A DNA stretch of 63,373 bases from an uncultured virus (IMG/VR IMGVR_UViG_3300031521_000018) (lineage: Duplodnaviria; Heunggongvirae; Uroviricota; Caudoviricetes), in IMG/VR virus record IMGVR_UViG_3300031521_000018, positions 62,001 to 125,373 of that record, one strand, 5' to 3'. Position numbers and translations under genes: made by a program. Position 1 is the stretch's first letter; each line of letters opens with the position of its first letter. This document shows, piece by piece, positions 1-63,373 of this stretch. The notes under the pieces were generated by a model. The model saw only the letters and a list, made by a program, of their open reading frames with translations, ran no database searches and was not told the origin of the DNA.

Positions 1-75
1 AAGGATAGAATTAAAACAATCTTCGAAATGACTAACGAGGATTATAAATTGGCGTATGATAATATTGTTAAATAA
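1..75 (+). CDS. 3' end of an upstream ORF (partial; ...KDRIKTIFEMTNEDYKLAYDNIVK*)
   Basis: Open frame from base 1 to TAA at 73-75, followed by a hairpin. Confidence 0.55.
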   Translation, partial: KDRIKTIFEMTNEDYKLAYDNIVK

Positions 76-93
76 TTTAAAAATATGTGTATA

Positions 94-124
94 TAAGACC
101 TCTATTAAATTAATAGAGGTCTTA
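94..124 (+). terminator. Perfect hairpin, probable terminator
   Basis: taagacctctattaa-a-ttaatagaggtctta inverted repeat. Confidence 0.6.
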
Positions 125-133
125 GAATATTTT

Positions 134-715
134 ATGATTTATAAGGAATATAGGTCTTATAACATAAGTAAATTTGGGTATTTTGTAAACATAGATGAAG
201 ATCAAGAGTCAAAAATAACCCATGTTCATTACACAGGTATAAAAAGATTATACAAACTTGAAACATATGGTGGTAAAACCTTATATGCCACCCAAGACCA
301 TATACTTCCTATATATCAGGTTACAGAGGTGTTAAAAGGAAATGATAAATTTTTTTCTATTGCTGATCTCAAACACAAAATTGATATGCATACAGGCAGC
401 AAATATAGTGTTATAAATTCAGGTGGATTCTGTGAGGAGGTAAAATCGATAGAAAAAATATTGGGATTTCATAGAGTATTTGACTTAACTATAAGTAACA
501 AAATGCATGTATTCGTTGCTAATGGTATCAAAGTGCATAACTGTGTAACTGCCGATACTGGTATAGAAATACTCAACAAAGAAACCTCAGAATTCAATCA
601 CATTCCAATATTTGAACTGTATTATTCAAACATAAAATCTAAAAATTGGTTAACCAAATTTGAATATTGGTTAACAAAAACAATTTATAAAATAAATAAT
701 AAAAACAAAGTGTAA
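134..715 (+). CDS. Stand-alone intein-only protein: IntC (blocks B, F, G) fused directly to a second IntN (block A)
   Basis: Block B 'LYATQDH', block F 'VFDLTI', block G 'VFVANGIKVHN', then 'CVTADTGIEI' (Cys codon 542-544). Start set at ATG 134, after the hairpin (ORF track starts at 56). Confidence 0.85.
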   Translation: MIYKEYRSYNISKFGYFVNIDEDQESKITHVHYTGIKRLYKLETYGGKTLYATQDHILPIYQVTEVLKGNDKFFSIADLKHKIDMHTGSKYSVINSGGFCEEVKSIEKILGFHRVFDLTISNKMHVFVANGIKVHNCVTADTGIEILNKETSEFNHIPIFELYYSNIKSKNWLTKFEYWLTKTIYKINNKNKV

Positions 716-725
716 TTTTACGTTT

Positions 726-1259
726 ATGAAAGAAGCTATATTAACATGTGACCAATTAACAGTGTACTCTCCAAATTACCGTGTGAAAATTATTAAACGT
801 GGACACCGTGGATTTGTTATAGATAATAGCTTTATAAAAATATTCTGTATATCTCATGATGGAATAACGTTTTCATATAAAATTGAAAATAATGATTTTG
901 AATATACAGATAAAGAATATAAACGCAATAATATAGATGTAATCAAAAATTTTGTAACTGAAAGTAATGAAAAGGATGAATTATACACTTTACTTTCAAC
1001 CGTACTTCTCAATAATAGCATAAATATTTACTCCAAAGATATGTATGCTAAAGCCATACACAACATATGTTCATCTAAAACTTATAAAAGTGATATTCTT
1101 CCTATACCATGTGATGAATATAGCTTTTATGAACTAATAGAGGAATGGTACACAAATAATGAAAGCGAAAATGATGAAGAACTGTTAACCAAGATTTTAC
1201 AAATTCTTCTTTTTGAATGTGAAGCCAACAATATTGATATTAATAAATTATTTGTATGA
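726..1259 (+). CDS. Hypothetical protein
   Basis: 177-aa ORF overlapping the next start (ATGA). Confidence 0.7.
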   Translation: MKEAILTCDQLTVYSPNYRVKIIKRGHRGFVIDNSFIKIFCISHDGITFSYKIENNDFEYTDKEYKRNNIDVIKNFVTESNEKDELYTLLSTVLLNNSINIYSKDMYAKAIHNICSSKTYKSDILPIPCDEYSFYELIEEWYTNNESENDEELLTKILQILLFECEANNIDINKLFV

Positions 1260-1999
1260 CAAAGAAAGAATTTGTAAATTGGTTAATCGATGAATTAACT
1301 GAGGGTGGTACTATTCCCGCCTCACCTAAAGTCCATAGAATTGAAACCATAATTAATAACACAAGGGATTATTATTATGAGTTATCTGATTTATCTCATG
1401 AATTTTGCTATATAGTAATAAGACAAACAGCATTTAATACACCATTGTTCAAGGCAAAGCGACAAATAGCTATGCCTGATGCTACTCATGCTATAACTAG
1501 AATACGCACATTGTCAGGTAATTTTAATGATGGCTTGTATACAGGTAAAGACACAGATTTTAAGCAAACCAATTGGAATTTTGCAATGGGTATAGCGGGT
1601 GATTCAGGTGCTATGCTTACAGCCATAACATATAATTTTTATACATCATTTTTAACAAATTTTATGGTTAAAGATTTGATATATGATTTTAATCAGAATA
1701 CCCATATGATAACGGTTGATGGTCAAGATATGAAATCAAGTGTACTTGCTGAATGTAGTATGAAAATACCCGAAGAAATGTTATATAATGATGTGATGTT
1801 TAAGAAATATTGCCTTGGTAAATGTAAAGTGTCATTCGCCAATATCGTAGCATTCACAGATCAAAAATTGATTGGTGGTTATAAAATAAATTTTACGGAA
1901 ATTAAAAGTGATGGTAAAGATATGATAAAAGAAGTGGATAAATATCTTATGGACTACCAATTAAATTCTGCATCGCTTGGAATCATGTATACAGATTAA
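1256..1999 (+). CDS. Neck protein, T4 gp13-like
   Basis: C-terminal 'LYNDVMFKKYCLGKCK...KLIGGYKINF..IK.DG' resembles the gp13 signature. Confidence 0.7.
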   Translation: MTKKEFVNWLIDELTEGGTIPASPKVHRIETIINNTRDYYYELSDLSHEFCYIVIRQTAFNTPLFKAKRQIAMPDATHAITRIRTLSGNFNDGLYTGKDTDFKQTNWNFAMGIAGDSGAMLTAITYNFYTSFLTNFMVKDLIYDFNQNTHMITVDGQDMKSSVLAECSMKIPEEMLYNDVMFKKYCLGKCKVSFANIVAFTDQKLIGGYKINFTEIKSDGKDMIKEVDKYLMDYQLNSASLGIMYTD

Positions 2000-2032
2000 A
2001 AAAAGGTTGTGTTATAGTATACAAAATTTTAC

Positions 2033-2040
2033 TAAATAAT
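2033..2040 (+). promoter_or_regulatory. Putative late promoter TAAATAAT (representative copy)
   Basis: Same motif shortly upstream of many late-type genes: 2765, 8105, 8896, 9726, 15459, 16804, 37150, 42022, 57008, 58980 and minus strand near 62240; TAAATAAA variants at 21284 and 38902. Resembles T4 TATAAATA. Confidence 0.6.
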
Positions 2041-2071
2041 TAAAACAATAATATCAAAAATTTATTATATT

Positions 2072-2638
2072 ATGGAAAACTATAAATTTTCAGGCTCAAG
2101 AGCAGCGGTTAATCTAGATGAACCTGTATTCCTGACTAGATATAAAGCTAATATCATATTACCCGCTTCTTTACAACAAAAATATGGAAATGCCTCATTA
2201 TTGTTGGAACAACATCTTAAAATTGATGGACTTGATAATGATAAAATTCCAGGAACTGTTTCTCAAAAATATAAACACCATGATAGAACATTTTTGGGAA
2301 CTATTGTTGATACAAAAATGGCACTAACATTTGATTTTGAGGTAAATGTTAACCCTGATACACTTATACCCTACCCATACGATTTACTTAGGGATTGGTC
2401 AAAGCTTTCATATGACCCCGCAACAGGATTACAGACACTTAAGAGAGATCATACAGGGTCTGCAACTGTTGAAATTACAAACAAAATAGGTCAACTTATT
2501 AAATATTATGATATTCCTATTTTCTTCCCTATAACACAATTACCCGCTTGGAATTTGAACCAAACTACCGAAGGTATTTACAAAATCACAGGGTTTAAGT
2601 TTCAATGTGAAAATCAAAAGGACTTACTTGCAGGATAA
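2072..2638 (+). CDS. Tail tube protein, T4 gp19-like
   Basis: 'EPVFLTRY...RTFLG...LTFDFEVN...LRDWSKLSYDPATG...RDHTGS' pattern; typical size; late motif upstream. Confidence 0.7.
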   Translation: MENYKFSGSRAAVNLDEPVFLTRYKANIILPASLQQKYGNASLLLEQHLKIDGLDNDKIPGTVSQKYKHHDRTFLGTIVDTKMALTFDFEVNVNPDTLIPYPYDLLRDWSKLSYDPATGLQTLKRDHTGSATVEITNKIGQLIKYYDIPIFFPITQLPAWNLNQTTEGIYKITGFKFQCENQKDLLAG

Positions 2639-2662
2639 TAACGCACATTATATTATTAATAA

Positions 2663-2697
2663 TTTGACCACCAAATATAGTATTATTGGTGGTCAAA
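2663..2697 (+). terminator. Terminator-like hairpin
   Basis: tttgaccaccaa ... ttggtggtcaaa. Confidence 0.6.
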
Positions 2698-2791
2698 ATG
2701 TATTTTATAATAAAATGTCTTTGTATTAATATTGAATTTAATTAATATAATAATCTTTCGAAAATAAATAATATAAACAAAATATTTTATT

Positions 2792-4498
2792 ATGAATTGG
2801 ATTAATAAAGATAATAGCTATTTTCTTGAATATGATAACACTTTACTCATATCTGTTGATACTGATGGTAATTACTATTTATTCAACAACAAAGAAAATC
2901 AAAAATATTTGGTTGGTGTTCAGGGTGATTCAGAAAACGTAATTAAATCAAATGCTGAGGAAATAATGAAACAATATACACTTACCGTTAAAAATGCATC
3001 AGCTGTGTTATTGGCGGGGCTTATTAATTTAATTAAAACAGAAGGTTCTGATGATTCAGGAGTTTATAAAAAGCTTGTTAATGCAAGATTCTTACCACCT
3101 ACTGTTATACCTCAATATGTGTTAAAATACATAAATCCTGAGGATTTGGTAAAAACTATGAATGATGATGGTGGTAGTATGAGGGTACTTGATTTGTATA
3201 ATGATATAATATCAATAGACCCATCAACTCAATCTGTTGCATCGGTAACAAACACAAATAATGGCAGAAACGTAATTATAGAAGAAGCTATTGATTTTAT
3301 AGCAAAAAGTAATAAAAATTCACTTGTTGTAACTCAAGGTGAGAAAATTTTTGAAGGTGCTGAGAATTATATATCATCTGAGGAAACCCCGTTAAAAGGA
3401 TTTTCGATTAAGCTTGAGGATGTATATTCAACTATAAGCGTTGTATTTTTAGGTGATTGTATTTATATTATCGTTGTAGATGAAATAAACAGTATTGATG
3501 AAATGTTCAAGTATGATGATAATGTTCAAGAATACATCCTCAATTCTTATGGAATTGATTTGAATTCATACTTTAATACTGAGCCAATAAACGAGGATTT
3601 TGATATTTCAAAAGTAGATGATGCTGAAAATAATAATGATGATAATCTTGATACCAAAAATACTGATACTGAAAATGTGGATGCCAATAATATCAACACT
3701 GAAAATGTGGATGGTGAAAACATGGATGGAGAGCAAGATAATTCATTTAACTTTGATAGCATAGTTTCTGAAAATGATGAAGAATATATACAGGAACTTG
3801 AAATAATACAAAGAAACATTAAAAAAATTGAATCACTTCCTGATGAAATAAGATATAATGCTGATATAGAAGAGGTTTATTTGTTGCTTTTGGGTAAAAA
3901 AGAACAAATACAAAAACTTTCCGACACAGAAAAATCCGATAAAATTATTGACAAAGTTGTATCGGAAATATCAACTGAACTCGGCAACATTGAAGGTCTT
4001 ACTAATATAAAGAAAGATGATGATAGTAACGACCTTGAAAACCATATTGATATAAACGAGGGTAGAGAATTTAATTTTAAAGGTAAGCTTATAAAGCCTG
4101 TTATTATTAACAAGTTTGGTGTTTTTGAAAAATCTCTAATTATTGATAAGAAAATGCATAAGATTAATGAATCGGCTGATATAAGGAAAATACTTGAAAG
4201 CTATATTGCAGACGATGATGAATCTACAGAAGATATTATCAATAAACTTATGGAAACAGAGGAAACTGTTATAATAAACAGATTTCGTGCGTATAAAATT
4301 ATAGAATTAAGAAAAAATAATAACCTTATAACATTCAAATGTTGGAAATACAGCTTTAAAGAATTGGAAAATGTTAATAATGATGTTAATCAATTAATTA
4401 ACAATACAAAACCTTTCAGAAATGTAACGTATGATATTAATAATTCTGATACTATAAAATTATTAACTGAAGATATAAATTATTTTAGTATTATATAA
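2792..4498 (+). CDS. Acidic hypothetical protein, probably virion/head-associated
   Basis: 568 aa, D/E/N-rich, several INE/IFE motifs, late motif upstream. Confidence 0.5.
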   Translation: MNWINKDNSYFLEYDNTLLISVDTDGNYYLFNNKENQKYLVGVQGDSENVIKSNAEEIMKQYTLTVKNASAVLLAGLINLIKTEGSDDSGVYKKLVNARFLPPTVIPQYVLKYINPEDLVKTMNDDGGSMRVLDLYNDIISIDPSTQSVASVTNTNNGRNVIIEEAIDFIAKSNKNSLVVTQGEKIFEGAENYISSEETPLKGFSIKLEDVYSTISVVFLGDCIYIIVVDEINSIDEMFKYDDNVQEYILNSYGIDLNSYFNTEPINEDFDISKVDDAENNNDDNLDTKNTDTENVDANNINTENVDGENMDGEQDNSFNFDSIVSENDEEYIQELEIIQRNIKKIESLPDEIRYNADIEEVYLLLLGKKEQIQKLSDTEKSDKIIDKVVSEISTELGNIEGLTNIKKDDDSNDLENHIDINEGREFNFKGKLIKPVIINKFGVFEKSLIIDKKMHKINESADIRKILESYIADDDESTEDIINKLMETEETVIINRFRAYKIIELRKNNNLITFKCWKYSFKELENVNNDVNQLINNTKPFRNVTYDINNSDTIKLLTEDINYFSII

Positions 4499-4518
4499 AT
4501 TACATTTAGACTATATAC

Positions 4519-4556
4519 TTAAACGCCTGTAAATATAAAAATTTACAGGCGTTTAA
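4519..4556 (+). terminator. Terminator-like hairpin
   Basis: ttaaacgcctgtaaat ... atttacaggcgtttaa. Confidence 0.65.
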
Positions 4557-4626
4557 TTGTCTAATAATGAATATTTTAATATCCAAGAAATATAAGATAT
4601 TAAAATAACGATATAATAAAAATATT

Positions 4627-6423
4627 ATGGCAAAGCAATTTTTCGTAGGCGATTCAGCCAAACTTTCAGATGTCAGTAATTTTATTGGACAATTCTTACC
4701 TGATGATTCAATATCTATGATTGATCAACCTGATATTGAATTTATTCCAAGTGGTTCATTTGTGCTTTCGGCTTGTATGAGTGGCTCACTTTTTGGTGGT
4801 GTTCCAAGTGGGCATTGTGTTATGATTTCGGGTGACCCAAAGACAGGAAAAAGCTATATAGTGTTGGATATTATAAGATTTTGTCAAATGTTAGGATATT
4901 ATCCAATTATATTTGATTCTGAGCACGCACACAGCAAGGAAAGATATATTGGTCAGGGTATAGACCCTGAAAATTGTCGTATTATTGTTCCTGAAACCAT
5001 AAACGAAATTACATCACCGATGGTTCAATTAACTCAATCATTGATGGATACAGCAGTAAAAATCACTGCAGAAAATAAAAAATTACCTTTAGATCAGAAA
5101 AAGTCAATTCCAAAAGTAGCTGTTTTTATTGATTCAGTTACATCTCTTAATTCATCAAAACAATTAGCCGATGCTTTGGAAGGTGAAATGAAAACTGATA
5201 TGGGTACAGTTGCCAAAGAACTTAAGGTAATGTACAATCTTTTGATACCAAGGTTCGGAAAATTAGGTATACCAATGGTTTGTACGGCACATACTTATGA
5301 AAAAGAGGAATTTCATCAGAAAGTTAAAACAATATCGGGTGGTAAAGGCTCAATGTATATGCCATCTATTGTTATTAATCTTCGTAAAACCTTTGATAAA
5401 GATGAAAATAAGCAGAAACAAGGTATAATCGTTACGGCTGAAATTATGGAGTCCCGTTTTTCAATGCACAGACCTGTTACTTTTTATATTTCTTTTACAA
5501 AAGGTATCAACAGATTTTTGGGGCTTGAGGAATTCATTTCATGGGATGTGTGTGGTATAACTAAAGGTAAAATGGTTGACTACATGAGTACTGCTCAGGA
5601 ACTTATTTCAAAGAAATTGGTGACTGTTGAAACCATACTTTCTACAAAATTTTCTACAAAATTGCTTTCGGCACAACTTGCTAAAAGCAAAGAAGAATCA
5701 TTCCAACCATCGTTTGAAGACGATTTGGATAATGGTTGTATAGAATTTGACTCTAATACAGACCAACAAATATGTTTACCAAATCTTATAGGATTTTTGG
5801 AAGATAGCGGTCATAACGTTAACCTTGAATTTGATACAGTATTCTTAAAGGAAAAAATGCAATTGAATGATATTTATTCAGATCAGGCATTTACTAAATG
5901 GATTCAGGGTTCAATAAGCAATGATGATTTGTTTGTTATGGGTAATGCCAAGATCAATATTGACAAGAACCAAAAATTCAAGTTTAAAAAGCCAATTTTG
6001 GATTCTATAAATAATAAGAAATATGAATACAGTGAATTCGTTTTCATGAATGAGGGTTCATCAAGCGATATAAAGTTTAATCTTAAACTTGATCAATCTT
6101 TTAAATTTACTGAAAAATTTGTAGCAGAGAAAATTAAAGATGGCAATGTGGTAAAAGAAGAACGCAAAATATGCAAGCCACAATCAACGTCTAACCAATA
6201 CTGTGTTAAGCATCTTAACAGGTGTGTTGAATTTAACCAATTATTTAACAAGACTGTTTTTGATACCGATACTCTTAAACAAATTGATGAAAAAATAATT
6301 AAACCATTATTCCAATATAGAACAGAATTTATTGAAAGTGAAAATAATTTGGAAGATAATGATAAAAGTGTAGAGGCAACAAATGATTTCGAAAATCAAA
6401 TGAATAATATCTTAAAACAGTAG
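4627..6423 (+). CDS. uvsX: UvsX/RecA-like recombinase with an enlarged C-terminal region
   Basis: 'SGSLFGGVP', Walker A 'GDPKTGKS', 'FDSE', Walker B 'VFIDS', 'SGGKG'. Confidence 0.9.
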   Translation: MAKQFFVGDSAKLSDVSNFIGQFLPDDSISMIDQPDIEFIPSGSFVLSACMSGSLFGGVPSGHCVMISGDPKTGKSYIVLDIIRFCQMLGYYPIIFDSEHAHSKERYIGQGIDPENCRIIVPETINEITSPMVQLTQSLMDTAVKITAENKKLPLDQKKSIPKVAVFIDSVTSLNSSKQLADALEGEMKTDMGTVAKELKVMYNLLIPRFGKLGIPMVCTAHTYEKEEFHQKVKTISGGKGSMYMPSIVINLRKTFDKDENKQKQGIIVTAEIMESRFSMHRPVTFYISFTKGINRFLGLEEFISWDVCGITKGKMVDYMSTAQELISKKLVTVETILSTKFSTKLLSAQLAKSKEESFQPSFEDDLDNGCIEFDSNTDQQICLPNLIGFLEDSGHNVNLEFDTVFLKEKMQLNDIYSDQAFTKWIQGSISNDDLFVMGNAKINIDKNQKFKFKKPILDSINNKKYEYSEFVFMNEGSSSDIKFNLKLDQSFKFTEKFVAEKIKDGNVVKEERKICKPQSTSNQYCVKHLNRCVEFNQLFNKTVFDTDTLKQIDEKIIKPLFQYRTEFIESENNLEDNDKSVEATNDFENQMNNILKQ

Positions 6424-6424
6424 T

Positions 6425-6673
6425 ATGGTAGATGTCAATAATTTAAAATTAAAATATATAACAGGACAGTATCTAAACCTTGATACAATAGAACCTGATG
6501 ATATTTTGTTTTTTCTTATTAATAAAAATAAGAAATCTATGAAATTAGAGGAAGTTAGAAAGTCAGTCGCAAATTCTGAGCAAAAGGAAAATGAATTTGA
6601 TTCATGTATAGCAAGACTTATTGAATCTAACAATATAAGAGTTGAAGATGGTAATATAAAAATTATTTCATAG
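6425..6673 (+). CDS. Small hypothetical protein (possible winged helix)
   Basis: 82-aa ORF between uvsX and the helicase. Confidence 0.6.
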   Translation: MVDVNNLKLKYITGQYLNLDTIEPDDILFFLINKNKKSMKLEEVRKSVANSEQKENEFDSCIARLIESNNIRVEDGNIKIIS

Positions 6674-6679
6674 ATTTTA

Positions 6680-8080
6680 ATGATAGATAACAGTACAACG
6701 GATTTTGAGCAAATAGTATTTTGTTACACCCAAAGAAGAAATAACCTAAATTTGATGGCTAAAATTGATGAATCTTTTTTTAAGGATTCATATTGTAGGC
6801 TTTTATTTAGGTTAGCTAAAGAATTCAATACTAGGTTCAGGGAGGCTCTCTTTGACACTGTTAGCCCTGATATCGGGCAAATAGAGGTCTTAGTAAAGGA
6901 AGACAAAGAAAACTATATCATTGATGCCAACAGCAATGTTGATGAAAATATAAGTAGATTCTTAAATATTTCAAGGCATATAATATCAACAAACATCAAT
7001 AATTATTCTGACATATGGCTTAAAGAAACCGTTGGTTCTTGGATTAGTTGGCAAAATGCTCAAGAGGGTTACAAATCGGCTGTAAAATACATGCAGACAC
7101 AGACTATAACACCCGACAATGTTAAGACAATCATCAACAGAGCAAAAGACATGGTTGTTAGACGTTCTTGTATCGACATGCATGAGGCTGAGATACACGA
7201 TTTTTGGGATGCTAAAGAACATGTTCAGATGAAAGCCGAAAATTATGTTAATAGTGGATTTCCCGCTATTAACCAAGCTTTGTCCGATTTTGAGGAAAAT
7301 GGCGGTTTTGCTCCTGGAACTTTAACTATATTTGCGGGTGCACCAAACAGTGGTAAATCATTAGTTTTGGGTAATTTAGCTGCGGGAATGTCTATTGCAA
7401 AGAAAAATGTTGTACTTGTATCTCTTGAAATGGGTATAGATAAAATATACAAGAGGATAGGTAGTAATATACTAAATATACCAATGTATGAATACGCACG
7501 TTTTTCTGAATCTCAGGATGTTGTACAAGATGCCTTAAGAAACATAATACATGATGCAAAAGGTGTTGGAGTATTCTTGGGTATGAGATATTCAAAGGCA
7601 ACCCCACTTACAATTGTTTCTGATATAAAAAGACTTGAAGAGGAAAGAGGTATACATTTTGATGCTATAATTTTGGATTATCTTACAGAACTTGGTAATG
7701 ATTTTGGTATTTCTCCCGAAAGTATGTACTCTTATCATAAATCCAATGCTGAGGTACTATTTCAAGCAGGTGTTGACAATGATTGGGCAATGGTAACAGC
7801 ACATCAAGCTACAATTAAAAATGCCAATACATCAGATATAGAGATGGGAAGCTTCTTATCTGAATCAAGTGGACTTTTCCATAGAGCTGATAATGTGATT
7901 GGTATGATAACACCCGAAACTATGCGTATGAATAAAGAATTTTATTTTAAATTTTTAAAAATTAGAGATTCACGTTATAAGGATTATTACCTAAAAATGA
8001 ATGTAGAGTACCAACATATGCGTATGACCGAAGCATCGGGTGTTATACCGCCTGAAAGTTACAAAATACTACCCCAATAA
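6680..8080 (+). CDS. Replicative helicase, T4 gp41/DnaB-like
   Basis: Walker A 'GAPNSGKS', 'SLEM', 'ILDY', 'TAHQ', 'SES...AD', 'KIR'. Confidence 0.9.
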   Translation: MIDNSTTDFEQIVFCYTQRRNNLNLMAKIDESFFKDSYCRLLFRLAKEFNTRFREALFDTVSPDIGQIEVLVKEDKENYIIDANSNVDENISRFLNISRHIISTNINNYSDIWLKETVGSWISWQNAQEGYKSAVKYMQTQTITPDNVKTIINRAKDMVVRRSCIDMHEAEIHDFWDAKEHVQMKAENYVNSGFPAINQALSDFEENGGFAPGTLTIFAGAPNSGKSLVLGNLAAGMSIAKKNVVLVSLEMGIDKIYKRIGSNILNIPMYEYARFSESQDVVQDALRNIIHDAKGVGVFLGMRYSKATPLTIVSDIKRLEEERGIHFDAIILDYLTELGNDFGISPESMYSYHKSNAEVLFQAGVDNDWAMVTAHQATIKNANTSDIEMGSFLSESSGLFHRADNVIGMITPETMRMNKEFYFKFLKIRDSRYKDYYLKMNVEYQHMRMTEASGVIPPESYKILPQ

Positions 8081-8132
8081 TATAATATACGTATCAAATT
8101 TTATTAAATAATTAAAATAAAATTTTTGAGCT

Positions 8133-8858
8133 ATGGGAGTTATACTATTGGATGTTATACAACAGGTCGTAAATCAGTCTGTCAAAAATAATGCAGAAAA
8201 TATAGGTAAATTATCATCGGATATTGAAAAATACGGCTTAACAACAACTAATACATCATTTGCTATTTGGATGTCAATTTCTTTGTTTACTGTTTTTATG
8301 ATTGTTTTCCTTATGATGTTTAAACAATTCATTAAATCAAGTAATTCTGAAACATCAAAGATTGTAGGGGATATAGCAGCGATAGCACCAACATTGGAAC
8401 GTGTTAGTGCATATTTGGAAAAAGTTTCAGAAAAAATAGATAATGATGCAAAGAAAGAAATAAACTTACAGCAATCTGTAGTAATAATAAAATCAATTTT
8501 CGATTCAGAGAAAATTGATATGATTAAATCGTTGTATAATACCTTGGAATCCGATGAAATTTGTGGAAATGATGATGGAAAAATAACAGAACTAGTAAGA
8601 AGTATTATACTTATACACAGGAATAAAAGCGTTGATTATATGAATGAATTTTATATCAACGGAAGGCAACTAGGAACTTTAGTTCCATCAATAGATATGG
8701 ACAAAACATTAGAAATTTGCGTAAGATACGTAAAATCAAGAAATAAACAAAAGGTACAAGTATTTATTGAAGAATTGGATAGGATACACAGAAACATTTA
8801 TATAATGATGAAGAAACGAATAAATGATATATTTGAAAACTTATCGGCAAACTATTAA
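8133..8858 (+). CDS. Single-TM membrane protein (holin-like topology possible)
   Basis: One hydrophobic segment (FAIWMSISLFTVFMIVFLMMF); late motif upstream. Confidence 0.45.
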   Translation: MGVILLDVIQQVVNQSVKNNAENIGKLSSDIEKYGLTTTNTSFAIWMSISLFTVFMIVFLMMFKQFIKSSNSETSKIVGDIAAIAPTLERVSAYLEKVSEKIDNDAKKEINLQQSVVIIKSIFDSEKIDMIKSLYNTLESDEICGNDDGKITELVRSIILIHRNKSVDYMNEFYINGRQLGTLVPSIDMDKTLEICVRYVKSRNKQKVQVFIEELDRIHRNIYIMMKKRINDIFENLSANY

Positions 8859-8923
8859 ATGAAAATTATAAATCAATGAATGATAGTAATATTACTAAAT
8901 AATAAAAATTAAAAATTCTAATT

Positions 8924-9637
8924 ATGAAAGCTTATAAAATCAACGAAACTTTTAAGTCTAAAATTGGTAAAAAACTTCCTGTTTTTGAAAATTTCGCTTC
9001 TGAAAAATTTGGTGTTGAGCTAACAGATGGTGACACTTACAAAACAACAGATGATTTAAGTGTTGATGATAAGGTTGTTTTACCTGTTGATTCAACATTA
9101 ACATATGTAGATGACCAAGGTACTTTTTCAAATGGTAGCGGTTCTTTTGTTTCTGACAATGGATATTTCCAATCTGAGGATGGTCAACAGTTTGACCCTG
9201 AGATTTTGTTATCAAATGAAATTATAAAAAAAGCTGAGGCAAATGAAGGTGGTAAAGCAAAAATCACAGAAATCACAGAATCAGAGGCGGATGAAATAAT
9301 TGATGATAAAATTATTGAAAGTGGAGATATTGATGGTATATTAACAGGTACTGAATCTGTTACTGATGATGTAAAAGATCAAATAATCGCTGCCACAAGT
9401 GCTACAGGTACTGAAACAATATCTGTTAATGATTTGGTTGGTGCAATGGTAGATGCGGGTATTCCATCTGATGTTGTTGGTGACATAGTTGATGCTACAG
9501 TTGATGCAATTGTGAACAATGAAGAAAATATTGATGAAGCCTGTAAAGATGGTATTAAAAAATCAATCAATGAATCAGTAAAGAAAAGGTATCGTAAAGC
9601 TGTTTTTGAAAACAAAAAAGCAAAAACAAGCAAATAA
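8924..9637 (+). CDS. Acidic prohead core/scaffold-like protein
   Basis: Directly upstream of portal; acidic; N-terminus MKAYKINE and repeated INE/VFE putative cleavage sites. Confidence 0.5.
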   Translation: MKAYKINETFKSKIGKKLPVFENFASEKFGVELTDGDTYKTTDDLSVDDKVVLPVDSTLTYVDDQGTFSNGSGSFVSDNGYFQSEDGQQFDPEILLSNEIIKKAEANEGGKAKITEITESEADEIIDDKIIESGDIDGILTGTESVTDDVKDQIIAATSATGTETISVNDLVGAMVDAGIPSDVVGDIVDATVDAIVNNEENIDEACKDGIKKSINESVKKRYRKAVFENKKAKTSK

Positions 9638-9657
9638 GTTACAAATATAGTACAAAT

Positions 9658-9688
9658 AAAGCCTGTGATGAACAATTACAGGCTTTTT
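9658..9688 (+). terminator. Rho-independent terminator
   Basis: aaagcctgtgat...attacaggcttttt. Confidence 0.6.
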
Positions 9689-9746
9689 AAATATAAGATA
9701 ATGAAACTTTTAAACAATATTTGTTTAAATAATATAAAATAAATTT

Positions 9747-11447
9747 ATGGCTATACCAATATTGTTTAAACCTATAACAAAACTAGCTGAACGGCTTGGT
9801 AATATAGGAATTGATTATTCTATAATTAAAGAAACCAATTCTATAACATATGAGGATGATTTATATAAAGCCTATAGTAGTTGGTCTAGAGGGCATGAAG
9901 ATACATACGAGGACAATTCATATTCAAAATCTAGTTATAACGAAAAACGAAAATACTTAAGAAAATTTTCCACGTATCCTGAAATAGAATATATATTAGA
10001 TTGTGTATGTGATGATTCAGTTATAACGAACGAATTCAACAGGTACTGTGAAATAAAATTTACAAATGAAAAATACCAAAAGGATGTAAAGGAATCAATA
10101 ATGTCATTTTTTGAGGATGTATATTCACTATTGGATTTTGATGGAGAAAATGTAGCTTGGAAAAAATACAGACAATGGCTAATAGATGGGTGTCTATCAT
10201 ACGAAATCCTGTATGAATATAAAACAAAAGCAGAACTTAATGATCAAATAATTAAACTTAAAAAATCATTAGTTTCCATAAATGAAAATCTGAAATTAGA
10301 AAAAGATGATAAAGAAAGAGTTAAAGTATACAAAGGTCAAGTAGCCAAAGTCCAAAGTGGTCTTGATAAAATACAAAGCCTATTTGAAATGTATGAAAAC
10401 AGTAAATTTTATACAGATGGCACTGAGAAAGAGGATATATATCCTGTAAAAATTATAGGATTTGTTGAAATTGACCCAAATAGGCTTAAATATGTTGATA
10501 TACGTGATCTTAGTGAGAATCAGAAAAAAATTAAAGGTTGGGAATATGTAAAAACAGATGGTAGTAGGGTAACATTATCTGAAAATCAAATACTTTATAT
10601 ACCATATTTGGATATAGATACTACAGGAAATCTGTCTTATGTTGAAAGATTACTCAGGGATTTCAACTTAAAAAGAAAATTAGAGGATGCTACAGTTGGT
10701 TGGTTTATCATGAATTGCCAATCACGTATAAAGATGGTAGTACCTGTTGGTAATAAAACAACAGATAAAGCACTTGAAGCATTAAGGAAATTTGTTAATC
10801 ATTTTAAAGAAACATTACTTATAAATTTTGACAGTGGTGAGGTTACTGTAAACGGTCAACCATCTATATCGTACTCAAGGAATATTGTAGTACCATCGGT
10901 TAATGGTTCTCAATCACAGATAGACACACTTAAACAGGAAGGTCCAGATTTGACAAACATGAAAGTTGTTGATTATTTTAATGGTAGACTAAACGAAATA
11001 TCTAGACTTCCAACAAAACGATTTGATAGAGCTGATAATAATGGTGGTGGAAAGGTTATATTTTACGCTGATGATAACTTATCCTATGAGGATTTATCTT
11101 ACTTCAATTTTATAAATCGTATGATGACTACTTTTAACCAAGTACTTTCAGCACCAATTTATATAAATTGTATGCTTAAACATAAAGAATTAAAAGCAGA
11201 CAAATCTTTTAGAACATCGTTTGGAATAAAACACAATGCCAATTTCTTGATTGAGGATGCCAAACAAACAATGACAGTTAAGAAAAAACTCGATATGATT
11301 AAATTGTATGAGGCTATAAAAAATGATAAAGGTCAACCAATGTACTCTCAAAAATATCTATATATTGACAAATTCGCAATTATGACATTGGAAGAATTTG
11401 AGAAAAACAAAACAATGATTGAAGAAGAATCACCACATACAAATTAA
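9747..11447 (+). CDS. Portal protein, T4 gp20-like
   Basis: 'YPEIEYILD', 'RQWLIDG', 'EIDP', 'SYVERL...LEDA', 'IDTL', 'YF...L...SRLP..RF'. Confidence 0.85.
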   Translation: MAIPILFKPITKLAERLGNIGIDYSIIKETNSITYEDDLYKAYSSWSRGHEDTYEDNSYSKSSYNEKRKYLRKFSTYPEIEYILDCVCDDSVITNEFNRYCEIKFTNEKYQKDVKESIMSFFEDVYSLLDFDGENVAWKKYRQWLIDGCLSYEILYEYKTKAELNDQIIKLKKSLVSINENLKLEKDDKERVKVYKGQVAKVQSGLDKIQSLFEMYENSKFYTDGTEKEDIYPVKIIGFVEIDPNRLKYVDIRDLSENQKKIKGWEYVKTDGSRVTLSENQILYIPYLDIDTTGNLSYVERLLRDFNLKRKLEDATVGWFIMNCQSRIKMVVPVGNKTTDKALEALRKFVNHFKETLLINFDSGEVTVNGQPSISYSRNIVVPSVNGSQSQIDTLKQEGPDLTNMKVVDYFNGRLNEISRLPTKRFDRADNNGGGKVIFYADDNLSYEDLSYFNFINRMMTTFNQVLSAPIYINCMLKHKELKADKSFRTSFGIKHNANFLIEDAKQTMTVKKKLDMIKLYEAIKNDKGQPMYSQKYLYIDKFAIMTLEEFEKNKTMIEEESPHTN

Positions 11448-11454
11448 TACTATT

Positions 11455-12228
11455 ATGGCAAAACAGAACAATTATTACATAGACAGGGAAAGATATGATG
11501 TTGAACTTAGAAAATGTATAATCAACAATCAACTCAGTACAGATTTTCTGAATATGTTCAGAAAGCATTGCTTACATGTTGGTAAAAGGTTCTATTTAGC
11601 TACCGATGATATACGAGAGGATGCAATCTCAACAGCAACTCATGATCTATGTAAATATTGGAGAACATTTAATATTTATAATTGTGCGGCAATTAAATTA
11701 TGTCAAAATTTTATTGTTGGAGATAAAATTGAGATCAATATTAAAAACTATGGTATAATATCTATAACAATAGGCGAAGACGCTAATTATGAAAATGATA
11801 TAGTATCTTTAGGAAGAAATGAAAATATAACTCTTAAAAATATAGTTAATCTAGTAAAAGAAAAGTATCAATCACAAGGTGTGATTAGATGTACAAATTA
11901 CACAGTTCAAAAAAAGCTTTCCATAATTGACATTTTTAACAAAGAAGATATGTCTGTATTCTCAGATGTGTGTTTTAAATTAATAGGTGATGAATCAAGG
12001 TTACAGGAAACTATATTTGAAGATAAATTTCAAAAGACAGAAATCGTTGACTGCCATTGTATAAAATACACAATGCTTGAATCATCTAATGCTTTTTCAT
12101 TCCTTACATCGTTGATAACAAATTCAATGATAAATTCCTTAAATCTTTCAAACCCTAAAGAGCTTCGTGATGGCAATAGAGTACCTTTGAGTAGGCTTGT
12201 AAATGCTGAGGGTTCATATGAGGCTTGA
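11455..12228 (+). CDS. Late-transcription sigma factor, T4 gp55-like, with a ~135-aa insertion
   Basis: 'YYID', 'REDAIS...LCKYWRTFN' ... 'SNAFSFLT...NS' match gp55 blocks; start moved to ATG 11455. Confidence 0.7.
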   Translation: MAKQNNYYIDRERYDVELRKCIINNQLSTDFLNMFRKHCLHVGKRFYLATDDIREDAISTATHDLCKYWRTFNIYNCAAIKLCQNFIVGDKIEINIKNYGIISITIGEDANYENDIVSLGRNENITLKNIVNLVKEKYQSQGVIRCTNYTVQKKLSIIDIFNKEDMSVFSDVCFKLIGDESRLQETIFEDKFQKTEIVDCHCIKYTMLESSNAFSFLTSLITNSMINSLNLSNPKELRDGNRVPLSRLVNAEGSYEA

Positions 12229-12273
12229 TTAATATTGGTCTGTTTTTATATAAAATTACAAAATATAATAAAA

Positions 12274-13671
12274 ATGGCTGATTTATCAAAACTTATTAAA
12301 CCTGATTGGTTAGAAATAACAGACGAATTTGAAAAGGCATATGATACTGTAACAACAGAAAACGGTGTGTTTTTTATAACAGGTTCTGCGGGTTCAGGAA
12401 AATCTACGTTCCTAAAACTTTTATTATCAAACATGAAACTTGGTTCGTATGTTGTGCTTTCTCCTACAGGGGTTGCCGCCAACAACCTAAGAACAGATGG
12501 TATAGAATGTGAAACCATACATTCTTATTTTGGATTCCCACCTAAGCCTTTATTTCCGTGTAATATACATAAGCCAAATGAAAATAGCTTAGAAAAGTAT
12601 GCCATACCCGAAACATTAGTTATAGATGAAATATCAATGGTTTCATCTTTAATGCTTTCGGCAATAGACGAATTTTATAGAAAAGCACTTAATATAGACG
12701 AATTTTTTGGTGGAAAGAGGCTAATATTAGTTGGTGATTTATACCAATTACCACCTGTAATTTCAGATAAATCTGAAATGGATTATATCAGGCATACATT
12801 TGGCTCAAAATACTTTTATTCAGCAAAACCATTTGAATTTGTACCAATTACAACCATAAATTTTACAAGAATTTTTAGACAGAAAGATGAAAAATTTATT
12901 TCATTTTTAAATTCTATAAAATATGGCACAATAACACGTTCTCAGCTTAATGAACATAACCAAATTATGGTTCATAACGAAATTAAAGATGATGCCATTG
13001 TATTATGTACTTATAATAAGGATGTAGAATATTATAATAATAAAAAACTTGACGAAATAAGTTCAAAACCAATAACTTTGGTTGGTAAAGTAGAAGGAAA
13101 TTTCAATGTTAAGCAATGTGCTGTTGACGAGGTAATAAAAATAAAAATAGGTGCTAGGGTTATGATTCGCTCAAATGATAGAGAAAGCGGGCAATATATC
13201 AATGGAACTGTTGGAAAACTTATTAATTTTGATGGTGAGCTTATGGATGTTGAATTAGACAGCGGCTGTATTGTAAGTATAGGCAAGGTTGAGTTCCATT
13301 CTGAAAAATATGAATTTGATAAATCATCTAATGAGGTTAGGTCTATGGGTACAGGAAAATTTATCCAATATCCAATATCCATAGGTTATGCCATGTCTAT
13401 ACATAAATCTCAGTCTTGTACTATTGAAGAATATGTCATAGATACAGGTGAAAGAGGAATATTCGACACGGGTCAGACATATGTTGCCTTATCTAGATGT
13501 ACTAAATTATCAGGTATAAAATTAAAAAGACCATTAGGAATTTCTGAAGTAATGGTTGATAATGCGGTTATGGAATTTATGAGTAATGTAAATAAAAATG
13601 ATGTTAAAGAATATAAGAAGGAATCGGATGGTTTTGGTGGTATATTCAATAATATAAATGGTCAATTTTAA
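12274..13671 (+). CDS. Pif1/RecD-like SF1B DNA helicase
   Basis: 'TGSAGSGKS', 'PTGVAA', 'TIHS', 'IDEISM', 'GDLYQLPP', 'FRQ', 'AMSIHKSQ', 'YVALSR'. Confidence 0.92.
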   Translation: MADLSKLIKPDWLEITDEFEKAYDTVTTENGVFFITGSAGSGKSTFLKLLLSNMKLGSYVVLSPTGVAANNLRTDGIECETIHSYFGFPPKPLFPCNIHKPNENSLEKYAIPETLVIDEISMVSSLMLSAIDEFYRKALNIDEFFGGKRLILVGDLYQLPPVISDKSEMDYIRHTFGSKYFYSAKPFEFVPITTINFTRIFRQKDEKFISFLNSIKYGTITRSQLNEHNQIMVHNEIKDDAIVLCTYNKDVEYYNNKKLDEISSKPITLVGKVEGNFNVKQCAVDEVIKIKIGARVMIRSNDRESGQYINGTVGKLINFDGELMDVELDSGCIVSIGKVEFHSEKYEFDKSSNEVRSMGTGKFIQYPISIGYAMSIHKSQSCTIEEYVIDTGERGIFDTGQTYVALSRCTKLSGIKLKRPLGISEVMVDNAVMEFMSNVNKNDVKEYKKESDGFGGIFNNINGQF

Positions 13672-13673
13672 TC

Positions 13674-14891
13674 ATGGTATATAATTTAGGTTTACAGTAC
13701 TGCAGGTTTAAGCAAGGACAAGAGGTGACAGTACAAGAAATTAAAGATGAAATTATACGTCTTGAAAACTTGAGATTTACCAAAAAGAGTGAGGATTTAT
13801 CTTTGAAAAAAATCCTCAATTCAATATATGGTGTATTTGGCTTTAGTAATTTTGTACTATATGACAAATATGTTGCCTCATCAATATCAACACAATCAGC
13901 TTATGTAATTAAATATACCAAATTTTGGTTCAATAAGTACTTTAAGGAAAGATTTCCATACATATACGATGTTCATAAACAACTTGGAATAACAAAGGTA
14001 ATACCTGTGACAGGTGATATTGTTATATATGGTGATACTGATTCCATATTTGTTAATTATGGCAAAATTATTAAGAATACTGATTATAAAGGTAGCGTTC
14101 AAGATTTCATATTAAAATTAAACGAACTTGACATATATCCCGCACTTGGTCATATGCTTTCGTATTTTATCGGCTTACATAATGGTTTACAGACAAGAAT
14201 ATCGGGTAAGCCATGTCTTAACTTAACATTTGAGCAAATAGTTGGTAAATTCCTTATTACCGCTAAAAAAAGGTATATTAAGGAATCATTATGGGCTGAT
14301 GGTAATACTTTTGGAAGATATGAAAATGTAAAAGCCGTTGGTCTCGAAATAAATCAGGCATCTGTACCAAAATTTATACGTAATAAATTGAAAGAGATTG
14401 TTATTGACTATATTATAAAAGTAGATAATATAGATTATGCGGTAATAATAGAAAAAGTAAAGCAAGTAAAGGAAGAATTTATACATACTGACATAATAAA
14501 TGTCCTACCCGCACAAAGGGTAAACAATTTGGGTAAATACATTCTTGAAAGTTCAAACAATGAAATAAAGACAATTGCGGGTTCTCAGGCATATATGAGA
14601 GCAATAGCACAATATAATAATGAGATTTCCATGTCATCTAATGAGATAAAGCAAAAATATTCTATAATAAAATCGGGTGATAAAGTTCAATGGTATTGGA
14701 CATCAAATGCATCAACAGATGTGTTTGCCTTTCCGATAGGTGTAATACCACCTCAATTTTTGCAGAAGTTTCCTGTATCATACGATGTACAATTTATGAC
14801 TAATTATTTAGCATATTTAAATAGAATATTATCAGCAATAGGATTACAAGAAATACCTTCATCTTTAGTGACTTTTAATTCGCTTTGGTAA
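13674..14891 (+). CDS. Family B DNA polymerase, C-terminal subunit (split gene, gp43B-like)
   Basis: Motif B 'KKILNSIYG', motif C 'YGDTDS', 'KKRY'; no exonuclease domain or motif A. Confidence 0.85.
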   Translation: MVYNLGLQYCRFKQGQEVTVQEIKDEIIRLENLRFTKKSEDLSLKKILNSIYGVFGFSNFVLYDKYVASSISTQSAYVIKYTKFWFNKYFKERFPYIYDVHKQLGITKVIPVTGDIVIYGDTDSIFVNYGKIIKNTDYKGSVQDFILKLNELDIYPALGHMLSYFIGLHNGLQTRISGKPCLNLTFEQIVGKFLITAKKRYIKESLWADGNTFGRYENVKAVGLEINQASVPKFIRNKLKEIVIDYIIKVDNIDYAVIIEKVKQVKEEFIHTDIINVLPAQRVNNLGKYILESSNNEIKTIAGSQAYMRAIAQYNNEISMSSNEIKQKYSIIKSGDKVQWYWTSNASTDVFAFPIGVIPPQFLQKFPVSYDVQFMTNYLAYLNRILSAIGLQEIPSSLVTFNSLW

Positions 14892-14989
14892 GTTTTACAT
14901 TTTCATGTTGTGCTTATACCATGAAAACTGTCTGAGTTCAAGGAAAATGCCTCTCCTGTAGCGGTAAATACAACGAAAATATTGATATT

Positions 14990-15496
14990 ATGGCTAACGA
15001 AAATATATACAGTACCGAAAGGGTAGAAGAAATATTAAAAGAATATAATAAAACGGGATACTTACCAAGGAACAACCCATTTTATCTTAAAGATATAAGG
15101 AAAAGGAAAGGTTATTTACATTTCCAATATACCGATAAAGAAATAACAGAGCTTGCTAAATTACAAGCATCATGTCTATACTTTGCTAATAATTATGCAT
15201 ATTGTATGACAGATGATGGTATTCAACAGATAAAATTAAGACCATATCAATCAAGAGTGCTTAGACAATTTGAAAGCTATAGATTTAATATATTTTTATC
15301 AAGTAGACAATCAGGTAAATGCTTGTCGGGTGATTCAATTATAACTGTTAATAACGAGAATATAACAATTAAGGATTTTTTCGAGAATATTTATTACTAC
15401 AAAATAAATAAGCCTTTAGCATTTTTATTAAGAATTAAGAGATTTCTTCAAAGAAAAGTAAATAATCAAAAATTAATTAGTACATCAACCATATGA
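14990..15496 (+). CDS. terL: Terminase large subunit N-terminal fragment fused to a split-intein N-half
   Basis: 'LRPYQ' adenine-binding motif and Walker A 'SRQSGK', immediately followed by intein block A 'CLSGDSIITV' (Cys 15320); ORF stops 58 aa later. Confidence 0.88.
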   Translation: MANENIYSTERVEEILKEYNKTGYLPRNNPFYLKDIRKRKGYLHFQYTDKEITELAKLQASCLYFANNYAYCMTDDGIQQIKLRPYQSRVLRQFESYRFNIFLSSRQSGKCLSGDSIITVNNENITIKDFFENIYYYKINKPLAFLLRIKRFLQRKVNNQKLISTSTI

Positions 15497-15906
15497 AAAA
15501 GTTAAAAATAAACGAGGATTGGAATCCAACAGATGTTGTCTATATTCAACAAAATTCATTATGGACATCATACTCTCCTGGCTCAGGAATGACAACCCAA
15601 ATTGCGGGTGATCCCTATAAATTTAGAGGGTATCTTACCGATAAGCAAGGTGATGATCATTTTGATTCCAATGTGGCTAATATAGCTAAATGGGCTGATA
15701 AACAGGAAGGTATAAAAGTTAAAGATGGTACTACATTATTTAAAATACCTTGTTATTGGGGATATAAACCTCAAAGGGATTTGTCAATTTGGGGTGGTAA
15801 TGTCAATCCTGATTATTATCTTTGGATGTCATTTACAAAAGCACCTAATTATAATCTTATTAATTTCTTTAAAACTAAAAACGAGGCTTTAGGGTTTCAT
15901 AAGTAA
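15493..15906 (+). CDS. MKKLKINE-leader protein (putative capsid internal protein)
   Basis: Shared N-terminal peptide family; late motif at 15459. Confidence 0.6.
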   Translation: MKKLKINEDWNPTDVVYIQQNSLWTSYSPGSGMTTQIAGDPYKFRGYLTDKQGDDHFDSNVANIAKWADKQEGIKVKDGTTLFKIPCYWGYKPQRDLSIWGGNVNPDYYLWMSFTKAPNYNLINFFKTKNEALGFHK

Positions 15907-15911
15907 GTACT

Positions 15912-16163
15912 ATGAAAAAACTTAAAATTTTTGAAGGTGATGCTAACCCTGATACAGATATTACAAAAGAAAAGGTTATTGCAAAATTGATTTCATCAGG
16001 AACTGATAAAAAGACTGCTGAAGATGTTGTAATGTACCATTATGACTATGTAATGGATTGCTTTGATAATTTGACCGTTAAAGAGGTTGCGTATAAAGCT
16101 TATGCTATATACAACAAGGAAATAGCTACTAAAGCGAAAAATGATGGAAACTATTACAATTAA
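15912..16163 (+). CDS. MKKLKIFE-leader protein (putative capsid internal protein)
   Basis: Shared N-terminal peptide. Confidence 0.6.
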   Translation: MKKLKIFEGDANPDTDITKEKVIAKLISSGTDKKTAEDVVMYHYDYVMDCFDNLTVKEVAYKAYAIYNKEIATKAKNDGNYYN

Positions 16164-16178
16164 AAAATATAAATTATT

Positions 16179-16418
16179 ATGAAAAAATTAAAAATATTCG
16201 AAAACAATAATTCAGAATCCAAAAATATAAAGGATTTTAATAATGATACATTAAAATCTTTTTTGCAAAAATTACATGAAACTGATGATAAAATAGAGTT
16301 TAATAATGCAACAATGAAAGATGTTGATTATATATTGGGATTAGGGTGGGCTGTAAGCCATCCACAAGAAAAAGACATTGTTGGTGAGGTTTTTGATATA
16401 ACAGTGTCAAATGATTAA
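16179..16418 (+). CDS. MKKLKIFE-leader protein (putative capsid internal protein)
   Basis: Shared N-terminal peptide. Confidence 0.6.
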   Translation: MKKLKIFENNNSESKNIKDFNNDTLKSFLQKLHETDDKIEFNNATMKDVDYILGLGWAVSHPQEKDIVGEVFDITVSND

Positions 16419-16430
16419 ATGTAAATTATT

Positions 16431-16748
16431 ATGAAAAAATTAAAAATATTCGAAAGCAATAATAATAGTAGAAATGACAAATACTTTACAACAATTCCTG
16501 ATAATTTCGAGGGTGATATAAGATTTAGCTGCTTTGAAGGCTCTTATCCTTATATAGAACCTGTTGCTCTTAAAAATACCACTTTGGAGAAAGCCAAAGA
16601 AGAGGCTACAAAAAAACTACAGGAACGGATGAATTACAGGAAGACGGATGAAAAATTATGGGCAAGGTTTGAAATAAACAGCGATGGAAATAATGGCGAT
16701 GGTACTTGGAAAGCTGATTCATCTAAAGACTTGGTTTTAAATCCTTAA
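16431..16748 (+). CDS. MKKLKIFE-leader protein (putative capsid internal protein)
   Basis: Shared N-terminal peptide. Confidence 0.6.
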   Translation: MKKLKIFESNNNSRNDKYFTTIPDNFEGDIRFSCFEGSYPYIEPVALKNTTLEKAKEEATKKLQERMNYRKTDEKLWARFEINSDGNNGDGTWKADSSKDLVLNP

Positions 16749-16766
16749 TTATTTAAAATACTAATT

Positions 16767-16798
16767 GAGAAGCCTGATAGCAACCTGTCAGGCTTCTC
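16767..16798 (+). terminator. Terminator-like hairpin
   Basis: gagaagcctgatag...ctgtcaggcttctc followed by a T-rich tract. Confidence 0.65.
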
Positions 16799-16825
16799 TG
16801 TTTTAAATAATTAAAACGCTTTGCC

Positions 16826-19800
16826 ATGAATGATATAGAAATTGAAGTCCTTTATGATTACCTTAAACAATCAAATTCTTTTTTAGAGGATATTTCTGAG
16901 TATTCATTTGATATATTATCGGCATCAACTGATATCTCCAAATCAGCTAAATTCATTAAAGATGCTATAGCGGGTGTTGATGCAAAGACTCAAAATGTCG
17001 ATGCAAAGACTATACAGCAGAATATACAAGCCGAAACAGCCAATACAGTTAATTCACAACAAAGCATGAATATAGGTTCTTATACTGAGGCTGATATTGC
17101 TAAACTATCAAAGATAATAACCATATATGCAAAATCAATTAATAAATCAGTTGGAACTTTACCAAAAGACACCAAGAAACTTTCTGAATCCATAAAAGCA
17201 GTTGATGTTGGATTTATATCCGCTTTGGGTAAAATGAAAATGAAAGATGCTGAATCTATGGTAAAGAATTTCTTTAATGTTTTAGAATCATTTGTTAAAC
17301 ATCTTAATAAATTTAAAATTAAAAAAGAAATATCAAGCAGAGCTAAAAAATCAATTGGATATGTTAGGTCTACTATAAATGAGGTTAGTAATGTAATGAA
17401 AGGTATAAATTTTGAAGGGCTTGATGGATTTGGTCATTCTCTTTTAAAAGTTGCTAGATCAATAACAGGATTTGTTGGTGCATTGGCTATTGGTGGTGCA
17501 CTATCGATAATAGCAACTCCAGGATTATTGTTCTTTAAATTAGCACTTAGAGTTTTACAACCCGAATTTAAATCTTTAGCAAAAGATAATAAAAAACTTA
17601 AAGATGGTGCACAATCCGTAATGTATATTGGTGCGGGGATACTTGCTATGTCACTTGCTATAGCTGCATCAGCATATGCTATTTCAAAATTCTCAATTAC
17701 AGATATGGTAGTTGGTATGGTAACTGTTATAGGTGTTACTTATATTGTAGCCAAATTTTATAAATACATGGGTCTGAGTGATAAATCAGACCTCAAGAAT
17801 GGTATTAAAAATATGGTACTTATGTCATTATCATTATTAATGATGACAGGTACTTTTTGGGTTATATCCAAGTTGCCAATAGACTATAAGCAGGTTGGTC
17901 TAACAGTTCTTTTGCTTGCGGGTACAGCAGCTTTATTTGCATTGATAGGAATGAAAACCGTATCTGATAAGGTTAAAGAAGGTGCTTTAGCTATAGGATT
18001 TGTATCATTGTCATTGTTGCTGTTTGGATTTTCAGTCTGTATAACCGCTAAAATGTTGGCGGGTCAGACTAATGCTATTTGGCAAATACCTTTGATGTTA
18101 TTCGCTGTAACAGCACCATTTGTAGCTGCAGGATTTTTACTTCCTAAAATAGCTATGGGTGCTTTAGCCTTTGCACTAATTGGAATATCTTTGTGGATAA
18201 TGAAAAAGCCACTTACAGAGATAGGAAATATGATAGCTAAAAATGGTGGTTTGATTTGGAAGATACCAACATTTATTACAGCTTTAGGGTTAGTTTATGC
18301 GGGTGCGGGATTGTTAATAGCACCGATATCTCTAGGTGCTTTAGCAGTTGGATTATTAGCGGGTTCTCTTTATGTATTAGCTAAAGCATTGAAACCAATA
18401 TCTGAACTTAACTTGGAAAGGGAGCAAATGAGCATATTTGCCGATAGTTTAGGAATAGTAGTTAAAGGTGTTTCTGATGCATTTTCTAATTTGAGTATTG
18501 GCTCATTCTTGAAAATAACAATGATGGGTAACAAAGTGGGAGAAGTTGTTGGTGTATTTGCAAGGTCTTTATCATATTGGAAAGCTACAACAACTGATTG
18601 GAAGCCTGAGGATGCCAAGACATTAGCTGATACCATATTGGGTGTAACAACGGCTGTGGCGTTGGGTACATCTCCTGAATATATAAAGAAAATGCATGGA
18701 ATAGATGTTTCACAATGGCAAATACTTAAGGGTATAGCATTTACAATGAGTTTGGGTAGTAATCTTAAAAAATTAGCGGATGGCGTTCTTGTTTGGAAAA
18801 ATATGAAGTTAAGTCCTGATGATGCAAGAAATATCTCAGATAATATCAATACAATTTTGTCTGTTATACCCGCAACTATAGCAAGGATAGGGAACGATGA
18901 TATTACTAAACCCGCAACAGGGCTTCTAGGATTTATAACAGGTGGTGCTTGGACAACAACAAATACAGAAAGAGGTATTGATTACGTTAAAGGTATTGGT
19001 AAAGCAATGACAAAACTTGCTGATGGTGTTAAAATGTGGAAAGAAATGAAATTAACACCAAATGATGCTAAACTTATTTCGGACAATGTAAATACTGTAC
19101 TTTCTATTATACCATCAACAATTTCAAAAATAGGAAATGATAATACTATAAAATCTAGCGGTCTTTTTGGGATTTGGAAAACAACAGATACAGAAAGAGG
19201 TATTGATTATGTTAAAGGCATAGGTAGGTCACTTTATGATTTGGGTGAGGGTGTAAAAACATGGAAAAGCATGAAATTAACACCAACAGAAACAAAGCTA
19301 ATTTCTGATAACATAAATGCGGTACTTTCGATTATACCTTCAACAATAGCCAAGATAGGTGATGATACAAAGACATCAAAGCCAGGACTATTTGGTATGT
19401 GGAAAACAACGGATACTGAACGTGGTATTAAATATGTTAATGGTCTTGGTGCTCCTTTAAAAGATTTATCAATCGCCGTATTAAATTGGAAACAGGCTAA
19501 ACTAACACCCGCTGATATAAAACTTATTGAGAAAAATATTACTGAACTTATAACAACTATACCATCGGCTTTTGCAGCAGTTGGTAGGGCTAAAAATAAT
19601 GACAAGGGATTTTGGGGGATGTTTAAATCGGATGCTGAAAAAGGTATACGTGTTGTAAATAACATGATGTCACCTTTAAAGAGTTTATCGGATGTGGTTT
19701 CTAGTTTTTCAGGTACTACAGATATAAAGGATAGAGGAAAGCAAATTGGTGAGGGTGTAAAACAATTATTGGTTGGAAGTGCCATTGGTATGTCGCTTCT

Positions 19801-20239
19801 TACCACTGATAAAGTTGATATATTTAACAAATTTATAGACCCATTTAAGAGATTTGCTGATATTTATATTAAATTCCTTAAAGATTTAAAAAATGAATCT
19901 GCAGGTATAGGTGACTTATCAAAAATTATAGATTCATCAGCTAATTTTTATGATAAATATTCAGCAGCCAACATAAAATCATCGGCTAGTTATAACAGTG
20001 TTTATAATTACAGCCAAACCTCACAGCAGCAAGCTGCAAAGCTTGTTGTACAAGCCCCACATAAGCCATTAACAAAAGAGGATAAATACGCACAAATGAT
20101 GTTGTTGTTCACTGAGGCTACAAGTCAACAACAACAACAAACGAATTTATTATTCAGAGAAATTCAAAAATTGAACTCAAAAATTGAGGGTTTAGTTGGT
20201 CACGATGGAAGAATGAAAGTAGGACTAAGTAATAATTAA
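16826..20239 (+). CDS. Tape-measure-like protein
   Basis: 1137 aa, Ala/Gly/Ile-rich, many hydrophobic helices, ~70-80-aa internal repeats (W.TT.TERGI.YV.G); late motif upstream. Confidence 0.65.
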   Translation: MNDIEIEVLYDYLKQSNSFLEDISEYSFDILSASTDISKSAKFIKDAIAGVDAKTQNVDAKTIQQNIQAETANTVNSQQSMNIGSYTEADIAKLSKIITIYAKSINKSVGTLPKDTKKLSESIKAVDVGFISALGKMKMKDAESMVKNFFNVLESFVKHLNKFKIKKEISSRAKKSIGYVRSTINEVSNVMKGINFEGLDGFGHSLLKVARSITGFVGALAIGGALSIIATPGLLFFKLALRVLQPEFKSLAKDNKKLKDGAQSVMYIGAGILAMSLAIAASAYAISKFSITDMVVGMVTVIGVTYIVAKFYKYMGLSDKSDLKNGIKNMVLMSLSLLMMTGTFWVISKLPIDYKQVGLTVLLLAGTAALFALIGMKTVSDKVKEGALAIGFVSLSLLLFGFSVCITAKMLAGQTNAIWQIPLMLFAVTAPFVAAGFLLPKIAMGALAFALIGISLWIMKKPLTEIGNMIAKNGGLIWKIPTFITALGLVYAGAGLLIAPISLGALAVGLLAGSLYVLAKALKPISELNLEREQMSIFADSLGIVVKGVSDAFSNLSIGSFLKITMMGNKVGEVVGVFARSLSYWKATTTDWKPEDAKTLADTILGVTTAVALGTSPEYIKKMHGIDVSQWQILKGIAFTMSLGSNLKKLADGVLVWKNMKLSPDDARNISDNINTILSVIPATIARIGNDDITKPATGLLGFITGGAWTTTNTERGIDYVKGIGKAMTKLADGVKMWKEMKLTPNDAKLISDNVNTVLSIIPSTISKIGNDNTIKSSGLFGIWKTTDTERGIDYVKGIGRSLYDLGEGVKTWKSMKLTPTETKLISDNINAVLSIIPSTIAKIGDDTKTSKPGLFGMWKTTDTERGIKYVNGLGAPLKDLSIAVLNWKQAKLTPADIKLIEKNITELITTIPSAFAAVGRAKNNDKGFWGMFKSDAEKGIRVVNNMMSPLKSLSDVVSSFSGTTDIKDRGKQIGEGVKQLLVGSAIGMSLLTTDKVDIFNKFIDPFKRFADIYIKFLKDLKNESAGIGDLSKIIDSSANFYDKYSAANIKSSASYNSVYNYSQTSQQQAAKLVVQAPHKPLTKEDKYAQMMLLFTEATSQQQQQTNLLFREIQKLNSKIEGLVGHDGRMKVGLSNN

Positions 20240-20247
20240 TAAAACAA

Positions 20248-21237
20248 CTATATAGAAAAATCAGAAAATTTTCTAATAAATTGTATATTTAAATTAATTT
20301 CCCTTGATATTTCTCTCTTCAAACAATCACGATTGTATGCAGAAATAGCACCTTTGTAATAATTACTAAATTCTGATTTTTCTTTCCATTTTTTAATCAT
20401 TTCATTTCTTTCTTTCTCAGATAAATATTGTGGTTTATGTGTCCATATTCCATCATATTCTATAAACAAATCCAAAGACTTGATATAAAAATCACAAGCA
20501 AATAAATATTTAGTTTCTTTACTATAATATCTTTTATCTCTATATTGACGAACAATATCTGAATATCCAAACAATTCTATTAGATTATAATATATTTCAT
20601 TCTCCTCTTTAGATTTTTCATAAGAACCATTTTTCTTTTTGGTTTCGTGTATTTTTGATATAGTACTTGATAGATATGACATATTTCCTACACCATATCT
20701 TTCCAAACATGTTTTCTCATATTTTCCTTTGAATTCGTCAGTTTGTTGATACCATTCTACACCGTAAATTTTAAGATTTGTTTGCTTTGATTTTTCTACA
20801 AAATCTTCTATAAGCATATGATTTTCGACACCATATTTTTTCAAGCATGTTTCTTTATATTTTTCTTTATATTCATCAGTTTTGGAATAATTTTCGACAC
20901 CATATTTTTCTAAACAAGTCAATTCTGCTTTTATATAATTTTTCTTACAATTGTCTGACCATTTTTCAGATGATTGAAATTTTTTAGCACATATTTTTGA
21001 GCAGCAAACCTGATAACAGTATTTGTGTCTGTCAAAATTCGATTGCTTTCCACAAATTTCACAATATTGTATATTAAAATTACTATTAATTATATGCCAC
21101 ATTCTTTGTTTTGGAGTTATGTGTTTGCAACTATCATCTAGAAATGAAGTTAATTCACATATTTTCCTAAATTCACATATTTTAATACTTGATTTGTATG
21201 TGTTGTTATTATACCAATTTATTAAATCATTGTACAT
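20248..21237 (-). CDS. Putative free-standing homing endonuclease (Zn-binding motif, KYGVE repeats, PD-(D/E)xK-type C-terminus)
   Basis: CxxC...CC..C, repeated 'TCLEKYGVEN', C-terminal 'CDFYI..LDLFIEYDG.WTH'; opposite strand inside the late cluster. Confidence 0.7.
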   Translation of the reverse strand: MYNDLINWYNNNTYKSSIKICEFRKICELTSFLDDSCKHITPKQRMWHIINSNFNIQYCEICGKQSNFDRHKYCYQVCCSKICAKKFQSSEKWSDNCKKNYIKAELTCLEKYGVENYSKTDEYKEKYKETCLKKYGVENHMLIEDFVEKSKQTNLKIYGVEWYQQTDEFKGKYEKTCLERYGVGNMSYLSSTISKIHETKKKNGSYEKSKEENEIYYNLIELFGYSDIVRQYRDKRYYSKETKYLFACDFYIKSLDLFIEYDGIWTHKPQYLSEKERNEMIKKWKEKSEFSNYYKGAISAYNRDCLKREISREINLNIQFIRKFSDFSI

Positions 21238-21301
21238 GTTTTTTAATTTTATTTATTTTAATCTATACGTAATACCAATTTACTAAATAAAGTAAAAGGA
21301 C

Positions 21302-21799
21302 ATGGGGAAATTAGAAATATTAAATCCTATTCATGCTAATAGTAGATTTCATCAAGGATATCATCACTTGGAAAATCCTGATAAATTAATAGGATATTAT
21401 AATATGAAATTAGGAATAATTTATAGGAGTGGATTGGAGTTAAAATTCATTCAAGTTTTAGATTCATCATCAAAATGTAAAAGATGGTCATACGAAAGTG
21501 ATGATCTAATTATTAGCTATCTTAACCCTGTAAAACAAAAAATATGTAGCTACTACCCTGATTTTTATGTTGAAATGGTTGGAAACTCTAATAAACTTAC
21601 GAAATACATAATTGAGGTAAAATCACGTAAAGATACTGAAAAACCTGACAGGGAGAAATATAAAAGTAAAGAAAAATATTTATATCAGTTGGCTATATCA
21701 GCTGTAACTGAGGCAAAGAGAAAAGCAGCCGTTGAATTCTGTAAAAATAAAGGTATGCGGTATGAATACATTACGGAAGACTATTTTATTAAGAAATGA
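21302..21799 (+). CDS. Head completion nuclease, T4 gp4/TnsA-N-like
   Basis: 'YRSGLE..F', 'WSYES...I.Y..P', 'YYPDF', 'IIEVK', 'ITED'. Confidence 0.85.
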   Translation: MGKLEILNPIHANSRFHQGYHHLENPDKLIGYYNMKLGIIYRSGLELKFIQVLDSSSKCKRWSYESDDLIISYLNPVKQKICSYYPDFYVEMVGNSNKLTKYIIEVKSRKDTEKPDREKYKSKEKYLYQLAISAVTEAKRKAAVEFCKNKGMRYEYITEDYFIKK

Positions 21800-21960
21800 C
21801 ATGACAAACTGACATATATGGTAACTGACAAGTTACACGACATTTTGTCATATAAGTTTGTAAAAAGATGTTAATAGCAACGCTTTATTTGTTAAAGATT
21901 GTTAAAGGTGTATGAATTGACATATATGATAACAAATTTGGCACGACTTTTGTAGTAAAA
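21797..21960 (+). promoter_or_regulatory. TGACA repeat array plus sigma54-like -24/-12 promoter (copy 1)
   Basis: TGACA at 21797, 21802, 21810, 21826, 21918; GACA-N3-TGTC at 21839; TGGCACG-ACTT-TTGT at 21939-21953. Confidence 0.6.
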
Positions 21961-21994
21961 GAGGAAATAATCAATAATTTAAAAAATAGAAATT

Positions 21995-22222
21995 ATGACT
22001 GCAGCAGAATCAAAAGCCAAATCTTTAAAAGTTCAATCTTTAAAGAATTTTATAGGCGAAAATAGTGAAGAAATTGGTGTGTCAAAGGTTGATTCATCAA
22101 CTATTAAGGGTGTCAAATACATTTCAATTCCTCAGGAATTAAGGGTATCAACGTCAATCTTTAAAAAAATAGGGATTGTAATACGTTATCATAACAATTT
22201 TTATTATTTATCAATAAAATAA
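21995..22222 (+). CDS. Hypothetical protein (early-type)
   Basis: First ORF after promoter copy 1; leader aaaaaatagaaattATG. Confidence 0.65.
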   Translation: MTAAESKAKSLKVQSLKNFIGENSEEIGVSKVDSSTIKGVKYISIPQELRVSTSIFKKIGIVIRYHNNFYYLSIK

Positions 22223-22231
22223 TATAAAATT

Positions 22232-22456
22232 ATGGCTAAAAACATTATAATTAATAAAGCTGTTTCAAACGATAACAAAATAGAATTCAGAGCTTTGGGA
22301 TTGTATAATGAATGGTTCTCATTCAACGCTAACAAAGAAAATGGTTATTGGAATCTTATAAGAAGAATAGGAATGGATAAATTTCCTGTTGCTCAAAAAA
22401 TACTCACAATAAAAGAAATTTATAAACTTGCAATACAAAATTGTAGTAAACACTAA
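22232..22456 (+). CDS. Hypothetical protein
   Basis: ORF with aaattATG start. Confidence 0.65.
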   Translation: MAKNIIINKAVSNDNKIEFRALGLYNEWFSFNANKENGYWNLIRRIGMDKFPVAQKILTIKEIYKLAIQNCSKH

Positions 22457-22485
22457 TTATAAACTAATTTAAAAATATAGGAACT

Positions 22486-22782
22486 ATGGTAGAAATCACT
22501 GATTGCGTAAAGACAACTAAAAATGATTATGAACTAATAACTAAAATTATTAGCAGAGCAATAGAACTTGTTAGGTTTGTACATTTAAATGAACCTATAA
22601 ACCGTGGTTCATCACTAATGGATTTTGACAAATGTCATACTCACGGAAACCCTATTGATTTCAAACAACTTTTGGAATCAAATGATTCTGATTTTTATCA
22701 TGATTTCTTTGGTATTAGAAACAATATTAACAGAGAAAATGGTATGCTAGAAAATAATTTCTTACCAAGGTGTTCTAAATAA
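22486..22782 (+). CDS. Conserved phage hypothetical protein (DUF6874-like, tentative)
   Basis: 'MD...H...P.D...LL...D..F.HD..GI...INR..G.L...F.PR' pattern recalled from phage proteins. Confidence 0.5.
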   Translation: MVEITDCVKTTKNDYELITKIISRAIELVRFVHLNEPINRGSSLMDFDKCHTHGNPIDFKQLLESNDSDFYHDFFGIRNNINRENGMLENNFLPRCSK

Positions 22783-22814
22783 AAATTTAATTTAACATAA
22801 GTATAATTTGAAAA

Positions 22815-24308
22815 ATGGGGATTATGGAATATAAAACAGGTAATAAAATCTTAGATATTAGATTAAAAGTAGCTATTGATTTCGAAACTAAAAATTACTA
22901 TAACTTGTCTGATACGTACAAAAAGAAATTCACACTTCAACAATGGATTGATACGCAGGTTTTTGGTAGATTGTTTTTAACAGGAACTAAACATAATTTC
23001 GTTTGGTCTAAATTTTGGCAAGAATTTTATGAGCAGTGTTATTCCATCGCCTTTCAAGTAGTCAAAGACAGAGATATGGCTGACATAATTGTATGTAACC
23101 AATTTGACGCTTTCAGAAATAGGAAAAAATACGGCAATGCTGATCTTTATGATTTAAAAAAGAGTCTGAAAACCAAAATAGAAAAACTATCAAAAACATA
23201 TGATGATGTTGATGCCGCAATTTTAAAGTCATCTATATTATTATTGAAAACCAAAATATCAATTTTAGAGGATAAATTAATTAATTTTCATTTTGAAGAA
23301 TTAGAATACGCCAATAAATCACAAGATGAAATTTACGCATTAGAACTCCAAAAATTAACATCTTGTGATACAACCCTCCAAAATAATGAAATAAATCCAA
23401 ACGGTTGGTTTAAACCTAAAGAGCCAATAGCGGGTTATGTTCTTATGGCTATAAGACATACAGCAATGATGGAATATAACAAAGTTAATTGTGGTAAAGT
23501 TATCAATATTTCTAAAATCATTTCCAATTCGTCAAACAAGACAATATCTGAAGGTGATTTTACAGACATAATAGCTGAGGTTAAAAGCGAGGTTGATGAA
23601 ATCTATGAAATCTATAATACCAATTTAACTGAATTCAGTATGAAATCAGAGGAAGATTTCAAACATGAAGAAATAGACCTAATACCAAAAAAGAAACTCA
23701 AAAGGGCAAAGGAATTATACGAGTTATCCAAAAACCCTGATATATTGATTGACTTCTTTTTCAATGATCTAACACACAACCAATTATTCAAGAAATATGG
23801 TTTTAATACATCGGGTGCTGTTAAGTCAATAGTGTCAAGGGCTAATAGGTTTGTCGTTTCCGTAATAGCCAACGAGATAGAAACAGAAAAGATAACCAAC
23901 AGGGAAGCAGATAATGGTACTGTCAGATTTTATTATCCAAATACATACGGATGTCTTAAAGAAAGCTGTGAAATTAATAACAAGCAAAGACATGGTGAAA
24001 ATATTCTATACTTTGAAAATGGCAATATCAAAAAGAAAAAACATTGGGAAAACGGGAAATTGGTAGGTGATTTTATTACATATTACGAAAACAAAAAAGT
24101 AAAGCAAAAAGGACAATTTGATAATGGTGAGAAAATAGGCAAATGGTTTAATTATGATGAATCGGGTAAAATCGAGGAAATCAAAATTTATGGCGATGAT
24201 AACTGTTACTCATATATCATTTATGATGAATTCGGGCAAGTAGAGGAAAAAGGACATATCAACGGATTTGGTAATCAAATAATAGATTTCTCAAAATCAA
24301 TTTATTAA
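22815..24308 (+). CDS. ECF-sigma-like protein fused to C-terminal MORN-variant (YwqK-like) repeats
   Basis: Region 2-like 'YSIAFQVVKDRDMADII..NQF'; region 4-like 'FFNDLT...GF...GAVKSIVSRA'; repeats 'HG....YFENG.IK...W.NGKL.G'. Confidence 0.6.
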   Translation: MGIMEYKTGNKILDIRLKVAIDFETKNYYNLSDTYKKKFTLQQWIDTQVFGRLFLTGTKHNFVWSKFWQEFYEQCYSIAFQVVKDRDMADIIVCNQFDAFRNRKKYGNADLYDLKKSLKTKIEKLSKTYDDVDAAILKSSILLLKTKISILEDKLINFHFEELEYANKSQDEIYALELQKLTSCDTTLQNNEINPNGWFKPKEPIAGYVLMAIRHTAMMEYNKVNCGKVINISKIISNSSNKTISEGDFTDIIAEVKSEVDEIYEIYNTNLTEFSMKSEEDFKHEEIDLIPKKKLKRAKELYELSKNPDILIDFFFNDLTHNQLFKKYGFNTSGAVKSIVSRANRFVVSVIANEIETEKITNREADNGTVRFYYPNTYGCLKESCEINNKQRHGENILYFENGNIKKKKHWENGKLVGDFITYYENKKVKQKGQFDNGEKIGKWFNYDESGKIEEIKIYGDDNCYSYIIYDEFGQVEEKGHINGFGNQIIDFSKSIY

Positions 24309-24604
24309 TGAAAATAATATCGACATATAAAGTGACATACCAAAACGGTATGTCACAAATAAAAAATCTCATAGAGCATGAAGATTTTTTAAATGATATA
24401 AAACCTACTGATGTACAGATAGATGCTTTGGAATCAAAGAAAAAATTTAAAGAAACAAATTATTTAAAGAAACAATTAAAGGAAAAATACGGGCAATTTT
24501 GGTTTACTAATAAATCACCAATGTACTATGCAATTGAAAATAATGTATTGGAACTTTATAATGGAAAATCGATTTCAGTAATAATGGAAAAGTTAAAAAT
24601 TTGA
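24308..24604 (+). CDS. Hypothetical protein
   Basis: 98-aa ORF. Confidence 0.6.
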   Translation: MKIISTYKVTYQNGMSQIKNLIEHEDFLNDIKPTDVQIDALESKKKFKETNYLKKQLKEKYGQFWFTNKSPMYYAIENNVLELYNGKSISVIMEKLKI

Positions 24605-24770
24605 CTGACATACATGGCGAACTGACATACATATTAACTGACAGGTGACATGACAAACATGTCACCTGTCAGTTAAAAAATGTTAAAATTATGCTTTTTG
24701 TGTTAAGGTTTGTTAAGGTTTTATGAATTGACATATATAATAACAAATTTGGCATGATTTTTGTAATAAT
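24601..24770 (+). promoter_or_regulatory. TGACA array with 19-bp perfect inverted repeat plus sigma54-like promoter (copy 2)
   Basis: ttaactgacaggtgacatg-acaaa-catgtcacctgtcagttaa (24634-24676); TGGCATG-ATTT-TTGT at 24750-24764; 3' part nearly identical to copy 1. Confidence 0.6.
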
Positions 24771-24798
24771 TTTGGAAATAATTTAAAAAATAGAAATT

Positions 24799-24909
24799 AT
24801 GAAAACAGAAATCCTCTCAGCAGAAAATCTTTATAAAATTATTGGCGTTTTATTTGTAATTGGATGCTTATCGTTTTATTGGTTGCGTGTAATTCAGGAA
24901 ATAATTTAA
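24799..24909 (+). CDS. Small single-TM peptide (36 aa), below the ORF-track cutoff
   Basis: MKTEILSAENLYKIIGVLFVIGCLSFYWLRVIQEII, with the conserved aaaaaatagaaattATG leader. Confidence 0.6.
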   Translation: MKTEILSAENLYKIIGVLFVIGCLSFYWLRVIQEII

Positions 24910-24921
24910 TAAATAGAAATT

Positions 24922-25224
24922 ATGGCAACAGCTAGAGCATTAACAGCCTCTGAATTGAATGCTAAACTAATTAGCTTTGGATTCAAACCCAATCAAGGAA
25001 TTAAAATTGAAAATGATAATAATTACAACGCAGACAGAATCATTTTTGGTGAAAATACTAAAAATGGTGATAGTAGCTTGGGTCTTTACATTTTCAAGCC
25101 TATGAAAGGTTATACAGACTGTGGAAACCTCTATTGTGTTTGTTGGTATTCTAAATGTAAAGCAGCACAGAAGCATGAAATAGTAAAATTGATAGAAAAA
25201 TCGTTAAATATAAAAATAATTTAA
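24922..25224 (+). CDS. Hypothetical protein
   Basis: Conserved leader; 100 aa. Confidence 0.65.
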   Translation: MATARALTASELNAKLISFGFKPNQGIKIENDNNYNADRIIFGENTKNGDSSLGLYIFKPMKGYTDCGNLYCVCWYSKCKAAQKHEIVKLIEKSLNIKII

Positions 25225-25236
25225 AAAATACAAATT

Positions 25237-25656
25237 ATGAACTCAGCAGAAAATTACTTATCGTTATCAAATTTGCTTGAAATTAGGGAAATCATTCAAG
25301 AAGAATTATTAAAAAGGGGTTTTACAGCACCTATACTAAAAATTGAAGAAACTGTTGACATAATGGGTTCTCATCACATTGAGCTTTCCACAGCTTATTT
25401 CCAAACCACACCCGTAATATTCAAAAAACTACGTATCACAAATTTTAATACCTCTGTAAGTATTGGTAAATTAAGTGATCTAGCCACAAATGCAACTCCA
25501 AACCTGCTTGACAAGGATTATGTTATGGTATGGGTCACTACTAATTTATCTTATGAATCTTTTGGTGGTGGTTCAAATGGATTAAACTTACTTAATTTTT
25601 GGTTTAACGTTTTTGGAAAGAAAAAATTCGACGTTAAAATCAGCCACATAGATTAA
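25237..25656 (+). CDS. Hypothetical protein
   Basis: Conserved leader; 139 aa. Confidence 0.65.
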   Translation: MNSAENYLSLSNLLEIREIIQEELLKRGFTAPILKIEETVDIMGSHHIELSTAYFQTTPVIFKKLRITNFNTSVSIGKLSDLATNATPNLLDKDYVMVWVTTNLSYESFGGGSNGLNLLNFWFNVFGKKKFDVKISHID

Positions 25657-25712
25657 TTATAAAATATCCAATTATAAAATACAAACTAATTTAACAATAA
25701 CAATTCATTATT

Positions 25713-26141
25713 ATGACAAAAGACGAAGAAATAAAATTACTAACCAAACTATGCAACTCTGATAGTTATTTTTCACAGTATTTCGGTAAAAGTCTTGATT
25801 TGATGATTAACAATATCAATAACGATGTGGCTATAGAAAATGGGCTTCCGTTTGAAGCTAAGGAAACATTTTTGAAACACGAAATAAAAACCTTGGAATC
25901 TTCAATTTTATCATTGGAATTAATCCATAAAGATGAAATTGCAGAAAAAGAAAAGCAAATATTGGCAGAAAAAATGGGTTGGATGGATTTTCTGCTAGTT
26001 AAAGCGGAAGAATTAAAGGATGATGGTCTTGAAATCATGGTAATAGAGGAAATAGGGTTGGATATGGTTTTAAAACGTAAACGCATATTGGAACTAAAAT
26101 TATCTGAAACACAAATTGATTACTTAATATCAAAAATTTAA
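25713..26141 (+). CDS. Hypothetical protein (coiled-coil)
   Basis: 142-aa ORF. Confidence 0.65.
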   Translation: MTKDEEIKLLTKLCNSDSYFSQYFGKSLDLMINNINNDVAIENGLPFEAKETFLKHEIKTLESSILSLELIHKDEIAEKEKQILAEKMGWMDFLLVKAEELKDDGLEIMVIEEIGLDMVLKRKRILELKLSETQIDYLISKI

Positions 26142-26157
26142 TTTAACAATTATAATC

Positions 26158-26844
26158 ATGGCAAAAGCAAATTTAGTAAAAACAGCACAGAGTAATATTT
26201 ACTCAAGGGGAAAAAGGGTTGAATATACATCATTAAAAGGTAAAAGAGAGGGGCAAATACTTTCTAAAATTGACCGCACACAACCATATGACGAAACTGA
26301 CACAGTTTTAATCAAAAAGGGTGAATCTTATTATTGGTGGCAGTTTTTACATGGTGGTAAAAATATAAGTAAAACACAACCAAGACAATCACAACTTACA
26401 CAAAGTGAATTCATGTCATGTTATTATTCCATGCAAGAGCAAATTGAGGACATTTCGGTTATAACTATAACTAATGCTGAGGAATTATCTGAATTTATTG
26501 AAAATATCAAATCCAATGCCGAAACTCTCCGTGATGAAACCCAAGACAAATTGGATGGTATACCTGATTCTTTACAGTCCTCACCAACAGGTGAACTTAT
26601 GCAAGAACGTATTGATGAAATGGATGAAATAATATCACAATTTGACGATATTGATGTAGAATATGATGAAGACATTGATGATATTAATACAGATGTTGCT
26701 AATGATTTGGATATCAATACAGGTGTAGATGGTTGGGAAAAAGAACTACCCGAAGAAAATGTAAATGATAAAAAGCAAGAAAAGCTTCAAGAGTGGGTTG
26801 ATGAAAGAATCGAAGAAATTAGAAATGTTTGTTTTAGCTTTTAA
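26158..26844 (+). CDS. Phage hypothetical protein, basic N-terminus and acidic C-terminus
   Basis: 'IKKGESYYWWQF' motif; 228 aa. Confidence 0.65.
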   Translation: MAKANLVKTAQSNIYSRGKRVEYTSLKGKREGQILSKIDRTQPYDETDTVLIKKGESYYWWQFLHGGKNISKTQPRQSQLTQSEFMSCYYSMQEQIEDISVITITNAEELSEFIENIKSNAETLRDETQDKLDGIPDSLQSSPTGELMQERIDEMDEIISQFDDIDVEYDEDIDDINTDVANDLDINTGVDGWEKELPEENVNDKKQEKLQEWVDERIEEIRNVCFSF

Positions 26845-26856
26845 AAATATATAAAA

Positions 26857-27885
26857 ATGAAAACTCATAAAGTATTAGATTTAGTTTATACAGTTGAAGA
26901 AGGTCAAGACTGTTTCGATGGTACAAATCAGGAATGTAATGATTTTGTTGTATTACAACCTAACAATTTCATGTATAAAATTGTTCCTATGACACAGGAA
27001 GAAATTGAATCACATCCAAACAACAAACAGATTAAGGTTGTAGGTTCAATTGATCTTTCCAAGTTTGAAAAACCCTCAAAATCAGTTAGGGTTTTGAATT
27101 TAACAGGACTTTCCAAAGAACAAAAAGAGGAAGCAATAAAAACTTTGGATAATGCCATGAAATTAGAACTATATAGACCAAGGCGTTCAGCATTAATGTT
27201 ATCAAGACCAAAACTTGAAATTAAGAAGAAAAACTTGGACTTACCCAAATTGGCTGTTATTTACTCAAAACTTAAAACTGAATTTGGTGACCCTGAACCA
27301 GATGATGTCAACAGGGCTTTTAATCTTATTAAGGAAATTGAAAAGACTGAAAAAGGTCTTAATTTCCTTAACCATTTAGCAAGGGTATTCAATCCTTATA
27401 GCTTCAACCATATGTGTAAAGTTGTTGATGATGGCTCTGTTTGTTGTATTACTAACAAAAAAATCGTAGGTTTAATACCACTATCACAAAAATTGGTTGA
27501 GGCTACAAGTGTTGTGTTTGTGGCTAAAAAAGCACTTGGTAAACTTTCACAAAAGGAAATTGATAAAAGAAATAAAAATTTTGAGGAAATGCCTGAGGAA
27601 TATAAAGCTCAAAGAATAGGCTATTTCTCACTCAAATCCGATAAAAAGATTTCAACCGCAGGATTTATAGCATTAAAATATTATTTGTTGGAAGATACCA
27701 CAAGACTATTAAAATTTGAGGTAAAACCACCATCTGTTGAAGAAATACTTGGCATTGATAAGGAAACCCCAAGCGAATATAATGAAAGACAAAGGAAAAA
27801 CAAGCTTACATCACCCGATAGAACAATTTTCGGTCTTGATGAAAGCAATCTTTCCAAATTACAGGCATTAAGAGAAAACATGTAA
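26857..27885 (+). CDS. Hypothetical protein
   Basis: 342-aa ORF. Confidence 0.7.
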   Translation: MKTHKVLDLVYTVEEGQDCFDGTNQECNDFVVLQPNNFMYKIVPMTQEEIESHPNNKQIKVVGSIDLSKFEKPSKSVRVLNLTGLSKEQKEEAIKTLDNAMKLELYRPRRSALMLSRPKLEIKKKNLDLPKLAVIYSKLKTEFGDPEPDDVNRAFNLIKEIEKTEKGLNFLNHLARVFNPYSFNHMCKVVDDGSVCCITNKKIVGLIPLSQKLVEATSVVFVAKKALGKLSQKEIDKRNKNFEEMPEEYKAQRIGYFSLKSDKKISTAGFIALKYYLLEDTTRLLKFEVKPPSVEEILGIDKETPSEYNERQRKNKLTSPDRTIFGLDESNLSKLQALRENM

Positions 27886-27890
27886 ATTTT

Positions 27891-27925
27891 AAAAATGCCT
27901 CTCCTGATACAGGAGAGGCATTTTT
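27891..27925 (+). terminator. Bidirectional rho-independent terminator
   Basis: aaaaatgcctctcctg-ata-caggagaggcattttt. Confidence 0.75.
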
Positions 27926-27989
27926 CTTGCCTTTCACTATATTTAATGGAATTAACAGTTTTTATAAAAATAGAAAAACAAAGAGAATA

Positions 27990-28640
27990 ATGGAAAAACA
28001 AATAATAAATATGGAAGGAGTTTTTGATAACTTTAATATGAAAGTCGGTGAGGTAAAGAAGCTTGGTTTGGCTAGGTTATCAACTTTTGAATTTTCAAAC
28101 AAGAAAAACCCATTATTTAACTTGAGAGCAATAAGAGATGGTGGGTTGAACTATATGAATGATGGTAAGTACATTAGACTTAATGTTGACGGTGAGCTTA
28201 TGATGACAGATACAAAAATGGAAATGGTTACAAATACCGATTTTTGTAATAATGCTAATGGTAGAGTTATGGTAGCTGGTCTTGGTATTGGTTTGATATT
28301 ACAAAACATTAAAGACAAGGTTAAAAGCGGTGTAGTAACAGAGATTGTTATTATAGAAAAATATCAAGATGTAATAGACCTTGTTTCACCAATTTATGCT
28401 GATATGCCAATAACCTATATTTGTGCCGATATTTTGGAATATAAGCCATTAAAAGACGAAATTTTCGACACAATTTATTTCGATATTTGGGCAATAGCTG
28501 ATTTTGAGGTAAATTTACCTCAGATAAGTATGCTTCATAACAGGTGGAAATATAATAAAAATAAAAGCAATCCTAAATGTTGGATGAATTCTTGGATGCA
28601 AAAATGGATGCAAAAAGAAAATCGTGATTACAGAGCTTGA
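27990..28640 (+). CDS. Class I SAM-dependent methyltransferase/spermidine-synthase-like protein
   Basis: 'GRVMVAGLGIG', 'VIIEK', 'ICAD', 'FDTIYFDIW'; start moved to ATG 27990. Confidence 0.75.
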   Translation: MEKQIINMEGVFDNFNMKVGEVKKLGLARLSTFEFSNKKNPLFNLRAIRDGGLNYMNDGKYIRLNVDGELMMTDTKMEMVTNTDFCNNANGRVMVAGLGIGLILQNIKDKVKSGVVTEIVIIEKYQDVIDLVSPIYADMPITYICADILEYKPLKDEIFDTIYFDIWAIADFEVNLPQISMLHNRWKYNKNKSNPKCWMNSWMQKWMQKENRDYRA

Positions 28641-28875
28641 TCATAAATTAAGATATAAAATTATGTCAGAAGTAAAAATAAAATTAGTTGACAATAATAT
28701 TGCTGTGGAATTCATCTTACAAAGGTTGTATTTCAGTGAATTTCAAATTATTGATGGACTAAATCAGCACCCTAATGGAATCAATTTTTATAAATGGTTG
28801 CTTAATAATGATTTGATTTTAAAGGAAGAATATGACAGAATTACTGATAAAATACAATCTGAATATGATGAATAA
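28624..28875 (+). CDS. Hypothetical protein
   Basis: ORF track; start uncertain. Confidence 0.5.
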   Translation: MITELDHKLRYKIMSEVKIKLVDNNIAVEFILQRLYFSEFQIIDGLNQHPNGINFYKWLLNNDLILKEEYDRITDKIQSEYDE

Positions 28876-28898
28876 TTAATATTAATGCAAAATAAACT

Positions 28899-29363
28899 AT
28901 GAAAGAAATGAGTGATAATACTTTCGGTAGAGATTTTTATATTTCAGTTAATGAAAGTAAAAATCTTGTAATTATTTGTAAAAATCCTGAAACTCATTTA
29001 ATAAGTTGGGATGATCTCTGTGATATGAAGAAACGTTATCTTTATAAAGTTGGTCAAAGGATACTAACACCATTTGGGATTCAGACAATCAAGGATATCA
29101 AATATGATAATGGCACTATTCATGGTTATGAATGGCTGATTATGGTTGAGGAAAATGGAAATCAATACAAGCCGTGTGAACTTATGGGTATAGTAAAGAA
29201 AACTATTACTTTACAAGATTTTAAATCTTTCATGCCCACAGATAAAGAACAAATAGAACATTTCACCTGTCATTATAACAATTTAAATTGTCCATACATT
29301 AATATAGATGGACACTATACTAAACAATGTAATCGTTGTGAACATTATAAACCTCAATATTAA
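28899..29363 (+). CDS. Hypothetical protein with Cys-rich C-terminus
   Basis: 154-aa ORF. Confidence 0.6.
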   Translation: MKEMSDNTFGRDFYISVNESKNLVIICKNPETHLISWDDLCDMKKRYLYKVGQRILTPFGIQTIKDIKYDNGTIHGYEWLIMVEENGNQYKPCELMGIVKKTITLQDFKSFMPTDKEQIEHFTCHYNNLNCPYINIDGHYTKQCNRCEHYKPQY

Positions 29364-29406
29364 AAAGTGCTGATAATAATTTAAAAATGATCTAAAAATA
29401 GAAATT

Positions 29407-29742
29407 ATGAAAAAATCATCAATTTACACTATCGAAGTTTATAGTTCTATAAATGAAAAATTTCATAGTGTTTCCAATACTTTTGAAAACTCTTTAAAGG
29501 CATTGGAACTAATAATTTGTAACTTACAATTACAAAACAAATTAGGGCATTATCAGGCTTTCATTCAAGAGGTAAAATTTGATGCAAACGGAATATTAGT
29601 ACTAAAAATCAATAAGGATAAGTACAGTATGAATGTTTTAACAGATTTTGTTTTAACAGATAATATTAATCAATTTAATATAATTGCAAAGGATTTGATA
29701 ACCAAAATGAATCTTCGTAAAAAATTTAATGTTGCAATTTAA
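29407..29742 (+). CDS. Hypothetical protein
   Basis: Conserved leader aaaaatagaaattATG. Confidence 0.6.
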   Translation: MKKSSIYTIEVYSSINEKFHSVSNTFENSLKALELIICNLQLQNKLGHYQAFIQEVKFDANGILVLKINKDKYSMNVLTDFVLTDNINQFNIIAKDLITKMNLRKKFNVAI

Positions 29743-29753
29743 AAATAAGTATT

Positions 29754-31628
29754 ATGGACTCTGTACAGAAAAATGATTCAAAGGAAATCTTAAAGAGTGA
29801 GGAATACAGCAAACTGATATTAACCAAAGATAATATCAAAATAGGTGACTTATTTATAGATAGTGGAGGAGATACATTAGTAACTATAAGCAATATATTT
29901 GAAAAAGATGGTTCTACAAATGTCGAAATATATACGGTTGATATTGATACTCTTGAACCAATACATCATTGGACAACAAAAAATATAGCAACGTTTATAA
30001 AAGAATACTCGCACAGATATATTCCTGATTTCGAGGAATACAAGAGAAAAGCTCAAGAATACTTATATAACGGAAAACCTTTTGAAATCAAGAAAGAGCA
30101 AACGGAAAATGAATACGGACTTGTACACAAAACAAGTAAAGTAGTTCTTGAAACCATGTATAACGGTATTGAAATTCAACAACGCCAACTTGAAATTTTA
30201 AGAAATATGTCATTGCTTCTAATAAATCATCAAAAATCATCTTTAGACAAAATAAAACGAAAGATGGAGACACAAATAGCCATATTTGCAAAAGAAATGC
30301 AAAAGATCATGAAGGTTATAGGAATGATTGAACTTTATATGGGAATTGAGGAAGAACTTTATCAATTGACTAGTGGTGAACCTGCGGGTAAGGATGAACC
30401 ATTGGCACTTAGACAACTTGTTATATTTGCGGATGAAGAAGTTGGCAATTGTGATGATGGTGGTATAGATTATAATCAACTTGATAAATTTGATGAATGG
30501 CTCATTGAAAATAATAGATACAAGGACATACTTCCTGAGGTAAGGGGTATTGTAGCATTAAAGCCAAGGCGAAAAGATAAAGAATACACCACAAATGCAA
30601 TGGAAAATGCAATGATTAATGTTTGGAATCATCAAACATATTTCCTAATAAGGAACGGTGATAATATATACCGAATTTGCTCTCCTAATATTGGTATAGG
30701 AGAAACAATGTTTCCAAAGAAAGCGGAACTAGAAAAATTAATGAATGATTCCTCTGAGCACGAACAGGAAATGTTTAATGACAAATATATGAAAATGTTT
30801 TTGTTTGTTCAGGGGCTGCTTGATAGAACCGAAATATTTTTACCAATACAATCGGGTATTAAAGTTACAGATATAGAAAACGGGGGGTTGAGGCTTATAT
30901 ACGATGCCGAAGGTGCACTTACAGATGGTAGATTGTCATATGCTAATTGGGTAAAAGAAATAAATTTTAATGTTGGTCGTGGAAGTAGAATTATTCTTTC
31001 ACCAACATACGGCGGAAATTCTTATAACGATAATGAAAATCATAATTATAAGAATTATAATAGAATACAAGAAGGATTTGTTCCATATTATGCTAACAAA
31101 TGGAGCTGCCCTGCATTTCCACAAGATGGGTTATACACAATTGAAGAAATGAAAACAGATGTTTATGATAGCGAATTAAAAAAAAGAAAAGATATAAAAG
31201 TGCCTGTTATAAGGTATATGCCTGATAGGCAATCATTTTGGTATTATAAGGAATCGGAAAGAAAAATAAGGGTAACATGGGCAATAAGCCTAGAGAGAAG
31301 CGTATATTTGAATTATGATAGGATATGCGTTGATGATATAGAATATTATCTGAATTCAAGGCTTGAAAGAAAAAATTACATAAGCATGCTTCCAATACTC
31401 AGAAATATAAAGAAGCATTTAATTGCAGAACAAATTAAAGAAAACGATTTTAAATTAATGCTTAAGGGTATGATTTTGAGGAAGCACCCTACAATGCCTG
31501 AATCAGTGATGGAGCAATCAGTAAACGAGGCAATAGATTGGTGGAAATATAAGAACATTTGGAAACGACCAATAACACAAGATGATAAAAAAGCAGTAAT
31601 AATGATTCAACAAAGATTAAAAATATAA
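29754..31628 (+). CDS. Large hypothetical phage protein with coiled-coil segment
   Basis: 624-aa ORF. Confidence 0.75.
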   Translation: MDSVQKNDSKEILKSEEYSKLILTKDNIKIGDLFIDSGGDTLVTISNIFEKDGSTNVEIYTVDIDTLEPIHHWTTKNIATFIKEYSHRYIPDFEEYKRKAQEYLYNGKPFEIKKEQTENEYGLVHKTSKVVLETMYNGIEIQQRQLEILRNMSLLLINHQKSSLDKIKRKMETQIAIFAKEMQKIMKVIGMIELYMGIEEELYQLTSGEPAGKDEPLALRQLVIFADEEVGNCDDGGIDYNQLDKFDEWLIENNRYKDILPEVRGIVALKPRRKDKEYTTNAMENAMINVWNHQTYFLIRNGDNIYRICSPNIGIGETMFPKKAELEKLMNDSSEHEQEMFNDKYMKMFLFVQGLLDRTEIFLPIQSGIKVTDIENGGLRLIYDAEGALTDGRLSYANWVKEINFNVGRGSRIILSPTYGGNSYNDNENHNYKNYNRIQEGFVPYYANKWSCPAFPQDGLYTIEEMKTDVYDSELKKRKDIKVPVIRYMPDRQSFWYYKESERKIRVTWAISLERSVYLNYDRICVDDIEYYLNSRLERKNYISMLPILRNIKKHLIAEQIKENDFKLMLKGMILRKHPTMPESVMEQSVNEAIDWWKYKNIWKRPITQDDKKAVIMIQQRLKI

Positions 31629-31632
31629 TATT

Positions 31633-32331
31633 ATGGCAAAAAGGGAATTTAAAGTATTCGATGAATCTTTATTAAGTAATAGAGATTTTCATCTTACAAA
31701 TCTTAATAAGTCTGATGGTAAAAACTATTCTTTATATACACTGCTAGCAGACTATTTGGCAATGTATGGTATCTATTTTCGTGGTGGTACAACAATTTGT
31801 GATTCATACAAAAATCATACCAACATTAAAGTTAATGGCTGTACTCTTGATAAGGATATTCCTGTTGAAAATATAGGTATAATAAAACAAATGTACGGGT
31901 ATGATTTAGCACTTGTTAATATATGTTTAGATAATAACGATAGCAGAGAATTTGCTTTTTGGTTTAATATAGATGATGAAAGTTGTGAATTGGAAAAACT
32001 TATTTTTGGCTCTGTTAAATGGAGCAAAAAATATAAAAATTTCGAGGAAATGATGAAAGATGTAAGGCAATACGATATAATTGATGGAATAATACATGGT
32101 GTCCCAAAAATAGAACCATTTTATATAACTTTCGGTCAACATCATAGCCATACTCATGGCTCAATAATATTGGATAAGGATTGTGTTGGTGTAATAAAAG
32201 CAGAATCCTATGAGAGAATGAGAGAAATAGCTTTTGAATTATTCAACGGTGAATTTGCTACAACATACACAAAGGAGCAGATATTACCATTAATGCATTT
32301 CTTTCCAAGAGGAACAATTGAATTAAACTAA
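31633..32331 (+). CDS. Hypothetical protein
   Basis: 232-aa ORF. Confidence 0.65.
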   Translation: MAKREFKVFDESLLSNRDFHLTNLNKSDGKNYSLYTLLADYLAMYGIYFRGGTTICDSYKNHTNIKVNGCTLDKDIPVENIGIIKQMYGYDLALVNICLDNNDSREFAFWFNIDDESCELEKLIFGSVKWSKKYKNFEEMMKDVRQYDIIDGIIHGVPKIEPFYITFGQHHSHTHGSIILDKDCVGVIKAESYERMREIAFELFNGEFATTYTKEQILPLMHFFPRGTIELN

Positions 32332-32337
32332 TATTGT

Positions 32338-32733
32338 ATGGATAATAATGAAGAAATTTTAGAAGGTAATAAATTGATATGCGTATTTGCATGTAATAAG
32401 AACCCTGATGGCTCTATTGATAGCAATACTGTAGGTGGATATCCTATTGGAACTATGCATTTTAATATGTTTAGATGTCCGATAAATACTATATATCCGT
32501 TTGATCATGAGTATTCTTATGCTAATTTTGGTAGATGGAATTATGATTTTAGTTGGTTAATGCCTGTTGTAGAAAAAATTGAATCAATGGGATATGTGTT
32601 TCACATAATTGGATGCTATTGTAAAATAACTACTTGTGGTTACATATGCTGTGAATACAAAGAAAATTCTAAAATGGAGGCAATTTATAAATCATGCGTT
32701 AACATTATTAAGCAGATTAATGCCATAACTTAA
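32338..32733 (+). CDS. Phage hypothetical protein
   Basis: 'WLMPVVEKIE' motif recalled from Bacteroidota phage proteins. Confidence 0.6.
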   Translation: MDNNEEILEGNKLICVFACNKNPDGSIDSNTVGGYPIGTMHFNMFRCPINTIYPFDHEYSYANFGRWNYDFSWLMPVVEKIESMGYVFHIIGCYCKITTCGYICCEYKENSKMEAIYKSCVNIIKQINAIT

Positions 32734-32746
32734 AATGTAAAATTAT

Positions 32747-32926
32747 ATGCAAGTTTTTGAAGAAACAAATAACAAGACAGATAAAGTGTTTATCATGCTT
32801 GAGGCTATAGAGGCAGCAATGATGATTGATGCCATAGAGAAATTTTCCAAGGAAAATCCAAGGAAAACAAAACTTAAAAAATTTTCATCAGATGTGTTGA
32901 AATCAATTCCATATAAAAAATACTAA
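32747..32926 (+). CDS. Small hypothetical protein (59 aa)
   Basis: MQVFEETNNK...PYKKY fills the gap before the rlmN-like gene. Confidence 0.55.
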   Translation: MQVFEETNNKTDKVFIMLEAIEAAMMIDAIEKFSKENPRKTKLKKFSSDVLKSIPYKKY

Positions 32927-32929
32927 AAC

Positions 32930-33826
32930 ATGAATACAAAACTGAAATTAAGGAAGATGGTATTCTCAAAGGATGATGATACTATAAAATATGTTTTTTT
33001 AAGAAATAGCACCTCTGCCACATTAGAATTTTCTTATATAAACAAAAAAGATGGCAAAAATATTATTTGTGTTCCGTGTCAGACAATGTGTAACATTGGA
33101 TGTAAATTTTGTCATACCAAAGAATATATAGGAATAATCAATGTTACACCAATTTCGGCAGATGAATTGGTTGAGGGTATTGAATATATTTATAATGATT
33201 TGAAGTTGGATAAAAACCCAAAGACGCTTTTAGTTAGCTTTATGGGGTGTGGTGAGCCTATATTAAACGTTAAGAATGTTATTCAGTCCATGTCACGAAT
33301 AAGGGATAATTATCCTAAATTATATGTTCGTTTTGCTATTGCTACATCTTTACCAAATTATGCATCAATGGAATTTTTTAGACTATCAAAGCTTATAAAA
33401 TCTTATGAACTTGATGTAAAATTACACTTATCTTTGCATTATACAAATAACGAACTTAGGAAAGAATGGATGCCGAAATCAATGAATATAGAATCTACAT
33501 TGGCTGCAGGTGAATTTTATAGAGTATATACCTCTAACAAAGTTGAAATACATTATGCTTTAATTGATGGCATAAATGACTCAGTAGAAGATGCTGTAAT
33601 ATTGTGTAATCTGCTTAAAGGTAAGGACTTTAATGTTAAATTTTTGTTCTATAACGAAAAAACATCTTTGGGAATGCATCCATCAGAGATAGCAAAATTT
33701 GAAATGTTCCAAGAATACCTTAACCAAATTGGTATAAGTTCTGAATATTATAAACCGCCAGGACTTGACGTTGGTGCTTCTTGTGGTCAATTCTTGATGG
33801 ATGAATATTTACAACCCGAAATATAA
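32930..33826 (+). CDS. RlmN/Cfr-family radical SAM RNA methyltransferase-like protein
   Basis: CxxxCxxC 'CNIGCKFC', 'FMGCGEP', 'LSLH', 'Y.LI.GIND', C-terminal 'ASCGQ'. Confidence 0.85.
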   Translation: MNTKLKLRKMVFSKDDDTIKYVFLRNSTSATLEFSYINKKDGKNIICVPCQTMCNIGCKFCHTKEYIGIINVTPISADELVEGIEYIYNDLKLDKNPKTLLVSFMGCGEPILNVKNVIQSMSRIRDNYPKLYVRFAIATSLPNYASMEFFRLSKLIKSYELDVKLHLSLHYTNNELRKEWMPKSMNIESTLAAGEFYRVYTSNKVEIHYALIDGINDSVEDAVILCNLLKGKDFNVKFLFYNEKTSLGMHPSEIAKFEMFQEYLNQIGISSEYYKPPGLDVGASCGQFLMDEYLQPEI

Positions 33827-33858
33827 AATAAAACAAATTAATAGGTATTGTTGTAAAA

Positions 33859-33919
33859 GATGCTGTACATTCGGTAGCACTTAGATTCAGCGGGTTTGGT
33901 TCGATTCCAAAAAGCATTG
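33859..33919 (+). pseudogene. Minimal/degenerate tRNA-like element
   Basis: Acceptor-like GATGCTG/AAGCATT and T-arm TTTGG-TTCGATT-CCAAA; D and anticodon arms shrunken. Confidence 0.45.
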
Positions 33920-33992
33920 ATTAAAAGACGTTTTGATCACGACAATACTTATTAATTTAAGTTAAAAATGTTAAATTAATTATAAAATTATT

Positions 33993-34427
33993 ATGAATAT
34001 TAAAATTGTCAACAAATCTACAAACTCATTACCTAGATACGCCACTATTTTATCTGCGGGCATGGACTTACGTGCAAATTTAGAAAGCCCTATATTACTC
34101 AAGCCTCTTGACAGAAAACTTATACCAACAGGTTTATTTATTGAATTACCTGAGGGATATGAGGCTCAAATACGACCAAGAAGCGGCTTGGCAATCAAAC
34201 ATGGAATTACGGTACTTAACAGTCCTGGAACTATTGATGCCGATTATCGTGGTGAGGTTTGTGTAATTTTGGTTAATTTATCAAATCAAGACTTTGTAGT
34301 TGAACATGGAGAACGTATATGTCAAATGGTTGTAACCATATATAAACAAGCCGAATGGGAAGAGGTAGAAATATTAAGTGAAACTGTCCGTGGTGATGGT
34401 GGATTTGGTCATACAGGCAAAAAATAA
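33993..34427 (+). CDS. dut: Trimeric dUTPase
   Basis: 'AGMDL', 'RPRSGLA', '[10 protein letters not shown]', 'RICQ', '[10 protein letters not shown]'. Confidence 0.97.
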
Positions 34428-34428
34428 T

Positions 34429-34896
34429 ATGGATTTACCTATTAAACCTTTTGCAAATAATTTATGGTTGTGGAAATGTGAATTGCCTGAAAATGAAATT
34501 GATTTTTCAGAAATTGCAAAGGAAGTTCATGAATGGAAAAAAGCTGAATCTGATAGACTGAAATATGAATCATGGCTGAAACAGGAAGAAGAATTTAAAG
34601 TTTCTGAATGGTCACCCGAATTTGAATCTTTAATGCGTTCACACTTGATTATGGGTGCTTATAGATATGGAAAATTAGCACATACTAAAGAACAACAAGC
34701 CGAAAAAAAATATTATGATTACATAGGTGAGATTATTAAACGTGCTAAATTGTATTTGGAAACAGGCAACAAAGCCTATCTTGTAGATATAGCTAATTCA
34801 TCCATGATTGAATTTGTACAAGAAGGAAATCATCCAAACCCACGATTTATTTTAGAGGATGATATAGTACATTTTGATTTAACTTTAGAAAAATAA
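34429..34896 (+). CDS. Hypothetical protein (possible all-alpha NTP pyrophosphatase-like)
   Basis: 'MGAYRYG...TGN..YLVDIAN..MIEF'; next to dut. Confidence 0.5.
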   Translation: MDLPIKPFANNLWLWKCELPENEIDFSEIAKEVHEWKKAESDRLKYESWLKQEEEFKVSEWSPEFESLMRSHLIMGAYRYGKLAHTKEQQAEKKYYDYIGEIIKRAKLYLETGNKAYLVDIANSSMIEFVQEGNHPNPRFILEDDIVHFDLTLEK

Positions 34897-34976
34897 TTTG
34901 ATAATATTATGTTAACAAAGATATAAAATATAAAATCCGATAAAGTTCGGTACTAGTATTAACTAAATCTATTAAA

Positions 34977-35429
34977 ATGAAGTTAACTTACAAGGTAATT
35001 TCCATAATTTTTGTATTACTAATATTACAATTAATTTTATTCAATAATACCCCTAAAAAAATAATCACAAAGCCTGTTATAACCAAATCATTAAAGCTAA
35101 TAAATTGGGAAAAATTGATTTGGTCTATAATTTTTATTGAGTCCAACAATGATGATGATGCTAAAAATGTAGGAAATTGTATTGGATGCCTTCAAATTAC
35201 CCCAATATATGTTAAAGAGGTAAATAAAATTCTAAAATCAAAGCACTCAAATCAAGTTTATACAGTTTCAGATAGATATGATAGAGAAAAATCAATTGAG
35301 ATGTTTGAAATATTCCAAAATCATAAAAATCCAAATCGTGACTTTCATATGGCTATAAAATTACACAATCCAACAGCAAGTAAATCATATGAAAATAAAA
35401 TAATGGAACTATACAGAAAGTTGAATTGA
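34977..35429 (+). CDS. Lysozyme/lytic-transglycosylase-like protein with N-terminal signal/TM
   Basis: 'IIFIES...A......G.LQI' catalytic Glu motif; hydrophobic N-terminus. Confidence 0.7.
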   Translation: MKLTYKVISIIFVLLILQLILFNNTPKKIITKPVITKSLKLINWEKLIWSIIFIESNNDDDAKNVGNCIGCLQITPIYVKEVNKILKSKHSNQVYTVSDRYDREKSIEMFEIFQNHKNPNRDFHMAIKLHNPTASKSYENKIMELYRKLN

Positions 35430-35485
35430 CACTATTATAACTTATTAAACATAAAATAGAAAACAAACAATTAAAAACAATCATT

Positions 35486-35869
35486 ATGAGAAATTTCTTA
35501 ATTTTACTAGTTTTAGCTTTTTCCATGGCTCTGACATCATGCCAAAACTATTCAAGTGGCGAACGTGTAGGGGTAATTACTAAATTATCAGAAAAGGGTG
35601 CTGTTTACAAATCGTTTGAAATTGAAATTAAAATTTCACCCAATATTGCCCAAAGTAATCAGGTAATTGGAAATTATGAAACATTTCATGCATCAATTGA
35701 TAACAGTAATACAATTAAATGTGAAACACCTATTGATTCCATTGAATCTTATATTTCCAAAGGTACACCAATTATTATACAATATCAACAGGTTAAATAT
35801 TTAAATCTGTTTAAGAATAGGGGAGAAACCAATTACTTTATAAAAAGTGTTAAACCCACAAGTAAATAA
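35486..35869 (+). CDS. Lipoprotein
   Basis: Signal peptide with lipobox 'LTSC'. Confidence 0.7.
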   Translation: MRNFLILLVLAFSMALTSCQNYSSGERVGVITKLSEKGAVYKSFEIEIKISPNIAQSNQVIGNYETFHASIDNSNTIKCETPIDSIESYISKGTPIIIQYQQVKYLNLFKNRGETNYFIKSVKPTSK

Positions 35870-35933
35870 GTAAACACCGTTAAGTTTAACGTGTGAAAAT
35901 CAAACTATTGTTTAATTAAAAAGAAAAAAAAAC

Positions 35934-36293
35934 ATGAAAAAGCTCTTTGGTATTCTACTGATGCTTGTTTTTAGTTTTGCTCTTTCAGCCGCCATTGCTG
36001 CACCGAAAGGTTCTCCGCCAACTGAAAAGCAAATTGTAACGGTCCAATCTACTGTGGTAGTTGACCAAGTTGTAAATTTTACAATCACCACACAGGTAAA
36101 TGTTGTCCTAAATTATTGTGTTGAAAAGCAATTAATTAAAAACATTGATACACAGAACGCAATAAACCATGGTTATGTCTACACTTGTACAAATAAAGAT
36201 TATGGAAGTGGAAATATAAATTGGATAATTGAAAAGTACGATAAAATTAGTTTACCGCCTATACTACCTTTTATGTCTGCCATAATTACCTAA
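35934..36293 (+). CDS. Secreted hypothetical protein
   Basis: Sec signal peptide MKKLFGILLMLVFSFALSA. Confidence 0.6.
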   Translation: MKKLFGILLMLVFSFALSAAIAAPKGSPPTEKQIVTVQSTVVVDQVVNFTITTQVNVVLNYCVEKQLIKNIDTQNAINHGYVYTCTNKDYGSGNINWIIEKYDKISLPPILPFMSAIIT

Positions 36294-36500
36294 GACCCGC
36301 CAAACACTCTGAAACATTAAGCGGCTGCTCTTTTTTGAGCATATGGGATTATGGTAGTATAACAGCCACAGAAGCTGTGAGTGGTTAGCAGAATCAAGAT
36401 AAGATATCCGGATTTAAAATACACTACCTCTTTGTGAACAATAAAAAGTAACTCAGAGGTTCTTTAAGGTGGTAGGCAATACATGTAACTTGCCATTTTT

Positions 36501-36574
36501 GCTCCCTTAGCTCAGTTGGTCAGAGCAAAACACTCATAATGTTGAGGTCATAGGTTCAAGTCCTGTAGGGAGCA
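36501..36574 (+). tRNA. tRNA with CAT anticodon (probably Ile2/lysidine, else Met)
   Basis: GCTCCCT/AGGGAGC acceptor, D-arm GCTC..GAGC, loop CTCATAA, T-arm ATAGG-TTCAAGT-CCTGT; C4/C5 resemble tRNA-Ile2; CCA not encoded. Confidence 0.9.
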
Positions 36575-36702
36575 CAGACTGTTTATTAGATACGACTATA
36601 GAGAGAATATTGCATCTCTCTAATCTATGAACGAAAGGATGGTTAGTCCCATCCTGAGAGATACAGGATAAAGAGTTATTCTGATATAAAAAGTGAAAAA
36701 TC

Positions 36703-37056
36703 GGGGGTGCTTGGTTTTGATTGCGGTTTAGGGTGGTATAAGTTCAATGGAGATTATCAGTTCTCCTTTTAAAAAGGTAAACCAAATAACAGGCAAAAAT
36801 ACAATCAAATCATTGGGTAACAAGGTTATTGCAATGATATCTCCAAGAGTAGTAGCATTTGCTGCTTAAGGAAGCCTAATTTAGTTTTTTAAAGTTTGCC
36901 GATGTCATAAATCGGATGGTGGACTGCACTGTTTCCAAACAGTACCCAAATTCTTATAAGATGCTGAAAGGTGGTAAGATTAACCTCATGCACTAAGTTG
37001 TAAAAAGACTTGTATTAACCAATCGTAAGACGAGTGTTCGACTCACTCCACCTCCA
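36703..37056 (+). ncRNA. ssrA: tmRNA
   Basis: GGGGGTG/CACCTCC acceptor with G3:U70, T-arm GAGTG-TTCGACT-CACTC, tag ORF 36792-36869 ending AFAA*. Confidence 0.92.
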
Positions 37057-37064
37057 CTTTAAGT

Positions 37065-37099
37065 AAATTGGCTGTAATCTTTGAGATTACAGCCAATTT
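37065..37099 (+). terminator. Terminator after tmRNA
   Basis: aaattggctgtaatct-ttg-agattacagccaattt. Confidence 0.75.
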
Positions 37100-37174
37100 T
37101 GTATTTTGCAACTATATTTTGGATTGACACAATTATAAGATATCGAATATAAATAATTAAAATCTATCTAGCTT

Positions 37175-37900
37175 ATGTTTAAAAATATATTCCAATTGTA
37201 TAAACTGTTGACTGAAAATGAGGTCTTCATAGCTAATTATACGTTCCCTAATGAAAATACCATAATAGATAGACTTTCAAATAAATACACCAAGTCAGAA
37301 ACCTTTGTTTTTTCAGATTTTGTAAGAATCGAGGATATGAAGTATAAAGCTAATGAAATCACAGTGTCGTTATTACTTAAATATAATGTTTTGATAATAC
37401 TTGAGGATGGTGGTGTGATAATAGAACCTGTTAATGATATATTGACTATAATTGAAAGTGGAAAACATATTGTATCAAATATCAATCTGCTTTCTAAAGA
37501 GAATGTTAGAAAACTTATAAATAATACATTCTTTAAATCAAAACAAAATCAAAACCTTGCCGATGTAGAATATTTTGTGAACATAAAAGATATTTGCCTT
37601 GATTGTGTAAAACTCAGCAACATAAATCATTCAGAAATATTTATAATATGGAAAAAATTAATAGACGAGAAGATAAAGCTTGTTAAGCAGCTTGGAATAA
37701 CTACATCGTTTGATGTATACAATCCATATGAAAATAAAACATATAAAATGTCATTTAATCCTAATACTTATAATGCTTTCCTTAATGTAGATCAAATATT
37801 AGGCAATATAAACAAGATAGATTATTGGCTAGCTAGAATAAATTATACATCATTTTTGGGCGATAAGCATCAATTTTTGAAGCATACATTAGTAAATTAA
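37175..37900 (+). CDS. Hypothetical protein (late motif upstream)
   Basis: 241-aa ORF. Confidence 0.65.
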   Translation: MFKNIFQLYKLLTENEVFIANYTFPNENTIIDRLSNKYTKSETFVFSDFVRIEDMKYKANEITVSLLLKYNVLIILEDGGVIIEPVNDILTIIESGKHIVSNINLLSKENVRKLINNTFFKSKQNQNLADVEYFVNIKDICLDCVKLSNINHSEIFIIWKKLIDEKIKLVKQLGITTSFDVYNPYENKTYKMSFNPNTYNAFLNVDQILGNINKIDYWLARINYTSFLGDKHQFLKHTLVN

Positions 37901-37905
37901 CCTAT

Positions 37906-38124
37906 ATGGATACTCACCAATGTTGTATGTGTGGAAGACCCGCTAGTATTATTTTAAAAAGAAATAAAAAATGGTATTGTGAGCTATGCATTGAGAAAGC
38001 TAGAAACAGAAATAATAAACCAATTATAAAAAAGAAAGAACAGAGCCGTAATGATCAATGTAATTGTGGTTCGGGGAAAAAATACAAATATTGTTGCTTA
38101 TTAATTAAAAATAAAATCATTTAA
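37906..38124 (+). CDS. SEC-C motif zinc-binding protein
   Basis: 'RNDQCNCGSGKKYKYCC' plus N-terminal CxxC pairs. Confidence 0.85.
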   Translation: MDTHQCCMCGRPASIILKRNKKWYCELCIEKARNRNNKPIIKKKEQSRNDQCNCGSGKKYKYCCLLIKNKII

Positions 38125-38133
38125 AATAAAATC

Positions 38134-38841
38134 ATGGATAAAGTTACTGAAAACATTCCAAAGAAAGGTGAAATTGTTAGCAACCCCGCTAAATGGACAT
38201 CTAGAGAGAAGAAACATTGCAAGATCAGTTGGACTGAAAAGCTAAATGTAGGAACTAAAGCGGAGAAGGAAATACAACATTCATTAATACCAAAAGAATG
38301 GTGTAAACTAGTTACAAAAGGATTGCCTATTTTTAAAAATGGTTTGGGGATTATTGTTGTTCACGCTGAATATGCCTTTAAGGAATACATGTCGGGTGGG
38401 TCATTCGAGGAATCAATCGAAAAGGTAAAAATTTATGCTGATAATGTAAGGAAATCTTACATGGAGCAAGTAAGGAAATTCAGGCTTGAAACATTTATTA
38501 AGATTTGTGAGCAACACTACAATAACAATAACCTTGAAATAACTGTTGAAGAACTCAAGCTTTACCAATTTACCGATTTGGAAATAGATGTATTCACAAA
38601 GCATTTATCTGAAAATGGGGTTATTGATATTTCAGAGATAGACGGTAAAAAGATGTATATGCTTAAACAGCTTGATGCAATTGATAATGAACTTGATGGA
38701 AGTCAACCCGAAATGATGGATGATAAAATTATAGATGAAGTGTCACAGCCTATCATAGTTGATAATGAGTCAAATGGAAGTCAACCCGAAATGATGGATG
38801 ATAAAATGATGGATGAAGTGTCGCAGTCTGTAGTAATTTAA
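38134..38841 (+). CDS. Hypothetical protein with a C-terminal 26-aa tandem duplication
   Basis: GSQPEMMDDK twice; 78-bp DNA period. Confidence 0.65.
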   Translation: MDKVTENIPKKGEIVSNPAKWTSREKKHCKISWTEKLNVGTKAEKEIQHSLIPKEWCKLVTKGLPIFKNGLGIIVVHAEYAFKEYMSGGSFEESIEKVKIYADNVRKSYMEQVRKFRLETFIKICEQHYNNNNLEITVEELKLYQFTDLEIDVFTKHLSENGVIDISEIDGKKMYMLKQLDAIDNELDGSQPEMMDDKIIDEVSQPIIVDNESNGSQPEMMDDKMMDEVSQSVVI

Positions 38842-38926
38842 TAATGATTTATATAGGTGCTTGTGCTATTTTTTGCTTGGTTTATAACACAAGCACCAAA
38901 ATAAATAAATAAAATTAATTACCATT

Positions 38927-39298
38927 ATGGAACTAACAAGATTTCAACCGACCAACCAAGTTTCTGACATACCTGATATGTTGAATGCTGCATTTCAAAT
39001 CTTAGAGGATACGTTAAATCCTATTCTTCAAATTATAAATACTACCACCAAAACAATAAATTTATCAGGTCTACAAGGTACTTTACCTAATAAATCAATA
39101 ATAGCTGACAATATAATACTCACAGGAACTAGTGGTAATGTATTGGTGGTTTCACCTGATGGTGTAACCATCAAATCATCTATTGACAAAGATGGTGATT
39201 TCACACCTGCAAATATACAAACTGTTTCAGGTACTACGGATACAGAGAAATTAACATCTTTGATATTAGCACTTAAAACATTGGGATTAATACAATAA
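38927..39298 (+). CDS. Putative virion structural protein
   Basis: Late motif upstream; beta-rich; ends 'LILALKTLGLI'. Confidence 0.45.
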   Translation: MELTRFQPTNQVSDIPDMLNAAFQILEDTLNPILQIINTTTKTINLSGLQGTLPNKSIIADNIILTGTSGNVLVVSPDGVTIKSSIDKDGDFTPANIQTVSGTTDTEKLTSLILALKTLGLIQ

Positions 39299-39328
39299 TC
39301 AATAAAATTTATATCGACATCTAACCTA

Positions 39329-39892
39329 ATGGATGCCGATAATGTATTGAAAAGTATGAAAAAACTGCAGATATTCAAACCTGATTTAGAAGGATTCCTA
39401 CTCAACCATGTGGAACTCAATCCATCTAAATCTCAAATAGAATCGGGAGAATATGACAAAGCTGCAATTATTATTCAGGGGATGAATATAACCATTGAAA
39501 ATCCAAAAGGTTCTACACGTTCGGGTGTTGATGATAATGGTAAAAAATGGTCAACGGAAATGAAAAATCATTATGGGTACTTTGATAATACACATGACAG
39601 AATAGGAGAAGATATTGATGTATTTATAGGTGATAACACCAATAGTACTATGGTATATGTTGTAGATCAGATAGACCCTTTAACAGGTAAATTTGATGAA
39701 AGTAAAGTAATGCTTGGATATAACAGCCATCAAGATGCTAAAGAATCATATTTGAATAATTATGATAAAGATTGGAAAGGTTTTCAAAATATAACACCCG
39801 TACATATAGATAAATTCAAAGAATGGTTGTATGATGGCGGAAGGCAACTTATACCATTTCATAAATATCTCGATACCCCAAAACCAATATAA
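39329..39892 (+). CDS. Stand-alone InPase (inorganic pyrophosphatase-like) domain of phage polyvalent proteins
   Basis: 'IENPKGSTRSG.D..G..W...M..HYGY', 'IDVFIG', 'VVDQ', 'FDESKVMLG'; alternative start 39356 (MKKLQIF). Confidence 0.8.
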   Translation: MDADNVLKSMKKLQIFKPDLEGFLLNHVELNPSKSQIESGEYDKAAIIIQGMNITIENPKGSTRSGVDDNGKKWSTEMKNHYGYFDNTHDRIGEDIDVFIGDNTNSTMVYVVDQIDPLTGKFDESKVMLGYNSHQDAKESYLNNYDKDWKGFQNITPVHIDKFKEWLYDGGRQLIPFHKYLDTPKPI

Positions 39893-39929
39893 ATAAGATT
39901 AACGTTGTTGTGCTTCTATATAAAGATGT

Positions 39930-40694
39930 ATGGTAACATTAAATTTGGTTCACGGCTGTGATATAGATTCCTGTGATCTATACAAAACAGGGTTCTGCTA
40001 TGTAAAAACCAAATTCTCCAATAAAAATTTCCTAAAAAACGACTTTCTAAAGCCTAAATATTATCCCGAATATTGGGATAAATTACCAAAAAGACCCGAT
40101 ATTTATATATGTTCAATTATGGGTGATATGTTAAGTAGTACTATAACTGACCTAAATCTTATAGACATACTTGAACATATAGAAAGAAGACCACACGATG
40201 TATTTTTCTTGCAATCAAAGAACCCAATAAGGTATTTTAAGTTTTTGAAAGAATGTTGGATAAAGGAAATACCCAAGAACATTTATTTTGGAACTTCTGT
40301 TGAAAATAATAATTATAACTGCAGAATAAAAGATTTATCCAAACTTAAATTTTTAAATAAATCAATTCATCTTTGGTTAGAAATCGAACCTATCATGGGT
40401 GATTGTTCCAAACTTGATCTTTCACTTATGGAATATATAACAGTTTCAACTATAGGGTTTGATCAAACTTATAGATCAACTATTGATAACCATATATTGA
40501 GCATAGGTGAGCTATATAAAGATGAATGGATAGAATCATTATATGAAAACCAAACGGTAAATAAAAATATACTTAGATTTTATAGCAATGTACTTGAACT
40601 GACACATTCATATAAAATATTGAAACATCCAAATTTTGATGTATATAAAATTTTGTATAAATTGGATAATAAACAAGTTAATTCTTTATTTTAA
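39930..40694 (+). CDS. DUF5131 / Gp37-Gp68-like radical-SAM-related protein
   Basis: 'GC...C......CY', 'SIMGD', 'PHDVFFLQSKNP', 'PKNIYFGTSVE', 'IEP'. Confidence 0.7.
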   Translation: MVTLNLVHGCDIDSCDLYKTGFCYVKTKFSNKNFLKNDFLKPKYYPEYWDKLPKRPDIYICSIMGDMLSSTITDLNLIDILEHIERRPHDVFFLQSKNPIRYFKFLKECWIKEIPKNIYFGTSVENNNYNCRIKDLSKLKFLNKSIHLWLEIEPIMGDCSKLDLSLMEYITVSTIGFDQTYRSTIDNHILSIGELYKDEWIESLYENQTVNKNILRFYSNVLELTHSYKILKHPNFDVYKILYKLDNKQVNSLF

Positions 40695-41074
40695 TGGGTA
40701 AAAAGAATGAAAGTCCTGTTATTGTCGGCAGGATAGCTTACGAACGTTATAGAGTTATAGAAACTGAAAATGGTATTATAAGGCAAGGTATGGGCTTAAG
40801 CGGTAAAATTGAGGCAATAATAGTACATATCACAGGTGGTATACATGTCAGATTTTCTACAGATGTTGCAGCTAATACTGTTCCAATAGAATGGGTTACC
40901 ACAGATGAAAAAATGTCCAAAATTGATATAACTATGCTTGAAAGTATTAAAATACTTTCAAGGCAAACAAAACATGTATTATGTAATTCAAAGATAAGAG
41001 TTAATAGAAAAATGTTCTCGGAAAAATTAGAATTCTTAGCAAAACAAAGAAAGCAATATGCAAACAGAAACTAA
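40694..41074 (+). CDS. Hypothetical protein
   Basis: 126-aa ORF. Confidence 0.6.
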   Translation: MGKKNESPVIVGRIAYERYRVIETENGIIRQGMGLSGKIEAIIVHITGGIHVRFSTDVAANTVPIEWVTTDEKMSKIDITMLESIKILSRQTKHVLCNSKIRVNRKMFSEKLEFLAKQRKQYANRN

Positions 41075-41588
41075 AGTAGCACATTTAAGAAATATTTTAA
41101 CCCCAATAAAAAACTATTTCTCAATGTTGAAAGCCGATAAAAATAATCAGGTAATTAGTACTTTGCTGCTTGATAAAGAAGCTGACAATTGTATTAAAGT
41201 TCTACCTGAGATATTGGAACTTATGGATAAATTACCACCCCATTATCTTGGATTTTTTGAATATCCACAATACTGTAATACATGTGATTATTTCAGTAAA
41301 GATGTCAAGAAATGTAAAAAATGTGCTTCATCGGGTTTAGAAAAAAGAACTAATCACAGCGATAACTATTGGAACGGTGTTATTGTTGATGCAAGAATTG
41401 TTAGTGATACCACATTTGCAACAAGATTACATGGTTTTCTATCAGATGTGGAAACCAATGATTGTATATCATGTGAAGAGCTTGAATATCTGAAAACGAT
41501 TTCTGAAAAACTATTGAAATTCCAACAAATGACAGCATCTGATGAAAAGGAAATTGAATACCTCAATACAACAAAAAAAGGCTTATAA
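41058..41588 (+). CDS. Hypothetical protein with CxxC..CxxC
   Basis: 176-aa ORF. Confidence 0.6.
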   Translation: MQTETKVAHLRNILTPIKNYFSMLKADKNNQVISTLLLDKEADNCIKVLPEILELMDKLPPHYLGFFEYPQYCNTCDYFSKDVKKCKKCASSGLEKRTNHSDNYWNGVIVDARIVSDTTFATRLHGFLSDVETNDCISCEELEYLKTISEKLLKFQQMTASDEKEIEYLNTTKKGL

Positions 41589-41754
41589 TGTATTATGACT
41601 TTATGGGATATAAGGTTTTGCCTGTAATTTGGTTTTTTGAATATACAAATTGTTATATGATTATATACCTCATATTTCCTGAAAGAGTTCAGGTAATGAT
41701 TTGAAACCGTTTAATATTAACTAATATAAAATAATGTTACGATTATAGATAAAT

Positions 41755-41980
41755 GATGGTGATTATTATTCGGCTTGGTGTTGTCGTTGTGGTAAATCCA
41801 CAGACTTGACTATTAAATTAGGGCTGTCCCCTAATTCCGTTTCCAACCCGAAATCACCAAATCCGTTCCCGATATTCGGAGTCCATACAGGCATTTGGTA
41901 GAAATGCCATCAATACCTGACTTTGGACATCACAAGCAATCTGACCTACAACTCAGAGCATGCAACTATTGGGAACACTG
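41755..41980. ncRNA. Candidate structured ncRNA
   Basis: GC-enriched stretch without a convincing ORF, containing several nested stems. Confidence 0.45.
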
Positions 41981-42014
41981 ATTCCGTGAAGATATAAGCC
42001 ATCTTCACGGAATC
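41980..42014 (+). terminator. Strong hairpin/terminator
   Basis: gattccgtgaagat-ataagcc-atcttcacggaatc. Confidence 0.7.
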
Positions 42015-42041
42015 TTCGTTTTAAATAATTAAACAAATCAT

Positions 42042-42581
42042 ATGCAACCATTACAAATGATACAAGATTATAAATGCAGAATAAATTTGACAGACTATGA
42101 TTTTGCCTGTCTTATGGTGGATGTTTATCCTATACTTTTAATTACAAAATTACAAAATAAAATAGATTTGGATGATTTGGATGATAAAGGTATAGAAACA
42201 AATCAACACATAACAGTAGTATACGGAATTGATACTTATGTTGGACTTTCTAGGATGTTGACTATGATACCTAAAAATATTGGCACTTTAAAATTAGGAA
42301 AGATAAGTGTTTTCGAAAATGAAAAATATGATGTATTAAAAGTGTCAATTATACCATCTAATGAATTGTTGAAATTAAGATCAGATATAGTCAATAAATT
42401 ACATGTTACATTAACATACCCAAATTTTGAACCTCATATAACGCTAGCATATCTTAAAAAAGGAACTGCGGCAAAATATTTACTTAAATTTGGAAATATA
42501 GATTTAAGTAATGAGGTTGTTGTATTTGATAAATATAATTATTCAGGCGGTAATTTAAATGAAACATTTATAAAGTTATAA
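42042..42581 (+). CDS. 2H phosphoesterase, T4 gp57B/Acb1-like (candidate anti-CBASS nuclease)
   Basis: Two HxT motifs 'HITVVYG' and 'PHITLAY'; size typical of 57B/Acb1. Confidence 0.75.
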   Translation: MQPLQMIQDYKCRINLTDYDFACLMVDVYPILLITKLQNKIDLDDLDDKGIETNQHITVVYGIDTYVGLSRMLTMIPKNIGTLKLGKISVFENEKYDVLKVSIIPSNELLKLRSDIVNKLHVTLTYPNFEPHITLAYLKKGTAAKYLLKFGNIDLSNEVVVFDKYNYSGGNLNETFIKL

Positions 42582-43303
42582 TGAAATTAATAGCCGAAAC
42601 GTTGACCGATGAAATGATGATAACACCATATTCAACTATGGTATCTAGAAATCAAAAATGGTTTTACGATAATTACTTGACTGATCAGTCTAGTAAAAAT
42701 TTACCCGAAAAGAAAGATAAAATATTTTTAATTCCTGGTAAAATTTATACATTCGGATATAATCCAATAACCCCTGAGGAAAAATTACTTGCTCAATGCC
42801 CCGCTTTTTCATTCAGACCCATAAATTTCATAATAGGTCAAAAATTTACAAAATCAGGTGATTTCAACCCTTACGGAATTAATCTTACATTCGTACCACC
42901 AAGGATAAGGATACAAATACTAGACCAAATCATACGTGTGTTTGGCTCAGAGATAATAAATCCATCAATTAATCAAATGAAAGCTGGGAATCAACCAACT
43001 AGAACTTTACCCGTTAATTGGGAAATGATGCAAAAAATGCTTGAAAATAGTGGATTTGAATATTGTATACGTTCATATAAATATTCGGCATTTACATCAC
43101 CACCTCAAATTATTAGCTATGAAGATTGGCATAGATTATGTACTTTTACAATTCCTTTTATAAAGACAGCCAACCTTCTCGGTATAAGGAGTGTATATAT
43201 GTCATATTACGATAATCTTACGGGTGTAAAAAAAGCACCAAAAGATTTAAAAATAGCTGAACGCACTATAAAAGATATTAAATCTTATAAACACCTGTTC
43301 TAA
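42581..43303 (+). CDS. DNA end protector, T4 gp2-like
   Basis: 'PGKIYTFGY.P', 'GINL.F.PP..R..ILD', 'CIRSY'. Confidence 0.7.
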   Translation: MKLIAETLTDEMMITPYSTMVSRNQKWFYDNYLTDQSSKNLPEKKDKIFLIPGKIYTFGYNPITPEEKLLAQCPAFSFRPINFIIGQKFTKSGDFNPYGINLTFVPPRIRIQILDQIIRVFGSEIINPSINQMKAGNQPTRTLPVNWEMMQKMLENSGFEYCIRSYKYSAFTSPPQIISYEDWHRLCTFTIPFIKTANLLGIRSVYMSYYDNLTGVKKAPKDLKIAERTIKDIKSYKHLF

Positions 43304-43557
43304 TGAATGAACATACCGATAAAATTAGAAAATTCTTTGTTGATTGTCCATCAGATATAAATATAAAGTCTGACGATTTTATCATATGTATAGGTCAGAA
43401 GCAAAGTAATTCAGTTTATCATGTAATTGAATCAAATAAAAGATTTGTAAGAAGCAAATTTAGATTTACAGTTAAGGTTTTTAAGTCTGAACTTATTGTG
43501 TGTTTAAAAAGATCAGAAAATCAAAATATAATACCAATGAGTTGGAATAAAAGATAA
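43303..43557 (+). CDS. Hypothetical protein
   Basis: Translationally coupled ORF. Confidence 0.55.
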   Translation: MNEHTDKIRKFFVDCPSDINIKSDDFIICIGQKQSNSVYHVIESNKRFVRSKFRFTVKVFKSELIVCLKRSENQNIIPMSWNKR

Positions 43558-43643
43558 ATATGAAAATATTAATGTATTTGCTTATATAAGGGAGAAAATT
43601 ATACAATACTTGTAATAATTAACATTCTTAAAAACAAAACATT

Positions 43644-44345
43644 ATGCCGTTTAAAAGAGCAAAAGTGGTTATGCTTCCTACTAATCAAAAAGCACAAATT
43701 GGAAATTTAGTAAAGTCAAAGTGTAATGAGCTACATATACTCACCGAAAACGAGGTATTTATAGCTAAAACAACAATAGTTCAACATATTTACGTATTAT
43801 CAGGTAAAAAAAATACTGAGGTAGGTGGAGAAATTAAAGTTGGTGATTATGCAATAGGTCTTGATCAAATTGTATATAAGCTGAAAGAGGGTGAATTTCC
43901 TTTAAGAGCCGATAGAAAGATTATTGCATCAACTGATTTAAGTTTGGGATTGGAAGAAGCAATTAAAATAGCTAATGATTCTGATTGTATGAGTGGCTCT
44001 TCAGGTTGGGTTGAAATAAAGAACAAAAATTTGTTTCCACAATCATCGAAATCGTTTATTGATATTTATATTAAAGAATACAACAATGGTAGACAAATTA
44101 CCGATGTTTTGGTTGAATATGAACAGGATACTCAATCTTGGATAAATGCATTTAATAAATCAGCAAAAGATTTTGAACGGTTAAAAATTAATCCAAAAGA
44201 TAGAACTATAACAATAAGGAAGATTAAAAACAACTATACTTTTGAGGAAGTTGAAATACTAATAAATAAGCACAGAGATGATAACCTTTCTGCGGGCGGA
44301 ACTAACAAAATATTAACTGTAAATTGGATTTATGAAAACCTATAA
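43644..44345 (+). CDS. Hypothetical protein (Bacteroidota-phage type)
   Basis: 'VVMLPT...QHIY.LS...EIK.GD...RKIIASTD' pattern. Confidence 0.65.
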   Translation: MPFKRAKVVMLPTNQKAQIGNLVKSKCNELHILTENEVFIAKTTIVQHIYVLSGKKNTEVGGEIKVGDYAIGLDQIVYKLKEGEFPLRADRKIIASTDLSLGLEEAIKIANDSDCMSGSSGWVEIKNKNLFPQSSKSFIDIYIKEYNNGRQITDVLVEYEQDTQSWINAFNKSAKDFERLKINPKDRTITIRKIKNNYTFEEVEILINKHRDDNLSAGGTNKILTVNWIYENL

Positions 44346-44357
44346 GTTGCTAACATT

Positions 44358-44954
44358 ATGAAAATAAAAGGTAAAATAGTTAAAATCTCGGAAAATATTC
44401 ATTTTGCTGTAAAAGGTTATATAAGTGAAAATGAATACTTCATTGTAATGGAGAATAATGAGTGGTGCATCCATAAATGTCAACATATAATTAATGAATC
44501 ATCTGTTATGTCTTTCACTAAAGATATAGAGAAAAACTGTCAAATTATTTATAAAGTATTTCAACTAGATGATTGTCTTAGAGTAAGGATTTCATCGGAT
44601 ACTAAAATATGTACAAAATTAAGACCTCCATATATTTACAACGATCAAGTGTTTTTGCTCAAAAAGGAGTCCACTGATTATATTTTAAACATTAAAACAC
44701 GTTTATTTGATACCGTATTTATAGAATTTAAAGAATATTGTATTCATAATTCTAAAAATAATTTTTTTGATGGGCAAGTAGACCTAACAAGCTGTGGTAA
44801 TAGAGATACTTGGTATAGTGATGGTATTTGTACATTTTGTGGTAGACCTATAATACAAGATACTTTTGTAGGTGGTAGACATTCAATATATTTAGAGCCA
44901 ATGTATGACGATAAAAATATAATTGCATTTACTGAATTTACTATAACATTATGA
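44358..44954 (+). CDS. Hypothetical protein
   Basis: 198-aa ORF. Confidence 0.6.
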   Translation: MKIKGKIVKISENIHFAVKGYISENEYFIVMENNEWCIHKCQHIINESSVMSFTKDIEKNCQIIYKVFQLDDCLRVRISSDTKICTKLRPPYIYNDQVFLLKKESTDYILNIKTRLFDTVFIEFKEYCIHNSKNNFFDGQVDLTSCGNRDTWYSDGICTFCGRPIIQDTFVGGRHSIYLEPMYDDKNIIAFTEFTITL

Positions 44955-45307
44955 AACAATTAGCCATTGATCACTCTCAAACAAAGGACATAATTATAAC
45001 AATACCATCAATCACAAAATGGGAAGAATACCAAAAGGAACTTGATTTGGTGAAAGATGGTAAGTATGTAATGAATTTCAAAGTTACCTCATATCCAAAG
45101 CAAACAGAGGTTGGTAAGAAATGTTATCTGTGTTATAAGGGAAACATAATAGGATATATGTTTATTACAGCACTAAGTGATAAACCATTTAATTGTGAAA
45201 CTACGGGTACTGCTTGGGTTGGTAAATTTATTCAAAGAAGTGGTGAATTTCATAAGATAGCACCTATTCCTATGAAAGGGTTTAGAGGCTTTAGATATTT
45301 TCAATAA
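44951..45307 (+). CDS. Hypothetical protein (possible PUA/ASCH-like)
   Basis: 118 aa; beta-rich; ends 'KGFRGFRY'. Confidence 0.5.
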   Translation: MKQLAIDHSQTKDIIITIPSITKWEEYQKELDLVKDGKYVMNFKVTSYPKQTEVGKKCYLCYKGNIIGYMFITALSDKPFNCETTGTAWVGKFIQRSGEFHKIAPIPMKGFRGFRYFQ

Positions 45308-48255
45308 ATGAAAAAGATAATACTTGAATTAACTCAAAGGGAATTTGATTCAATGATTTCAATGATAGAGGATAATGCTATAATGGTTGGTACTGCTGAT
45401 AAAGAATTTGTTGTACCAACTAAAAATAATATAAAAATATTCAACAAAGCACTTAGTAGAAATAATATAAATTATAAAATAATATCATGAGTGAAACATT
45501 ATTTGTGGATGGTTTTGATAATGCTATACTTGGTTTGAATGCTGAAACAAACCGTGTTGTATATTCCAAAAAGAAAATGATTAACATGTTAGCCAAGCAG
45601 TATTCGGAAGACCCTGATAACAAAGATGACCCTGAATATGACCCTGAACTTGAGGCTATAATGTTTTTAGAATACAATACATTTACAGCATATATGGGGG
45701 TAGGAACACCACTTTATAACGATGATGATGTGGATGAAGAGGAAATAGATGATTGTATGGCTATTACAATACATAATTATACTCCAATGACTAAAGATGA
45801 AATTGTTGATTGCATAAGCATTGGGGATAATAGCCAAATTAAAGCATTTGAATTAGAGGACAAAACCGATAATTTATGTAATTATTGTAATTGTAATTAT
45901 CCTGACTGTGAATCAAGAATACGATTCGGGGTTGGTGATGGTGATGATAATATAATAGGCTGTGATGTGTTTCAAGGTGATATTTCAGACACCTTCATTG
46001 AAGAGAAGCAATATATTAAGGAAGAATTTAACTTAATTTACGAGGATAATGTCTAAAATAGAAAATATAATACAGACAGTTGATGCAGACTATCAATGTC
46101 CTAGATGTATTATAGGAAGACTAAGACCAACAGGTAAAAAATTTATTGGACTATATTACCAACACAAATGTAATACACCAAAATGTGGTTATATTGAAAC
46201 TCTTGATAAAATTTATCCTTATTCCGAAACACGTAAAATAAAATAAAATCACACTTGTGTTACTTAAAATTAAAAATTATGTGATATATAAATGAAGATG
46301 AATCAACGGTTACTTATACTTTTGAGGAGCTAAAAAAGGTAGTTGATAACGAGTCCGAAAATTTCCCTGATAGTCCAAGTTTTGAAGCATGTACACTTTC
46401 ATCAATTAAAGAGGGAGAAACAGTTGAGTTGGATTTTAACAATCAATCTTTTAAAATATTATAAGGCATGGAAATATTTCATAAAAAATTTAGACAAGAA
46501 CCTGATTATAAATATGGAAAATTTGATGATAATCATGATGATAATCCCATTAAAATATCTCGTAAATTTTATATCCCATGCAAAAGCTACAATCTTACAT
46601 ATGCTTTTGTATTTACCGAAGAAGAGGTATTAAATGGAATTCATGGAAATATCGATATTGAACAGGAACTTATGGTTATTTGGCAAAGATGTCCAATATT
46701 CGAATATAAAATAATAAAGAAGAAATTTTGTAAAAAAAGCATGGGGATAATTTACTTAGTTAAGGTAACCAAATGTGAAGCCGATTGTTAATATTAAAAT
46801 ATATGTCATTAAGCACATTTCCAACAAAAGTCCAAGGGAAAATATTTGAATTTTTAAATCAATTTGAATTTTCTATTAATGAGTTAAATGATATCAAAAC
46901 AATATCTGTTAAAATTTTTGATAAATTTTATTTTCGTTATACATTGGATGAATGTACAGATTTAGCAAAAGACTATACACAAAATAAATTAAAAGTATTA
47001 TGAGAAAAAGCGGATATTATTGGGCTTATGCCTTAAGTTTGGATAACATACCAATTAATGATTGGGTTGTGGTTTTATACAACAAGGGTGTTGATAAATA
47101 TAAGTATTATAACAATAATTGGTATAAAGAATATTGTTTCAGGGAAGTCGATGCTGAAATGATTGTGCACTTGACAGCTAATGACAGGAAAAAACAGCAG
47201 TTGATGTTTATAGATGCTGCCTGTGAATTAAATCAGGAAATGTATAAAAAACATGGAGAAATCTGTGATCAGTTTTATTATATGACAAATGGATATACAG
47301 ACATTTTCGGATTTGGAGATAAGACACTTTGGGATTCTGAAAACGATGAACGTGTATGGATTGAGGAAAACGACGATTATGAGAATTTTAAATCTTTCAT
47401 AACTAACATATTTAATGTTTGGATTAAATCGTTAAACAAATTAAAATTATGACAATAACAAGTCTTTTTGGTTTGGAATCAGATGACCCAAAACTAAAAC
47501 TATTCCATGATACACGTGGAAACCCGAAAAAAGTTATATGTACAAAAGACAATCCAAGAAGCAGGTCTATTGAGCATCATATATTTAAAAAAGGTGATAT
47601 AGTTGTTGTTAATGGAACTGTTGGGGAAGGAGATAATTTTATGGTTTCTATTCCTGAGGTGTGTGGTTTTTATGATTATACTCATTTTGAATTGGTGGAT
47701 GATGAAGAAATAAAATTATGTGAAAGCCACAGTACTTGTTGTTATCCGTTGGATTCAGGGGAAATATGTTTGCCATCTAAAGGATGTTTTACAAAAGGTA
47801 TATAATAATTTTAAAATATATAAACAATGGAAGCCATAGTACAATTAAGAAAATCAGAATATGACACTCTTGTTGAATCTGCAAGCTTGAGTATTAAAAA
47901 TATAGAAAGGAAAGCTCAAGAACTCTATGAAGAAAATGGAACTTTTGCAATAAAGATTGAACTTGATGTTCAAGAGAACTATCATAGTGATATAACCTTT
48001 AAAGCAAGTAGCTATGTAAAGGATTGGGATAATAAATTTCCTATATCAGACGATGACAAACGAAAGATAGTTAAATTCGTGAATTATAAAGCCAAAGACT
48101 TACTTGTCAGAAAATTCGGTAAGCAAATAGCCAATGTCAATTTTTATAATGATGAAATTAAAAAGCTTAATATTGCTAGGAATTCATCGATGATTTTTAC
48201 TATTACGGGTTGGCTTGCCGCTTTGACTTTGGTTTTAATATCAATATTGAAGTAA
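45308..48255 (+). other. Run of small accessory hypothetical CDSs (45308-45490, 45487-46056, 46049-46246, 46468-46791, 46785-47003, 47000-47452, 47449-47805, 47827-48255)
   Basis: Tightly packed, often overlapping plus-strand ORFs with no recognisable family. Confidence 0.6.
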
Positions 48256-48270
48256 ATACGCTAATTAAGC

Positions 48271-48304
48271 AAAGAGGACTGAATACATACATTCAGTCCT
48301 CTTT
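48271..48304 (+). terminator. Terminator hairpin
   Basis: aaagaggactgaat-acatac-attcagtcctcttt. Confidence 0.7.
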
Positions 48305-48407
48305 ATATGTCACCCAAGGTCACACGATATATTTTCCTTCAATTTTCGTACTTATAATCCTATTAAAACCTTTTTAAGTTTTCAATTATAAAAAGGAAAA
48401 TCTTTAT

Positions 48408-48968
48408 ATGGATGCAATTATAACTATTACTTTAGATCAATTAAAATCTTTATTAGATCAACAAATAGAGATTACTATTGAAAAATGTATGTCCCAAACA
48501 AGTTATTACAATGATGAAAGCACAGACAGCTGTTCTAAATCTTTGCCTATAAATAAGGAAAGATTTTATAAAAATGGTCGTAATTCAAAATATCCAAATG
48601 ATTTCATAGTTCTATCGAAATATCTTAAGTGATAATATAAATTGATTAAAAATATAAATTATTAAACCTCTAATACAATTGATATGAATAATCCATTTTA
48701 CTATTTACATGTTTGGTTCAGCAGACATCTGCTAGGTTTTTGCCCTGAGTGTAATTCATCATCACCTAAAATGTATGGTTGTCCTGTATGTCATCATGAT
48801 AGAACAGCACCTTTTGACAAAAAGAAATCACATTCATATTGGTTACGTTGGCGGGTACTGCATGGATATACTCATGTTCATTATACTAAAGAGGAAAGAG
48901 CGTTTATAATGTCAATATTGTTGGATACCCCTGTTGAACAGCACTATTATAATTTTAATCAATTGTAA
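48408..48968 (+). other. Two small hypothetical CDSs (48408-48632; 48684-48968 with CxxC zinc ribbon)
   Basis: ORF track. Confidence 0.55.
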
Positions 48969-49107
48969 ATATTTATGTTTTACTTAGCACATTTAAGAGT
49001 TACAAAATATTATGAAGACTTAAGTACACCTTATTATAAATCATATGAGATTGATAACTATATAAGCATAAATGCAATAATTTCCTAATATAATAAACTT
49101 TACCGAT

Positions 49108-49983
49108 ATGATTGATACCGATAATAAAATAGAAAATTTAAGGAGTTTATTTAAACATTTATTTGAATTTTGTGATAATGAGTGGGTTTCTGTAAAAGAT
49201 CATCCTTTAACACCAATCTATAATATGTTTGGATTGGATAAATCATGGAGTGAGGCTATAATGTTTGTTTTGAGTAATTGTAATGAGTTCGCAATATCTA
49301 ATGATGGTGGAAATATAAGATATAGGTCTAAAACCTCTGTAACTCCAAATTATACAAAATTAATTGGTGATGTGGTTAAGTATTTCGAACCTGTTGCTAT
49401 TGATACAAAGCTTGTTAAATACGAAGTTCGTAAATATTATAATAAAACCGACACCGTGAATAATAAATTAAATAGTTCACCACCAATGATATTCCTTAAC
49501 GAAAATGATAAGCAACAAGTTTTTAGAGTAAAACGCAAATATGTACATAAGGTAAAGCCACTTGATTTAGATTCTATACATATATCAAGCAACACACAAC
49601 CTAAGGTATTCCTTGATTTAAATGAAAAATTCATACAACCTATTAAAGAAAAACGTAAATATGTACATAAGGTAAATACCTCTGAATTTAAAGACAATAT
49701 TCCACCTATGCATGGTAATGATACTGCATCCCCTAATGGAGAATCTAATACAAATATACCATATAAAACACATTTTAATGTGGATGATATTTGCTATACT
49801 GTTTATGATAATAAAATTATTGAAATGGAAATTGTTGGTGTCAATAAAAAGGGTAAAGATTATTTGCATAATCTTTATAACGATGAATACAAAATCGATG
49901 TGTTTGATATGTTGGTAACTGATTTACATGATTCCCCTGAATCTTTATGTGCAAAATTGTTACAAAATTATAAAAACAAATGA
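49108..49983 (+). CDS. Hypothetical protein with duplicated KRKYVHKV motif
   Basis: 291-aa ORF. Confidence 0.65.
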   Translation: MIDTDNKIENLRSLFKHLFEFCDNEWVSVKDHPLTPIYNMFGLDKSWSEAIMFVLSNCNEFAISNDGGNIRYRSKTSVTPNYTKLIGDVVKYFEPVAIDTKLVKYEVRKYYNKTDTVNNKLNSSPPMIFLNENDKQQVFRVKRKYVHKVKPLDLDSIHISSNTQPKVFLDLNEKFIQPIKEKRKYVHKVNTSEFKDNIPPMHGNDTASPNGESNTNIPYKTHFNVDDICYTVYDNKIIEMEIVGVNKKGKDYLHNLYNDEYKIDVFDMLVTDLHDSPESLCAKLLQNYKNK

Positions 49984-50453
49984 AGAAAATATATCAAACA
50001 ATTTTTAAGAAGGGAAATGGTAATTGCTTACAAGCGGCTGCAGCAAGTTTGCTAGAAATTGATTTAGAGCTAGTACCACATTTCATATCTCATGGTGCTG
50101 AATGGTACGAGGTTCTTTTTAAGTTTATAATGGATTCAGGTTATGAATTTAAAGGAACTATATATAATCCAAGACAAATAGGCTGCTATGGCGGTGATTC
50201 AATGCCTACAATAGTAGATAATAAAGGTGTTAGCGGATTGTTCATAGGTATTGTTTACTCCCCAAGTTCTTTTACGGCTGATGATTTAGCTAAATCATCA
50301 GCCTGTACTCATGCTGTGATTATAGATAAAGAATTCAGGATAGTTCATGACCCAAATCCTAATAATATAGACATATTTGATTATCCATTATTTGATCAAT
50401 TGGATTATCACGGAATATTAGAATTTTACTTAATAGAAAAATCCGAAAAATGA
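49980..50453 (+). CDS. Putative papain-fold (C39-like) peptidase
   Basis: 'GNCLQAA.ASLL', 'THAVI', 'VHDP' give a Cys-His-Asp triad. Confidence 0.55.
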   Translation: MKKIYQTIFKKGNGNCLQAAAASLLEIDLELVPHFISHGAEWYEVLFKFIMDSGYEFKGTIYNPRQIGCYGGDSMPTIVDNKGVSGLFIGIVYSPSSFTADDLAKSSACTHAVIIDKEFRIVHDPNPNNIDIFDYPLFDQLDYHGILEFYLIEKSEK

Positions 50454-51080
50454 AAGAATTATTAAAAAAACAAATTAAGCAAGGTGTATTAATGGCAATT
50501 GTATGTTGGATTGGTGTACTTATTATGGTGGTTACTGATCATGTTGATGGTTGTGTAATGCTTGCTACAGGTGGTATAATATTTCCTTTATGTACGCTTG
50601 CATTATACATCAAACTCAAGCGTAATTATTAATGAATTATGCAGTTTGGTATAACAACAGGTCATAAATACAAAACTAAAGGTGGTTGGACTGCTTTCAT
50701 AATGACTTTCATAGATGAAAATCCAATAGGATATCTAATTGATTGCTTAGGTCATAAAGAACCATTTACATGTGCATGGAACGTGGATACAGGTAAATGT
50801 ATAAAACATGGGGATTTTACCGCCAAGGAAATAGTTACCCCATATGACATAATAGGTGAATGTACAGATGGCAAAGGTAGATGTAATTAAAGGTATCAAG
50901 GATGTGTATAAGCCTTTAGAGGATGAAATTTCTAGACGTGAGCTGATTTATAGTCAAAGGTCTAATAAATGGCAAAACTCAGATAAGGGAGATGATTATT
51001 GGAGTAACATTTATTATCTTAAAGATATATTACAAGACTTGAGAACTTTTATGGGTAATTTAATAATAATGGATAAATGA
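50450..51080 (+). other. Three small hypothetical CDSs (50450-50632 two-TM; 50639-50890; 50856-51080)
   Basis: ORF track. Confidence 0.55.
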
Positions 51081-51083
51081 CTT

Positions 51084-51503
51084 ATGGATACAGTAATACC
51101 TAAACCTATACACGCTAAACCAAGTTTGTTTGCTGTTTACTTTGAACCTTTAAAGGAGATAGCTATAAGATATGGTTATAATTTAGTTATTCATGGTTCA
51201 TTGAATCGGGATATGGACTTGATTGCAATACCTTGGCAAGAGGAAATAGATTCCCATTTGCTAATGATTGGGGAAATGGCTAAATTTATGGGTGGTGAAA
51301 TAGCTTTATTCAATGAGTCAAGGCATACAGATGGCACAATTGTTGGTGATGTATTCACCCATAAGCCTCATGGTCGTATATGTTATGTAATCAATATTTT
51401 TAGAGGTGGGTACTTAAGCGGTGGTGGGTTTGCTGATATGACATATTTTAAAGACCCCCAATATTACCTCGACATTTCAGTAATACCCCCAATCAATATT
51501 TAA
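51084..51503 (+). CDS. Minimal nucleotidyltransferase-like protein
   Basis: 'HGSLNRDMDL' matches the GS-x-D-x-D signature. Confidence 0.5.
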   Translation: MDTVIPKPIHAKPSLFAVYFEPLKEIAIRYGYNLVIHGSLNRDMDLIAIPWQEEIDSHLLMIGEMAKFMGGEIALFNESRHTDGTIVGDVFTHKPHGRICYVINIFRGGYLSGGGFADMTYFKDPQYYLDISVIPPINI

Positions 51504-51516
51504 ATTCATAAATGTT

Positions 51517-52798
51517 ATGGCAGACGGAGAAAATAAAGATATAACTAATGTTAGTACCGATGATTTTGTAGAGCTTTTGAAAATGGTCAGTGCAATATCA
51601 AGTACAGCAACTAAAACAGATATATTAAAGAGCATGTCTGATATAAATGCAAATGAATCAAGGCAAAAAAGAATATCAGAATTACTCAAGAAATATAATG
51701 TGGGGTGAATTTCAACAGTTCGTTTCAGAGCACATTAATAAAAATCATTAATTATAATGACAAGTAGATTATCAATTATTCCATTTATAAATTCCAAAGG
51801 TGAGGATAGATTTAAAGTAGTAGGACTCAATGGTAATACATTCATTGATGCATTTGGTCATGGTTATCATACAAACGACAGTGCATATAATGGAATACTT
51901 ATGTTTGTAAAATCTAAGAATTATAAGAAATCATGTCACAAAAAGTAGATGAATGGTATCCAAACGGCATAACTTGCTTACAGGTTTATAGTGAGCATGG
52001 TGAAACATTTTTTGGTACTATAGATGGTGTTGATATAGCTTGGGGTAGAGATGCCAAAAGTTGTAAGATAGCTTTACAGGAATATTATGATGATGTTTAT
52101 AATGCTTAAAAATAGGGGCTTAACTATGAATTTTGAAAGTAAAAGATTTACTACATGGGCTGATGAAACCTCATGGATAAAGGTGGATGTTGATAATAGA
52201 TTATCTTATATAGCTGGTGAATTTAATACTGAAACTTTGAAAAGATACCAAACTATTAAACTTTCTCACACTAAGTAAAATTATGAATGATAGAAGATTA
52301 TATAGGCAATATGCACAATTTAAGGGTAATAAAGCTAAGGAATTTGTTAGAATAGAATCACAAATGTACGATATAGATACACTTGTGACTAGGGATTATA
52401 ATGGTAAAGAAGAACGAACTATTATAAACTATAAGGAATTTGCCAATTGGATTATAAGGAGCTTACCTAATAACTTTTAATATGAAATGTATAACTTTTG
52501 ATAAGAAAGCACAAGATTCATTACCTCAGAACATTAAAGACAAAATGAAAGCTGATAGAGATAAGGCTAGACTTAAAAGGGATAATGTATGAAATGGAAT
52601 AGAATTGGCGATGGTGTATTACCTGATGAAAAGCATGATAATAAAGAAATACTTATAAAGATTGATCATAATTGTGGTTATATGGTTGTAAGATGGAATA
52701 ACACAATTAAGAGATTTATACCTCTAACATTTTATAACCAAGAAATAGCTATAAATCTAATCACAGGTGCATCTGATTGGTGCGAAATAAATGCTTAA
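51517..52798 (+). other. Run of very small hypothetical CDSs
   Basis: ORF track (51517, 51757, 52087, 52283, 52589) plus shorter gap-filling ORFs. Confidence 0.5.
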
Positions 52799-52819
52799 TA
52801 TAAAAACTAATGAATCATA

Positions 52820-53170
52820 ATGGCTTATATGTTGCCAAATCTGATAGACACGGATTTGGCTGTTTTTCAAGTAAGAAAAATTAAAGTAGGTTCTAAAATA
52901 GTATGTAACGTTATAATAATTTCCAAATCTTACAACAATAATCAATATTTATTCCCTTGGAATTCCTCACTTAATCAGGTAAGTATAGCATTATCAGAAC
53001 TTTCATATTGTAATTCGTCATTTATAAGTCCTAATTTAAAAATACTCTCCATAGATAGGGATAAATTAACAATGACTTTTAAATGTATAAAAAATATTGA
53101 ATGTAAGTTCATCCCCACATTCAATATATTAAACGGTTTCAATGGTTTAATAAATCAAAAAAAATACTAA
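52820..53170 (+). CDS. Degenerate SET-domain-like protein (paralog 1)
   Basis: 'QYLFPWNS.LNQVSI.LSEL.YCN.S..PN' shared with 56352. Confidence 0.5.
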   Translation: MAYMLPNLIDTDLAVFQVRKIKVGSKIVCNVIIISKSYNNNQYLFPWNSSLNQVSIALSELSYCNSSFISPNLKILSIDRDKLTMTFKCIKNIECKFIPTFNILNGFNGLINQKKY

Positions 53171-53173
53171 GTT

Positions 53174-53404
53174 ATGCTTGAATCTAAAACAAAGACAATA
53201 ACTAAATTTATATTGATTATAAGTGGGGTAGAAGTACCTTTTACCACTAAGGAATTATGCATCAGAGTAGGGATAATGGCATATAAAATAAACTCACAAG
53301 TAAAAATGATAGAAAGAATAACTATGTGGAATCTATCGGCTAAAGGTTCATCAATAATTATGGCAGATGATTTTGACAGGACAATACTTTTATATACTAT
53401 TTGA
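53174..53404 (+). CDS. Hypothetical protein
   Basis: 76-aa ORF. Confidence 0.5.
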   Translation: MLESKTKTITKFILIISGVEVPFTTKELCIRVGIMAYKINSQVKMIERITMWNLSAKGSSIIMADDFDRTILLYTI

Positions 53405-53731
53405 ACTGACATATATCATAATTAAGTTAAAAGATGTTAAAGATATTCAGACTTGGTATTGTTATCTCTGTATTAATAATTTTCAACTGACATAATAGTA
53501 TATAATATATATCCCCCATATTGTCCATATATTTGACCTCTCTTACTATCTCTTTGAAACTTTTTGCCATATTCCTTGAACTCATTTCCTATCTCACTTA
53601 CTGACATAACTTTAAAACTTTGAATTCAAGGGAAAGCCTCTGAGATATGTCTGATATTTCTCGGCAAATTTGGAATATTTCTGAATATCTCTTGGATACC
53701 TTTGGTGGTTTTCAAATATAAATGATAAACT

Positions 53732-53890
53732 GATAATTTGCCGAGAAATGGTAAACACTAACCTAGTAACGAAAGTGAATGGAATGGTCTTAATGAATTG
53801 ACATAGGCTGCAGGATGTACCTAATAAGTCGGAGGATATGGTTACTGTGGAGGCAAAAGCCCCTTGTAGGCTCAAGTCCTACAATTATCA
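53732..53890 (+). ncRNA. tRNA-like RNA with a long insertion in place of the anticodon loop
   Basis: Acceptor GATAATT/AATTATC-A, T-arm GTAGG-CTCAAGT-CCTAC, variable-arm hairpin GGC-AAAA-GCC, D-like TTGCC..GGTAA. Confidence 0.5.
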
Positions 53891-53912
53891 CATTTAAAAA
53901 ATATTTGAGTAT

Positions 53913-54617
53913 ATGGATAAAATGATTTTAGGTGATTGTATAACCGAAATGAAATTAATTAAAGACCACAGCGTAAATCTCGTACTTACTGACCCACCTT
54001 ATGTTATATCTCGGAAAAATAACTTTAAAACCATGGGTAGGTCGGGAATAGATTTTGGAGATTGGGATAAGGATTTTGATATGTTTTCATACATCGATGA
54101 AATACCTAGAATACTATCCAAGAATGGTTCTGTGATTATTTTTAATGATTGGAAAAACATCGGAGAGATTGCGAAATATTGCGAAAGTGTCGGATTAGTT
54201 ATCAAAGACATGTTGAGATGGAAGAAAACTAATCCAATGCCTAGAAACAGAAATCGAAGATATATAACAGATTATGAGGTTGCTATTTGGTGTACCAATA
54301 AAAAGGCTAAATGGGTTTTCAATAGTCAAAGTGAAAAATATCAAATACCTGAATTCAAAGGTGGACTTACCAAGAAAAGTGAAAAAGTAGGTCATATGAC
54401 ACAAAAACCCATTTGGCTAATCAAAGATATACTTTCAATTCACTCAGACGAGGGAGATGTAATTCTAGATATGTTTGCAGGTAGTGGTACAACAGGTGTA
54501 GCATGTTTGGAAATGGGAAGACATTTCATAATGATTGAAAAAGATGAATCAATGTTTACACTAATGAAACAGAGGATTGAGGAAAAACAGTTAGAAAAAT
54601 CACTTAAAGTCTACTAA
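53913..54617 (+). CDS. DNA N4-C/N6-A methyltransferase (beta class), no cognate restriction enzyme nearby
   Basis: 'TDPPY', 'H.TQKP', 'LDMFAGSGTT'. Confidence 0.92.
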   Translation: MDKMILGDCITEMKLIKDHSVNLVLTDPPYVISRKNNFKTMGRSGIDFGDWDKDFDMFSYIDEIPRILSKNGSVIIFNDWKNIGEIAKYCESVGLVIKDMLRWKKTNPMPRNRNRRYITDYEVAIWCTNKKAKWVFNSQSEKYQIPEFKGGLTKKSEKVGHMTQKPIWLIKDILSIHSDEGDVILDMFAGSGTTGVACLEMGRHFIMIEKDESMFTLMKQRIEEKQLEKSLKVY

Positions 54618-54618
54618 T

Positions 54619-56333
54619 ATGATAACAGTAATCAGGAAAGATTATGAATCCATGAAAAGGAATTACGAAGCCTTTAAAAGTGCTGAAAAAATATTTAATA
54701 AACGTAAATCAAAGTTAAGTGAATCATTTCAACTTATATTACGTGATTGTGCTATCAGTAAAGACTATAAAAAGTTTAATATGGTATCCAAAGATTATAT
54801 CGAAATACTTGGAGAATCCTACTCCATTTCCATAAATTCGATAGCAATTTTATATGGCATTGAATCCATGGTAAATTTATATATTACCAAAACACATTAA
54901 TATATATGAATGCACATTACAGAAATTACCAAATATTAGTTAATAATAAAACAATGCCTTTCTTTTTATCAGTAGAGGCGATAAGCACATATCATATTTC
55001 TGAAACAAAATCAAATTATATTTCTGAGCAAATAAAGTTAGGCGTAATTAAAGAGGATGATAATGTTGAATTTATATTTAAATACTGTAATTCTTAAATT
55101 TTTATAATAGAAATAAGCAAAGACAACATTAATGAGGTTTATCAACCTCTATCAACCATTTTAAGAAATTGGGCTGTGGTTGAAAGTAGAATGAGAACGT
55201 TTGAAAACAATGCTAATTTATTAACTTTCCAACGTATATTCAAAGGAGATGCTGAAACATTATATATAAATTTCAGGCAAAGATGTAGTGGTAGATTCTT
55301 GGAACTCAAAACATTCTTAACCCAAGAACAGATAGATTTACTTATATTAAACATTTATGTGAATGAGGACATGTATTACAAATAAAAAATATCAAAAATA
55401 TGTATAAAACATCTTATAGCTCACAGCTGAATAATTGGAAAATAACTCTTAAATTGGATATACATGAACAAAATATAGTCAATGATACCATAGAGCTTAA
55501 AGTTAGTATAATTGGCTGTGATTTCGAGGATAAATTAGCTATTTTGAACCTTAAAACAAGGGAACTGATATGCGAAGAAGTATTCTCAATGAAACCTTAT
55601 ATAGATAATAAACCTTTCAAGCAAACACGTAAATTTATAGTACCTATGGAAACTGTTAAACATATTAAATCATATTTATACTAATTATGAATATAACAGA
55701 ACTAATTGCATTAAAGGTATCCAAGCTATCTGATATCTCGGAAATAGACAAGCTTATTGAAATTGAGGAAAACAGAGAATACGATGAATATATTGGTAAA
55801 TTCTATCAAATATCATCAACATCTATCACAAGAGTTGATAAGATTGATTATGTGGATGATTATAATATAAATTTCACAGGTTTACATGTGATGGGTGGAG
55901 CAGAATATACAGATGAATTTAGAATACATATTTCAGATAGCAATCATTTAAGTAGAAATGGCTCAAATCACGAAATCACTAAAGAACAGTTTATAAGTAT
56001 AATGGAAAAATGGAAATTGGAACACACGAAATATATAATGGCTAAGTTGGACAAATAAATATGGCTGAAAAATATATTATCAAATGTACAAACAATTTTT
56101 ACGTTGTAAAATACATATCATATACAAAAATTTACAAAGGCGTTATTAAATCTTGGAAATATGCCGATGAATTTAGTCCTGAGCTTGCACATAAATTTAA
56201 TTTCAAACAGGCTGCGGAAAATATAACCAAACAATTGAACCTTATAAAGCTTGGCGTTTGTACTTATCAGGTTGTACCATATCTTAAACCTCGATATTAT
56301 ACAAAGAAACAAATTGATAATCTTTGCTACTGA
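54619..56333 (+). other. Run of small hypothetical CDSs (54619, 54906, 55176, 55400, 55687, 56061)
   Basis: ORF track; packed plus-strand genes. Confidence 0.55.
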
Positions 56334-56351
56334 TATATAAAAATATTTAAA

Positions 56352-56609
56352 ATGTTATATATAAAAGAATCTAATATACATGGATTTGGATGCTTTTCTA
56401 ATGAATCTCATGATAAAGGTCACTTGATTACATGTAATGTTATTGTTATTCCTAAAGATAGCAATAATCATCAGTATACGTTTCCTTGGAATTCAGCACT
56501 TAATCAAGTCAGTATAGTATTATCAGAACTTACATATTGTAATGCCTCAAATGACCCAAATCTTGAAATATTATATATTGACAAAGATAAGTTAACAACA
56601 ACATTTTAA
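56352..56609 (+). CDS. Truncated SET-domain-like protein (paralog 2)
   Basis: 'KES.IHGFGCF' SET N-motif and 'YCNAS.DPN' (NHS-like); lacks the C-terminal ELxxDY. Confidence 0.55.
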   Translation: MLYIKESNIHGFGCFSNESHDKGHLITCNVIVIPKDSNNHQYTFPWNSALNQVSIVLSELTYCNASNDPNLEILYIDKDKLTTTF

Positions 56610-56624
56610 TAAAATGTAGAAACT

Positions 56625-56978
56625 ATGGCAACTCAAAGCAACACATTTGTAAGGAAATTTGGTAAAATGGCTATTGTTATAACCGTTACCGATTGGAATG
56701 ACTTCAAGGAATTGGAAAAATATTCTGAGAATGAAGACCCTGATTTTTTAATTTCTTCAATGACCCAAAATAGCATATATAGTAATGGTCAACCATCCAT
56801 GCAACATAACCTGTTCACAGCAGAGGATATAACTGAGCAAACTAAAGGTCAAGGGTTGTCTGCCATACTTACAGGAGATTTGGTTGGTGGTTCAAAATAC
56901 GATGGTGGATTTTGGTCGTATAAAAAATGTGGATTAACATACTCAGAAGAAGTTTCCCAACCAAAAATTACCGAATAA
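56625..56978 (+). CDS. Hypothetical protein
   Basis: 117-aa ORF. Confidence 0.6.
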   Translation: MATQSNTFVRKFGKMAIVITVTDWNDFKELEKYSENEDPDFLISSMTQNSIYSNGQPSMQHNLFTAEDITEQTKGQGLSAILTGDLVGGSKYDGGFWSYKKCGLTYSEEVSQPKITE

Positions 56979-57025
56979 TACCCCACCTTTGAAACCTCTT
57001 TGTATATTAAATAATTAAAAACAAA

Positions 57026-57376
57026 ATGTATAACGCACCTGAGGACTTGGAAACCAATAGAATATATGAATCGGCTAAGCTGTCTAATGAATCTCAGAAA
57101 GTTGTGGAATTTCTGAGTACAGCTAATATGGATGAAATATTTGAATTCTATATTAGCTGTATGAACATAGACCATGTTGATTTTGTAATCAAGGGTCATT
57201 ATGGGCTTGGTCAAATTTCTACCATTTTAGATCACGTCAAAATTAGTAATGATTATTATTTTGGTGTCAACAACGATGGTATGCTTTTTGAATGTATGTT
57301 CAAAGTGAAAGGTGAGGAATTTGAACTATATAAAATAACAAACGAGGGTTATAGATCAATAGAGGGTTTATTTTAA
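57026..57376 (+). CDS. Hypothetical protein (late motif upstream)
   Basis: TAAATAAT at 57008. Confidence 0.6.
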   Translation: MYNAPEDLETNRIYESAKLSNESQKVVEFLSTANMDEIFEFYISCMNIDHVDFVIKGHYGLGQISTILDHVKISNDYYFGVNNDGMLFECMFKVKGEEFELYKITNEGYRSIEGLF

Positions 57377-57377
57377 T

Positions 57378-57653
57378 ATGAAAAAGCTTAAGATATTTGA
57401 ATCGGGTGAATACAATACAATGTTGTTATTCCTAAAATCTGATAATTATAAACAATTAACATCATTAAAGAGAAATATTGTTTATAGTTATATTATGATT
57501 GAATCAGGTAAAATGACATTAGCCGATGTAGCCAAGAAATTAGATATTTCACTAAATTTGGCACGTGGTTGGGTTGAACATGGTATTGGATTATACTCTG
57601 AAAATAAAATAAATCCTGATATAATGTTCAAACCTCAAAACGCATTTATGTAA
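57378..57653 (+). CDS. MKKLKIFE-leader protein with HTH-like domain
   Basis: Leader plus 'MTLADVAKKLDISLNLARGW'. Confidence 0.65.
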   Translation: MKKLKIFESGEYNTMLLFLKSDNYKQLTSLKRNIVYSYIMIESGKMTLADVAKKLDISLNLARGWVEHGIGLYSENKINPDIMFKPQNAFM

Positions 57654-57901
57654 TGGAAAATTCACAATTATTGTCATTTTTCGATACCAATGAATTCAGT
57701 AAGTTAACCACCTTGGAAAGGAATACAGTTTATTGTTACATAATGACTGAAACCAAGCAAATGACAACAGAACAATTAGTTGGTAAATTTAATCAGAGTC
57801 CAAAATTAATAGAAAGTTGGACATATTATGGCAAAGGTCTTTACACAGATTATAAAAATAATAAAATAAATATACAATATGAAAAAGTCAAAAGTTTTTG
57901 A
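57653..57901 (+). CDS. Paralog of the preceding HTH-like protein, without the leader
   Basis: 'LT.L.RN.VY.YIM.E...MT' shared. Confidence 0.6.
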   Translation: MENSQLLSFFDTNEFSKLTTLERNTVYCYIMTETKQMTTEQLVGKFNQSPKLIESWTYYGKGLYTDYKNNKINIQYEKVKSF

Positions 57902-58235
57902 AAGCAAAATAAATGAATCAGTTATTGGAGATAATTGGCGTATATCAAGTGGTACAAATGCTGCTTTATCAAGTTTTGGATTCAATTTATCCGATAACAT
58001 GAGAGAGGCAAAATTTCCTCAGTTGGAAAATACAGGTTCAAAGGATATGGCATCAGCTGTAGAAATAGTAATTACAGGTGCTGAGGATAATGGAAAATCT
58101 GTTGCCAAAGCACTTAATGATTCAGGTCTTGGATATAACAATTGGAAAGTTAAATCTGATGATGGAAAAAAGATTGAAATTACAAGTACTGATTCATCTG
58201 ATAATACTTACTCAATAATACTTACCAAGAGATAA
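57879..58235 (+). CDS. MKKSKVFE-leader protein
   Basis: Leader variant followed by INE. Confidence 0.6.
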   Translation: MKKSKVFESKINESVIGDNWRISSGTNAALSSFGFNLSDNMREAKFPQLENTGSKDMASAVEIVITGAEDNGKSVAKALNDSGLGYNNWKVKSDDGKKIEITSTDSSDNTYSIILTKR

Positions 58236-58353
58236 CCAATTAATTTTAAAGTTATGCCAACAAAACAAACAGAAAGTATAGGGTGTCTTTACACCTTGTT
58301 AAAAATAGGGTTGTGTATAGTAATAATTGTATATTTAATAATACTTTAAAATT

Positions 58354-58743
58354 ATGAGAACAAAATTTACACTTATTTTATCTTTGATGTTATTAACATG
58401 TATAACTGTGTTCAGTCAAAATAAAGAGCCTAAAAATGTTTTGACTATATTATATCAAGCAAGTGATTCAGCTAAGCATCAGACTAACAGAGAATTAAAG
58501 GCTAACCGTTATACCAAAATGTTTTATCAGGCTGATTCAGCGTTTAATTTAGTTGTATCTAAAGAAAAACAGATTGAACATTTTAAAAGTCAACTTAAGG
58601 TAGAGGACATTTATATTTATCATTTGGTTTATAATTCATGTAACATGTATCAGGATAGACTGCTATATTTACTTATAAATGACATGATTACAACAAGGGA
58701 ATATTTATTCTTAATTCAAGCAAGTGAGGAACTGTCATTATGA
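58354..58743 (+). CDS. Secreted hypothetical protein
   Basis: Signal peptide ending 'VFS-Q' (Gln after cleavage, typical of Bacteroidota). Confidence 0.6.
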   Translation: MRTKFTLILSLMLLTCITVFSQNKEPKNVLTILYQASDSAKHQTNRELKANRYTKMFYQADSAFNLVVSKEKQIEHFKSQLKVEDIYIYHLVYNSCNMYQDRLLYLLINDMITTREYLFLIQASEELSL

Positions 58744-58982
58744 AAAAATCTAACACACTGAATAAACCTGTTAATGAAAGTGTAAACATTTTCAAGGATT
58801 TCATAGATGGGATAAAATCGGATTTCAAGAATATAGGTACTGAATTTAAATCTGATTTAATAGCTATGTTTGATGAAACAAAGGAAACAGGTAAGCAAAT
58901 TCAAAAGGATGCACAGGAAATCATAGATGATGCATGCCTTAAATTGGAGGAACTTAAAAAAGGTTATCAGGATAAATTATAA
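58740..58982 (+). CDS. Hypothetical amphipathic helical protein
   Basis: 80-aa ORF. Confidence 0.55.
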   Translation: MKKSNTLNKPVNESVNIFKDFIDGIKSDFKNIGTEFKSDLIAMFDETKETGKQIQKDAQEIIDDACLKLEELKKGYQDKL

Positions 58983-58994
58983 ATAATTAAAAAT

Positions 58995-59234
58995 ATGAAA
59001 AAGTTAAAAATTTTTGAGGCTAATATACCATCAGGTACAGATAAAAATATCAATATCTTTGAGGATATGACTATGGAACAGGTTGAATCTGAACTTAAGG
59101 GTGAAGAACTTAAAACATTTAACTCATTGGTAAGATTAGGTGATAGCATTGATCTAGCATATAAAACAGTTATTACCGACAGAGAAAATGAGGCTAAAAG
59201 GAACTCACAAGATAAACTACCATATGAGGGTTAA
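58995..59234 (+). CDS. MKKLKIFE-leader protein
   Basis: Leader; late motif at 58980. Confidence 0.65.
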   Translation: MKKLKIFEANIPSGTDKNINIFEDMTMEQVESELKGEELKTFNSLVRLGDSIDLAYKTVITDRENEAKRNSQDKLPYEG

Positions 59235-59331
59235 AATAAATAACGTGCATAATAGTTTAGTTTATAAATATTAAGAATTGGAAATGTCAGTAAAGTAGTA
59301 ACCATTGCGATAATGTAAAAACTACAACATG

Positions 59332-59367
59332 AAAGAAGCCACCAAGTTAATCCTTGATGGTTTCTTT
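59332..59367. terminator. Hairpin between convergent transcription units
   Basis: aaagaagccaccaag...cttgatggtttcttt (imperfect). Confidence 0.5.
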
Positions 59368-59480
59368 GTATTAAAATGATTCTTTGTTATGCTGATACCA
59401 CAAAAATGGTCAAAGTGCAAGGAAAGTATATCGTCTGTAGCCGTGAATATATTCTTAACTTTTTCATGTGCTTTACCGTA

Positions 59481-62222
59481 TTAATAGTCTATTTTATATT
59501 TATGAACAGTTATATAATTTGAGAAAAGTTCTGTCTTGTTATCACCTTTATTATTATACAATGTAACCTGTAAGGAATATTTTCCCGATTTGAAAAATGT
59601 ATAACAGAAAAATAAATAATTATCAAGCTCAACAATAACTGTTCCATTTTCATCTAGTAATTTCCAATTTGCATTTGATTTACCAACAAATTGTGACCTC
59701 TTCAAGTTGAAAAATATGGTATCCGAAACGTGAATGGCTACATTATCAGTGAATATTTTAGTCATTCCCTTAGCAAATGGTAACAAATCTTTATCAGGGT
59801 TGAAATTTTGACCATATGTTTGGAATGTCTGAGAGATTATATCATTGAATTGTATGTTATCAAAGAACATAAACTTATGATTTGCATAAGCCATGAAATC
59901 ATCATCAACAAATTTTATCTTTCTAAAATCCTTTAATGTTTTAGGTGCATAAGTATCAAAAAGTGCTATGTATTCAGGTGTTTGATTTATAATTTCACTT
60001 GTATTAACAAAGGCGGTCAATGAGATGGATTTTGGTGAAACATTAATTATTGAATGTTTGGTTAATACAGCCATTTCATTATTAAACTTATACAGTTTCA
60101 TTTGTATGTTAAAAAGTCCACTATTTGGTAAAGTAAGTGTAGTTTCTAGTAAATCATCAAGTTTACCAATCTTGGAATCAACTAATAAACCTGTTTTAAC
60201 AGAAACGGCTGACCATTCTATTTGATAATACTTGAATTTATCTACATTATTGAAAAATATTGAATATGTGGCGTTTTCTGTTTTTAATTGCTCAAATGTA
60301 ACGTCAACATCCTGAATCTGTACACCAAAGGTTAAATTTTTAACATTTATAACAGCACCTACTTTGCTAATAGGTGTATCAAATGTAAAACCTGATAAAT
60401 CGGAAAGTAGAACGTTTATTATGTTATTATCCTCTACCCCATTTATTGAAAAGCGAATATTATCCTGTGAGATGGATTCAGAAATTAAGTTCCAATCATC
60501 ATACCAAAAATTTATGTCATATTTGTTAAAGTAAGTTATCTCACCAATAATGTCTATAATAGATGAAATACCACCGATTTCACGGTCTTTAATCCAATTC
60601 TTAAGACCAAACAATTTTATTATAATTTCCTCGTTTGAAAACATGAAACTATCCACTGTTTCGGGCAAACCATCTTGTGTATATTCACCATTAGTATGAT
60701 TTATTGGATAGTACAACCCGAAAAATGAGGTCTTTTTAAGTTGGCTATTATAACGTATAGTTTCGTCAAGTCTTCCCTGTTCATATAGTTTAATATCTTC
60801 TGCTATATATTTTCCCGTCTTTATATCAACCCAATATTCCTTAAGTGTTAAATCGGGGTAATCAAATAGGTTAAGTATGTTTATAAGACCTTTATAAGCT
60901 GAAAAGTAAGGCTTGATATTGTGCATTTCAAGAATAAATTCCTTTTTCTTTTCATTAAGTAATATATGATTAGTAAGTTCCTCTTTGATGTCACTGTTAC
61001 GGAATATATATTCCTCATTTGCTGTGATATATTCCCCGAAATCAGCAAGCTTTGCCGTTAACCTTTCATCCTCACCAACTACCTCTATATATACTGAGAT
61101 TTCAGCTATTATCCTCCCAATTAAAGCACTATAGACAAGCAATTTGTCTATAACTGTTTTTTCTGTAGATGATTTAACGGCAAAATCTACTCTAAATGGC
61201 TTACGTATGTTTCCGCTACCTTCAACTGTTGTAATAATATAAACATTGTTTTCATCCCCATTATAAGCTGTTACAGCACCATTAGTACCTATAAAGTCTG
61301 AGCCAATTTGCGTACCATCACTATAATGTTCAACAGCCAAATTTTCTTGCAACCAGACTTGATTTCCATGCTTTACACAATGATATACATCACCATCAAT
61401 AATTACACTTTCTACAAATACACCATCCTCTTTAATCAATCTACAAGACATACCATCATGTTTACCTGTTGGCGTACTAAATGAAAAGGAATTACCATTA
61501 CTAATTACAGCTCCATATGCACCCATATCAGTAAATGATAAGCCACACACTCTACCCATTGCATTTGATGCTGTCTGTGAACCCGAAACCACCTGAACAC
61601 CTGATGGATAGAGATTCATCCCTGATGAATTATTCAGGGATGAATTATAACCTGCAGAACCAACATACGTACTAGGTAATATGTTCCAACCCTCTTTAGA
61701 TGCTAAAGCTTTTGCCACTTTATTATTACTAAAACTTGTTGTAATACTACCATCATAATTATATCCATTTTCTGCTAGGAATGTTACCAAAGTTTCCCAA
61801 TCTGATCTTGATGGAACACGCCATCCTGTAGGTGCAAGCTTTCTAGTGTTTGTTATAGCATACCAATTGTACAACCTACCATTTGTTATTTTTTTAATAG
61901 ATTGTGGTGGTAGAATTTCCACATTAAAAACTTTCTTATCTATAAATTCTACCTTGGGGAATTCATCATGTGGGTTTCCAACTGTAAAAATTTGATAATC
62001 CATGGAATTCATCAAACTAACGGTTAAATCACCGAATGATTTAGGCTGTATAAATTCACCACCTGTTTCCTCAAGTATGAATAAGGTTTCATTCTCAATC
62101 AAATCGGTTGAAACCTCAGGTAGATACATTATACCTTGTAATATATCATATTCCTTATTATAGGAAAGTTCTAATTTATTACCATTTTTATTAAATATCG
62201 ATAAAGCATTTAAATCACCCAT
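59481..62222 (-). CDS. Baseplate/tail structural protein with an inserted FISUMP-like domain and a C-terminal PKD/Ig-like domain
   Basis: 'GRLYNW', 'P.GWRVPS..DW..L', 'GNQVWLQENL'; C-terminal 'YTF..SGKYSLQVT'; late motif just upstream of ATG 62222. Confidence 0.6.
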   Translation of the reverse strand: MGDLNALSIFNKNGNKLELSYNKEYDILQGIMYLPEVSTDLIENETLFILEETGGEFIQPKSFGDLTVSLMNSMDYQIFTVGNPHDEFPKVEFIDKKVFNVEILPPQSIKKITNGRLYNWYAITNTRKLAPTGWRVPSRSDWETLVTFLAENGYNYDGSITTSFSNNKVAKALASKEGWNILPSTYVGSAGYNSSLNNSSGMNLYPSGVQVVSGSQTASNAMGRVCGLSFTDMGAYGAVISNGNSFSFSTPTGKHDGMSCRLIKEDGVFVESVIIDGDVYHCVKHGNQVWLQENLAVEHYSDGTQIGSDFIGTNGAVTAYNGDENNVYIITTVEGSGNIRKPFRVDFAVKSSTEKTVIDKLLVYSALIGRIIAEISVYIEVVGEDERLTAKLADFGEYITANEEYIFRNSDIKEELTNHILLNEKKKEFILEMHNIKPYFSAYKGLINILNLFDYPDLTLKEYWVDIKTGKYIAEDIKLYEQGRLDETIRYNSQLKKTSFFGLYYPINHTNGEYTQDGLPETVDSFMFSNEEIIIKLFGLKNWIKDREIGGISSIIDIIGEITYFNKYDINFWYDDWNLISESISQDNIRFSINGVEDNNIINVLLSDLSGFTFDTPISKVGAVINVKNLTFGVQIQDVDVTFEQLKTENATYSIFFNNVDKFKYYQIEWSAVSVKTGLLVDSKIGKLDDLLETTLTLPNSGLFNIQMKLYKFNNEMAVLTKHSIINVSPKSISLTAFVNTSEIINQTPEYIALFDTYAPKTLKDFRKIKFVDDDFMAYANHKFMFFDNIQFNDIISQTFQTYGQNFNPDKDLLPFAKGMTKIFTDNVAIHVSDTIFFNLKRSQFVGKSNANWKLLDENGTVIVELDNYLFFCYTFFKSGKYSLQVTLYNNKGDNKTELFSNYITVHKYKIDY

Positions 62223-62325
62223 TTTCAAATTTTTATTATTTACAAAATACAAAAAAACCTGACAATTGTAAATAAAACTATCAGGCTTTGTTTAAAATCT
62301 GTGTTGTTTAAAATTATTTATACTT

Positions 62326-62679
62326 TCATGGATAATCCAAACACACAACTCTACCTTTGTATATTCCAAAATTTGTCGATTTTAAATCAAAGTCCTGTAC
62401 ATTTTTAAAATATTCAACTTCATTATCAGTCAATTCTCTACCAAGAGGTTTGCAATATTTTTGAACCTGAATTAGTCCAAAAATTGAGCAAAATAATGAT
62501 GGTGCAACTTTATTATACAGTCTACCATTATCATAATTCTTGAACACTTTACAAAAATTTCTTTCAGACCAATTGGCATGGCAGCCATTTAGAAAATTTA
62601 GATGGCTATATGTGAAATTGGGGAATTTGATAACAAATTCCCCAATTTTTAATACTAATCTAGTAGCACCCCTTTCCAT
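62326..62679 (-). CDS. Small protein-kinase-like fold protein
   Basis: 'GATRLV...FVIKFP', 'DLKSTNFG', 'CLDY'. Confidence 0.6.
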   Translation of the reverse strand: MERGATRLVLKIGEFVIKFPNFTYSHLNFLNGCHANWSERNFCKVFKNYDNGRLYNKVAPSLFCSIFGLIQVQKYCKPLGRELTDNEVEYFKNVQDFDLKSTNFGIYKGRVVCLDYP

Positions 62680-62690
62680 TTATTACTTAT

Positions 62691-63371
62691 TTAATCTAAT
62701 GTTATATTATTAAAGCTATTTGTGTAACATTGGAATCTACCAAGCAAAGGTATAGCAAGTTCTCTAGCCTGTGGATGGGCTGCGGGTGCACATCTTAATT
62801 TAAAGAAGTGCCTCCAATCTGTCATGAAACCTGTCATAATAAGTTCAGTTTTCAGAGAGTTTGGAAGTACGGCACGTGCCTGTTGTGGTTTCCATCCTGC
62901 AGCAATCTGAAAATTATATCCGTGTTCGGAATTTGACATATCATAAACGAAACTACAAAGTCCTCTTTTTTCTAAAGGCATGGATTCATCATGACCAAGT
63001 TCATAAACATCTTTATTGTTTATATTTGCCATATCGACCAAACCCTGTACAATTTCTTCTTTACCTTGTAACCAAACAGGATAAATAAAAGTTATACAAT
63101 TACCAAATTTTTCTTTGATGTAATTACAAAAACGTGTAGACTCCTGAGTAAACGAGAATACCCGATGCCTTACAAATTCATGTGAAACACCCCTATCACA
63201 AATAAATCTTACTGTATATCTCTTTTCATGAAATTTTGTAGGTTTACTCATGTATTTCTTCATGGTATTAACTTTATTATTGTCAGTTATTACCCTGTAA
63301 TTAGTTGTAATATATTTCCAATTTTTCACCTTGGAATATTTGTTAAGGAAGAAAAATAAAATAATAAGTAA
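62691..63371 (-). CDS. thyX: FAD-dependent thymidylate synthase (5' partial)
   Basis: 'RGVSHEFVRHR..SFTQESTR', 'QQARAVLPN'; frame stays open to the window edge. Confidence 0.93.
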   Translation of the reverse strand, partial: LLIILFFFLNKYSKVKNWKYITTNYRVITDNNKVNTMKKYMSKPTKFHEKRYTVRFICDRGVSHEFVRHRVFSFTQESTRFCNYIKEKFGNCITFIYPVWLQGKEEIVQGLVDMANINNKDVYELGHDESMPLEKRGLCSFVYDMSNSEHGYNFQIAAGWKPQQARAVLPNSLKTELIMTGFMTDWRHFFKLRCAPAAHPQARELAIPLLGRFQCYTNSFNNITLD

Positions 63372-63373
63372 TG

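Follow-up and report, generated by a model that had tools for sequence, protein, structure and literature searches.

A conserved phage gene family of intein halves alone and its proposed role in two-step trans-splicing of the terminase large subunit

AceL-TerL and GOS-TerL are said to be atypically split inteins of the phage terminase large subunit (TerL), in work attributed to Thiel 2014 and to Bachmann and Mootz 2015. Two engineered arrangements are also relevant here. A middle fragment made of the C-terminal part (IntC) of one intein, an extein and the N-terminal part (IntN) of another allows outer pieces to be joined by two successive splicings, while in SICLOPPS the two halves of a single intein are arranged as IntC-extein-IntN, the extein being needed for peptide cyclisation. 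The available text of two reports (PMC7090010, PMC11168065) describes engineered tandem trans-splicing, in which fragments are joined with orthogonal split inteins. A GOS 'Terminase' split intein with a 122-aa IntC that contains every motif except N1 is described in the accessible part of Dassa et al. 2009 (PMC2677866), and it was in these metagenomic GOS data that the atypically split TerL kind first came to light. The IntN pieces of AceL-TerL and GOS-TerL are interchangeable, and Cys+1 is tabulated for both, in the available part of PMC11766414; such interchange makes cross-reaction plausible in this intein family. As far as the accessible text of bioRxiv 10.1101/2023.01.30.526203 goes, inteins are either contiguous or split in two, with each half attached to an extein, and several inteins can occupy nearby sites in one host protein (available portion of PMC10643990). 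The literature searched, with the primary AceL-TerL and GOS-TerL papers lying outside it, contained no natural extein-less IntC-IntN protein and no tandem inteins at zero spacing, and used the term 'permuted intein' in engineering papers only.

The DNA analysed here (the window, 63,373 nucleotides) spans bases 62001-125373 of one linear viral record of 125,373 bp (G+C 30%; completeness rating 83%). Its gene set is that of a large T4-like myovirus, with a UvsX-like recombinase, DnaB-like and Dda-like helicases, portal, family B DNA polymerase, TerL and a head-closure protein. A preliminary description of the window drew attention to an open reading frame in which IntC blocks B, F and G are followed directly by block A of an IntN. 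We refer to this gene as the adapter, to its two parts as IntC1 and IntN2, and to the intein parts carried by the TerL genes as IntN1 and IntC2.

An intein-only gene and the dispersed pieces of TerL

The frame reads ...GIKVHN/CVTADTGIEI... (a slash marks a splice junction), with no extein between the two halves, and with His-Asn at 536-541; the Cys codon TGT (542-544) and the stop codon (713-715) were confirmed at the positions first given. The start had to be revised. The ATG at 134, initially taken as the beginning of the gene, corresponds to Ile or Leu in all three close homologues, which are of equal length and 69-74% identical, and none of which has a Met at this position. The frame upstream of 134 is open and conserved in the same three homologues, and a hydrophobic and acidic motif encoded there, the head, recurs in other adapters, in IntC-TerL proteins and, in frame, within the contiguous intein of a related genome (G020). 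A homologous head is a feature of every IntC in this intein family. Based on the missing Met, the conserved upstream frame and the homology of the head, the gene most likely starts at ATG 56, overlaps the stop of the upstream gene and encodes 219 aa. The coordinates of all features are collected in Table 1.

Table 1. Parts of the adapter gene and pieces of TerL (window coordinates unless marked as genome)
Feature	Position	Strand	Evidence
Adapter gene (most likely start), 219 aa: head helix, IntC1, Cys, IntN2, tail helix	56..715	+	ORF list, 3 same-length homologues, stand-alone family, AlphaFold2
N-terminal head helix of IntC1, residues 1-26	56..133	+	predicted helix 2-27; homologous hydrophobic/acidic motif
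IntC1 core: block B (T..H), block F (Asp), block G to His-Asn	134..541	+	PF14890 match, invariant residues
Cys163, +1 nucleophile of intein 1 and residue 1 of intein 2	542..544	+	sequence; invariant 15/15
IntN2, 57 aa: block A, beta hairpin, short helix, amphipathic tail helix	542..712	+	top match of IntN profile
TerL N-extein, 110 aa, ends in Walker A SRQSGK	14990..15319	+	PHROG terminase large subunit families, E 7.6e-15 and 4.2e-11
IntN1, 58 aa, Cys1, basic tail, then stop	15320..15496	+	translation; second-best match of IntN profile
IntC2-TerL: head, IntC2, HN/S, rest of ATPase domain	genome 39500-40588 (39.5-40.6 kb)	minus	genome-wide intein-family scan
TerL nuclease domain, 278-aa ORF, intein-free	genome G000:C1:18063-18806	minus	full-length relative as query

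A terminator-like hairpin of 14 bp, followed by a T-rich run, was found inside the head-coding region (window 94-124, plus strand); the terminator scan returned three sites, against 0.2 expected in shuffles. At the stem-pairing codons of this hairpin, the close homologues show Ser to Phe together with Glu to Lys, and Ser to Leu together with Glu to Arg. Judged by the codon table applied to the homologue proteins, these replacements would be compatible with compensatory base changes by which the stem is preserved.

The two halves of the adapter were recognised as intein parts by different routes. The Pfam family PF14890 (Intein_splicing) matched the part encoded by 134-541, with residues 24-136 aligned to profile positions 34-155 of 155 (E 2e-7, 31.4 bits); since the match opens at position 34, only the first ca. 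33 profile positions, corresponding to block A, are absent from IntC1. The score falls below the curated cut-off of 35.8, as does that of IntC2 (19.9 bits), both being partial domains without block A. For the 57-aa segment after His-Asn, no match was obtained in Pfam or PHROG, and it was a custom profile that identified this half as an intein part. The profile, for which IntN ends were taken from 12 TerL-N genes of the true two-piece type in related phages, was run against the 1569 open frames of at least 30 aa in the genome; it ranked the adapter segment first (E 0.0034, aligned from the Cys) and the IntN of TerL-N second (E 0.007), the next frame following at 0.35. Positions 161-215 of the adapter-family model likewise matched the IntN end of the TerL-N gene of a two-piece relative, G013 (E 4.6e-5). 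IntN2 is the most conserved part of the adapter protein.

All residues of a class 1 intein are present in the sequence, namely Cys or Ser1 of block A, T..H of block B, Asp of block F, His-Asn of block G and a +1 Cys or Ser. The AlphaFold2 model of the adapter (mean pLDDT 83.8) contained a complete HINT domain, with the tail helix (198-216) lying alongside the head helix (2-27). A Foldseek comparison of the model with the PDB gave 42 matches at E <= 0.001, the top ones being inteins (best E 5.5e-7; target-normalised TM 0.55-0.68). The adapter is thus predicted to have the HINT fold of class 1 inteins.

The IntN to which IntN2 had been likened was found as described, on the TerL-N gene (window 14990-15496), where 58 aa follow SRQSGK beginning with a Cys. 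This nucleophile is Cys111 of TerL-N; in the G006 lineage and in the fused protein P0038 (see below) it is replaced by Ser1. The preliminary description had further postulated an IntC2-TerL-C encoded elsewhere. A genome-wide intein-family scan revealed a partial intein signal at 40.2-40.5 kb of the genome, on the minus strand, within an ORF of 362 aa that opens with a Met just past the stop codon of the gene before it, encodes a head helix followed by blocks B, F and G, and continues after HN/S into a C-extein matching Pfam Terminase_6N at positions 16-197 (E 7.5e-4). In 20 sequences, His84, Asp127, His145 and Asn146 of IntC2 are invariant, and Ser147 is nearly so. The postulated gene therefore exists, but it encodes only the rest of the ATPase domain and not the whole remainder of TerL: the nuclease domain is encoded separately, there is no intein at the end of the ATPase piece, and TerL thus consists of three extein pieces with only one intein-mediated junction. 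The separate nuclease ORF is arranged in the same way in a second genome, G001. Pfam terminase families gave no match over the whole genome, and the nuclease piece surfaced only when a full-length relative was used as the query. A phmmer comparison of the intein parts with all frames of the genome revealed no internal paralogy (IntC1 versus IntC2, E 0.86).

At the intein-mediated junction, TerL-N ends in SRQSGK/ and TerL-C begins with /SITSG, while intein-free TerL reads GK/T; joining GK to Ser would therefore restore a normal Walker A, as in intein-free relatives. The break between blocks A and B and the insertion in the Walker A motif of TerL are features of atypically split TerL inteins. 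The pieces are dispersed over the genome, at 77 kb, 62 kb and 40 kb, on two strands. An IntC2-TerL frame identical to that of this genome (G000) is present on a metagenome contig of 172,256 bp (L251), which means that this phage is also represented by a longer record; protein tables also give a contig of 172,977 bp.

Several further features of the same DNA were recorded. The family B DNA polymerase is also split, with a C-terminal part of 405 aa (window 13674-14891) directly upstream of TerL-N and an N-terminal part of 492 aa (L006 7164-8642, minus strand) ca. 1 kb downstream of IntC2-TerL. Neither polymerase piece shows intein motifs at its ends, and the C-terminal piece is paired with TerL-N in G001 too; the paired break points in polymerase and TerL suggest an old rearrangement. 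In the 598-aa UvsX/RecA-like protein (window 4627-6423), the family match covers only residues 13-449, in a stretched alignment, and an insertion or extra domain is possible. Apart from a homing-endonuclease-like ORF (window 20248-21237, minus strand; phrog_3339, E 2.4e-16), that part of the window has no large gene on the minus strand; a 1137-aa ORF (window 16826-20239) had no match in PHROG or Pfam.

The adapter family and a fused intermediate

An exhaustive HMMER search of 1.84 billion representatives yielded 88 matches at E <= 0.001. Among the 18 matches read, ten were stand-alone proteins of 198-232 aa with the full head-IntC-HN/C-IntN-tail architecture, seven were ordinary inteins in larger proteins, and one was P0038. 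At least 14 protein clusters have the adapter architecture, and the longest contig with a member measures 246,571 bp. An alignment of 15 members, made up of stand-alone adapters, the close homologues and the G005 and G006 adapters, extends down to 22% identity. His82 (block B), Asp143 (block F), His161-Asn162 and Cys163 are invariant in all 15, as is one Tyr of IntN2, and every member has the HN/C junction without an extein. The adapter is therefore a conserved gene family.

Other IMG/VR loci with an HN/CV pattern were considered as adapters and turned out to be ordinary inteins in unrelated proteins. Among the ordinary matches of the HMMER search, P0041 (701 aa) comes nearest to zero spacing, with two inteins 9 extein residues apart.

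The arrangement recurs in related phages. Each of eight adapter-bearing records, G000, G001 (167 kb), G005 (150 kb), G006 (149 kb, terminal repeats) and G053-G056 (ca. 150 kb each, three with terminal repeats), contains exactly one TerL-N-IntN1, one adapter and one IntC2-TerL, dispersed, and seven of the eight have a completeness rating of 100%. G000 and G001 agree in how TerL-N, adapter, IntC2-TerL and nuclease ORF are ordered and oriented relative to one another. No adapter was found in eight related records with two-piece or contiguous TerL inteins (G007, G008, G009, G013, G014, G016, G019 and G020), which are only 9-75% complete. A further group, 'yF', has an IntC2-type head on a full-length TerL-C (G018, L198, L205), with no TerL-N or adapter within the DNA searched.

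These data bear on two possibilities raised at the outset, that the ORF is a decaying remnant or an assembly chimera. Pfam intein scores below the curated cut-off could speak for either. The same ORF recurs in other IMG/VR records of the same phage, in eight genome records and in at least 14 protein clusters; the HN/C junction is invariant, the catalytic residues are unchanged in 15 of 15 family members, and omega is ca. 0.1 (0.06-0.12 for the individual intein parts). Since all four intein parts are under purifying selection, a remnant is ruled out, and we assign next to no probability to remnant and chimera taken together.

The residue at position +1 also distinguishes the genes: in this dataset HN/C occurs in adapters only, and TerL-C pieces have HN/S or HN/T. 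Because HN/C marks adapters and not TerL-C pieces here, it is a possibility that the published IntC pieces of AceL-TerL and GOS-TerL, given their Cys+1, came from adapters.

P0038 (376 aa), a protein found on two contigs, the longest of 167,903 bp, consists of TerL-N up to GK, an unsplit intein (Ser1 ... His-Asn) and then, directly, Cys, IntN2 and the tail, with which the protein ends. It is an evolutionary intermediate in which two inteins are stacked at one site with zero extein between them. The layout implies that in that phage the N-extein can reach TerL-C only via IntN2. The suggestion that tandem inteins at one site lie at the origin of the adapter was thus borne out in a single chain, and comparison of P0038 with the window phage indicates that the intein-only gene arose by splitting of the first stacked intein.

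In a tree of 51 IntC rows, IntC1 and IntC2 came out as distinct lineages. IntC2 sequences formed a clade with 99/99 support and two-piece inteins formed a third clade (96/97), while the cis intein of P0038 grouped with adapter IntC1 on a long branch (81/73). The IntC of one adapter, P0020, nested in the two-piece clade (97/94), and its IntN resembled the IntN of that clade; this placement suggests a second, independent origin of adapters.

Selection, pairing of the halves and a proposed relay

Codon alignments of five related genomes (G006 and G053-G056) gave omega values of 0.122 for IntN1, 0.111 for IntC1, 0.059 for IntN2 and 0.055 for IntC2, with 0.010 and 0.009 for the N- and C-exteins of the same genomes. 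For the whole adapter, omega was 0.07-0.13 in all ten genome pairs. The two halves of the adapter thus differ in rate, IntC1 matching IntN1 and IntN2 matching IntC2, though IntC1 and IntN2 share a gene. In a deeper comparison (G000, G001, G005 and G006), identity was lower for IntN1 than for IntN2 and lower for IntC1 than for IntC2 in six of six pairs. This covariation, which comes from five close and four deep genomes that are related and non-independent, supports, short of proof, the cognate pairs IntN1:IntC1 and IntN2:IntC2 and not IntN1:IntC2 and IntN2:IntC1. Charges may point the same way: basic character is strongest in the IntN1 tails (net +3 to +7, with 0-1 acidic residues) and acidic character in the IntC1 heads (2-5 acidic residues), which is weakly consistent with complementary pairing of the two.

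Together, the three genes (TerL-N-IntN1; head-IntC1-Cys-IntN2-tail; head-IntC2-Ser-TerL, the last with the rest of the ATPase domain) represent two split inteins of the same family, both broken after block A and stacked in the Walker A motif of TerL (GK/S) with zero extein between them. IntN1 would dock onto IntC1 by strand complementation and by packing of the tail helix against the head helix. In the first step, splicing by IntN1 and IntC1 would move TerL-N onto Cys163, giving TerL-N-IntN2. In the second step, IntN2 would dock with IntC2 and splice GK to Ser, producing a seamless ATPase domain with an intact Walker A and releasing both inteins. The reverse order would be chemically equivalent, the adapter and IntC2-TerL yielding IntC1-TerL, which would then react with TerL-N-IntN1. 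A cross-reaction of IntN2 with IntC1 between molecules would give the adapter again, so the network would still drain to mature TerL, and only self-cleavage in cis would be harmful. We consider it probable that the adapter acts in such a two-step relay of protein trans-splicing for TerL. The evidence is thus on the side of the relay put forward in the preliminary description; its cognate pairing, its two-step chemistry and the requirement for the adapter, including the inability of IntN1 to use IntC2, are what we infer.

The need for the adapter would lie in the incompatibility of IntN1 with IntC2, to which conservation of the adapter points. Alternatively, IntN1 and IntC2 could be compatible and splice directly, in which case the adapter would be dispensable, serving to delay, buffer or tune TerL maturation or persisting as a selfish passenger. 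Exchange of IntN between related TerL inteins is reported in the available part of PMC11766414, and in a fully promiscuous network every path would end in mature TerL. A comparison with two-piece relatives is relevant here: the adapter tail (on IntN2) and head (on IntC1) resemble the cognate pairs of these relatives. The tail of IntN1 and the head of IntC2, by contrast, are each in a derived state, as may happen in partners that co-evolve. This pattern would fit equally well direct co-evolved partners and TerL-bound halves that drift while remaining compatible with a conservative adapter. A dispensable gene should, however, decay, and the adapter evolves with an omega of ca. 0.1, keeps its catalytic residues invariant down to 22% identity and is retained alongside the derived pieces in eight of eight adapter-bearing genomes. 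The rates, too, pair IntN1 with IntC1 and not with IntC2, and a covalent link joins the N-extein to IntN2 in P0038. We therefore regard direct splicing as unlikely. We draw no conclusion from a three-chain complex prediction that combined the adapter with IntC2 and the end of TerL-N bearing IntN1 (scores 0.40, 0.32 and 0.43; 0.56 in a control that had another chain in place of IntC2).

Structure prediction bears on another alternative. In the AlphaFold2 model of the adapter alone, IntN2 docked in cis onto IntC1, with pLDDT of 84-91 in this region; in a model of P0038, IntN2 was docked again, while the protein's own IntN1 had pLDDT below 50 and alignment rows were lacking for the first 160 residues. 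The adapter could be a single, circularly permuted intein whose IntN2 pairs with the IntC1 present in its own chain or in another adapter molecule, leading to self-cleavage at HN/C or self-regeneration for a purpose unrelated to TerL. The confident docking in cis agrees with this, as does the position of P0020, both halves of which are close to those of the two-piece clade. Prediction tends, however, to complete a known fold whatever its specificity, and the run with P0038 was biased by alignment coverage. With zero extein, cleavage would be the sole product and would have no apparent function. IntN2 is, moreover, far more conserved than IntC1 and evolves at the rate of IntC2, and in P0038 a complete intein 1 lies upstream of IntN2. 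A permuted intein is, in our judgement, improbable.

A stronger form of the relay would be obligate. The adapter would be required, and the stacked paralogous split inteins would be mutually orthogonal, with IntN1 using only IntC1 and IntN2 only IntC2; such a system would have originated, more than once, by entry of one intein into an occupied site, with P0038 as the intermediate, and subsequent lock-in. We lean only slightly towards this form. If true, this form would be the first multi-step cascade of protein trans-splicing from nature and possibly a hybrid-incompatibility lock between co-infecting phages.

Comparison with known split inteins

A conserved natural protein made of intein halves alone would be new. 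If the relay is real, natural protein splicing can proceed as a cascade, and an essential enzyme can rely on a gene none of whose residues remain in the product; intein stacking at one insertion site would likewise have a concrete case. The adapter would also offer a testable example of selfish elements turning indispensable, and it provides natural atypical split pairs with short IntN parts, whose orthogonality, if confirmed, would be useful for multi-fragment protein ligation.

Two-piece relatives of the atypical TerL kind are present in G008, G009, G013, G014 and G019, and in some of these the halves flank a free-standing endonuclease gene. In G013 a 373-aa endonuclease-like ORF (L165 389-1510) lies between TerL-N-IntN and IntC-TerL-C, which makes this a classical fractured locus, and a similar ORF is found two genes from the adapter in G001 (L060 8-832). 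IntC parts of the atypical family with HN/T are also fused to two non-TerL proteins, judged by eye to be clamp-loader-like and DnaB-like (L160 700-1866 in G019; L157 793-1875 in G017), so the family is not confined to TerL.

By description, the present system resembles the atypical TerL inteins in the accessible part of PMC2677866: the host protein is a phage TerL (gp17-like), the break comes after block A, and a short IntN is combined with a long IntC that contains blocks B, F and G. It differs from two-piece TerL inteins, in which IntC is attached to the C-extein, in having a third gene where IntC is attached to another IntN with no extein. Unlike the fractured gene of Dassa 2009, with adjacent halves and an endonuclease between them, the pieces in G000 are dispersed on two strands. 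Inteins at nearby sites of one host protein are likewise a different case, for here the two inteins abut with zero spacing, Cys1 of intein 2 being bonded to the last residue, Asn, of intein 1, and both are split, which leaves an intein-only gene. The adapter shares with SICLOPPS the order of IntC before IntN in one chain, but it has no extein, and its halves appear to come from two inteins. The engineered middle fragments of tandem trans-splicing are similar in carrying the IntC of one intein and the IntN of another; their extein stays in the product, whereas the adapter would add no residue, since Cys163 would leave with intein 2.
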